Virus record (IMG/VR): IMGVR_UViG_2541047778_000009 | Direction: 5' to 3' (one strand) | Origin: a virus | Taxonomy: Duplodnaviria; Heunggongvirae; Uroviricota; Caudoviricetes | DNA length: 4,640 nucleotides | In this document: piece after piece, positions 1 to 4,640 of the stretch | Numbering within the stretch: the first letter of the stretch is position 1 | Layout of the letters: each line of letters opens with the position of its first letter | Position numbers and translations under genes: made by a program | The notes under the pieces: model-generated | Seen by the model: the letters and a program-made list of their open reading frames with translations, nothing else | The model's database searches: none | Told to the model about the DNA's origin: nothing

Positions 1-149
1 AAGGCTGGGCCATACTCCTCCGGCAGAAGCAGAAAAAGCTTATTATGCTTCCATCGGAAACGATGATCTGGCAGCCTGAGTTCACAGATAAAACACTCTC
101 CAGGAAACCCGGGGCGGTTCATCTGGGTACATTAGATGCTTTTTGCTGA
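1..149 (+). pseudogene. Truncated inverted duplicate of the 5' region of the large gene at 3492..4640; frame is open from the window edge, ATG at 45, stop at 147..149
   Basis: Plus-strand translation from the ATG at 45 gives [26 protein letters not shown], identical to the first 26 residues of the minus-strand ORF 3492..4622. It then diverges (LGTLDAFC) and stops exactly after the repeat boundary at 122/123. The frame is also open upstream to position 3. Confidence 0.35.
27..122. repeat. Left arm of a perfect inverted repeat (partner 4545..4640)
   Basis: Manual comparison: the reverse complement of 4545..4640 is identical to 27..122 (96 of 96). Identity breaks at 123 (left) versus 4544 (right). 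The right arm runs to the window edge, so the repeat may extend further; positions 1..26 would then pair with sequence beyond 4640. Confidence 0.9.
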
Positions 150-657
150 CTAGCATATTTACAGCATCACGAAGCGGAGTCCTGTCATCAACAGATGTTT
201 TCTTCCGTGCATTTGCTGCCTCTCCCTTTGTCCAGTAGTCATGCAGCACAGTAAAGCATTCTTCCTGGTACTGAATCAGTTTATCGCGGATGTCAGCACG
301 AACTTTCTCAGGGTTGATGCTGAACAGCCATCCATTTAACTTCTTCAAAGGAAGGCAGAGTAGCTTACGAAGCTTACCATCAGCGGCAACCATGTTCATA
401 TGAACACAGTTGAATTTGCTAATCTGCTTCATGAGTTTTGTTTGCTGCGTTGACCAGCTCATTCCGAGGTTTTCAACGATTGGCTTCATCGCAACATATG
501 CAACTCCGGCAGCCATGGCGGTGATAATTTGCTGACCGTTGAATGGCACGTAAGAGGTGTTCACTGCTTCTAAAATTGCTATACTATTCATGTTGGTTTT
601 TCTCCACGGATTTACCGACAACCGAAGCCCTGACTGTTCCAGCAGTTGGGGCTTCAC
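82..657 (-). CDS. Phage antirepressor-like protein (P22 Ant N-terminal domain-like), possibly C-terminally truncated
   Basis: 191-codon ORF with a GTG start at 657; an alternative ATG at 591 ([21 protein letters not shown]...) lies about 10 nt after a GGAG. The segment FNGQQ...[14 protein letters not shown]...[13 protein letters not shown] resembles phage antirepressor N-terminal domains from memory (not searched). It sits directly downstream of the arc-like gene on the same strand, as ant does in the P22 immI operon. The last ~12 codons and the stop are encoded inside the inverted repeat (85..122). Confidence 0.55.
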
Positions 658-823
658 TGTTTTGATTTCTTTGCCGCATCAAGCATCACTTCTGAAAACG
701 TGCGCTTGCCACTGAATACTCTTTCTCTTCTCAATTTTTCGTTCGTGCCAAATGATTCGCCATGAACAAAATTTGGTCTTAAAATGGTAATCGCAATCTC
801 TTTGACTACTGCATCCAAGCGAA

Positions 824-976
824 TCACACCGTTACCCCCTCTCTCTTCAGGCTGTCTATCAGGCGCTTGATAACCTCTGAGTTAAACGACCTGCACTCTT
901 CCTTTGCCCTGCTACCGATAGCATCCTTTAACGACTGCGGCATCCTTACCAAAATCTTACTTATTTCTTTCTCCAT
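824..976 (-). CDS. arc: Arc-like ribbon-helix-helix transcriptional repressor (50 aa)
   Basis: From the ATG at 976, preceded by GGAGGG 4 nt upstream on the minus strand. The protein MEKEISKILVRMPQSLKDAIGSRAKEECRSFNSEVIKRLIDSLKREGVTV aligns along its length with P22 Arc (FNLRWPREVLDLVRKVAEENGRSVNSEIYQRVMESFKKEG), including the N-terminal beta-strand and the GRSVNSE motif. The ORF-track extension to 1012 begins at a TTG with no ribosome-binding site and is not preferred. Confidence 0.8.
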   Translation of the reverse strand: MEKEISKILVRMPQSLKDAIGSRAKEECRSFNSEVIKRLIDSLKREGVTV

Positions 977-1014
977 GTTACCCTCCACGCAAACAACTCT
1001 TTTCGAATACAAAA

Positions 1015-1067
1015 GATAGCAAAGTGAGTATATCTAGTCAAAATTTTTTTGCATACACTTTGCTATC
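1015..1067. promoter_or_regulatory. Candidate operator: perfect 12-bp inverted repeat arms (GATAGCAAAGTG at 1015..1026, CACTTTGCTATC at 1056..1067) separated by a 29-bp AT-rich spacer, within the divergent arc-like / mnt-like promoter region
   Basis: Arms are exact reverse complements by direct reading. They lie in the 114-bp gap between the divergent starts at 976 (minus) and 1091 (plus), where P22 carries the overlapping Pant/Pmnt promoters and the Arc and Mnt operators. Promoter hexamers were not confidently assigned. Confidence 0.55.
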
Positions 1068-1090
1068 AAATTGAATACCAAAGGTGTTAT

Positions 1091-1339
1091 ATGGCAAAGG
1101 GTGTGTCAATTTCTCCAACTACGGTAAGAATCCCTGAATCTTTACGCGAGGCTCTTGCTGTCAGAGCATCAAAAAATGGTCGCTCTGTTAACTCCGAGAT
1201 CGTCATGATTTTGCAAGCCGCGATTGATGAAGATAGGTCGCCAAAGTCAGTTGAGTCATTTGCTCAGCAAGAAGCTGATAAATTCAAAGAGGCGCTACTT
1301 GAGACGCTAAAGACCATGTATGCTAAGGATGAAAAATAA
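1091..1339 (+). CDS. mnt: Mnt-like ribbon-helix-helix transcriptional repressor (82 aa)
   Basis: From the ATG at 1091, preceded by AAGGTG 4 nt upstream. The protein MAKGVSISPTTVRIPESLREALAVRASKNGRSVNSEIVMILQAAI...FKEALLETLKTMYAKDEK matches P22 Mnt (83 aa) in length, the N-terminal RHH region (FNFRMPMEVREKLKFRAEANGRSMNSELLQIVQDAL) and the C-terminal helix (LKDLYKK). It is divergent from the arc-like gene as in P22. The ORF-track start at 1049 is a TTG extension and is not preferred. Confidence 0.8.
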   Translation: MAKGVSISPTTVRIPESLREALAVRASKNGRSVNSEIVMILQAAIDEDRSPKSVESFAQQEADKFKEALLETLKTMYAKDEK

Positions 1340-1875
1340 TGCTGCACACAATTCATTTCTTATGCCCTGTTAACACTGCCACTGTTGGGCAACTTCAGAA
1401 CCACTGTCTCACCGCATTATCTCAAGGCGCAACTGAATTAAATATCCATATATCAAGTCAGGGAGGGGAAACTGCTGCTGGCTTTACTGCGTATAACTTT
1501 CTTAAGTCACTCCCTGTTACCGTTAGAACTCACAACATAAGCAATGTTGAATCCATAGCTAATATCGTTTTCCTGGCTGGCTCAGAACGTTTCGCAAACC
1601 CATTATCAAGATTCCTGTTACATCCTCTATTATGGTGCTTTGCCTCCCCAGCCGCCGACCATGCCAGATTGAGAGAGTACGGGAAATGCCTCGATAACGA
1701 TCTTGATCGCTTCGTTGAGACGTTCAATATCGACATCGGAACCCATATTAGGTGGGCATCCCTGATAGCAGACTCGACCATTTTGGATGCTAACAAGGCT
1801 CTTGAGCATGGCATAATTAATTCCATAAAAACTGCAAGGCTGGCATCCAATCAGGCAAACTGGTGGGTTGTTTGA
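1339..1875 (+). CDS. ClpP-fold (S14-like) serine peptidase-like protein, 178 aa, translationally coupled to the mnt-like gene
   Basis: The ATG at 1339 overlaps the mnt-like stop (TAATG). Manual alignment to E. coli ClpP: NIHISSQGGETAAGFTAYNFL against [21 protein letters not shown]; a candidate nucleophile Ser72 (codon 1552..1554, context NVESIAN against GQAASMG); His95 (codon 1621..1623, LLHPLL against MIHQPL); a candidate Asp145 or Asp150; and C-terminal ANKALEHGIINSI against APEAVEYGLVDSI. Homology is judged by eye only. Confidence 0.55.
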   Translation: MLHTIHFLCPVNTATVGQLQNHCLTALSQGATELNIHISSQGGETAAGFTAYNFLKSLPVTVRTHNISNVESIANIVFLAGSERFANPLSRFLLHPLLWCFASPAADHARLREYGKCLDNDLDRFVETFNIDIGTHIRWASLIADSTILDANKALEHGIINSIKTARLASNQANWWVV

Positions 1876-1899
1876 TGGGTAAATCATGATTACTCCTTA

Positions 1900-1926
1900 T
1901 AAAAAACCCACCTGACGGTGGGTTTA
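1900..1926. terminator. Bidirectional intrinsic terminator between the convergent genes at 1339..1875 (+) and 1924..2373 (-)
   Basis: Stem ACCCACC (1906..1912), loop TGAC, stem GGTGGGT (1917..1923). On the minus strand the stem is followed by six T (complement of AAAAAA at 1901..1906), a strong terminator for the YafO-like operon. On the plus strand it is followed by TTT only, so it is weaker there. The hairpin overlaps the minus-gene stop at 1924..1926. Confidence 0.7.
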
Positions 1927-2373
1927 GTCAAACATAGTGTTTCTAAAGTCTCTCGCATACCCTGCTAACACTCTCATTCTATTATGATTGTTAGCAGACA
2001 TGTGAGCTACAGGATGAAAAAGAGCAATCAATGAATACCTGTTCTCATCAAAAAGATTTTGTGCATAAACGAGAGCGGTATTGGATGTTTTATGCCACTG
2101 CAACTTTTGCGGTGTGCTGATATCTGTGCCATTTTTTATTGGCTCAAATTTATTTTCACCAATTGCTAAATGAAGGTGCATAAGGCCTGCATCTTCAATA
2201 TCAGGAGGTCGATGATAAGAGGTGTCTCTGCCAAAATAGCTGGGCAACGTTCCCGTAGACTTGTAGATGATAAAATCATCTACAAGTGTTTGTTTTAAAT
2301 CAGGAAACTCAACAAAAACCGGGGAGAAAAAATAGTCAAAACTATCCTGATTATATTCCACGGTTACTTGCAT
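1924..2373 (-). CDS. YafO-family type II toxin-like protein (putative ribosome-dependent mRNA interferase), 149 aa
   Basis: ATG at 2373 with GAGG 6 nt upstream. Motifs DDFIIYKSTGTLPSYFGRD, HLHLAIGEN, ALVYAQNLFDE and LIALFHPVAHMSANNHNRM parallel the E. coli YafO sequence as recalled from memory (DFISYKRDGVLPDIFGRD, HIHLANEN, HLVYCQGAFDE, LLIAILKPEPHKLARDNNQM). It is the second gene of a tightly spaced two-gene operon (8-nt gap). Confidence 0.6.
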   Translation of the reverse strand: MQVTVEYNQDSFDYFFSPVFVEFPDLKQTLVDDFIIYKSTGTLPSYFGRDTSYHRPPDIEDAGLMHLHLAIGENKFEPIKNGTDISTPQKLQWHKTSNTALVYAQNLFDENRYSLIALFHPVAHMSANNHNRMRVLAGYARDFRNTMFD

Positions 2374-2381
2374 GTTTTACC

Positions 2382-2948
2382 TCAGTGGAAGTTACCAGAG
2401 TGAAACACACGAGTCCCGTGCTCAGCAAGCGCACGCAAACCAGCCATATCTACGGAACTATCAAAAACAACCGGAACACATGAGCGTTGTTTAATAAGAC
2501 TATTCAGGTTGGTTACGGCAGATCTGGCATCAGCAACAACGATATAGATATCTCTTGCGATCTCTTTAAAATCAGCAGAAGCTTCTTTGAATACCGATTT
2601 CATTGCCCCTTCAAGTCCTCTCAATTGATGCTCTATCAATCGAGACTTTTCTGGTTCAATGATAGACAACACATTGTCTACATTCTCATCGGTAGCGTTT
2701 GCAAGAACACGATAAGCGTATTTCAGCATTCGAGACAATTCTTTAATCGAAGACACCGCCTCATGAAGCTCATCATTAGCCCGTTCACTGCTGAATGAGG
2801 ATTGATGGTAAGCGTGCTGAACGTTATCAGTAACAACCACCTCACAACTGAACGCAGAAGCTTGCTGTAATAGCAAACCTATTGCGACTCCAGCTTTGGC
2901 AGCGTTCAAGCTAAACATTTCATCAATCCCATTAGTCTCATTGCTCAT
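2382..2948 (-). CDS. Hypothetical protein (188 aa), upstream operon partner of the YafO-like toxin; candidate non-canonical antitoxin
   Basis: ATG at 2948, preceded by a near-perfect Shine-Dalgarno AAGGAGG 5 nt upstream. The ORF-track start at 2978 is a TTG with no ribosome-binding site. Stop TGA at 2384..2382, with the SD of the downstream toxin overlapping it. No family recognised by eye; predicted mostly helical with an acidic central region. It is not YafN/RelB/DinJ-like in size or sequence. Confidence 0.6.
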   Translation of the reverse strand: MSNETNGIDEMFSLNAAKAGVAIGLLLQQASAFSCEVVVTDNVQHAYHQSSFSSERANDELHEAVSSIKELSRMLKYAYRVLANATDENVDNVLSIIEPEKSRLIEHQLRGLEGAMKSVFKEASADFKEIARDIYIVVADARSAVTNLNSLIKQRSCVPVVFDSSVDMAGLRALAEHGTRVFHSGNFH

Positions 2949-3015
2949 ACAAACCTCCTTCTTATCGGAGATTATCAATAGCTATGCATCCATTGAATAC
3001 ACGCTATGCGCAATA

Positions 3016-3044
3016 AGTTTACGTCACGTGATATCATTATGCAA
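3016..3044 (-). promoter_or_regulatory. Candidate sigma70 promoter for the 188-aa/YafO-like operon with an 8-bp palindrome (TCACGTGA, 3024..3031) in the spacer
   Basis: Minus strand reads TTGCAT (complement of 3039..3044), a 17-nt spacer, then TAAACT (complement of 3016..3021). The perfect palindrome TCACGTGA lies in the spacer, and GCTATGC recurs at 2981..2987 and 3003..3009 downstream of it. This matches the layout of an autoregulated toxin-antitoxin promoter but is judged by eye only. Confidence 0.3.
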
Positions 3045-3123
3045 CCACCGTTCTATCACCGACTAACTTTACTCCCACTCCTATACATCATCTGGTATCC
3101 TGCGCAAAACTAAGGAGGTTGGT

Positions 3124-3474
3124 GTGAATGCTCAGTCTGTCATCATGGTTTTCCTTGGGCTGATTGTCGCAAAACTATATCCAGACTGGTGGAAAGGGGC
3201 ATTAGCTACTGTCGCCATCTATTTGCTTTTATCCATCGTTAAGCGATCACTCGCTGAGACCGTAAATCAAGCAAAACGTTTCTCATTTAAGAGTTTAATA
3301 AACTATGTTACTGGGCTTATTTTTTGCCTTTCAATTCTGATCGCTTCGGCTTTTTTGCCCGTATCAATAGCTAATTTTTTTGGCGCACCATATGAGGTAG
3401 GTTATCTATTCTCTGTTTCCTGTCTTGCCATTGCTCTTCTTTACCTGTGGACGAGATCAAAGAATAAAAATTAG
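3124..3474 (+). CDS. Small integral membrane protein (116 aa, about 4 predicted TM helices); candidate superinfection-exclusion (SieA-like) or immunity protein
   Basis: GTG start at 3124 with AGGAGG 5 nt upstream. Hydrophobic stretches: VIMVFLGLIVAKLY, ALATVAIYLLLSIV, LINYVTGLIFCLSILIASAFLPVSIANFFG and VGYLFSVSCLAIALLYLW. It is convergent with the large gene at 3492..4640 and ends 17 bp from its stop. Its position relative to mnt/arc/ant matches sieA in P22. Confidence 0.6.
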   Translation: MNAQSVIMVFLGLIVAKLYPDWWKGALATVAIYLLLSIVKRSLAETVNQAKRFSFKSLINYVTGLIFCLSILIASAFLPVSIANFFGAPYEVGYLFSVSCLAIALLYLWTRSKNKN

Positions 3475-3486
3475 CCATCCGTGGCT
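3473..3486. terminator. Short hairpin between convergent genes (AGCCA-TCCG-TGGCT); possible weak terminator for the minus-strand gene
   Basis: 5-bp stem with a 4-nt loop, read directly. On the minus strand it is followed by AATTTTTATT. The stem is short, so this is a low-confidence call. Confidence 0.25.
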
Positions 3487-3491
3487 GCCAG

Positions 3492-4640
3492 TTATTGAGC
3501 TTCTTTTTGTGATGCCTGTGCGACTCTGGTGAGCGATTGTGTGACCGTACTGATCGCTCTGTCATATGCTGTGCTACCTTTTGGCGTATTTGCCAGACGT
3601 AACAAGGCATTTCGTATAACAGGGCTTTCGTATGCCTTCGCAGCTCCTCCTACGACACCAGCAGCAGGAACAACAAACGCAGCCGTTTTTAGCATCCCCG
3701 CTAATACTGCTGCGTTTATGATGCCACCACCAACTAACAATCCATAAAGCTGCTGACCATTTAAGTTTTGAACGTTCGCTTTTGCCGCGTGTCTTGTATC
3801 GTTGAGGTATTTAATAACGCCGTCCAGTTCCTTTCCATGTACGCCTTTAAAGAAAGTTGCTGATTGCTTCCTGTTCCGGTGTAACGCATTAATAAACTTT
3901 TCAACACTAATATTTCCAGACGGATCAGTCGCCTTATCTACAGCATTCTGAACTATGGCTGCTCGTGCGTTTTGCCTACCATTGTCATCCAGAAGCCTGT
4001 AAAGCTGAGAACGTTCTGATGGGTTTTGGCTAAAAACGAGTTTTGTTACATCCTCAGGTGTAGCCTTGCCGCTGGCTATTGCCTTTTGAACGCGCGTTCT
4101 TCCCATCATGTCATTGAATCTAGCCCATGAGCGATCAACCCTAGACATATTGGCAGCTTCTTCTGAGCCTAGTTTTTGGGATACTGCTTTTTTCATATCC
4201 GCTGTATATGCCTTGTAGACAATATCGCTGGCTTTCTGGAGCGTGTCTTTATCAACAGTCTCGTTTGAATTCATGAACCGCTTTCGAAGGTCAGTTCTGT
4301 TTTCTCTCGCCAGACGCAGGTCATTGGGTCCGCTGGTGATATCGTCTTTAAATTGCTGCAAGACTTTTACCGCGGCTCTATCCTGAGATTTGCCCGGGCG
4401 GCTTAACACGGCAATCTGATTGTCGATAGCTTTTACCGTGTTTGAGAGATCGACAGGGGTATCCCCCATAGCGTCAATTATGCGGTTATATCGCTTTCCT
4501 GCTGCCTCAATGAATTTTTGTTGCCCTTTAGTCGCAGATTCATAATGAACCGCCCCGGGTTTCCTGGAGAGTGTTTTATCTGTGAACTCAGGCTGCCAGA
4601 TCATCGTTTCCGATGGAAGCATAATAAGCTTTTTCTGCTT
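3492..4640 (-). CDS. Large helical, charged protein with a C-terminal hydrophobic Gly/Ala-rich helical hairpin; probably 5'-partial; candidate phage DNA-ejection protein (P22 gp16-like position) or membrane-active toxin
   Basis: ORF track gives 376 aa from the ATG at 4622, but the frame has no stop between 4623 and the window edge (KQKKLI) and no convincing SD precedes the ATG, so the true start may lie outside the window. The hydrophobic segment LYGLLVGGGIINAAVLAGMLKTAAFVVPAAGVVGGAAKAY is encoded around 3630..3750. The first 26 codons after the ATG lie inside the inverted repeat. No family recognised by sequence; the function is inferred from composition and synteny. Confidence 0.7.
   Translation of the reverse strand, partial: KQKKLIMLPSETMIWQPEFTDKTLSRKPGAVHYESATKGQQKFIEAAGKRYNRIIDAMGDTPVDLSNTVKAIDNQIAVLSRPGKSQDRAAVKVLQQFKDDITSGPNDLRLARENRTDLRKRFMNSNETVDKDTLQKASDIVYKAYTADMKKAVSQKLGSEEAANMSRVDRSWARFNDMMGRTRVQKAIASGKATPEDVTKLVFSQNPSERSQLYRLLDDNGRQNARAAIVQNAVDKATDPSGNISVEKFINALHRNRKQSATFFKGVHGKELDGVIKYLNDTRHAAKANVQNLNGQQLYGLLVGGGIINAAVLAGMLKTAAFVVPAAGVVGGAAKAYESPVIRNALLRLANTPKGSTAYDRAISTVTQSLTRVAQASQKEAQ
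4545..4640. repeat. Right arm of the perfect inverted repeat (partner 27..122)
   Basis: See the left arm. Identical over 96 bp in inverted orientation, and it reaches the window edge. Confidence 0.9.

Follow-up and report, generated by a model that had tools for sequence, protein, structure and literature searches.

The DNA that we analyzed, a window of 4,640 nucleotides corresponding to positions 8001 to 12640 of locus L001, is identical to sequence in both Escherichia coli SCU-116 and MS20673. Its inner 4.4 kb, with ant', sar, arc, an mnt-like gene, and cargo genes, constitute the immI region of a prophage that resembles CUS-3 and sits at argW. The truncated antirepressor gene ant' (82..591, minus strand) matches Pfam P22_AR_N (E=1.2e-45), and ant is 81% identical in nucleotide sequence to that of P22 and 98% identical to that of epsilon34. 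Beside it lies the sar antisense RNA (592..658, plus strand; Rfam RF00262, 83.9 bits against a gathering score of 43, E=2.8e-17). The Arc-family repressor gene arc (824..976, minus strand; Pfam Arc, E=5e-12) and, divergent from it, an mnt-like gene for a ribbon-helix-helix repressor (1091..1339, plus strand; Pfam Arc, E=9.5e-11) were both recognized from the annotation as well. Between arc and ant is a gene for a 57-amino-acid hypothetical protein (654..827, minus strand; WP_000620145.1) with no Pfam or PADLOC match. The P22_AR_N domain, sar, arc, and the divergent mnt-like gene, with two Pfam Arc matches between them, identify a P22-type immI region whose ant is truncated.

The cargo genes encode a ClpP-like protease (1339..1875, plus strand; Pfam CLP_protease, E=2.2e-11), a YafO-family toxin (1924..2373, minus strand; Pfam YafO_toxin, E=3.4e-22), a 188-amino-acid hypothetical protein upstream of the yafO-like gene (2382..2948, minus strand; WP_000064337.1), and a hydrophobic 109-amino-acid hypothetical protein (3145..3474, plus strand; WP_011703616.1), the last two having no Pfam match. 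PADLOC returned nothing useful for the cargo genes besides a marginal match of the 188-amino-acid protein to ZorA (E=0.004), which we disregarded. Next comes gp16' (3492..4545, minus strand), a 3' fragment of a P22-gp16-family DNA-ejection gene that retains codons 321 to 670 of 670. The window is closed at both ends by clipped pieces of the insertion sequence IS629: the last 121 nt of one copy at 1..121 (plus strand, transposase reading left to right) and the last 95 nt of another at 4546..4640 (minus strand, transposase reading right to left).

The inverted repeat and the complete IS629 copies

An inverted-repeat search bore out the original prediction of a perfect repeat at the window ends: positions 27 to 122 and 4545 to 4640 are exact reverse complements (96 nt, 100% complementary) spaced 4,422 nt apart, and a perfect match of this length within 4.6 kb cannot have arisen by chance. 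The prediction had also warned that the window edges hide the true length of the repeat, and this was correct. Beyond the window the repeat extends to 1,311 nt at 100% identity in SCU-116 and MS20673, and each arm continues into a complete 1,310-bp IS629; the remaining nucleotide is accounted for by the pair 122(t)/4545(a), a 1-bp chance extension, as the element boundaries lie at 121 and 4546 rather than at the arm edges.

Copy 1 occupies L001 6812-8121 (1,310 nt; transposase coding sequence at 6866-8079), and copy 2, which is 100% identical to it, occupies L001 12546-13855. The two copies are oppositely oriented, with their right-hand ends facing the inner segment. Within the window, orfB of copy 1 ends with a stop codon at 77-79 (plus strand), followed by the right terminal inverted repeat at about 97-121, which ends ...CCCGGGGCGGTTCA. 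The element begins TGAACCGCCCCGGGAATCCTGGAGA... and finishes ...TCTCCAGGAAACCCGGGGCGGTTCA, and its imperfect terminal inverted repeats (TG...CA) match at 23 of the first 25 positions. RefSeq annotates both copies, in all three genomes that carry the arrangement, as an IS3 family transposase with a joined coding sequence, a programmed frameshift, and an ALIL pseudoknot; the -1 frameshift joining the two overlapping transposase frames is taken from this annotation. Our use of the name IS629 follows the labels of depositors rather than an ISfinder reference: over 1,310 nt the element shares 99.5% identity with copies deposited as "IS3 family IS629" (LC567824 and LC567828). It is present at thousands of sites across E. 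coli genomes, and a full-text literature search with the terminal sequence TGAACCGCCCCGGG found no matching paper.

The IS629 (isoforms IS1203 and IS3411) implicated in the decay of prophages and genomes of E. coli O157 is the same element (PMC3271280; PMC9943667): it has a length of 1,310 bp, an orfA/orfB frameshift, and TG...CA ends, duplicates 3 bp where it has simply inserted, and has deletions next to its resident copies. The host differs: here it is a CUS-3-like prophage in K1-type extraintestinal strains, there the Stx and lambdoid prophages of O157.

The arms are the right-hand ends of IS629, and the repeat does not, as had been proposed, duplicate the 5' end of the large minus-strand gene. 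That gene reads as an open frame from 4622 to 3492, and its ATG (4620-4622) and 26 codons do lie in the right arm as had been described; they are IS derived, however, and not the true 5' end of a gene. Intact gp16 in the prophage of E. coli S88 encodes 670 amino acids, and the first 320 native codons are lost here, whereas the 350 residues and stop codon of gp16' are identical to S88 gp16 residues 321 to 670. By chance, this stretch of IS629 is open in the frame of gp16' and reads into it. The tail of ant' likewise consists of IS sequence in which the frame stays open past the junction: codons 1 to 156 of 300 (122-591) are followed by 13 codons derived from the IS and then a stop (82-121, the stop codon at 82-84 within the left arm), so the repeat does supply the end of ant', with 13 codons in place of the estimated 12 or so. 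The N-terminal 156 residues are identical to those of S88 Ant, which is 300 amino acids long; as the prediction had it, ant is short relative to P22 Ant, and the event that brought in the repeat is what truncated it. PGAP calls both genes pseudogenes, ant' lacking its C terminus and gp16' its N terminus. A plus-strand frame had also been noted at the left end, and it is there (45..149; 34 amino acids, stop at 147-149, no Pfam match); it starts in IS629 and crosses the 121/122 junction, and is a by-product of that junction rather than a truncated gene copy.

Deletion end points in a decaying prophage

Comparison with related prophages was decisive. Window positions 122 to 4545 find an unbroken match of 100% identity in the S88 prophage, which is intact and has a full-length ant; gene order is collinear, and the ancestral orientation is kept. 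Both outer flanks likewise map to S88 and make sense as prophage sequence. In S88 coordinates (locus L005), the left junction joins 3411 to 6374 and the right junction joins 10797 to 38205. The left deletion (3.0 kb) removed the 3' end of ant and most of the tailspike gene, and the left IS629 now links a 3' remnant of the tailspike gene to ant codon 156. The right deletion (27.4 kb) runs from the 5' part of gp16 through to the early genes, taking structural, lysis, replication, and immC genes with it, and the right IS629 links gp16 codon 321 to early-left genes.

No target duplications flank the two copies in the window (cca|IS|tct and taa|IS|agt), as expected because each adjoins a deletion. 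IS629 is known to generate 3- to 4-bp target duplications, present at only 21 of 47 sites in one survey (PMC3271280), and to be adjoined by deletions of a few nucleotides to more than 40 kb (PMC9943667). Simple insertions elsewhere in the same prophage do carry 3-bp duplications, at S88/L005 4896-4898 and 7616-7618 in FY26 and at 7617-7619 and 12155-12157 in E10; another flanks the IS629 in intS of B20123 (834-836).

Given the identity, full length, and orientation of the IS copies, the deletion end points, the lack of target duplications, and the collinearity, all of which we observed directly, we are highly confident that the repeat represents the inner tips of two complete, identical, opposite IS629 elements at the edges of deletions in a decaying, CUS-3-like, P22-type prophage at argW. 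Each IS629 marks the edge of one deletion, with the immI region between them keeping its original orientation. The deletions most likely formed next to a resident IS, or else when two IS copies in direct repeat recombined; for the left junction we also considered a single ancestral insertion in the tailspike gene followed by two-sided deletions. The identity of the arms reflects recent copying of a single active IS, rather than gene conversion, as had been suggested, or a dedicated inversion system. The arrangement is ordinary mobile-element wear of an already known kind, not a new switch.

Relatives record stages of this decay. In AH19K002 the left junction is the same and gp16 is intact, showing that the left event is the older of the two. 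B20123 and FDAARGOS_1301 share an inner junction (10890) and differ in their outer junctions (31018 versus 32785; S88/L005), which indicates nested IS-adjacent deletions. The integration site is that of CUS-3, a P22-like phage of the argW-dsdC interval with neuO and an endosialidase tailspike: the prophage lies between tRNA-Arg/intS and torI/dsdC, and intact relatives have the intS-adjacent acyltransferase and the endosialidase tailspike. CUS-3-like phages at this site are prone to decay, with content lost in many strains (PMC9659370); that study does not give IS629 as the cause, whereas here the deletion end points map to IS629 copies.

Alternative explanations and the retained island

The original prediction had offered an invertible segment, a rearrangement scar, and an assembly artefact as readings of the repeat. 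The scar reading was half right: ant was indeed truncated, but by an IS-associated deletion, and gene order is collinear with that of the intact prophage. Nor do the flanks record a past inversion of the segment in swapped target duplications, since cca/tct and taa/agt have no reverse-complement relation.

That the 4.4-kb segment actively inverts, by a site-specific invertase or by regular RecA recombination between the 1.3-kb IS arms, is very improbable. Identical inverted repeats of 1,310 bp are a competent substrate for homologous recombination, and in the relative B20123 two other IS629 copies bound an inverted segment of about 26 kb (from intS' to emrK'), with 3-bp duplications swapped exactly as recombination predicts. 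B20123 is thus a case of the known IS-bounded chromosomal inversions; the window's own pair, by contrast, is uninverted in all available genomes. Only three genomes have this exact arrangement, so that flipping at low frequency within populations is conceivable, but in each of them the segment lies in the ancestral orientation when judged against intS and dsdC, and when we searched 5,426 complete genomes with a synthetic junction of the flipped isomer, the best match covered 78% of it, corresponding to the ordinary junction, and none carried the flipped form. A flip would alter no intact gene. No dedicated invertase or recombinase gene lies within or beside the segment, where the neighbors are ant', arc, the mnt-like, clpP-like, and yafO-like genes, hypothetical genes, gp16', and the IS transposases; the intS gene, which lies 3 kb away, encodes the integrase of the prophage. 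Any likeness to Hin/Gin/Cin/Pin, the fim switch, or shufflons is superficial, confined to inverted repeats around a segment: those systems use short sites and a dedicated recombinase and alter expression, none of which applies to arms that are whole 1.3-kb elements.

Even less plausible is a composite transposon, IS629-immI-IS629, inserted here as a unit. One IS type does lie on both sides of a cargo with genes for a toxin and a protease-like protein, but that cargo is collinear with, and 100% identical to, the native prophage of the same site, argW, the outer flanks (cca ... agt) show no direct duplication, and the module lay inside the prophage at argW in all genomes inspected. Among plasmids, a search for the inner module matched nothing but short fragments of arc/ant and a chromosome that had been mislabelled. 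A foldback or misassembly from collapsed or mis-joined repeats, of the sort that IS copies classically cause, is scarcely credible, given that three complete genomes from the USA, Australia, and St Kitts, assembled independently, share the arrangement and both outer flanks map sensibly onto the S88 prophage.

The IS629-edged deletions matter mainly for annotation: both the large gene and the short ant are pseudogenes truncated by an IS, and once the perfect repeat is recognized as a mobile element cut by the window, the module need not be mistaken for a phase-variable or invertible one. To a lesser extent, they show IS629 driving the decay of CUS-3 prophages in K1-type E. coli, and B20123 illustrates that real inversions can arise from inverted IS629 copies in this region.

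The island between the two copies contains arc, the mnt-like and clpP-like genes, the yafO-like toxin gene with its 188-amino-acid partner, and a small membrane protein gene; toxin-antitoxin addiction or a superinfection benefit would be candidate grounds for selection. We regard it as doubtful, if conceivable, that the island is kept by selection amid IS629-associated deletions on both sides and that the inverted IS pair also flips it at low frequency. Two deletion series with different end points, the SCU-116 type and the FDAARGOS_1301/B20123 type, both spared the island; against its retention by selection, only 49 of the 158 genomes with the neuO end of the prophage have kept the module.

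Identity of the inverted repeat

The repeat that brackets the window is IS629 in a known prophage, and public genomes already include this arrangement in annotated form. A repeat search of the window returned a single long inverted repeat, in which positions 27-122 and 4545-4640 are 100% complementary over 96 nt at a spacing of 4422 nt; the remaining repeats were 14 to 21 nt long, at chance level. An ORF scan bore out the original prediction for the reading frames of the arms: the right arm holds the ATG and 26 codons of a large ORF (3492..4622, minus strand), the left-arm counterpart of this start is an ORF at 45..149 (plus strand), and the ant ORF ends at 82-84, within the left arm.

We searched 5,426 complete E. 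coli genomes and found parts of the window matched 46,141 times across 4,166 genomes, a pattern diagnostic of a mobile element with many copies; approximately 35 genomes matched only the inner segment (122-4545), in one piece and at 100%. In E. coli SCU-116, the window lies between two genes of opposite orientation. Both are annotated as "IS3 family transposase, programmed frameshift" and both have an ALIL pseudoknot feature; the full inverted repeat is 1311 nt at 100%. Since the SCU-116 and MS20673 sequences are identical to the window, the window carries the terminal 121 nt of one IS (1-121, with its transposase stop codon at 77-79), and positions 4546-4640 are the final 95 nt of the second copy. 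The 122/4545 pair is a chance extra complementary match beyond the IS ends. Copies annotated by depositors as "IS3 family IS629" in Stx-phage records match the 1310-nt element at 99.5% identity, and an insertion within a phage 21 int record matches it at 100%. Both copies face inward with their right end, downstream of orfB.

Gene content and prophage context

The inner segment constitutes an immI region of the P22 type. It carries ant (Pfam P22_AR_N) with the sar antisense RNA, arc with an mnt-like gene divergent from it, one ClpP-like gene, one gene for a YafO-family toxin, three hypotheticals, and the 3' portion of an ejection gene in the P22-gp16 family. The gene order in SCU-116 (tRNA-Arg, intS, acyltransferase, tail-fibre remnant, IS, inner segment, IS, early genes, torI, dsdC) has the same site and gene content as CUS-3, a prophage of K1 strains that is reported to be prone to decay (PMC9659370). 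Ant has 300 aa and gp16 has 670 aa in the intact prophage of strain S88. Compared with S88, the large ORF consists of 26 IS-derived residues followed by gp16 residues 321-670, and the ant ORF of Ant residues 1-156 followed by 13 IS-derived residues; PGAP annotates both as pseudogenes. Of the 158 genomes that have the neuO end of the prophage, only 49 retain the module, giving no sign that its retention is obligatory.

Several smaller features were also observed. The sar antisense RNA (592-658, plus strand; Rfam, 83.9 bits) is fully conserved despite the ant truncation. Arc and ant are separated by an additional ORF of 57 aa (654-827, minus strand); P22 is not known to have an ORF at this position. 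The ClpP-like protease gene (1339-1875, plus strand) begins at the mnt-like stop codon and encodes 178 aa covering Pfam profile positions 37-180 of 182; its presence at 98-99% identity in several unrelated E. coli phages (phiv205-1, EC.P3, PhiR12, E212) makes it look like a mobile cargo gene. At 1924-2948 (minus strand), a 188-aa gene without a Pfam family precedes the toxin gene, and its product may be an unusual antitoxin or partner of the toxin. PADLOC gave no defence-system match for this pair, whose position is held in P22 by sieA-type cargo. The acyltransferase beside intS (5358-6136 in L001, the SCU-116 locus; equivalents at loci L003, L007, and L008) is neuO by position and literature, and its variable annotated lengths (336 to 1050 nt, with overlapping BLAST pieces) fit the known phase-variable repeat tract of neuO.

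IS629-associated deletions and insertions

On the S88 locus (L005), the left IS joins 3411 to 6374, with 2,962 bp lost (the 5' part of the tailspike gene and the 3' end of ant), and the right IS joins 10797 to 38205, with 27.4 kb lost (the 5' part of gp16 and all head, portal, terminase, lysis, replication, and immC genes). Each loss is a deletion at the edge of an IS copy; how the two deletions formed is inferred, with deletion adjacent to a resident IS as the likeliest route. Neither window copy has a matching target duplication (cca-IS-tct and taa-IS-agt). The junctions and insertions in the window and its relatives match the published behaviour of IS629, which makes 3- to 4-bp duplications, present at only 21 of 47 sites (PMC3271280), and next to which deletions ranging from a few nt to over 40 kb occur (PMC9943667). 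The proposal that the repeat is the scar of an inversion or duplication holds for the truncation of ant and gives way to IS-associated deletion for its origin. The IS629-flanked layout could also be read as a composite transposon, which is unlikely: no duplication is present at the outer ends, the cargo belongs natively to the prophage site, and a plasmid search did not find the module on plasmids. Three independent complete assemblies rule out an assembly artefact.

Related prophages carry further IS629 events. FY26 and E10 have simple insertions that show 3-bp duplications; the sites are the tailspike gene, the clpP-like gene start, and the gene upstream of gp16. AH19K002 shares the left junction of the window with gp16 intact and a different second IS, so the left event is older. 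The junctions of FDAARGOS_1301 (3102 to 6076 and 10890 to 32785) differ from those of the window; B20123 has the same inner junction (10890) with an outer junction at 31018, and these two are nested deletions growing out of a resident IS.

At the 5' end of the clpP-like gene (window 1364-1367; L005 7616-7619), two independent IS629-type insertions lie 1 bp apart in opposite orientations, an identical copy in FY26 and a 96.3%-identical subtype in E10; this site may be an insertion hot spot. In AH19K002 (L009 8122-8147), the left junction, which is the one found in the window, carries a tandem duplication of the final 26 nt at the right end of IS629 (CTCTCCAGGAAACCCGGGGCGGTTCA); this duplication may have come from abortive transposition or from faulty assembly. 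Among SCU-116, MS20673, and Eco_23-2678, the right IS junctions (loci L001, L006, and L007; window 4543-4545 and just past 4640+1215) vary by 2-3 bp: 'gg' is missing from the outer-right junction in SCU-116 and 'taa' from the inner-right junction in Eco_23-2678, in otherwise identical genomes, suggesting that a few bases were lost where the IS ends, or that the sequencing was in error.

Orientation of the inner segment

The original prediction had also raised an invertible segment, and here the evidence ran against it. The inner segment is collinear with S88 and is therefore not inverted, and all three genomes carrying the arrangement have the ancestral orientation. The flanks of the two window IS copies lack the reverse-complement relation expected after a past inversion, and annotation and a Pfam search found no invertase gene. 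A synthetic flipped-isomer junction (outer-left flank, IS, and reverse complement of the inner-right end) was covered to at most 78% in any of the 5,426 complete E. coli genomes, which equals the ordinary right junction alone. Low-level RecA flipping may occur in cultures and, if so, would be silent.

IS629-mediated inversion is real in principle at this prophage locus, as seen in B20123 (NZ_CP142930.1). There, a ∼26-kb segment that runs from the 3' part of intS through a prophage remnant, dsdCXA, and emrY to the 3' end of emrK has been inverted between two other inverted IS629 copies (L010 2359-3668 and L011 9679-10988). The two halves of intS share a 3-bp overlap (ATC) and the flanks at emrK read ATG and CAT, a pattern that fits homologous recombination between two simple inverted IS629 insertions.

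Follow-up and report, generated by a model that had tools for sequence, protein, structure and literature searches.

[quoted passage not shown] 1983, cited in PMC2629481 and PMC8022706). An "ant moron" located between gene 16 and gene 9 is described by Villafane et al. (2008; PMC2629481, Fig. 3), which lists an APEC-1 type and diagrams the genes of the ant moron types. The immI region of phage epsilon34 (NC_011976) has annotated Psar, sar, arcO and Pmnt/Pant, and an mnt-arc-ant locus is also found in Kapi1, another P22-like phage of E. coli (MT813197; PMC12922286). The expression of Kapi1 mnt was not detectable in lysogens (PMC12922286), thus it is not guaranteed that the regulatory logic of P22 can be transferred to its relatives. 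How the specificity of ribbon-helix-helix (RHH) repressors and heteroimmunity evolve has so far been addressed for the most part using Arc and Mnt variants made by engineering.

The window, that is, the whole stretch of 4,640 nt analysed here, contains a region that we identified, with a probability of roughly 0.9, as the P22-type immI antirepressor control module of a Lederbergvirus-like prophage residing in E. coli beside tRNA-Arg and intS. A Pant-like promoter is followed leftward by arc-like, ORF57 and ant, and the mnt-like gene and a ClpP-like gene are read rightward. The Arc-like, Mnt-like and Ant-like ORFs, the 114-bp region and the 12-bp inverted repeat listed in the original prediction were all present where it had placed them, and its assignment of the locus to an immI architecture in a P22-like phage or prophage was borne out by the canonical sar and by the gp16-tailspike context in sister loci. 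The main genes are:

122..591, minus strand: ant', the antirepressor gene cut after codon 156 of 300, ATG at 589-591
824..976, minus strand: arc-like gene, encoding a 50-aa RHH repressor from its ATG, PF03869 (Arc) at 5.1e-12
977-1090: arc-mnt intergenic region, 114 bp
1091..1339, plus strand: mnt-like gene, 82 aa, PF03869 at 9.5e-11
1339..1875, plus strand: ClpP-like gene, 178 aa, PF00574 at 2.2e-11
ORF 3492-4544: gp16-family ejection gene, labelled from PHROG and RefSeq, truncated by IS629 copy 2

The intact sister loci indicated that the prophage is of Lederbergvirus type, and in S88 and phiv205-1 the immI module is flanked by an ejection gene of the P22 gp16 family and by the tailspike gene, which corresponds to its location in P22. 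APEC O1 and S88 match window 122-4545 at 100% identity, while phiv205-1 (MN340231) shows 99% identity over 122-1925. The APEC-1 type ant moron of these three (S88, APEC O1, phiv205-1) thus carries the same allele as the window, but together with an intact 300-aa ant, a tailspike gene and a full gp16, whereas the module of the window is bracketed by two inverted IS629 elements. The module is a fresh allele of a known system, published as the "APEC-1-type ant moron" and inactivated in the window, and it does not overturn what is known about immI. The start codon of the ClpP-like gene overlaps the mnt-like stop codon (TAATG) and the two genes are probably co-transcribed, judging from this arrangement; the ClpP-like gene also lies directly after mnt in S88, phiv205-1 and the loci L042-L045, while P22 has orf59 and sieA after mnt. 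A YafO-family toxin gene (Pfam) is located 0.6 kb from the RHH pair. The PADLOC scan of ORF57, the ClpP-like, YafO, 188-aa, 116-aa, Arc-like and Mnt-like proteins gave no meaningful match (a ZorA hit with E 0.004 was ignored), the NCBIfam scan gave no score above the curated cut-off, and a partial Rfam match to sroH at 1903-1932 (19.5 bits vs 80) was rejected as a mere terminator hairpin.

Gene order, orientations and the sizes of the Arc/Mnt-type RHH repressors are the same as in P22 immI. The HMM searches proposed with the original prediction returned PF03869 for the Arc-like (WP_000410001) and Mnt-like (WP_001051911) proteins and PF10547 (P22_AR_N, 1.2e-45) for the Ant-like protein, all above the curated Pfam cut-offs (45.9 bits vs 20.4 for Arc-like). 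The best solved-structure matches in PDB were Arc repressor entries for the Arc-like protein and 1MNT (P22 Mnt) for the Mnt-like protein; weaker Pfam matches of the latter were FitA-like RHH, RHH_5 and HicB. The predicted resemblance to P22 Mnt and Arc held at the level of the family, but not as a close one, since BLASTP identity was 39% for Arc and 36% for Mnt, the latter over residues 11-79 with the C-terminal region included. According to this alignment, the Mnt-like protein appears to be composed of an N-terminal RHH domain and a C-terminal part alignable to the tetramerisation region of P22 Mnt. Both proteins have beta-strand residues other than those of P22 Arc and Mnt, therefore a different operator specificity is expected. 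Variation of the arc-like gene among relatives is biased to third codon positions (31 synonymous and 13 non-synonymous changes), and the mnt-like gene shows 9 synonymous and 3 non-synonymous changes. The Mnt-like protein of Kapi1 is 54% identical to that of the window, and the search of genome contigs with the Mnt-like protein found a single locus, which belongs to Serratia.

The 232-bp arc-ant interval had been noted as a difference from P22; it was taken as non-coding, and the two genes of P22 were taken to be adjacent. Neither of the latter two points was upheld: the interval holds sar (592-658) and ORF57 (654-827), and the corresponding P22 gap is 68 bp long and holds sar. The alternative figure of 166 bp came from a mechanical Ant ORF beginning at GTG 657, while 232 bp is obtained from ATG 591. 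The interval and the adjoining 5'-end of ant contain the following:

557..585, plus strand: Psar-like promoter inside the ant 5' end, GTGTTC-17-TATACT with TG upstream of the -10
592..658, plus strand: sar antisense RNA, Rfam RF00262, 83.9 bits (gathering score 43), E 2.8e-17, full-length model
654..827, minus strand: ORF57, 57 aa, between arc and sar, PHROG 17642 full-length at 1e-43

The sar RNA is placed exactly as in P22 and is complementary to both the leader and the ribosome-binding site of ant, with its first base immediately upstream of the ant ATG. Both hairpins of the Rfam model are present, but the window copy has a one-base deletion near the 3'-end; the predicted fold has -32.4 kcal/mol (z -6.0), and the terminator hairpin at 624-655 is followed by a T run. 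The Psar-like stretch is identical to the annotated Psar of epsilon34, and Psar-sar shows 96% mean column identity with epsilon34 and P22. The ant 5'-end, Psar and sar of epsilon34 are 98% identical to window 122-656 and its parts follow in the same order, but epsilon34 has P22-type Arc, Mnt and operators, the mosaic joint between the two being at the sar 3'-end. Kapi1 shares with the window the P22-like coliphage background, the divergent RHH genes and the antirepressor gene, but its ant overlaps arc, leaving no room for sar, and its annotated intergenic region is very short. ORF57 (WP_000620145.1), which has no equivalent between arc and sar of P22, begins with a GTG overlapping the arc stop codon (GTGA) and is kept in Klebsiella aerogenes at 86% amino acid identity; its synonymous and non-synonymous counts come from only 6 variable sites, which are too few to inform on coding.

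The Ant-like protein is 79% identical to P22 Ant over residues 1-157 and, as had been noticed, it is much shorter than P22 Ant (full length about 300 aa), because an IS629 element cut the gene after codon 156. The insertion cost ant its C-terminal 144 codons. Compared with S88, phiv205-1 and epsilon34, in which ant is intact with 903 nt, the similarity breaks off at 122, and the same allele with the full 300-aa Ant (903 nt) occurs in E. coli S88, APEC O1 and phage phiv205-1. The ORF itself spans 82-591 on the minus strand as it continues into IS629 up to a stop codon at 82-84, and it is a pseudogene according to RefSeq. The inverted repeat at its end, which had been noted along with the short Ant, consists of IS629 ends and is not part of the switch:

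1..121, plus strand: 3' end of IS629 copy 1, OrfB C-terminus with stop at 77-79, terminal inverted repeat tip ...GGCGGTTCA ending at 121
4546..4640, minus strand: end of IS629 copy 2, inverted relative to copy 1

The match of window 1-122 to Stx phage sequences that bear the annotation IS629 or IS629 transposase OrfB is 100%, and copy 1 is annotated in the source-like genome as an IS3-family transposase with programmed frameshift; its junction with ant is at 121/122. The gp16 gene lost its 5' part to the second IS629, which has the opposite orientation. The two ends form a 96-nt inverted repeat (27-122 / 4545-4640) bracketing the window. Two readings of this terminal repeat were considered, an invertible segment and a composite transposon. 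The former was rejected since other strains have IS629 elsewhere in this prophage and the junctions vary, and we favour two independent copies with adjacent deletions. The SCU-116-like genome has in addition lost the structural genes and primary immunity region. The P22-like E. coli prophage is being dismantled by IS629, and the immI module in the window is a relic with intact regulators and a dead antirepressor output, which, ant being a pseudogene, has no present action as an antirepressor switch. Two apparent anomalies of the locus have thus disappeared: the gap is accounted for by sar and ORF57, and the short Ant by the IS629 truncation.

The remaining differences from P22 are concentrated in the arc-mnt intergenic region, where the following elements were located:

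1013..1041, minus strand: Pant-like promoter toward arc found by the promoter scan, -35 TTGACT (1041-1036), 17-nt spacer, -10 TATCTT (1018-1013)
1015..1026, no strand: arm 1, GATAGCAAAGTG, overlapping the Pant -10 hexamer and spacer
1056-1067, no strand: arm 2, CACTTTGCTATC, inside the 18-bp near-palindrome CACTTTGcTATCAAAtTG (1056..1073)
1003..1015, plus strand: second motif T(C/T)GAATAC(A/C)AAAG, copy 1, between Pant -10 and arc, which is the P22 Mnt operator position
1071-1083: second motif T(C/T)GAATAC(A/C)AAAG, copy 2, over the mnt ribosome-binding site

The arms form a perfect 12-bp inverted repeat with 29 nt between them (41 bp centre to centre). When the 114 bp were shuffled 5000 times with dinucleotides preserved, an inverted repeat of at least 12 nt arose 9 times (0.18%). 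A search for further copies of the 12-mer found none in the window at up to 2 mismatches, and none at up to 1 mismatch across 16 kb of the intact sister prophage. The Pant-like region (1007-1041) aligns without gaps to P22 Pant and Oarc, and the stretch comprising arm 1 and the next 10 nt (1016-1036, ATAGCAAAGTGAGTATATCTA) appears to correspond to P22 Oarc in both position and sequence, with 14/21 positions identical to the P22 and epsilon34 Oarc as counted by reading the ungapped alignment. Between Pant -35 and mnt the window has approximately 27 bp that are absent from P22; these comprise an A/T tract, which lies at 1042-1050 just upstream of the -35, and the second, inverted operator-like copy. 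The near-palindrome that contains arm 2 is located 18-35 nt upstream of the mnt ATG and has a perfect TTTGATATCAAA core in many relatives. The promoter scan detected no rightward sigma-70-like Pmnt for mnt; TACACT (1054-1059) is invariant in all families but lacks a -35 and was not claimed as Pmnt. The second motif was found only at its two positions against 0.01 expected by chance, a value that shows only its absence elsewhere as the pattern was built from these two copies. The alignment with the P22 control region, also proposed earlier, was ungapped over Pant and Oarc and revealed no P22-like Omnt dyad between Pant -10 and arc, where the window has a GAATAC repeat. Relatives do carry palindromes at the P22-Omnt position: in the Serratia locus L046, GAATAC forms part of the perfect 17-bp dyad GTATTCTATATGAATAC (GTATTC-N5-GAATAC) at the same place. 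The arms predicted as a palindromic operator are perfect, but, as far as can be read from the sequence, they represent two separated candidate sites rather than one operator, and the P22 Mnt operator is without a clear counterpart at its usual place.

Conservation of the palindrome was supported by comparison of the immI families. The Serratia relative keeps 23/24 arm positions compared with 24/38 in the arc-proximal leader, its core (1015-1067) keeps 50/53, and the arms stay complementary across diverged families. In an alignment of 14 sequences from about four families, which represent few independent lineages, the arms were complementary in 86.9% of the cells, 5 of the 12 arm pairs changed on both sides, and the covariation score was 0.356 versus 0.153 for shuffles (reached in 0/500) and at most 0.123 for slid controls; the covariation was also computed in an 8-sequence version. 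Other families have sites that are each palindromic in themselves and occur three times, for example ACACNGTGT in L041-L045. The best conserved block is Pant -35 with the A/T tract (15-17/17 positions across all families), around which the Arc/Mnt N-termini and the operator-like repeats change together. The operator comparison covered the loci other than those of Kapi1 and Klebsiella ST899. This natural immI allele series is a ready data set for studying the evolution of RHH repressor specificity and of heteroimmunity.

By analogy with P22, where Pant is under repression by Mnt and Arc and the C2 repressor is inactivated by Ant, the Mnt-like protein would hold Pant shut in a lysogen so that no antirepressor is made, while upon infection Pant would fire, the Arc-like protein would build up and Pant would then be shut down, with sar limiting the translation of ant. 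The 12-bp arms would be two inverted copies of one repressor-binding site, the first in the Pant spacer/-10 region, at the place of P22 Oarc, and the second before mnt. With such a pair of sites, one protein could control both divergent units. The Arc-like and Mnt-like proteins are only 36-39% identical to those of P22, thus the wiring may differ.

There is nearly an even chance that the arms are operator half-sites of the Mnt-like protein. The Mnt-like tetramer would occupy the near-palindrome 1056-1073, resulting in mnt autoregulation, and the half-site 1015-1026 over Pant -10, and it might bridge these sites 41 bp apart, while the Arc-like protein would bind the family-invariant spacer core (TA.CA..GTGA..ATAT). 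In six alleles the arm type follows the N-terminus of Mnt, PTT(V/I)RIP occurring with GATAGCAAAGTG and PY(S/G)VRMP with TATCA(C/T)(C/T)GTG, and it is not tied to the Arc type, as L040 and L117 have different Arc N-termini and the same arms. Moreover, the site aligned with arm 2 in L040, L083 and L117 is the same palindrome as that at the P22-Omnt position. However, linkage alone could give this co-segregation because the intergenic region adjoins the mnt 5'-end, a K-to-R difference in Arc also tracks the arm type in 5 of the 6 alleles, and arm 1 aligns with P22 Oarc rather than Omnt. We lean toward the Mnt-like protein as the arm reader on the basis of these natural domain-swap alleles, in which linkage and the Arc K/R difference are confounding.

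The opposite assignment, which seems plausible but at somewhat less than even odds, makes the arms Arc-like operator sites and the GAATAC repeats Mnt-like sites. The Arc-like protein would then recognise both the spacer 21-mer of Pant (1016-1036), which corresponds to the situation in P22, and the second copy before mnt, and T(C/T)GAATAC(A/C)AAAG would serve the Mnt-like protein as its site, once at the start of Pant (1003-1015) and once at the mnt ribosome-binding site (1071-1083). The roughly 27 extra bp set the region of the mnt promoter apart from Pant, and repression of both units would therefore take two sites. This arrangement is consistent with the ungapped 14/21 match of 1016-1036 to P22 Oarc at the same place of the spacer, with the position of arm 2 inside the extra bp and with the confinement of the second motif to its two sites. 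L046, which shares the Mnt N-terminus, has the perfect GTATTC-N5-GAATAC dyad at the Omnt position; L104, with P22-type Arc and Mnt N-termini, has a distinct dyad there and a 9-bp inverted repeat between the Pant spacer and the mnt ribosome-binding region. On the other hand, the window shares the Mnt N-terminus of L046 but not the left half of its dyad, and L040 and L117 have identical Pant spacers although their Arc N-termini differ (VDCIVRMS and SRIVVRMP).

Starting again from the Mnt-like protein as the arm reader, a wider proposal, which we regard as rather unlikely, is that this immI allele family is wired unlike P22. In place of an Mnt operator where Pant starts and an Arc operator within the spacer, there would be two inverted copies of one site, 41 bp apart on either side of Pant -35 and the A/T tract, for a single repressor, most likely the tetrameric Mnt-like protein. 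Its binding, possibly with bridging, would repress Pant and would autoregulate mnt together with the co-transcribed ClpP-like gene, and the specificity of the repressor would have been re-assorted in nature by swaps of N-terminal RHH segments onto conserved C-terminal halves.

It is far less probable that the arms act as RNA, forming a hairpin (12-bp stem, 29-nt loop) that serves as a processing or attenuation signal in read-through transcripts, such as those of a late operon running toward the tailspike gene. Such a structure is predicted to be stable on both strands (-16.1 and -17.3 kcal/mol, z -2.7 and -4.3), the arms keep their complementarity across families with changes on both sides, and the late operon of P22 reads through the region (PMC2629481). 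However, the supposed loop coincides with the best conserved block, which includes Pant -35 and the A/T tract, arm 1 overlaps Pant -10 and aligns with P22 Oarc, and a hairpin would not need sites that are palindromic on their own, like the threefold ACACNGTGT of L041-L045 or the near-palindrome of arm 2.

The suggestion that the RHH genes are a toxin-antitoxin or plasmid-partition pair (CopG, ParG or FitA-like) lying by chance beside an antirepressor gene, to which the FitA-like RHH, RHH_5 and HicB matches, the PHROG "partition protein ATPase" labels and the toxin gene 0.6 kb away could point, deserves hardly any credence, as Arc is the best Pfam family of both proteins, P22 Mnt and Arc are their best PDB matches, the Mnt-like protein aligns to P22 Mnt through the C-terminal region, sar, Psar and ant stand in canonical order in a locus flanked by gp16 and the tailspike gene, and neither RHH gene has a toxin gene next to it. 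Since the "partition protein ATPase" label is also attached to the mnt genes of epsilon34 and ST160, its presence on Mnt homologues in PHROG and RefSeq looks like a propagated misannotation; for the annotation of the window, this label appears to be wrong and ant is to be treated as a pseudogene.

The three ORFs and the 114-bp region of the original prediction were confirmed by the ORF listing and a coordinate check. The parts of the module and their order, listed below with the neighbouring genes, were observed directly.

82-591, minus strand: Ant-like ORF, ATG at 591, stop at 82
654-827, minus strand: ORF57, 57 aa, its GTG start overlapping the arc stop
824-976, minus strand: Arc-like ORF, 50 aa
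977-1090: arc-mnt intergenic region, 114 bp
1091-1339, plus strand: Mnt-like ORF, 82 aa, divergent from the Arc-like ORF
1339-1875, plus strand: ClpP-family protein gene, 178 aa, its ATG overlapping the mnt stop (TAATG)
1924-2373 and 2382-2948, minus strand: a gene pair, one a YafO-family toxin gene (PF13957, 3e-22), preceded by a 188-aa ORF (PHROG 8416)
3124-3474, plus strand: hydrophobic ORF, 116 aa, adjoining the gp16 gene

HMM searches assigned the Arc-like and Mnt-like proteins to the Pfam Arc family (5e-12 and 1e-10, respectively) and the Ant-like protein to P22_AR_N (1e-45), while the best solved structures were Arc repressor entries for the first and P22 Mnt (1MNT) for the second. The close resemblance to P22 proposed for the two repressors was generous (Arc showed 39% and Mnt 36% identity, the alignment of the latter reaching the C-terminal region); for Ant, with 79% identity to residues 1-157 of P22 Ant, the same wording would be fair. 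Mnt homologues in PHROG 2685 and 795, as well as epsilon34 and ST160 mnt in RefSeq, bear the product name "partition protein ATPase", which looks like a propagated misannotation because ATPase activity is impossible for an 82-aa RHH repressor.

The arc-ant interval had been described as a non-coding gap separating genes that adjoin in P22. Neither part of this description stood, as arc and ant of P22 are separated by 68 bp occupied by sar, and the interval of the window is filled by sar and ORF57. On the plus strand, 592-658 matched the Rfam sar RNA over its full length (83.9 bits vs the gathering score of 43); its 5′-end falls 1 nt upstream of the ant start codon, a terminator hairpin forms its 3′-end, and the mean column identity of the Psar-sar stretch with P22 and epsilon34 was 96%. 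ORF57, taking up the remainder, matched one PHROG family end to end, is annotated in RefSeq, and its counterpart is still an open ORF in Klebsiella aerogenes (86% identity). Among about 150 related loci (L numbers) collected by scans with the Mnt-like and Arc-like proteins, the arc-sar slot was variable, holding an 89-aa ORF in L030, a Cys-rich 61-aa ORF in L040, and being empty in L041-L046.

The Ant-like protein is indeed shorter than P22 Ant and ends in an inverted repeat, the cause being truncation by IS629. Two IS629 copies, inverted relative to each other, contribute the same end to both edges of the window: 1-121 and 4546-4640 are each 100% identical to annotated IS629 and form a 96-nt perfect repeat (27-122/4545-4640). 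Homology to intact ant ends at 122, after codon 156, past which the reading frame continues for 13 codons into IS629, and the second copy cuts the gp16-family ejection gene. Thus, both supposed differences from P22 are ordinary; ant is a pseudogene in this genome and the immI module survives as a relic whose regulators are intact. The IS629 pair flanks the 4.4-kb interior with the same end inward, in a composite-transposon-like arrangement. An invertible segment was rejected, because the insertion points of IS629 in this prophage vary from strain to strain; the deletion end-points also differ, and the pattern is that of IS-driven prophage decay with adjacent deletions.

E. coli S88, APEC O1 and many further strains match positions 122-4545 at 100% identity; their prophage adjoins intS, and in it an intact module whose ant measures 903 nt is flanked by a tailspike gene and a P22-gp16-family gene. 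The Lederbergvirus phiv205-1 contains 122-1925 at 99% identity. The exact arrangement of the window was found in SCU-116, in the order intS, acyltransferase gene, tailspike fragment, IS629, window interior, IS629, early-left genes and torI, hence the structural genes, lysis genes and primary immunity region were deleted. The proteins, sar and the intact sister loci support the P22 immI-like interpretation, the module being an uncharacterised new allele of a well-known system. In Villafane et al. (2008; PMC2629481), the gene16-gene9 interval is named the "ant moron" and described as in rapid flux, and an APEC-1 type is among those listed; the allele of the window has therefore already been published, as a gene diagram.

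The 12-bp perfect inverted repeat predicted in the control region was present (GATAGCAAAGTG at 1015-1026, arm 1; CACTTTGCTATC at 1056-1067, arm 2) and is not a chance feature, as shuffling the 114 bp 5000 times with dinucleotide composition preserved gave an inverted repeat of at least 12 nt in only 0.18% of cases. Neither the rest of the window nor 16 kb of the intact sister prophage contained a further copy of the 12-mer. The promoter scan revealed a sigma-70-like promoter toward arc on the minus strand (−35 TTGACT, 1041-1036; 17-nt spacer; −10 TATCTT, 1018-1013) and no rightward promoter for mnt. MAFFT aligned 1007-1041 without gaps to the Pant and Oarc segment of P22 and epsilon34, and the 21-mer at 1016-1036 (ATAGCAAAGTGAGTATATCTA) matched Oarc (ATAGTAGAGTGCTTCTATCAT) at 14/21 positions, thus arm 1 makes up the left portion of the candidate counterpart of Oarc. 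Compared with P22, the window is about 27 bp longer between the Pant −35 box and the mnt ribosome-binding site, and these additional bases hold an A/T tract and arm 2, which lies within an 18-bp near-palindrome (1056-1073) having a perfect TTTGATATCAAA core in most close relatives. In the alignment with P22, the Mnt operator palindrome had no counterpart at its usual place; a motif, T(C/T)GAATAC(A/C)AAAG, occupies this place (1003-1015), and its only other copy in the window covers the ribosome-binding site of mnt (1071-1083).

Non-conservation of the palindrome in related genomes, the second refuting outcome named with the original prediction, was not what the relatives showed. One symmetric arm position varies in close E. 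coli relatives (G/T in arm 1, C/A in arm 2), and a Serratia locus with 78% Mnt identity kept the core 1015-1067 at 50/53 positions vs only 24/38 in the arc-proximal leader. In more distant families, the Pant −35 and the A/T block were almost invariant (15-17/17 positions), and the repeated motif was swapped for TATCA(C/T)(C/T)GTG (L083, L109, L115, L117 and L040) or for three copies of ACACNGTGT (L041-L045, L130 and L142); the N-terminal beta-strands of the repressors differ in these families. Arm columns were complementary in 86.9% of cells across 14 sequences, with 5 of the 12 pairs changed on both sides; the observed covariation score was attained by none of 500 shuffles and slid registers scored far lower. 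With only about four lineages represented, these figures lend support without being conclusive.

The best reading of the arms is that a single repressor has its putative site here in two inverted copies, one in the −10/spacer region of Pant and the other 5′ of mnt, and this predicted layout is the only element that is new, mildly so. Position and the similarity to Oarc point to the Arc-like protein as the candidate binding both arms. The natural recombinants weakly suggest the Mnt-like protein: L040 and L117 share the same spacer and arms, yet their Arc N-termini differ, while L083 and L109 have an Arc similar to that of the window, with Mnt and arms both different. However, this comparison is confounded by linkage and an Arc K/R difference. 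An RNA hairpin formed by the arms is energetically possible but a poor fit: it would place the conserved promoter in the "loop", and each site is a palindrome by itself in other families.

Mosaic joints were seen inside the repressor genes (L040-L046, L083-L089, L098-L106 and L109-L145 vs 824-1339 of the window), where very different N-terminal RHH segments are joined to near-identical C-terminal halves (Arc ...NSEVIKRLIDSLKREGV.V, Mnt ...SVESFAQQEADKFKEALLETLKTMY), a parallel in nature to the swaps of Arc/Mnt specificity made by engineering. In L045 (2017-2567), the same ClpP-like gene is preceded by a tandem pair of mnt-like genes that differ in their N-termini.

By analogy with P22 (PMC2629481; PMC12111858), Pant would transcribe arc, ORF57 and ant, the Arc-like protein would turn Pant off after infection, and sar would block ant translation, while in the lysogen the Mnt-like protein made by the prophage would keep Pant off. 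The overlap of the mnt stop and the ClpP-like ATG suggests that the two genes are probably expressed together from the prophage, so the ClpP-like protein would be made alongside Mnt. Ser, His and Asp are apparently there by eye, the protein had no match in PADLOC, and the gene also lies 3′ of mnt genes with other DNA-binding N-termini (L042-L045). Phages of the P22 type are not known to possess a prohead protease. Between the convergent ClpP-like and YafO genes, a G+C-rich hairpin with A and T runs on either side (AAAAAACCCACCTGACGGTGGGTTT, 1900-1935) looks like a bidirectional terminator; it was the source of a spurious partial sroH match in Rfam. The 188-aa ORF matched no Pfam family and would be an atypical YafO partner; the pair is possibly a toxin-antitoxin-like or defence moron. 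The 116-aa ORF matched no family and probably encodes a membrane protein, its position being roughly that of the superinfection-exclusion gene sieA in P22.

Follow-up and report, generated by a model that had tools for sequence, protein, structure and literature searches.

A short ClpP gene lies directly behind the repressor gene mnt in the window, by which we mean the whole 4,640-nucleotide stretch of DNA that was analyzed. Its sequence places this 178-amino-acid open reading frame (ORF) in the short ClpP family, as a member carried by a prophage; its closest characterized relative is ClpP1 of Pseudomonas plecoglossicida (PpClpP1). We think it probable that the product is an accessory, moron-type ClpP subunit that travels on an mnt-linked cassette and would form a wide-pore ring, acting either as a weak peptidase or by mixing with the ClpP of the host. 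The suggestion of a sequence-only reading that the gene pair is a module not yet described is not supported, as a member of the protein family was solved and studied biochemically in 2026 (PDB 9UXT, PMC12900304), the gene is entered in RefSeq as a Clp protease subunit, and a description exists of the variable "ant moron" in which it lies (PMC2629481). On the other hand, we found in our literature searches no paper devoted to the ClpP-like gene of this phage, and no description of short ClpP proteins as a recurring cargo of prophages or of the fusion to mnt.

The ClpP-Like Gene Occupies the Cargo Slot of a P22-Like immI Region

The window stems from a P22-like Escherichia coli prophage, of which it is the immI ("ant moron") region; the prophage is integrated at tRNA-Arg/intS and adjoins an acyltransferase gene. 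The gene order starts on the minus strand with a truncated ant, followed by the sar RNA (592–658; Rfam, 83.9 bits) and, between this and the mnt-like gene, by a 57-amino-acid ORF and arc. The mnt-like and ClpP-like genes come next, both on the plus strand, and are followed by a terminator. Beyond the latter, genes for a YafO-like toxin and a 188–198-amino-acid protein lie on the minus strand, and the order ends with a 116-amino-acid membrane protein (plus strand) and a truncated gene 16 (minus strand). The corresponding order in P22 is tailspike, ant, arc / mnt, ORF59, sieA / 16, and the ClpP-like gene, which follows mnt and is read in its direction, thus sits in the slot of ORF59 and sieA. 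The layout agrees with the published P22 immI or "ant moron" arrangement (PMC2629481, PMC10883804) in the succession of tailspike, ant, sar and arc / mnt and then cargo / gene 16, and in that the cargo 3′ of mnt runs in the direction expressed from the prophage. The cargo itself is different: in the window it is a ClpP paralog whose start overlaps the stop of mnt, whereas P22 has a gap of ~100 nt between mnt and ORF59, and its sieA product is a membrane protein.

The upstream gene (1091–1339, plus strand) encodes an 82-amino-acid Arc/Mnt-family ribbon-helix-helix (RHH) repressor. The protein matches the Pfam family Arc (E=9.5e-11), and RefSeq labels it "Arc family DNA-binding protein". Aligned with P22 Mnt from end to end, C-terminal helix included, it shows 36% identity (E=7e-14). 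It combines the Arc/Mnt RHH domain with the C-terminal helix, its gene diverges from arc–ant, and the sar RNA is present; we conclude that it is a genuine Mnt homolog and the repressor of immI. The sequence-only reading had likened the pairing of this regulator with a peptidase to a toxin–antitoxin or prophage defense arrangement. With arc, the sar RNA and ant as its neighbors, the RHH protein gives no grounds for being taken as anything but the immI Mnt repressor.

A Truncated ClpP Fold with a Ser–His Active Site

The downstream gene (1339–1875, plus strand) encodes a short ClpP paralog that has a Ser–His active site but neither the axial loop nor helix A of the ClpP N terminus, as seen with Pfam, AlphaFold2, Foldseek and phmmer. 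Residues 24–165 match the Pfam family CLP_protease (PF00574) with 44.4 bits against a cut-off of 20.2 (E=2.2e-11). An AlphaFold2 model built from 64 homologs reached a pLDDT of 94.1 and a pTM of 0.90 and shows the ClpP alpha/beta fold with its handle helix; Foldseek placed E. coli, Staphylococcus aureus and other ClpP structures at TM scores of 0.82–0.84 (0.83 for E. coli ClpP). The ClpP fold proposed from the letters alone is therefore borne out, and so is the claim that the protein is shorter than ClpP: at the N terminus it has ~25 residues fewer than mature ClpP, and the model opens at strand 1 (residues 2–7) and continues directly into the helix equivalent to ClpP helix B. In an alignment with E. 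coli ClpP, the residues Y60, Y62 and F82 of the latter, which we take to be the aromatic residues of the ClpX/ClpA docking pocket, correspond to N35, H37 and S57. Overall, the protein resembles canonical ClpP (E. coli ClpP, MEROPS S14, PF00574) in fold, catalytic Ser and His and length of the handle region, but is only ~20% identical to it and lacks both the catalytic Asp and the docking-pocket aromatics. The housekeeping ClpP equivalogs (NCBIfam TIGR00493, PRK00277 and others) give 19–40 bits against cut-offs of 228–361. A Foldseek search against viral structures returned only distant ClpP-like proteins of at most 25% identity.

The active site departs from the canonical triad in its third member. 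Ser72 (codon TCC, 1552–1554, plus strand) aligns with ClpP Ser97 and PpClpP1 Ser73, and His95 (codon CAT, 1621–1623, plus strand) with ClpP His122 and PpClpP1 His96; both are invariant among 64 close family members and among 141 representatives taken from the wider family. ClpP Asp171 and PpClpP1 Pro151 have their counterpart in Ser146 (1774–1776, plus strand). Across the family this column holds Gly, Ala, Arg, Glu, Pro or Ser, the first five being the residues in the 141 representatives; in these alignments, a catalytic Asp at the canonical position is absent from the whole family. Of the triad that had been suggested, Ser72 and His95 thus stand, while the candidates for the acidic residue, Asp145 and Asp150, are variable and do not. 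By its conserved columns the family is a Ser–His variant of ClpP, and the invariance of the two residues suggests that catalysis itself is under selection. The gene as a whole is under purifying selection, dN/dS being ~0.08 against an 80%-identical copy, with dS near saturation.

By far the best match in both structure and sequence is PpClpP1 (9UXT), with a TM score of 0.93 and 38% identity to chain A in Foldseek and a phmmer E value of 1.6e-35 over residues 3–175. PpClpP1 has 183 amino acids, an N-terminal truncation and the residues Ser73–His96–Pro151, of which Ser and His are essential and the third dispensable; it forms a homotetradecamer with an axial pore of 42.7 Å, its peptidase activity is ~13-fold below that of the canonical ClpP2, and it does not bind ClpX (PMC12900304). 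Together with ClpP2 it gives a stable mixed tetradecamer that is more active, also in combination with ClpX, while on its own it left casein and GFP-ssrA undegraded in vitro (PMC12900304). As the window protein has every sequence-level feature of PpClpP1, including a length of ~180 amino acids, the N-terminal truncation, Ser72/His95 in place of Ser73/His96, a nonacidic third residue and similarity to 9UXT over the full length, we assign it to the short ClpP family. The two differ in that PpClpP1, reported as a ClpP paralog of a bacterium, has Pro as the third residue, whereas the window gene, a cargo gene of a prophage, is joined to mnt and encodes Ser; the wide-pore tetradecamer, the weak activity and the mixed complexes would extend to the phage protein by analogy, at 38% identity and from another genus. 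Looser parallels are the second ClpP isoforms, such as P. aeruginosa ClpP2, Listeria ClpP1 and Mycobacterium tuberculosis ClpP1P2, which are likewise divergent paralogs with weak or no activity alone and no direct docking of the ATPase (PMC12900304). Unlike the window gene, they are chromosomal, encode ~200 amino acids and have kept Asp or Asn, and for the phage protein a mixing with host ClpP is presumed.

The Gene Moves as a Cassette and Is Solitary outside the E. coli Clade

Our survey covered 118 loci drawn from genomes, from viral contigs and from annotated phages, and all ORFs within 1.5 kb were searched with profiles of RHH proteins. An Arc/Mnt-type RHH was found within this distance in all 52 close copies, defined by a protein identity of at least 79%, and in none of the 66 more distant ones. 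A conserved RHH–peptidase module, as the sequence-only reading had envisaged, is not compatible with this distribution: the pairing is confined to the E. coli clade and the distant copies stand alone.

Even within that clade, what is shared is a DNA segment smaller than the gene pair. Comparisons with blastn delimit a mobile cassette at 1296–1925 (plus strand) that comprises the terminal ~40 nt of mnt together with the ClpP-like gene and its terminator. Nucleotide identity of 97–99% begins at 1296–1299 in four backgrounds and at 1247 or 1258 in two, and extends to 1897–1925; outside the cassette, only short segments align, mostly at 78–84%, with the 5′ region of ant in one background reaching 94%, and the immI regions are otherwise unrelated or below 85% identity. 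The edges of the identity block in different immI backgrounds show that a cassette of ~600 bp moves between immI modules, one recipient being that of the lambdoid siphophage PhiR12_1, where immI lies between tail genes. The Mnt proteins encoded before the cassette are of six N-terminal (DNA-binding) types, one of which is near the N-terminal sequence of P22 Mnt. We also considered whether the ClpP-like gene is linked with the YafO-like toxin and rejected this, as the homology stops at the terminator and the downstream neighbors differ in phiv205-1, EC.P3 and PhiR12_1.

Family members at 52–75% identity are solitary, lie on the strand opposite to their neighbors and occupy at least five insertion positions. 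Prophages with the Klebsiella-type protein P0042 and with the Leclercia-type protein P0007 have the gene between the lysis cassette and terminase, and those with the Proteus-type protein P0060 have it between N and erf/ssb. In E. coli it is flanked by HNH/terminase genes on one side and by a LysC-like gene on the other, in Pantoea it lies within a Mu-like tail module, and in Chromobacterium it is found between lysis and tail-fiber genes. The three loci that share one arrangement and carry P0007 (L123–125) also have, by portal and capsid, a genuine ClpP-type prohead protease of 284 amino acids. This protease matches the short gene at E=0.002 only; a recent duplication of the resident prohead protease was rejected as the source of the latter. 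The solitary positions on the opposite strand and the coexistence with a prohead protease mark a moron rather than a structural gene or part of a two-gene system; the discrete cassette, the terminator hairpin and the location of the E. coli copies in the "ant moron" region fit the same class. Relatives occur also in contigs without obvious phage neighbors, for instance in Massilia, and the gene is present in 6 of 50,697 cultured-phage records.

Stop/Start Overlap and Transcription Signals

The junction of the two genes reads ...GATGAAAAATAATGCTG... and contains the overlap TAATG at 1337–1341 (plus strand), as had been noted from the sequence: TAA at 1337–1339 ends the 82-amino-acid ORF that starts with ATG at 1091, and ATG at 1339–1341 opens the 178-amino-acid ORF that ends at 1875. 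RefSeq has the same two coding sequences in the identical DNA of complete E. coli genomes (9091–9339 and 9339–9875 in our locus L004). A Shine–Dalgarno motif for the ClpP-like gene, AAGGA at 1325–1329 (plus strand), can be read within the 3′ end of mnt, 9 nt 5′ of the ATG at 1339, and is part of the conserved cassette. The 1-nt overlap is kept in 48 of the 52 close copies, and its recurrence behind six N-terminal types of Mnt indicates that it is not due to chance.

The control region between arc and mnt (977–1090) contains a Pant-like promoter on the minus strand (1041 to 1013) and a perfect 12-bp inverted repeat (1015–1026 and 1056–1067). With a simple scan we found no consensus sigma-70 promoter on the plus strand, either in 977–1090 or inside mnt (1091–1339), and thus no consensus Pmnt; scans of this kind found no consensus promoter upstream of two solitary copies of the ClpP-like gene either. 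At the other end, a bidirectional terminator hairpin at 1894–1915 (AAACCCACC-TGAC-GGTGGGTTT) separates the convergent ClpP-like and YafO-like genes. Its RNA folds on both strands (z = -4.2 and -3.7), with a U-run after the stem on the minus strand; the terminator scan missed this hairpin, probably because part of the T-run is absorbed in the stem, and it was the folding that confirmed it.

Earlier work counts mnt in the set of genes whose expression from the prophage is expected (PMC2629481). Given its own Shine–Dalgarno motif and the TAATG overlap, the ClpP-like gene should be transcribed and translated together with Mnt in the lysogen, and it is probably expressed there, presumably from Pmnt. 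The coexpression proposed by the sequence-only reading is thus plausible in the light of the conserved junction, the lack of a plus-strand consensus promoter inside mnt and the published expectation for mnt itself; that the scan gave no consensus Pmnt counts against it.

Proposed Role and Alternatives

In the explanation that we favor, a cassette of ~600 bp with a short ClpP gene has been captured directly behind mnt, the gene of the immI maintenance repressor, and a Ser72–His95 peptidase would be made together with Mnt in the lysogen. By analogy to PpClpP1, the protein would most likely assemble as a wide-pore heptamer or tetradecamer, and this assembly could either cleave peptides weakly and independently of an ATPase or stack on a ring of host ClpP. 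In the latter case, a mixed phage/host barrel would change Clp proteolysis in the lysogen. Candidate gains for the lysogen are more stable lysogeny, exclusion of other phages and fitness under stress. The sequence of the ring–ring "handle" differs from that of E. coli ClpP, and the mixing of phage and host rings may for this reason not occur. A narrower version, in which a Ser–His ring without ATPase docking sits on a host ClpP heptamer as a substitute subunit, makes ClpXP and ClpAP one-sided and alters their specificity or rate, its production being tied to Mnt by translational coupling, is one that we put forward only tentatively and regard as unlikely in this precise form. If the gene is expressed in lysogens, the prophage would add a subunit to the central ClpP protease of its host, or a rival of it; we found no exploration of such lysogenic conversion through ClpP in our literature searches. 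Should the exchange of subunits be real, it would resemble the subunit swap of the proteasome and could stabilize lysogeny or exclude superinfecting phages. The assays of the 2026 PpClpP1 study apply directly to the phage protein, namely LLVY-AMC peptidase activity, copurification with canonical ClpP and inhibition by bortezomib.

While an accessory subunit ranks first, two other roles for a ClpP-like protein made in the lysogen are live rivals. The protein could be a stand-alone effector of defense or superinfection exclusion, an open-pore, ATPase-independent peptidase that degrades unfolded or incoming phage proteins, such as ejection proteins, independently of host ClpP, and thus replaces by proteolysis the injection block that SieA provides in P22. 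The slot expressed in the lysogen, held by sieA in P22 (PMC10883804), the moron-typical positions in other prophages (in the gap between lysis and terminase genes and next to N), the wide open pore of PpClpP1 and the contrast between frequent occurrence in prophages and rarity in cultured phages would all suit such an effector. Against it, PpClpP1 alone spared both protein substrates (PMC12900304), relatives extend to contigs like those of Massilia, and a PADLOC scan of the gene pair and its neighbors found no match to a relevant defense model, which also leaves the defense role raised by the sequence-only reading unsupported; we regard this effector as a minority possibility. The opposite effect on the host protease would be that of a modulator or poison, with the phage subunit capping or mixing with ClpP rings, lowering ClpXP and ClpAP activity and stabilizing phage or host proteins of the lysogen. 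A comparable effect has reportedly been seen with lambda RexB. The loss of the ATPase-docking elements and the capacity of PpClpP1 to enter mixed tetradecamers without itself binding ClpX (PMC12900304) point in this direction, but the mixed complex was more and not less active in the sole case tested (PMC12900304), and the invariant Ser and His argue for selection on catalysis itself. We consider such dampening of ClpP rather improbable.

The remaining two readings are essentially excluded. The idea of the sequence-only reading that the RHH protein neutralizes or tightly regulates a toxic peptidase, in the manner of a toxin–antitoxin or abortive-infection pair, draws on the stop/start overlap and the RHH-first order, both of which resemble type II toxin–antitoxin operons, and on the retention of the RHH gene in every E. 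coli-type copy. Against it, the RHH protein is a Mnt homolog beside arc, sar and ant, and such a protein is missing near all the distant, stand-alone copies; and one and the same cassette follows Mnt DNA-binding domains of six unrelated kinds, with the recombination joint only ~40 nt upstream of the ATG, which argues against a coevolving pair of proteins and makes this reading very improbable. Least credible of all is a remnant or spare ClpP-type prohead (head maturation) protease, as annotated in phiv205-1. The top PHROG match is indeed phrog_94, "head maturation protease" (E=7e-21), and the NCBIfam model Clp_rel_HeadMat (NF045542) is hit at E=5e-13, but the score of the latter is 49.3 bits against a cut-off of 120, and the nearest relative is a cellular ClpP1. 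What the protein has in common with the ClpP-related prohead proteases (NF045542, PHROG 94) is a ClpP-fold domain that is encoded by a phage and has no axial loop. Those proteases are encoded between portal and capsid genes and in the same orientation, and their chains either are longer or include scaffold or capsid as a fusion. None of this applies to the window gene, whose product lacks a scaffold-like C-terminal extension and which lies, as had been recognized from the sequence, outside any head module, in the immI region and on the opposite strand. For the intact S88 prophage, the retrieved part of its head module has no annotated head protease, and to our knowledge P22-type assembly uses none; L123–125 have a real one besides the short gene. 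The labels "head maturation protease" and, in the housekeeping sense, "ATP-dependent Clp protease proteolytic subunit" are thus both wrong for this gene.

Carriage in E. coli and State of the Window Prophage

The gene is present in 128 of 5,426 complete E. coli genomes and is always chromosomal. Carriers include the K1 ExPEC/APEC strains S88, APEC O1 and CE10 and the type strain ATCC 11775, and S88 and APEC O1 have an intact version of the prophage. The 4,640 bases of the window are found uninterrupted and with 100% identity in E. coli SCU-116 and further strains, and represent a version in which two inverted copies of an IS3-family element truncate ant (at 122) and gene 16 (at 4544), giving rise to the terminal inverted repeat of the window (1–121 and 4545–4640). 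We considered an assembly artifact as the origin of this repeat and rejected it, as the two inverted copies exist in complete genomes. Within this IS-flanked remnant, in which ant and gene 16 are truncated, the ClpP-like gene is intact.

The immI control region

The window carries sar, arc, and mnt and thus a complete immI control set of the P22 type. The sar antisense RNA (592-658, plus strand) was matched over its full length by Rfam model RF00262 with 83.9 bits; it overlaps the start of ant and includes a terminator hairpin at 624-655. In the arc-mnt intergenic region, we identified a perfect 12-bp inverted repeat, GATAGCAAAGTG / CACTTTGCTATC, whose arms at 1015-1026 and 1056-1067 lie 29 nt apart and which overlaps the predicted -10 element of the Pant-like promoter (minus strand, 1041 to 1013). 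The arms are candidate half-sites of the Arc/Mnt operators, and 9-mers resembling them are found again at 1075-1083 and 1091-1099. The interval between arc and ant differs from that of P22, which has no counterpart of the 57-aa ORF found here (654-827, minus strand). This ORF, labeled hypothetical in RefSeq, has a 4-nt overlap with the arc stop and gave no matches in a family search.

The short ClpP paralog and the moron region

The C terminus of the short ClpP (1339-1875, plus strand) carries a near-invariant NWWV motif within residues 173-178, its Trp175 being retained in at least 90% of the family members. The segment corresponds to the terminal beta-strand in the structural model, and the motif may, for instance, take part in ring contacts or occupy a pocket. 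In the E. coli clade of 186-aa members (loci L110-L117 and L119; e.g., L119, 2219-2767), the short ClpP gene always follows a co-oriented gene for a conserved 182-aa protein at a distance of 79 nt. This protein had no Pfam matches, and its gene may be a different partner in this clade.

A homolog of the YafO toxin family (1924-2373, minus strand; Pfam E = 3.4e-22) is located 8 nt downstream of a gene for a 188-198-aa protein of phrog_8416 (2382-2978, minus strand), and no YafN-like antitoxin accompanies it. The two genes may form an atypical toxin-antitoxin or defense pair in the same moron region. The slot beside gene 16, held by sieA in P22, is here taken by a predicted 116-aa membrane protein (3124-3474, plus strand), for which we detected neither similarity to P22 SieA (E = 0.29) nor matches in a family search, and which may be an exclusion protein analogous to SieA.

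An IS-bracketed prophage remnant

Each end of the window (1-121 and 4545-4640) consists of the inner end of an IS3-family element; the two copies are in inverted orientation and truncate ant, at position 122, and gene 16, at position 4544. Because of these truncations, the mechanically listed ORFs 82-657 and 3492-4622 extend into IS sequence. The segment is a prophage remnant bracketed by IS copies at argW/intS. The bracketed remnant is found at this site in E. coli SCU-116 and about 10 further genomes, and the same prophage is intact in strains S88 and APEC O1.

Follow-up and report, generated by a model that had tools for sequence, protein, structure and literature searches.

The window, i.e., the whole stretch of 4,640 nucleotides analysed, contains the following features.

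1–121 (+ strand): end of the left IS3-family element, its last 121 nt, ending in ...GGTTCA and truncating ant
122–591 (− strand): ant (antirepressor), 3′-truncated, first ~156 codons only (Pfam P22_AR_N, 154.8 bits)
592–658 (+ strand): sar antisense RNA of the immI region (Rfam RF00262, 83.9 bits; gathering score 43)
654–827 (− strand): orf57, a small gene between the arc-like gene and ant (phrog_17642, E 1.3e-43)
824–976 (− strand): arc-like ribbon-helix-helix (RHH) repressor gene, 50 aa (Pfam Arc, 45.9 bits)
1091–1339 (+ strand): mnt-like RHH repressor gene, 82 aa (Pfam Arc, 41.8 bits)
1339–1875 (+ strand): predicted short ClpP paralogue, 178 aa (Pfam CLP_protease, 44.4 bits; cut-off 20.2)
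1904–1925 (no strand): hairpin terminator common to the convergent ClpP and yafO transcripts, and recombination boundary of two cassettes (folding, homology breakpoints)
1924–2373 (− strand): YafO-family toxin gene, 149 aa (PF13957, 78.9 bits; cut-off 25)
2382–2948 (− strand): orf188, 188 aa, separated by 8 nt from the downstream yafO; putative antitoxin, or partner, of the YafO-family toxin (phrog_8416)
2949–3123 (no strand): divergent intergenic region upstream of orf188-yafO, conserved with L011 and L014
3124–3474 (+ strand): small membrane protein, 116 aa, four predicted hydrophobic segments (Kyte-Doolittle)
3492–4545 (− strand): gene 16 (ejection protein), 3′ part, C-terminal 351 codons only (phrog_29117, phrog_770)
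4546–4640 (− strand): terminus of the right IS3-family element, beginning TGAACC... and inverted relative to the left element

Positions 122–4545 are 100% identical to the APEC O1 prophage, and the S88 match starts at position 122. Two inverted IS3-family elements cut short both gene 16 and ant, which S88 holds as a full 670-aa gene 16 and an intact 300-aa ant. Positions 27–122 and 4545–4640 form a perfect inverted repeat of 96 nt, and in strain SCU-116 an IS3-family transposase annotated by RefSeq ends at the left IS end. The window represents what is left of a CUS-3/APEC-1-type prophage, 4.4 kb flanked by IS elements, and not the conserved phage backbone described in the initial annotation. 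Our ORF calls agree with that annotation on the ClpP-like gene and on the operon of the 188-aa and YafO-like genes, and the P22 gene order on which it relied was confirmed (16, sieA, orf59a, mnt, arc, ant, 9). This cargo (1339–3123) lies between the Mnt-like repressor gene and the small membrane-protein gene adjoining gene 16.

Among the regulatory genes, orf57 is annotated in S88 and phiv205-1 and absent in P22, and the mnt-like product shares 36% identity with P22 Mnt (E 7e-14). The start of the ClpP gene overlaps the mnt stop in TAATG, and its ribosome-binding site, a moderate AAGGA 9 nt before the ATG, is located within the last mnt codons. This mnt–ClpP junction, AAGGATGA(A/T)AAATAATG, is conserved, identical or near-identical, in 7–8 loci. 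The final 14–31 codons of the mnt-like gene are part of the ClpP cassette: the Mnt tail ...TLKTMYGKDEK is common to Mnt alleles with different N-terminal domains, and the mnt 3′ end that the cassette carries is joined to at least five distinct DNA-binding domains of Mnt. The idea that the cargo is a moron held for its accessory nature. For the ClpP unit, the sequence speaks against an autonomous moron in this window: its translation is predicted to be coupled to that of mnt, and the unit supplies its own 3′ end of mnt.

Judged from the sequence, ribosome-binding sites are strong ahead of orf188 (AAGGAGG) and also ahead of the GTG start of the membrane-protein gene at 3124 (AAGGAGG), and moderate for yafO (GAGG). 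Base composition changes weakly, with GC values of 0.378 for yafO, 0.432 for orf188, and 0.451 for the ClpP gene, and flanks of 0.43–0.45; in the base-composition test for morons, the cargo was slightly lower than the flanks (0.41 vs. 0.43–0.45).

The hairpin at 1904–1925 has a 9-bp stem (AAACCCACC/GGTGGGTTT) and a 4-nt loop, with folding energies of −17.6 kcal/mol on the + strand (z −2.8) and −16.3 kcal/mol on the − strand (z −2.7). It had been proposed as a bidirectional terminator; the hairpin is real, but it has the canonical form of a terminator for the yafO transcript (− strand) only, being followed there by TTTTTTAT, and on the + strand by TTT only. The consensus scanner did not call this hairpin, probably due to greedy stem extension into the T-run.

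The insertion boundaries could be mapped against related prophages, as initially suggested, and the blastn breakpoints delimit two cassettes. Cassette A (ClpP) spans from ~1247/1299 to 1925, with left breakpoints at 1247, 1258, and 1299, and cassette B (orf188-yafO) from ~1884/1901 to 3125. Both have a boundary at the hairpin: homology with phiv205-1, L007, and L009 ends at 1925, and homology with L011, L012, and L014 begins at 1884–1901.

The ClpP cassette is 97–99% identical in P22-like prophages (L003, L007–L010) and lambda-like siphophages (L005, L006), and at this identity every copy is TAATG-coupled to the 3′ end of an mnt allele, although the alleles differ otherwise. In the siphophages, tail genes border the entire immI module on both sides. 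In prophages of Klebsiella, Proteus, Chromobacterium, and Pantoea, more distant ClpP-like homologues occur as single genes on the opposite strand. The orf188-yafO cassette is 70–75% identical in Salmonella P22-like prophages (L011–L014), all without the ClpP gene, and distant copies are found within late-gene clusters of siphophage-type phages (HK639, L025, L048, L050).

In 5426 complete E. coli genomes, the ClpP gene was present in 126, the orf188-yafO pair in 55, and both in 51. Many E. coli prophages carry the ClpP gene with other cargo replacing the pair. Among phage records, 6 out of 50,697 contained the ClpP gene, and the orf188 family appeared in one phage, HK639. P22 lacks both units. 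Present in some and absent from other syntenic related phages, the two units have the distribution of moron cargo; as initially proposed, they are accessory genes, not universal at this position.

The initial annotation further suggested that the two cargo units may act together, which is not supported because each occurs without the other in several backbones. One form of this idea would be a single three-gene system for protease-triggered abortive infection, in which a phage or stress signal makes the ClpP-like protease break down orf188 and so free the YafO-like toxin. Lon or Clp proteases are the usual route of antitoxin degradation (PMC7781912), and the two units are adjacent and converge on one hairpin. 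Moreover, since 51 of the 55 genomes with the pair have an adjacent ClpP gene, the distribution alone is compatible with a functional link in the E. coli lineage. However, ~75 of the 126 ClpP-carrying E. coli genomes lack the pair, and the ClpP gene stands alone in lambda-like phages and other genera. Conversely, the pair does without the ClpP gene in the Salmonella prophages and in HK639, L025, L048, and L050, and the recombination boundaries differ between units. We consider the three-gene system very unlikely; the two cassettes are adjacent by recombination history and are not an obligate system.

At the protein level, the ClpP-like product aligns over its full length with PpClpP1 (PDB 9UXT_A; E 1.6e-35), residues 3–175 pairing with chain residues 4–179 at ~50% identity, a value that is no guarantee of co-assembly with E. 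coli ClpP. It starts ~45 residues (~60 alignment columns) past the start of the E. coli ClpP precursor and lacks the N-terminal loops that dock AAA+ unfoldases (ClpX/ClpA). Ser72 and His95 occupy the alignment positions of the E. coli ClpP catalytic Ser and His and are invariant across the family; the catalytic Asp position is Ser146 in this protein and Ser or Ala across the family. The Ser-His-Asp triad is incomplete, as a canonical ClpP would not be, and the NCBIfam ClpP equivalog and subfamily models gave 19–40 bits, below their cut-offs of 228–361. All the sequence features of the PpClpP1 type were found: full-length similarity, truncated N-terminus, a non-Asp third triad residue, and retained Ser and His. 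On these sequence grounds, the annotations “ATP-dependent Clp protease proteolytic subunit” and “head maturation protease” are both judged wrong, and the gene is best described as a PpClpP1-type short paralogue.

The second of these annotations, given in phiv205-1, would make the gene a core or structural prohead maturation protease. Its best PHROG match is indeed phrog_94 “head maturation protease” (E 7e-21), but the score against NCBIfam NF045542 (Clp_rel_HeadMat) is 49.3 bits, far under the cut-off of 120. Besides, the gene is located in immI, coupled to mnt and outside the head-assembly module, P22 and most P22-like phages do not have it, and its closest characterised relative is a cellular ClpP paralogue. 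P22-type capsids, moreover, mature without a protease. A structural role, which the initial annotation had set against its own cargo reading, is scarcely credible, and we retain the short paralogue.

PpClpP1 is a tetradecamer with a 42.7-angstrom pore; it requires Ser and His but can do without the third triad residue. Alone, it does not bind ClpX and is 13-fold less active than housekeeping ClpP, with which it forms a heterotetradecamer of higher ClpX-dependent activity (PMC12900304). By analogy, the phage protein may form a wide-pore, weakly active tetradecamer able to co-assemble with host ClpP. It would be made together with Mnt in the lysogen, and its co-assembly would change ClpXP/ClpAP proteolysis there. 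Such a prophage “protease subunit swap”, in which a Ser-His subunit without the Asp or the docking loops joins host ClpP, would serve lysogeny control or exclusion of incoming phages; improved host fitness is a further candidate benefit of the subunit.

The subunit could instead act as a poison or decoy that lowers ClpXP/ClpAP activity in lysogens, through mixed rings or partner titration, and stabilises phage or antitoxin proteins. Its missing catalytic Asp and N-terminal docking loops fit this idea, as do the low activity and lack of ClpX binding of PpClpP1 alone. However, the PpClpP1–ClpP2 heterocomplex was more active, not less (PMC12900304), and the invariance of Ser72 and His95 argues for selection on catalysis. 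Thus, we find the poison improbable and favour a catalytic subunit that may join host ClpP.

For the second cassette, the toxin-like product matches positions 3–101 of the 101-position PF13957 (YafO_toxin) model and conserves the core motifs YFGRDT and LVY..L.DE..Y.LIA.F.P.AH. Its AF2 model (pLDDT 54) is too poor to confirm a nuclease fold. The partner orf188 had no match in Pfam, NCBIfam, or PDB and no recognisable DNA-binding or antitoxin domain; its single-chain AF2 model is all-helical (pLDDT 70), and a fold search with it returned no match. With 188 aa, it is large for an antitoxin. In a set of 1.8 billion proteins, its family is small, with ~24 clusters at the 50% identity level.

The orf188 partner was alongside the YafO-family gene in every context examined, in strict synteny, and the 8-nt gap between them recurs in the window, L011–L014, L025/L026, HK639, and L048–L051. 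This conserved bicistron, with a short spacer and a partner seen only with the toxin, has the generic layout of a type II toxin-antitoxin module. Because it lies directly upstream of a YafO-type toxin gene in all these contexts, orf188 is a candidate new antitoxin. The partner also diverges faster than the toxin (38 vs. 59% identity with HK639). Going by sequence and gene order, orf188-yafO is probably a type II toxin-antitoxin module; its toxin may be a ribosome-associated mRNA endonuclease, as E. coli YafO is (PMC7781912), and orf188 may represent a new antitoxin family, unrelated to the known partner. The module would likely serve to retain the prophage (addiction), to abort infection, or both. 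The PADLOC-DB 2.0 HMMs identified no known defence system: the sole match was a weak ZorA for orf188 (E 0.004, 14 bits), and the ClpP-like, YafO-like, and membrane proteins gave nothing.

Alternatively, the pair could serve the lytic cycle rather than addiction or defence, as a translation-shutoff nuclease with its inhibitor or chaperone in a late operon. It is co-oriented with the late genes in all backbones examined (window, S88, HK639, L025, L048, L050), in the window and S88 it shares the strand of gene 16, ant, and the tailspike gene, and a consensus scan found no clear sigma-70 promoter for it. Against this, the bicistron has the layout of a classic moron, with a conserved upstream region of 175 bp and a terminator of its own; the slot is otherwise occupied by Panacea-type toxin-antitoxin cassettes, and the pair is kept intact and 100% identical in an IS-eroded remnant incapable of lytic growth. 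A lytic function seems distinctly unlikely to us, and the toxin-antitoxin reading is preferred.

The gene beyond the cassettes (3124–3474) is variable cargo too. Unrelated proteins occupy the sieA position in L007, L008, L010, L011, L012, and L014, and the 40-bp junction that includes the ribosome-binding site of the membrane-protein gene (3087–3127) is 97.5% identical in L003, L007, L009, and L010, where it stands upstream of unrelated genes. The initial label “sieA-like” turned out to be a positional analogy only. The product showed no similarity to P22 SieA (E 0.29), and it lacks the SieA motif FxRYPxEAxxFNK (PMC10883804), which is present in P22 SieA and the SieA of L009; we rejected it as a SieA homologue.

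Altogether, region 1339–3123 likely belongs to the hypervariable ant moron of a P22-like prophage of the CUS-3/APEC-1 type located at argW, and consists of two independently acquired and still separately mobile cassettes with the functions proposed above, which are assigned from homology or gene context. A wider claim, which we hold only tentatively and think rather unlikely as a whole, is that temperate phages of several backbones have hard-wired a short ClpP paralogue to Mnt to retune host ClpXP/ClpAP, and that orf188 is an unrecognised antitoxin family dedicated to YafO.

Should the ClpP subunit indeed change host proteolysis in lysogens, prophages would have a new route to host manipulation, one carried by ExPEC/APEC K1 lineages (S88, APEC O1); the only studied PpClpP1-type paralogue remodels the host ClpP complex. 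Both cassettes remain 100% intact in a prophage destroyed by IS elements, which fits toxin-antitoxin addiction or selection for the cargo.

Compared with known systems, the ClpP-like protein is close to PpClpP1 of Pseudomonas plecoglossicida (PDB 9UXT) in length (178 vs. 183 aa), both are without the N-terminal helix and loops, and both conserve Ser and His with a third triad residue other than Asp. That residue is Pro in PpClpP1, Ser146 here, and Ala in many relatives. The tetradecamer and the heterocomplex were shown for PpClpP1 only, and for our protein they are predicted by analogy. Moreover, the gene described here is prophage-borne and coupled to mnt, and PMC12900304 makes no mention of a prophage for PpClpP1.

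YafN-YafO of E. coli K-12 has the same toxin family (Pfam YafO_toxin) in a similar bicistron, in which a short spacer separates the toxin gene from the partner gene ahead of it. However, its antitoxin YafN is a Phd/YefM-type protein of ~97 aa, and orf188 is unrelated, longer (188 aa), and all-helical; YafN-YafO sits in the dinB operon, and orf188-yafO is carried on phages. We rejected orthology with the K-12 pair, as the toxin scored 79 bits against the NCBIfam YafO equivalog cut-off of 153, and the upstream gene matched neither Pfam nor NCBIfam.

The PanA (Panacea-domain) cassettes (PMC8832971, PMC10440598) occupy the identical slot in phiv205-1, L007, L009, and L010, with the same orientation and antitoxin-first order. 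A Panacea antitoxin and a downstream partner are found in phiv205-1, L009, and L010, and in L007 the Panacea gene alone is annotated. Their toxins are unrelated to the YafO-like toxin, and orf188 itself was rejected as a Panacea antitoxin (no PF13274; hhalign probability of 0.2% against a PanA protein from the same slot).

P22 SieA and the 3124–3474 product share position and orientation, convergent with gene 16, and both are small proteins with predicted membrane-spanning segments, SieA being longer (164 vs. 116 aa). P22 SieA fully excludes CUS-3 (PMC10883804).

Finally, the interval between genes 16 and 9 is the “ant moron” of P22-like phages, whose rapid change was described in 2008: sixteen genomes showed ten types, and the non-assembly genes differed between phages. 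The CUS-3 and APEC-1 types were already drawn, the extra genes were left as unknowns, and no arc gene was reported in CUS-3 (Villafane, Casjens et al. 2008, PMC2629481). Since the region was already known for rapid cargo swapping, the interval is real but largely ordinary, and the hotspot is not new. The interval and its regulatory core (mnt, arc, sar, and ant) are the same as in the window; what differs here is an Arc-family ORF, the assignment of the cargo to families, and an anatomy at breakpoint level that resolves three sub-slots: one coupled to mnt, one for toxin-antitoxin cassettes, and one at the sieA position.

We built a map of the window from an ORF listing and domain scans, with these features:

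122-591, minus strand: ant', truncated (ORF and domain scans)
592-658, plus strand: sar antisense RNA (Rfam RF00262, 83.9 bits)
654-827, minus strand: orf57, a 57-aa ORF (phrog_17642)
824-976, minus strand: arc-like gene, 50 aa (Pfam Arc, 45.9 bits)
1091-1339, plus strand: mnt-like gene (36% identity with P22 Mnt)
1339-1875, plus strand: ClpP-like gene (Pfam CLP_protease)
1904-1925, no strand assigned: hairpin (folding)
1924-2373, minus strand: YafO-family toxin gene (Pfam YafO_toxin, 78.9 bits)
2382-2948, minus strand: orf188 (ORF listing)
3124-3474, plus strand: membrane-protein gene, 116 aa (ORF listing)
3492-4545, minus strand: gene 16, C-terminal part (ORF and domain scans)

The genes, their strands and the hairpin matched the initial annotation on ORF listing, domain scans and folding, and the P22 gene order that it gave was correct: in P22, orf59a and sieA are the sole genes that separate mnt from gene 16. 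The sar RNA is canonical and overlaps the 5' end of ant, as in P22, and the hairpin at 624-655 (terminator and consensus scan) is its terminator. Between the arc-like gene and ant lies orf57, with a 4-nt overlap with the arc stop codon; P22 has nothing at this spot, and two related prophages (L012 and L014) have unrelated genes of 74-80 aa. We found an Arc-family ORF in the window, whereas CUS-3-type morons were stated to be apparently without arc (PMC2629481).

Positions 1-121 and 4546-4640, at the two ends of the window, together make a perfect inverted repeat, and the annotation of strain SCU-116 identifies them as the ends of two IS3-family elements in inverted orientation. Thus, the repeat was rejected as a duplicated gene 16 N-terminus or as part of gene 16, and a 376-aa "gene 16" ORF was discarded as truncated gene 16 read through into the IS. 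Two inverted IS3-family copies (window 1-121 and 4546-4640; L001 10866-12121 and 16546-17801; termini TG...CA) flank the 4.4-kb segment of immI (the mnt, arc, sar and ant region) plus cargo, which is therefore a composite-transposon layout; ant and gene 16 are both truncated by them. SCU-116 lacks most of the rest of the prophage: every virion-assembly gene upstream of gene 16 is gone, and a few early-region fragments are all that is left. The IS3-family element itself was matched in about 4000 E. coli genomes and many Stx phages.

E. coli S88, APEC O1, and many further K1 ExPEC/APEC genomes carry an intact version of 122-4545 at 100% identity. In these genomes it lies within a complete P22-like prophage at tRNA-Arg/intS, with acyltransferase and tailspike genes. 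We infer a prophage of the CUS-3/APEC-1 type, supported by PMC2629481 and PMC3046976. CUS-3 was not among the matches in the phage collection, so this identity rests on the argW/intS site, the acyltransferase and tailspike genes, and the 100% identity with APEC O1.

For the cargo, insertion boundaries were mapped by blastn of the window against twelve related loci, and the breakpoints were sharp. The ClpP-like gene unit (cassette A) starts at 1247, 1258 or 1299 and ends at 1897 or 1925. It is 97-99% identical in P22-like prophages whose neighbouring genes otherwise differ (L003, which is phage phiv205-1, and L007-L010) and equally conserved in the lambda-like siphophages PhiR12_1 (L005) and L006, where the whole ant-arc-mnt-ClpP module sits between tail genes. 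The orf188-yafO unit (cassette B) starts at 1884 or 1901 and ends at 3125 or 3146. It is 70-75% identical in L011, L012, and L014, which are Salmonella houtenae/diarizonae P22-like prophages and one further prophage, all without the ClpP gene. In four sister prophages, the cassette B slot holds Panacea-domain (PanA) antitoxin genes (phiv205-1 5807-6673; L007 5518-5967; L009 5090-5957; L010 5689-6556), followed by a 139-160-aa partner gene in phiv205-1, L009, and L010; the annotation of L007 gives the Panacea gene alone. In one prophage, small unknown genes fill the slot.

Among 5426 complete E. coli genomes, 126 carry the ClpP gene, 55 the orf188-yafO pair, and 51 both; in 50,697 phage records, the ClpP gene appeared in six and the orf188 family in one phage (HK639). 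P22 has neither unit. With this patchy presence across backbones and these low frequencies, far from universal presence, the cargo is accessory rather than core, as initially proposed. The GC shift was too small to serve as evidence. A joint action of the two units, also proposed at first, did not hold up: either unit can be found alone in several backbones and genera, the breakpoints of the two differ, and this distribution argues against an obligate link. In the E. coli CUS-3/APEC-1 lineage, the pair and the ClpP gene are almost always together (51/55), which is what common descent would give. The cargo consists of units moving independently. Moron or defence cargo had been proposed as well; a PADLOC-style HMM scan found no credible defence-system match among the window proteins, and PADLOC on the alternative cargo of this slot yielded nothing beyond weak matches to NsnC and PbeC. 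The 139-160-aa PanA partner in L003 and L009 has a weak match to the NsnC C-terminus (E 9e-6).

Complete immI modules (ant, arc, mnt) were also observed inside the tail clusters of lambda-like siphophages (L005 2606-4618; L006 3013-5037; L050 2420-5123), accompanied by the ClpP gene in L005 and L006 and by orf190-yafO in L050. Therefore, immI behaves as a mobile cargo-bearing cassette. An ompC porin gene, an apparent moron, lies in the tail-gene cluster of the lambda-like prophage L006 (5991-7124), near the immI-ClpP insertion.

The ClpP-like gene is coupled to mnt. The mnt stop and ClpP-like start codons overlap (TAATG), the AAGGA ribosome-binding site lies within the last mnt codons, and the junction was the same in the eight loci inspected. 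We compared the mnt alleles of the window (1247-1339), L003, and L005-L010. The ClpP-linked Mnt proteins share a common tail (...TLKTMYGKDEK) behind at least five different N-terminal ribbon-helix-helix (DNA-binding) domains. The L010 protein is P22 Mnt with this tail grafted on, and L014 has the Mnt N-terminus of the window with a different tail and no ClpP gene. Therefore, cassette A recombines inside mnt, at codons 53-70, which we take to be about where the DNA-binding and tetramerisation domains of P22 Mnt meet.

The ClpP-like protein passes Pfam CLP_protease and falls below all NCBIfam ClpP equivalogs and the ClpP-related head-protease model. It is annotated as "head maturation protease" in phiv205-1 (L003 5218-5754; MN340231) and named "ATP-dependent Clp protease proteolytic subunit" in RefSeq; both names overstate what the NCBIfam scores support. 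Its best solved relative is 9UXT_A, ClpP1 of Pseudomonas plecoglossicida (PpClpP1), at E 1.6e-35 over the full length and about 50% identity. PpClpP1 is a paralogue with a truncated N-terminus and a Ser-His-Pro triad; it forms a tetradecamer with a 42.7-angstrom pore and low peptidase activity, does not bind ClpX alone, and with the housekeeping ClpP forms a heterotetradecamer that enhances ClpX-dependent degradation (PMC12900304). In the alignment of the ClpP-like family, Ser72 and His95 never vary and match the catalytic residues of E. coli ClpP in position, and there is no N-terminal docking region; the catalytic Asp position holds Ser or Ala, whereas PpClpP1 has Pro as third triad residue. 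Klebsiella, Proteus, Chromobacterium, and Pantoea prophages carry homologues at 50-60% identity, each a single gene on the strand opposite to the lytic genes next to it. For those at 38-48% identity, three loci were examined, from a Telluria genome and from Actinomycetota and Methylotenera MAGs, and all had ordinary chromosomal flanks. P22 lysogens have an active Pmnt, and the ClpP-like protein may be a lysogen-expressed protease subunit that would act alone or mix into host ClpP rings. We found no paper on prophage ClpP-like genes of this type.

For the orf188-yafO pair, the 149-aa toxin is a clear member of Pfam YafO_toxin and not the K-12 orthologue (79 vs. 153 bits, the NCBIfam equivalog cut-off). 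E. coli YafO is a ribosome-associated endoribonuclease that cuts mRNA 11-13 nt downstream of the AUG (PMC7781912). No YafO structure was found in the PDB; the AF2 model of the YafO-like protein was poor (pLDDT 53.6) and its Foldseek matches meaningless. Sequence searches gave no relative of orf188 in Pfam, NCBIfam or PDB. Foldseek of its all-helical AF2 model (pLDDT 70) against the PDB returned generic helical bundles, none at E <= 0.001, and hhalign against a Panacea protein was negative. Its C-terminal part holds a conserved segment, ...VFDSSVDM...FHSGNFH, which would be expected to contact the YafO-like protein. The orf188 family is tiny: it forms six clusters at 90% identity, and a search of 1.84 billion proteins gave 24 representatives at E <= 1e-3.

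In every context examined (P22-like prophages, phage HK639, and other siphophage-type late-gene clusters, tail or head-to-tail), orf188 lies 8 nt upstream of a YafO-family gene. Compared with the HK639 pair, orf188 diverged faster (38% identity) than the toxin (59%), and PanA-type cassettes occupy the same slot elsewhere. This is the typical picture of a type II toxin-antitoxin module, and orf188 is a candidate new antitoxin family. Because the late operon and the pair always run in the same direction, a role in the lytic cycle is retained as a rival to the toxin-antitoxin reading. An operator search upstream of orf188 reported no inverted repeats; by eye, we observed short overlapping palindromes (TGATATCA and TCACGTGA), which are not conserved in L011. 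We found no paper on YafO as phage defence, and NetFlax does not mention YafO.

A clean bidirectional terminator was initially placed between the two units, each with a strong ribosome-binding site. The 1904-1925 hairpin was not reported by a terminator scan of the window, yet it is real by folding on both strands (-17.6 and -16.3 kcal/mol, z about -2.7), but its U-run is canonical for the yafO transcript only. Ribosome-binding sites read from the sequence were strong for orf188 and the membrane-protein gene, but only moderate for the ClpP-like gene and yafO.

At the sieA position, true SieA is found in P22 and L009 only, and six other loci have unrelated proteins. The 116-aa membrane protein of the window showed no similarity to SieA and lacks the SieA motif (as in PMC10883804); "sieA-like" is a positional analogy. 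A 40-bp junction (window 3087-3127; L003 7011-7052; L007 6299-6339; L009 6295-6334; L010 6894-6933) is 97.5% conserved in four prophages, and the genes 3' of it encode products with no relation to one another (true SieA, a 4-TM protein, a coiled-coil protein, and a soluble protein). The junction includes AAGGAGG and a start codon, and resembles either a linker for recombination or a translation-initiation region that these genes share. In RefSeq, the membrane-protein gene begins at ATG 3145 (109 aa); an alternative is GTG 3124, 5 nt past the perfect AAGGAGG (116 aa), and the conserved junction supports this upstream start.

Finally, the interval from gene 16 to gene 9 was named "ant moron" in 2008 and described as changing rapidly: sixteen genomes gave ten types, and the figure includes the CUS-3 and APEC-1 types (PMC2629481). 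Thus, the phenomenon was already known. What is new is the anatomical detail of the hotspot, together with the assignment of three families: a PpClpP1-type ClpP whose gene is fused to mnt, a putative new YafO antitoxin (orf188), and a non-SieA membrane protein at the sieA position. In the boldest reading, which we consider unlikely, the prophage would link a ClpP subunit swap to its maintenance repressor and orf188 would also found a new antitoxin family. The interval is a real but largely ordinary case of a cargo hotspot that was already known, and it yields two leads of modest interest.

Follow-up and report, generated by a model that had tools for sequence, protein, structure and literature searches.

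A YafO-family toxin gene and its dedicated partner gene in prophages: a putative toxin-antitoxin cassette with a candidate new antitoxin family

We report that toxins of a known family, YafO, are paired in prophages with a dedicated family of partner proteins that had gone unrecognised. The window analysed here, a 4640-base stretch of DNA considered at its full length, carries one such pair on its minus strand, with the partner gene (188 aa) upstream of the toxin gene (149 aa). The gene structure, the family of the toxin, the lack of any known antitoxin domain in the partner and the strict linkage of the two genes were observed directly. We favour reading the pair, from its sequence and those of its relatives, as a self-contained type II-like toxin-antitoxin cassette carried as prophage cargo (a ‘moron’), with the partner probably representing a new antitoxin family. 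The pair is not peculiar to this window; it belongs to a conserved, wider family that includes gp17/gp18 of Escherichia phage HK639.

Layout of the cassette and its place in the prophage

The features of the cassette, in window coordinates and in the direction of transcription, are the following.

3016-3044, minus strand: candidate sigma-70 promoter, TTGCAT-17 nt-TAAACT, proposed from comparison with Salmonella
2952-2973, minus strand: predicted leader hairpin, AAUCUCC/GGAGGUU, from RNA folding
2954-2960, minus strand: partner ribosome-binding site AAGGAGG, 5 nt upstream of the ATG, from the sequence
2382-2948, minus strand: partner gene, 188 aa, ATG at 2948, from the ORF list
2382-2537, minus strand: codons of partner residues ~138-188, the most conserved part, alignable in remote homologues
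2374-2384, minus strand: junction TGA-GGTAAAAC, stop codon with overlapping GAGG and 8-nt spacer, from the sequence
1924-2373, minus strand: YafO-like toxin gene, 149 aa, ‘long’ clade, from the ORF list and Pfam
1901-1925, minus strand: intrinsic terminator, stem CCCACC/GGTGGG, loop GTCA, T6 tail

The tight operon described in the earlier note was borne out, from the AAGGAGG of the first gene through the 8-nt gap to the terminator. Between the partner stop codon TGA (2382-2384) and the toxin ATG lie the 8 nt GGTAAAAC, and the GAGG of the toxin ribosome-binding site (2380-2383) overlaps the stop codon, a sequence arrangement which suggests translational coupling of partner and toxin. The hairpin CCCACC-GTCA-GGTGGG occupies 1907-1922, with TTTTTT next on the minus strand (1906-1901). 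The toxin stop codon TAA is overlapped by this terminator, which the cassette shares with the ClpP-like gene converging on it; in phage Emek an identical 36-base stretch carries a terminator annotation, and the stretch was found again in many phages and E. coli genomes. Neither the cassette terminator nor the cassette promoter was listed by an automatic promoter and terminator scan, the terminator and the candidate promoter having been found by eye and by comparison. The layout is that of a type II module: two adjacent co-directional genes with a single terminator, the antitoxin slot lying upstream of a known toxin family.

In the Salmonella versions the candidate promoter reads TTGCAG-17-TAGACT, the hexamers and spacing being kept and the spacer sequence being different; a strict consensus promoter scan did not pick up TTGCAT-17-TAAACT. 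Palindromes and repeats lie upstream of the partner gene. The leader hairpin, which appears alike in the minimum-free-energy and centroid folds (86-nt leader, z = -2.47), may sequester the ribosome-binding site of the partner. HK639-type leaders differ: they contain a palindrome (TTGCUCA-N4-UGAGCAA), a hairpin resembling a terminator, in which some changes are compensatory, and a CUCC/GGAG stem that is invariant and analogous to the hairpin of the window. An Rfam search yielded no family matching the leader of the window or the HK639-type leaders.

The window is an exact match to E. coli chromosomes, for example that of strain SCU-116, and adjoins tRNA-Arg and intS within the remnant of a P22-like prophage. 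An intact prophage in S88, APEC O1 and other strains has window positions 122-4545 (4.4 kb), in the order gp16 ejection-protein gene, 4.4-kb region, ant and tailspike gene. In the window version, ant and gp16 are interrupted by two IS3-family copies in inverted relative orientation, and positions 27-122 and 4545-4640 form a perfect 96-nt inverted repeat. Because the inverted IS copies cut ant and gp16, a 376-aa ORF at 3492-4622 is a hybrid of the IS end and gp16, and a 191-aa ORF at 82-657 is a truncated ant. The features around the cassette are as follows.

82-594, minus strand: ant (truncated)
592-658, plus strand: sar antisense RNA (Rfam, 83.9 bits)
654-827, minus strand: 57-aa ORF
824-976, minus strand: arc
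1091-1339, plus strand: Mnt-like gene of the Arc family
1339-1875, plus strand: ClpP-like gene, coupled to the Mnt-like gene
3124/3145-3474, plus strand: gene for a 109/116-aa membrane protein, divergent from the cassette
3492-4545, minus strand: gp16 (truncated)

The prophage cargo location proposed in the earlier note was correct, the cassette lying in the immI region of a P22-like prophage. The ‘sieA-like’ label that the same note gave to the neighbouring gene at 3124/3145-3474 finds no backing in the sequence, as this gene had no family match and no tblastn similarity to SieA or any other entry in 50,697 phage records. The GC content of the cassette is 0.39-0.43, against 0.45-0.48 in the flanking gp16 and IS DNA; cargo genes are usually AT-rich. 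A functional link between the cassette and the convergent ClpP-like gene was considered and rejected, given that several phages have the ClpP-like gene without the cassette and that Salmonella has the cassette without the ClpP-like gene.

The toxin and its partner

The downstream protein had been called ‘YafO-like’ from its motifs, and the profile search proposed with that call confirmed it, with a match to Pfam YafO_toxin (PF13957) of 78.9 bits (cut-off 25; E = 3.4e-22) in which residues 37-145 align to model positions 3-101 of 101. This match, many homologues and NCBI annotation of both genes, present in 55 complete E. coli genomes, identify the two as real genes and not chance ORFs. The toxin is 38% identical to K-12 YafO across residues 29-144 and keeps Y37, F47, R49, H66, Q92, Y103, P121 and H124, eight residues defined as invariant on a 62-sequence alignment that covers both clades and includes K-12 YafO. 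Its score against the NCBIfam equivalog PRK09885 was 79 bits, below the cut-off of 153, and the toxin is therefore no orthologue of K-12 YafO; on these sequence comparisons it is a YafO family member in a separate, longer clade. The AF2 model of the toxin is a confident alpha/beta fold (pLDDT 94.7), and no solved structure of the YafO family was found in a PDB sequence search.

The partner is NCBI WP_000064337.1, labelled ‘hypothetical protein’. It matched no Pfam or NCBIfam family, and its sole family is PHROG 8416, of unknown function. The earlier note had allowed that the partner might prove to be a known unrelated phage protein; neither this PHROG nor any Pfam, NCBIfam or PADLOC assignment identifies it as one. 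A search of PADLOC-DB 2.0.0 gave a marginal match to ZorA in a coiled region (E = 0.0039, 14 bits) and no defence-system assignment for the partner, and the toxin was without any match there. No relationship to YafN was detected, either by BLASTP (E = 36) or by hhalign (probability 0.3%), and there was no Pfam match to Phd/YefM (PF02604). The earlier note had placed YafN with the RelB/RHH antitoxins; K-12 YafN is of the Phd/YefM type. Matches to Phd, Doc and DUF4065 were likewise lacking in Pfam at E up to 0.1, as were matches of the partner to an RHH or HTH domain in Pfam and NCBIfam at the same threshold, and PDB sequence and profile searches with the partner returned nothing meaningful.

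Only 24 partner homologues, of 77-249 aa and mostly 167-190 aa long, were recovered when 1.84 billion representative proteins were searched exhaustively with a profile. A word-indexed search recovered 56 clusters, from Enterobacter, Serratia, Pantoea, Yersinia, Kluyvera and others, all 56 labelled hypothetical. The AF2 model of the partner consists of six long helices with no strand (pLDDT 79.8, and over 90 for residues 61-156; residues 38-53 are disordered), and fold searches with the model returned generic helical bundles alone and no antitoxin. The model thus agrees with Pfam and NCBIfam in upholding the claim that the upstream protein is unrecognised and has no RHH or other recognisable DNA-binding N-terminus.

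Residues ~138-188 are the sole part of the partner that can be aligned in remote homologues. When the partner profile was compared with remote upstream ORFs by hhalign, the alignment fell mainly on residues 138-181; a match to PHROG 22162 covers residues 139-183, and conservation per block peaks at 101-120 and 171-188. Judging from this conservation, residues ~138-188 may be the toxin-binding module. Both proteins are mildly acidic, with a pI of 5.5 for the partner and 5.7 for the toxin. Two other assignments for the partner were considered and rejected. A lipoprotein was rejected, the nearby cysteine being variable among homologues and the preceding residues forming no lipobox, and a membrane span was rejected for the N-terminal hydrophobic helix, the 19-residue hydropathy of which (~1.1, calculated by hand) is below the usual threshold.

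Linkage, co-divergence and distribution of the pair

The linkage of partner and toxin held in every evaluable related locus. A YafO gene lies directly downstream of the partner in 35/35 loci fetched by similarity to the window or to the partner. A toxin-based search returned 39 viral loci, 38 of them evaluable, and all 38 have a partner homologue directly upstream, recognised by tblastn in 27 loci, by inspection in one and by hhalign in 10 GC-rich Pseudomonas-type loci, the upstream protein there being 180 aa long and matching the partner profile. Long YafO toxins that are more remote (144-148 aa), whose genes adjoin holin or tape-measure genes, also have profile-matching proteins of 179-184 aa upstream, the match again lying mainly over partner residues 138-181. 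An equivalent pair is found in the Pseudomonas prophage vB_PaeS-D14L, the partner homologue of which is found by tblastn. The 8-nt gap and the junction CAY-TGA-GG are shared by 25 of 26 distinct enterobacterial pairs and by 10/10 Pseudomonas-type loci, and about half of the toxins start with TTG.

The ‘long’ YafO toxins that have a partner homologue upstream are of 144-153 aa and come from Enterobacterales and from GC-rich Pseudomonas-type prophages. The ‘short’ YafO toxins had a 97-aa Phd/YefM antitoxin upstream in 4/4 cases examined (132-134 aa), namely K-12, Klebsiella, a Pectobacteriaceae genome and a metagenome contig. As short YafO has Phd/YefM in the same upstream position, the partner occupies the antitoxin slot. 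From this survey of upstream partners, the YafO family splits in two, into short YafO with a YafN-type antitoxin, which is chromosomal, and long YafO with the helical partner, which is found in prophages.

The pairwise distances among partners are correlated with those among toxins (r = 0.88), a value that 0/2000 permutations reached in a Mantel test. The partner diverges faster than the toxin, with a mean distance of 0.52 against 0.39, and antitoxins usually evolve faster than toxins. A single decayed copy was found, in which the toxin is frameshifted and the partner intact; the reverse was never seen. Co-divergence and synteny prove co-inheritance, which is not the same as neutralisation.

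The pair occurs in several kinds of prophage and in different positions within them. In E. coli and Salmonella it is found in P22-like immI regions; tape-measure and minor-tail genes flank it in HK639 and in prophages of Enterobacter, the Enterobacter pair standing beside an inserted mnt-arc-ant module. Further copies adjoin holin genes or lie within a myovirus-like baseplate region. These different phage types and positions indicate that the pair moves as a unit. Most relatives of each phage type lack the cassette, and in the window it is intact within an IS-bracketed prophage remnant. In E. coli the pair was present in 55/5426 complete genomes (~1%), always on the chromosome and at least 99% identical; carriers include ST95 ExPEC/APEC strains and the species type strain.

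Interpretation and comparison with known systems

We favour the antitoxin reading because the partner sits in the antitoxin slot, the coupling is invariant, the two families strictly co-occur, the partner evolves faster and decay was of the toxin, this last point resting on one pseudogene. The family-invariant residues of the toxin, its confident alpha/beta model and the survival of an intact cassette in a remnant cut by two IS copies also count for a toxin-antitoxin pair. Counting against it are the well-folded bundle of the partner, with neither a type II DNA-binding domain nor a disordered tail, and the mildly acidic nature of both proteins, unlike the acidic antitoxin and basic toxin of classic type II systems. 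The lack of a PADLOC defence-model assignment for either protein counts against it as well.

We infer toxicity, binding, neutralisation, a trigger and a biological role for the pair along the following lines. The YafO-family toxin would be an mRNA endoribonuclease that stops translation when free, and the 188-aa helical partner would be its dedicated protein antitoxin. With its strong ribosome-binding site and ATG start, the partner would be made first and in excess, and the output of toxin would be lower given the weaker, stop-overlapping ribosome-binding site and, in many relatives, the TTG start. The partner would neutralise the toxin by direct binding, most likely through its conserved C-terminal ~50 residues. 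Phage infection, shut-off of the host or loss of the element might cut the supply of partner or displace it; the toxin would then be freed and would arrest the cell, and the prophage could gain through abortive infection or through its own retention.

The pair is found exclusively at prophage cargo sites, at which genes for exclusion and defence are clustered, and this location also fits a sensor-effector anti-phage system, in which a stably folded partner restrains the YafO RNase until it has bound a specific protein of the infecting phage. The partner is large and confidently folded, and its fast-evolving N-terminal bundle joined to a conserved C-terminal module follows the pattern of a variable sensor with a constant effector-binding part. 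However, neither protein resembles known defence proteins in PADLOC, and an ordinary antitoxin fits the same data; we consider a sensor-effector system unlikely. A broader form of this proposal, which we hold to be similarly doubtful, would make the partner the first of a new class of folded, sensor-type antitoxins, in which the variable N-terminal bundle senses a component of the invading phage and the conserved C-terminal module clamps the YafO RNase, and would make the cassette a prophage abortive-infection system distributed widely across Enterobacterales and Pseudomonas.

The position of the cassette amid late genes in several phages could point to a use by the phage itself, in host mRNA shut-off or lytic regulation, with the partner as a chaperone, activator or specificity factor; the chaperone idea came from the earlier note. 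Such a use is quite improbable, since the cassette comes with a terminator and a candidate promoter of its own, is richer in AT than the flanking DNA in the manner of cargo, is missing from most relatives of each phage type, and is intact in a dead prophage remnant, in which no lytic function can be selected. It is also conceivable that the 188-aa protein has nothing to do with control of the toxin, with either an RNA or a small ORF missed by annotation as the antitoxin, or with an inactive toxin. The toxin is indeed listed as an orphan in published Pseudomonas prophage surveys, which report that of D14L as such (PMC10449497), and conserved RNA hairpins are present upstream of the partner gene in HK639-type leaders. 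Against this, no tandem-repeat RNA or other Rfam family was found in or next to the cassette, the genes, 8 nt apart, have no conserved small ORF between them, the toxin retains its conserved residues, and linkage to the 188-aa family holds without exception in loci that are very divergent, with an invariant overlap, making an unrelated partner very improbable indeed. The toxin-antitoxin cassette thus remains the reading that we prefer.

YafO toxins have been associated with Phd and with partners known by association only (Leplae et al. 2011; PMC3141249), and a 2023 survey of E. coli distinguished six YafO toxin clusters with 13 partner clusters, 8% of them known (PMC10790755). Cluster 70H of that automated survey, which is almost confined to ST95, appears to be the toxin described here (PMC10790755). 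In literature searches that joined YafO with phage, P22, NetFlax, defence, orphan or novel antitoxin, the partner was not the subject of any study. Prophage YafO toxins have thus been called orphans or given ‘unknown’ partners (PMC10449497, PMC10790755), and the long clade has one dedicated partner family. The partner supplies a new candidate antitoxin profile for annotation pipelines and toxin-antitoxin finders. The pair would also be a clean system in which to study how a YafO RNase is inhibited, PDB sequence searches having returned no structure of YafO or of the partner, and it adds a candidate defence or retention cassette to about 1% of complete E. coli genomes. Toxins and antitoxins recombine freely, and a new antitoxin family is therefore an expected kind of discovery and no conceptual surprise.

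Among known systems, YafN-YafO of K-12, a type II pair in the dinB-yafN-yafO-yafP operon, is like the cassette in the family of its toxin (PF13957; 38% identity with the same invariant residues) and in its tightly coupled order, with the gene in the antitoxin slot first and the toxin second. It differs in its antitoxin, YafN being a 97-aa protein of the Phd/YefM type to which the 188-aa helical partner shows no similarity, and in its toxin, that of the cassette belonging to the longer clade (144-153 against 131-134 aa) and falling below the equivalog cut-off. The two genes of the cassette are separated by 8 nt, whereas yafN and yafO of K-12 overlap or almost abut, and the cassette is prophage cargo whereas yafN-yafO belongs to the chromosomal dinB operon.

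The HK639 genes gp17-gp18 (NC_016158) are true homologues, with 38% identity for the partner and 59% for the toxin, and agree with the pair of the window in gene order, in the 8-nt junction and in having a terminator downstream. The HK639 pair differs in that it lies between siphovirus tail genes and has a different leader, and gp17 is annotated as a ‘hypothetical protein’. Type II modules of prophages and plasmids, such as phd-doc of P1, serve retention of the element or abortive infection, and large non-canonical antitoxins such as PanA/DUF4065 have a sizeable folded helical domain. The cassette resembles both in being mobile cargo in which an upstream protein would hold a translation-blocking toxin in check, and differs from both in having no sequence or fold relationship to them.

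An immI-region remnant between IS copies

The 4.4-kb remnant of the P22-like immI (antirepressor) region lies between two IS3-family copies and is composite-transposon-like in structure.

1-122 and 4545-4640: ends of two IS3-family copies that are inverted relative to each other
592-658, + strand: sar, an antisense RNA known from P22 immI (Rfam RF00262; 83.9 bits, E = 6.6e-17)
654-827, - strand: 57-aa ORF between arc and ant (PHROG 17642, function unknown)

The ends of the window form a perfect 96-nt inverted repeat (27-122 and 4545-4640), and the IS3-family copies truncate both ant and the gene for the gp16 ejection protein. The ORFs of 376 and 191 aa are IS/phage hybrids. The copies are absent from intact prophages, such as that of E. 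coli S88. The sar antisense RNA was retained despite the truncation of ant, its target gene. The 57-aa ORF, labeled a hypothetical protein in RefSeq, overlaps both arc and ant by a few bases.

Neighbors of the partner-YafO cassette

1091-1875, + strand: Mnt-like Arc-family repressor gene and ClpP-like gene
L036 (Enterobacter prophage, CP135498.1) 3043-4539: complete mnt-arc-ant (immI-like) module

The Mnt-like gene is translationally coupled through TAATG to the ClpP-like gene, whose 178-aa serine protease product retains plausible Ser and His active-site motifs, as judged by eye. The pair is convergent with the toxin cassette, and one terminator is common to both. The pair is cargo separate from the YafO cassette, since phages phiv205-1, EC.P3, E212 and PhiR12 carry it without the cassette, and Salmonella has other small genes in its place. 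In the lambda-like siphovirus prophage L036, the mnt-arc-ant module forms an insertion that separates the tape-measure gene from the minor-tail genes, with the partner-YafO cassette immediately downstream; thus, in unrelated phage types the toxin cassette tends to travel close to the antirepressor module.

Leader of the HK639-type cassettes

L003 (phage HK639) 4006-4210, - strand: cassette leader, conserved among HK639-type copies

This leader is common to HK639 and the equivalent upstream regions of related loci L005, L008, L021-L024, L027, L029-L033 and L036. A palindrome (TTGCTCA-N4-TGAGCAA) overlaps a -35-like hexamer, the -10 is TATTAA, and a terminator-like hairpin with compensatory changes is followed by a T run. 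GTCAGAGGTGCTCC is invariant, and a CTCC/GGAG stem covers the ribosome-binding site. The leader, which matched no Rfam family, may act by attenuation or as an RNA that binds a protein.

The divergent membrane-protein gene

3124/3145-3474, + strand: predicted multi-pass membrane protein of 109/116 aa

This gene is divergent from the cassette. Its product belongs to no family in Pfam, NCBIfam, PHROG or PADLOC, and tblastn of 50,697 phage records yielded zero matches. In P22, the position it holds in the window is occupied by sieA.

Follow-up and report, generated by a model that had tools for sequence, protein, structure and literature searches.

The stretch of DNA that we analyzed (the window; 4,640 nucleotides of IMG/VR virus record IMGVR_UViG_2541047778_000009) comes from E. 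coli, where a decayed prophage of the CUS-3-like (P22-like) type lies at argW; the window represents its immunity-I/moron region. Its central feature is a gene for a 116-aa protein (3124 to 3474, plus strand), which we are confident is a real membrane-protein gene standing in the slot that P22 assigns to sieA. The small gene converges on a large open reading frame (ORF) that is, virtually without doubt, a gp16-family ejection-protein gene truncated by an insertion sequence (IS). Reasoning by analogy, and in a judgment that falls just short of even, we propose that the small protein is a nonhomologous positional counterpart of SieA that blocks DNA injection.

A locus 100% identical to the window lies between argW/intS and dsdC in E. 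coli SCU-116, and an intact version of the truncated prophage region is present in E. coli S88. The argW site is a known location of CUS-3-like prophages, which are prone to decay (PMC9659370). Genes in the prophage follow the P22 order, with a gp16-family gene converging on the small gene and mnt, arc, and ant beyond it; the synteny argument of the first-pass annotation, which had drawn on the same arrangement of gene 16 and sieA in P22, therefore holds. Several genes nearby are defense- or toxin-antitoxin (TA)-like morons: they encode a YafO-family toxin, a 188-aa protein of unknown function, and a ClpP-like protease.

Two identical IS3-family copies in mutually inverted orientation occupy the two ends of the window; the first-pass annotation had missed both these copies and the disruption that they cause. 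The right-hand end of copy 1 (1 to 121, plus strand; transposase stop at 77 to 79) truncates ant, and that of copy 2 (4546 to 4640, minus strand) truncates the gp16-family gene. Assignment to the IS3 family follows from a length of ∼1.3 kb, terminal inverted repeats beginning TGAACCGCCCCGGG, and a two-ORF transposase with a programmed frameshift; RefSeq annotates "IS3 family transposase, programmed frameshift" and an AL1L pseudoknot in SCU-116, and, judging by the terminal repeat, we take the copies to be IS629-like. They share an identity run of 1,311 nt, which corresponds to the element (∼1,310 bp) plus one coincidentally matching flanking base. Target-site duplications are absent at both copies, consistent with IS-adjacent deletions. 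Within the window, the copies form an inverted repeat (27 to 122 and 4545 to 4640) with 100% complementary arms. We considered whether this repeat marks an invertible segment or an assembly artifact, and ruled out both because several complete genomes share this arrangement, because the arms are the ends of two annotated IS copies, and because the segment is oriented relative to its flanks as it is in the intact prophage.

The large ORF (3492 to 4622, minus strand; 376 aa) is chimeric: it takes its ATG (4622) and first 26 codons from the IS3-family element whose end occupies 4546 to 4640. The remainder (3492 to 4545, minus strand) comprises the C-terminal 350 codons of a gp16-family gene, corresponding to Y321 to Q670 of the 670-aa S88 protein (WP_000868966.1); residues 1 to 320 were lost to the IS. 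The junction at 4545/4546 was set by comparison with the intact S88 gene, and residue numbers are from an alignment. The window has no intact full-length gp16 frame, and RefSeq lists a pseudogene, "injection protein, missing N-terminus." The first-pass annotation was right that the gene is incomplete, but the cause is the IS rather than the edge of the window, so extending the sequence past 4640 would yield transposase.

The identity that it proposed for the large protein, an ejection protein, is borne out by BLASTP against P22 gp16 (1e-41; 32% identity over residues 282 to 592, 326 aligned columns), by a match to PHROG 770, "DNA transfer protein" (8e-106; profile positions 300 to 667 of 668), and by the RefSeq name, "P22-gp16 family phage DNA ejection protein." PHROG 29117 also matches, and tblastn detected gp16 homologues in 151 phage records. 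Like the P22 gp16 family (PF26808, PHROG 770), the large ORF carries the conserved C-terminal YES...RNxLLRLANT...AY(D/E)RA motif; unlike intact family members, it is cut at residue 321 and continues in frame into the IS-derived codons. In S88, the intact gene is the last of a run that begins with gp7 and gp20 homologues; the same gp7-gp20-gp16 run is found in Yersinia and in a metagenomic contig, and in the window itself the upstream genes are deleted. This part of the locus is ordinary: the family is already known and is represented here by a pseudogene.

P22 gp16 is packaged in the virion, is released ahead of the DNA, and is required for DNA entry (PMC10883804). By extension from P22, gp16 of intact relatives in this clade would also be packaged and released upon infection, and would form the inner-membrane end of a gp7-gp20-gp16 DNA conduit. 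Hydropathy analysis confirmed the Gly/Ala-rich hydrophobic stretch noted earlier, 40 residues long, in the large protein (3630 to 3749, minus strand; LYGLLVGGGIINAAVLAGMLKTAAFVVPAAGVVGGAAKAY). Proteins of this clade (S88, N7, and Yersinia types) are 670 to 700 aa long, and their Gly/Ala-rich segment is longer and much more hydrophobic than that of P22. It aligns with the region of P22 gp16 that bears the SieA-escape mutations G532W and P546S (PMC10883804), and the large ORF retains a glycine at the position of P22 G532. The C-terminal 134 residues of P22 gp16 are dispensable for membrane association in vitro; this "hydrophobic hairpin" need not be the membrane anchor.

The first-pass annotation also described the two ORFs as convergent around a small hairpin, and this is confirmed: their stop codons are 17 nt apart (3475 to 3491), and the hairpin spans 3473 to 3486. 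It had raised a toxin-immunity pair as an alternative, in which the large protein would form pores and the small membrane protein would protect the producer. Pore-forming colicin-immunity pairs are likewise convergent and combine a hydrophobic helical protein with a small protein of three to four transmembrane (TM) helices, immunity proteins of the E1 type have the size and helix number of the small protein, and both the hydrophobic segment of the large protein and the tight linkage of the two genes fit such a pair. We nevertheless judge this reading to be very improbable, because the large protein belongs to the gp16 family of virion ejection proteins and its gene closes a 7-20-16 run, in a prophage late operon rather than in an SOS operon of a plasmid alongside a lysis gene. 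Pfam searches found no colicin, bacteriocin, or immunity family for either protein (E ≤ 0.01), nor an immunity family for the small protein at E ≤ 10, and the large protein has no detected PDB relatives. Furthermore, near-identical gp16 genes have quite different partners, and the small gene is retained where the supposed toxin is dead (the window) or absent (E. coli O111:H8).

The small gene starts with GTG at 3124, 5 nt downstream of a strong Shine-Dalgarno sequence (AAGGAGG, 3112 to 3118); no consensus σ70 promoter was found upstream. Distant homologues have an ATG at the codon that matches GTG 3124, which confirms the start, and homologues at 37 to 38% identity keep the start codon, the length, and the helices. 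Its dN/dS ratio ranges from 0.13 to 0.46, the lowest value being obtained at a dS of ∼1.3. Given the degraded state of the prophage and the lack of any family annotation, one might suppose that this is a chance hydrophobic ORF; selection on the protein, conservation of its start, length, and helices, and the strong Shine-Dalgarno sequence already refute this idea, which we find scarcely credible.

The protein family is tiny: when 1.84 billion proteins are grouped at 50% identity, it accounts for only seven clusters. Its signature is an N-terminal MNxQ...VAKLYP motif, and its invariant residues include VxKLYP, F53, Y61, G64, L65, F67, P79, and R111. Hydropathy defines four hydrophobic segments (residues 1 to 19, 23 to 39, 57 to 88, and 90 to 110), and AlphaFold predicts, with low confidence, four helices (residues 3 to 18, 23 to 49, 55 to 85, and 90 to 115; pLDDT 57 and 63 in two runs). 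The four-TM protein of the first-pass annotation thus stands as to its segments and predicted helices, with a topology that derives from hydropathy, the positive-inside rule, and these low-confidence models. The central loop has a net charge of +4 and the C-terminal tail +3, as expected if both are cytoplasmic.

Database searches placed the small protein in no known family: no match in Pfam, PHROGs, PADLOC, or NCBIfam reached or approached a family threshold, and no PDB relatives were found. A Foldseek search of viral structures also gave nothing at E ≤ 0.001, a result made uninformative by the weak query model. There was no tblastn match in 50,697 deposited phage genomes, so studied phages offer no phenotype that could be carried over to it. 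The literature yielded nothing on the small-protein accessions or on satellites that carry ejection proteins.

By position, the small gene resembles sieA closely. It lies between homologues of P22 genes 16 and 9, and, like sieA (type A in P22, type B in E. coli prophage HS1; PF26849), it is convergent to gene 16, lies on the mnt strand, and is followed by the same GCCNTCCNTGGC hairpin. Both products are small and multihelix, have a basic central loop, and are predicted to reside in the inner membrane. However, the small protein, at 116 aa, is ∼50 to 100 residues shorter than any SieA type (164 to 212 aa), has almost no cytoplasmic tail, and lacks the S-x5-NR motif context. The family-defining SieA motif, FxRYPxEAxxFNK (PMC10883804), which lies in the cytoplasmic C terminus, is absent from the small protein, which ends 6 residues past its last helix. 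BLASTP against SieA gave an E value of 0.29. Because the Pfam and NCBIfam libraries used contain no SieA model (P22 SieA itself is unmatched there), negative results from them are uninformative about SieA membership, and we relied on profile-profile comparison: hhalign probabilities were 2% against type A, 0.1% against HS1 type B, and 0.2% against combined or broad A-plus-B profiles, the direct comparison covering types A and B. The first-pass label "SieA-like" is therefore apt for position and gross architecture but not for homology. An early hhalign comparison (P = 0.024) had paired RFSFKSLINYVTG with the SieA motif KFSPxxFENRITD at the same S-x5-N spacing; we rejected remote homology on this basis because comparison of two broader profiles did not recover the pairing (0.2%).

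Three alternative cassettes occupy the slot in near-identical E. coli elements: the small gene, a true SieA homologue, and a gene for a secreted protein (131 or 145 aa). They share a left junction (CTAAGGAGGTTGGTGTG, 3110 to 3126, plus strand) that comprises the ribosome-binding site (RBS) and GTG start, and the right junction is a conserved hairpin (AGCCA-TCCG-TGGCT, 3473 to 3486, plus strand) overlapping the stop codon (TAG) of the small gene. Of the genomes that have this gp16 type, about half show a homology breakpoint at window positions 3473 to 3475. The SieA homologue (204 aa, in element L018) was recognized by hhalign at 97.4% (E = 1e-11) and served as our positive control. Its cassette has the same 85 upstream nucleotides, the same GTG, and the same hairpin, next to a gp16 3′ end that is 98.6% identical. 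That a true SieA homologue swaps with the small gene supports a functional analogy. Slot occupancy alone does not fix function, since the slot also holds unrelated proteins, among them a single-TM protein in phage N7.

The hairpin has a 5-bp stem and a 4-nt loop. Taken alone it is at chance level in the window (1 terminator-like site versus 0.5 expected), with a fold z-score of −0.08. It is present in all contexts of the small-gene family, and also between P22 sieA and gene 16; in the comparison, 94.5% of cells pair, with both-side changes in two of the five pairs. G-T pairs occur on the plus strand only. The hairpin probably forms the stem-loop at the 3′ end of transcripts of the small gene or of sieA; read on the gene-16 strand, it can serve as a terminator-like site as well.

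The association of the small gene with gp16 is not confined to E. coli. Of 10 further contexts examined, 9 have the small gene and a gp16-family gene or pseudogene running toward each other. The gap is 17 to 23 nt in E. coli, Yersinia, Edwardsiella, and four metagenomic contigs; in E. coli island L004, the neighboring gp16 is a pseudogene that lacks its C terminus and lies ∼300 nt away. This strict linkage to one gp16 clade, together with a weak similarity to a Pfam holin family (E = 0.065), might suggest that the small protein serves the element's own cycle, as a helper of gp16 insertion or as a lysis or holin-like accessory. Such a role seems improbable: the holin match falls far under the 28.4-bit threshold, and the small gene is not part of the lysis cassette and is read in the direction opposite to the late operon. 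The gene is missing from phage N7, which has a 71.5% identical gp16, and from about half of the E. coli elements with a 96 to 99% identical gp16 3′ end; from the latter it follows that gp16 does not need it. The small gene is intact next to a dead gp16 in the window, and in O111:H8 strains it is intact and gp16 is entirely gone. We also asked whether the small gene goes with the very hydrophobic form of the gp16 C-terminal segment. It does not: the other form accompanies it in the Edwardsiella and P0034 contexts, and the SieA-homologue cassette pairs with the hydrophobic one.

A more serious alternative, which we still regard as unlikely, is that the small protein, the product of a prophage moron, plays a host-directed role or some other antiphage role in which the ejection conduit has no part: for example, it might be an abortive-infection effector, protect against a colicin or another membrane-active agent, or change envelope physiology. 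Its adjacency to gene 16 would then reflect only a recombination-prone cassette site. Consistent with this, the slot accepts unrelated cassettes (the secreted and N7 proteins), the neighboring genes are defense- or TA-like, and the small-gene family is uncorrelated with any variant of the gp16 hydrophobic segment. Against it, linkage to the gp16 family persists across genera and down to 37% identity, SieA, the sole characterized occupant of the slot, blocks injection, and the small protein matches no PADLOC defense model and, even at E ≤ 10, no colicin or microcin immunity family.

SieA blocks DNA injection by P22-like phages, and mutations that escape it map to gp16 and gp20 (PMC10883804). 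In our proposal, the small protein, a nonhomologous analogue of SieA, would be made from the prophage, insert in the inner membrane with both termini in the cytoplasm, and block injection by incoming P22-like phages as SieA does, by disturbing how the gp16/gp20 conduit assembles or works. The benefit of such exclusion to the host may be why the gene stays intact in prophage remnants. We suggest, still more tentatively, that the small protein founds a fourth class of injection blockers in P22-like elements, one that is minimal, lacks the SieA motif, and shares no ancestry with SieA. It may act on gp16/gp20 through its membrane helices and a conserved KLYPDWW turn, predicted to face the periplasm, alone. 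In this proposal, the small gene would be one allele of an exchange site running from the shared RBS and GTG to the conserved hairpin, a site used by CUS-3-like prophages and by satellite-like islands with their own ejection-protein genes.

Small inner-membrane injection blockers encoded by phages or prophages also include T4 Imm and HK97 gp15; they share with the proposed role of the small protein the concept of stopping incoming DNA at the cytoplasmic membrane. They belong to unrelated phages with other entry machinery, and we know of no sequence relation between them and the small protein. SieA is the only characterized P22-type injection blocker; a smaller, unrelated protein that swaps with it, if it does block injection, would be a second and simpler probe of how gp16/gp20 enter the inner membrane, as well as a clear case of convergent exclusion functions traded as cassettes.

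The small gene could also limit infection or therapy by P22-like phages in the E. coli lineages that carry it. It adjoins this gp16 type in 188 of 5,426 complete E. coli genomes (∼3 to 4% of complete genomes carry it), and these include K1/ExPEC and APEC lineages with CUS-3-like prophages.

All 4,640 nt of the window are 100% identical to complete Escherichia coli chromosomes, such as that of SCU-116 (NZ_CP051719, 1241892-1246531), where they lie between tRNA-Arg (argW)/intS and dsdC. Phage CUS-3, which is P22-like and carries neuO, is known to integrate at this site, and its prophages reportedly decay often (PMC9659370). By identity to annotated copies, both window ends belong to an IS3-family element: nt 1-121 and, inverted relative to these, the last 95 nt (4546-4640), such that the ends form a 96-nt perfect inverted repeat (27-122/4545-4640). 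The two copies are identical and ~1,310 bp each (the 1,311-nt identity run includes one coincidental flanking base), lie at 7812-9122 and 13545-14855 of locus L001, and have the terminal repeat TGAACCGCCCCGGG...; presumably, the element is IS629-like. We found no target-site duplication at either copy, and the 4.4 kb between them runs in the same direction, relative to its flanks, as it does in the intact prophage of E. coli S88. This is most simply explained by two IS insertions and subsequent adjacent deletions that took away most of the prophage: one took the ant C terminus and most of the tailspike gene, and the other took everything from gp16 codon 320 up to and including the morphogenetic, lysis, and replication genes. 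The inverted IS pair around this 4.4-kb immI/moron block forms a composite-transposon-like structure.

The first-pass annotation considered the large gene probably incomplete in this window and overlooked this disruption. Its apparent 376-aa ORF (3492-4622, minus strand) is chimeric: the IS supplies its ATG (4622) and first 26 codons, and genuine gp16 sequence begins at 4545, so extending the window beyond 4640 would yield transposase, not the remaining gene. The proposal that it encodes an ejection protein held: the gene is a P22-gp16-family member, here a pseudogene retaining Y321-Q670. Its product shows 32% identity to residues 282-592 of P22 gp16 (BLASTP, E = 1e-41), matches the C-terminal half of the PHROG 770 "DNA transfer protein" profile (8e-106), and has homologues in 151 phage genomes (tblastn); the intact 670-aa S88 allele follows gp7- and gp20-family genes and is named "P22-gp16 family phage DNA ejection protein" in RefSeq. 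This half of the pair is already known. The Gly/Ala-rich hydrophobic stretch noted earlier is evident from hydropathy (3630-3749, minus strand) and corresponds in alignment to the P22 gp16 region bearing the SieA-escape mutations G532W and P546S (PMC10883804), with the glycine equivalent to G532 kept. It is not necessarily a membrane anchor, because the last 134 residues of P22 gp16 are dispensable for membrane association in vitro.

The small gene (3124-3474, plus strand) is convergent to the large one, with 17 nt (3475-3491) between the stops and a small hairpin at 3473-3486, all as originally described. The 116-aa reading from GTG 3124 is correct because distant homologues begin with ATG at the corresponding codon and a Shine-Dalgarno sequence (AAGGAGG) lies 5 nt upstream. 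The 109-aa RefSeq call (ATG 3145) is a mis-start, as are the forms of 129/130 aa annotated elsewhere (loci L004, from B4103-1, and L006); the extra upstream sequence of the longer forms is a common 5' leader that also precedes other cassettes. The gene is real and selectively constrained, with pairwise dN/dS of 0.39 to 0.46 among close alleles and 0.13 to 0.14 versus the Yersinia allele (dS ~1.3). Its product represents an unannotated family: exhaustive HMMER searching across 1.84 billion representative proteins yielded just seven clusters, of which four are distant members (115 to 120 aa, 37 to 38% identity), tblastn of 50,697 deposited phage genomes found none encoding it, and a literature search found no publication. 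Invariant residues include an N-terminal MNxQ...V-x-K-L-Y-P motif, F53, Y61, G64, L65, F67, P79, and R111. The four hydrophobic segments reported earlier were confirmed by hydropathy, and AlphaFold placed helices at 3-18, 23-49, 55-85, and 90-115 with low confidence (pLDDT 57 to 63). Applying the positive-inside rule to the loop at 40-56 (net +4) and the tail (+3), we infer that both termini and the central loop would be cytoplasmic and the conserved KLYPDWW turn and FFGAPYE loop periplasmic.

We compared ten further contexts: E. coli S88, U14A, B4103-1, and an O111:H8 strain; Yersinia enterocolitica; Edwardsiella tarda; and four metagenomic contigs with distant members. The small gene was convergent to a gp16-family 3' end in nine, counting three metagenomic contigs whose partner gene lacks a Pfam record (one was confirmed as gp16 by BLASTP; 63% identity, 2e-102). 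The gap was 17 to 23 nt in eight of these nine; in B4103-1 the adjoining gp16 is a pseudogene without its C terminus, ~300 nt away. The sole exception was the O111:H8 lineage, where gp16 is gone and the small gene is intact beside ykgL. The small gene stays intact in remnants whose neighboring gp16 is dead or gone, which speaks against the large protein as a toxin and the small one as its immunity partner, the alternative raised in the first-pass annotation. That alternative is essentially excluded: the large protein is a gp16-family ejection protein with no colicin or bacteriocin family match in a Pfam scan and no relative of solved structure in the PDB, and the small protein matches no immunity family even at E ≤ 10.

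Among 5,426 complete E. coli genomes, the small gene adjoins this gp16 type in 188; a roughly equal number share this gp16 3' end (87 to 99% DNA identity), with homology ending exactly at window position 3473-3475, and a few carry only the small gene. Because the small gene is missing from many elements whose gp16 is near-identical, it is unlikely to serve the element's own infection cycle.

Many carriers are not full P22-like prophages but ~20-kb islands between yicC and yicG (U14A, L021, about 15400-35600; also L004, L006, L018-L020, and Edwardsiella L010), which encode an integrase, HTH, AntA/AntB, ash, a TOPRIM-DUF927 primase, PerC, and Doc toxin. Their sole virion genes are DUF2824 and the gp7-, gp20-, and gp16-family ejection genes; capsid, portal, terminase, and tail genes are absent. 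These islands look like satellites supplying their own ejection proteins, and a literature search on such satellites found nothing. In the yicG islands, no gene is annotated across the ~1 kb that separates the HTH regulator from the small gene (U14A, L021 18976-19968); the stretch is unusually long for such an element and could contain an RNA or an overlooked ORF.

The small gene occupies a precisely bounded slot. On the left is a common CTAAAGG(G)AGGGTTGGTGTG, comprising the ribosome-binding site and GTG start; on the right, after the small-gene stop, is the hairpin (3473-3486), (A)GCCA-TCCN-TGGC(T), which is present in every family context and between P22 sieA and gene 16. In an 11-sequence alignment, pairing held in 94.5% of cells, versus 11 to 45% for slid controls, and two of the five pairs changed on both sides (G-C to A-T and A-T to T-A). 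Two G-T pairs fall on the small-gene/sieA strand, which suggests that the hairpin works in that transcript; on the opposite strand it is a terminator-like site. In E. coli islands by yicG that are near-identical on both flanks, the slot is filled by one of three genes: the 116-aa gene; a 204-aa SieA homologue (L018); or a gene (L019 3019-3456, L020 3018-3458) whose product, 145 aa as annotated and ~131 aa from the common GTG, carries a typical signal peptide, MNQLKRLVVSGLLFASFGANA, lacks membrane helices, and is another candidate envelope-acting exclusion factor. With respect to mnt, arc, and ant, the small gene is placed and oriented as sieA is in P22. This orientation, the conserved hairpin, and the alternative cassettes mark the slot as a cassette site shared with sieA, to which the 116-aa gene is an allelic alternative.

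The first-pass pairing of an ejection protein with a SieA-like protein is partly supported, the small protein being SieA-like by position only: it is not SieA by descent. Two motifs, S-x5-NR and FxRYPxEAxxFNK, are common to P22 SieA (164 aa) and the functional type B SieA (212 aa; L007 30462-31100) encoded by prophage HS1 (PMC10883804; also aligned here). Neither motif occurs in context in the small protein, whose last helix is followed by just six residues. With hhalign, it scored 2% against type A, 0.1% against HS1 type B, and 0.2% against broad family profiles, in comparisons that covered types A and B; the same SieA profile recognized another slot occupant at 97.4%.

It is quite possible that the small protein would be made in the lysogen, would reside in the inner membrane, and, like SieA, would disturb the gp16/gp20 conduit and so keep the DNA of P22-like phages from entering. 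The main rival, a different envelope-related moron function, seems somewhat less likely to us; in its favor, the slot also accepts unrelated cassettes, including a single-transmembrane protein in phage N7. We found no consensus promoter upstream of the small gene. The exclusion hypothesis is clear and cheap to test, and strains for a test system already exist. The small protein is best viewed as a candidate for a new variant, without homology to SieA, of the known sieA-type exclusion function; the pair does not amount to a categorically new kind of system, and the small protein's function is one that we infer.

Related hairpins occur elsewhere. In Y. enterocolitica, a second copy, AGCCTTCCATGGCT (L009 5953-5966), lies just upstream of the small-gene ribosome-binding site, past the stop of the preceding 108-aa gene; the Yersinia cassette is therefore flanked by the hairpin on either side. 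Prophage HS1 has a similar hairpin, TTGCCATCCGTGGCAA, after its Q antiterminator gene (L007, about 13349-13360).

Elsewhere in the window, sar RNA (592-658, plus strand; Rfam RF00262, 83.9 bits), which in P22-like immI regions controls translation of ant as an antisense RNA, is intact, and ant itself is cut by the IS at position 122. At 1091-1875 (plus strand), the gene for an Mnt-like ribbon-helix-helix repressor shares one base (TAATG) with that for a 178-aa ClpP-like serine protease (Pfam Clp_protease, 2e-11), whose top PHROG and NCBIfam matches are head-maturation proteases; the protease gene sits in the immunity-I region, far from head genes, and is followed by a strong bidirectional terminator-like hairpin (~1895-1925). 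The same pair occurs in phage phiv205-1 and others. A two-gene operon (1924-2948, minus strand) comprises a gene for a 188-aa protein (PHROG 8416, E = 2e-96) and, 8 nt downstream of it, one for a 149-aa YafO-family toxin homologue (Pfam PF13957, 3e-22). The 188-aa partner is twice the usual YafN antitoxin size and matches no antitoxin family, and the sole PADLOC match is very weak (ZorA, E = 0.004); the two genes may constitute an atypical toxin-antitoxin or abortive-infection pair.
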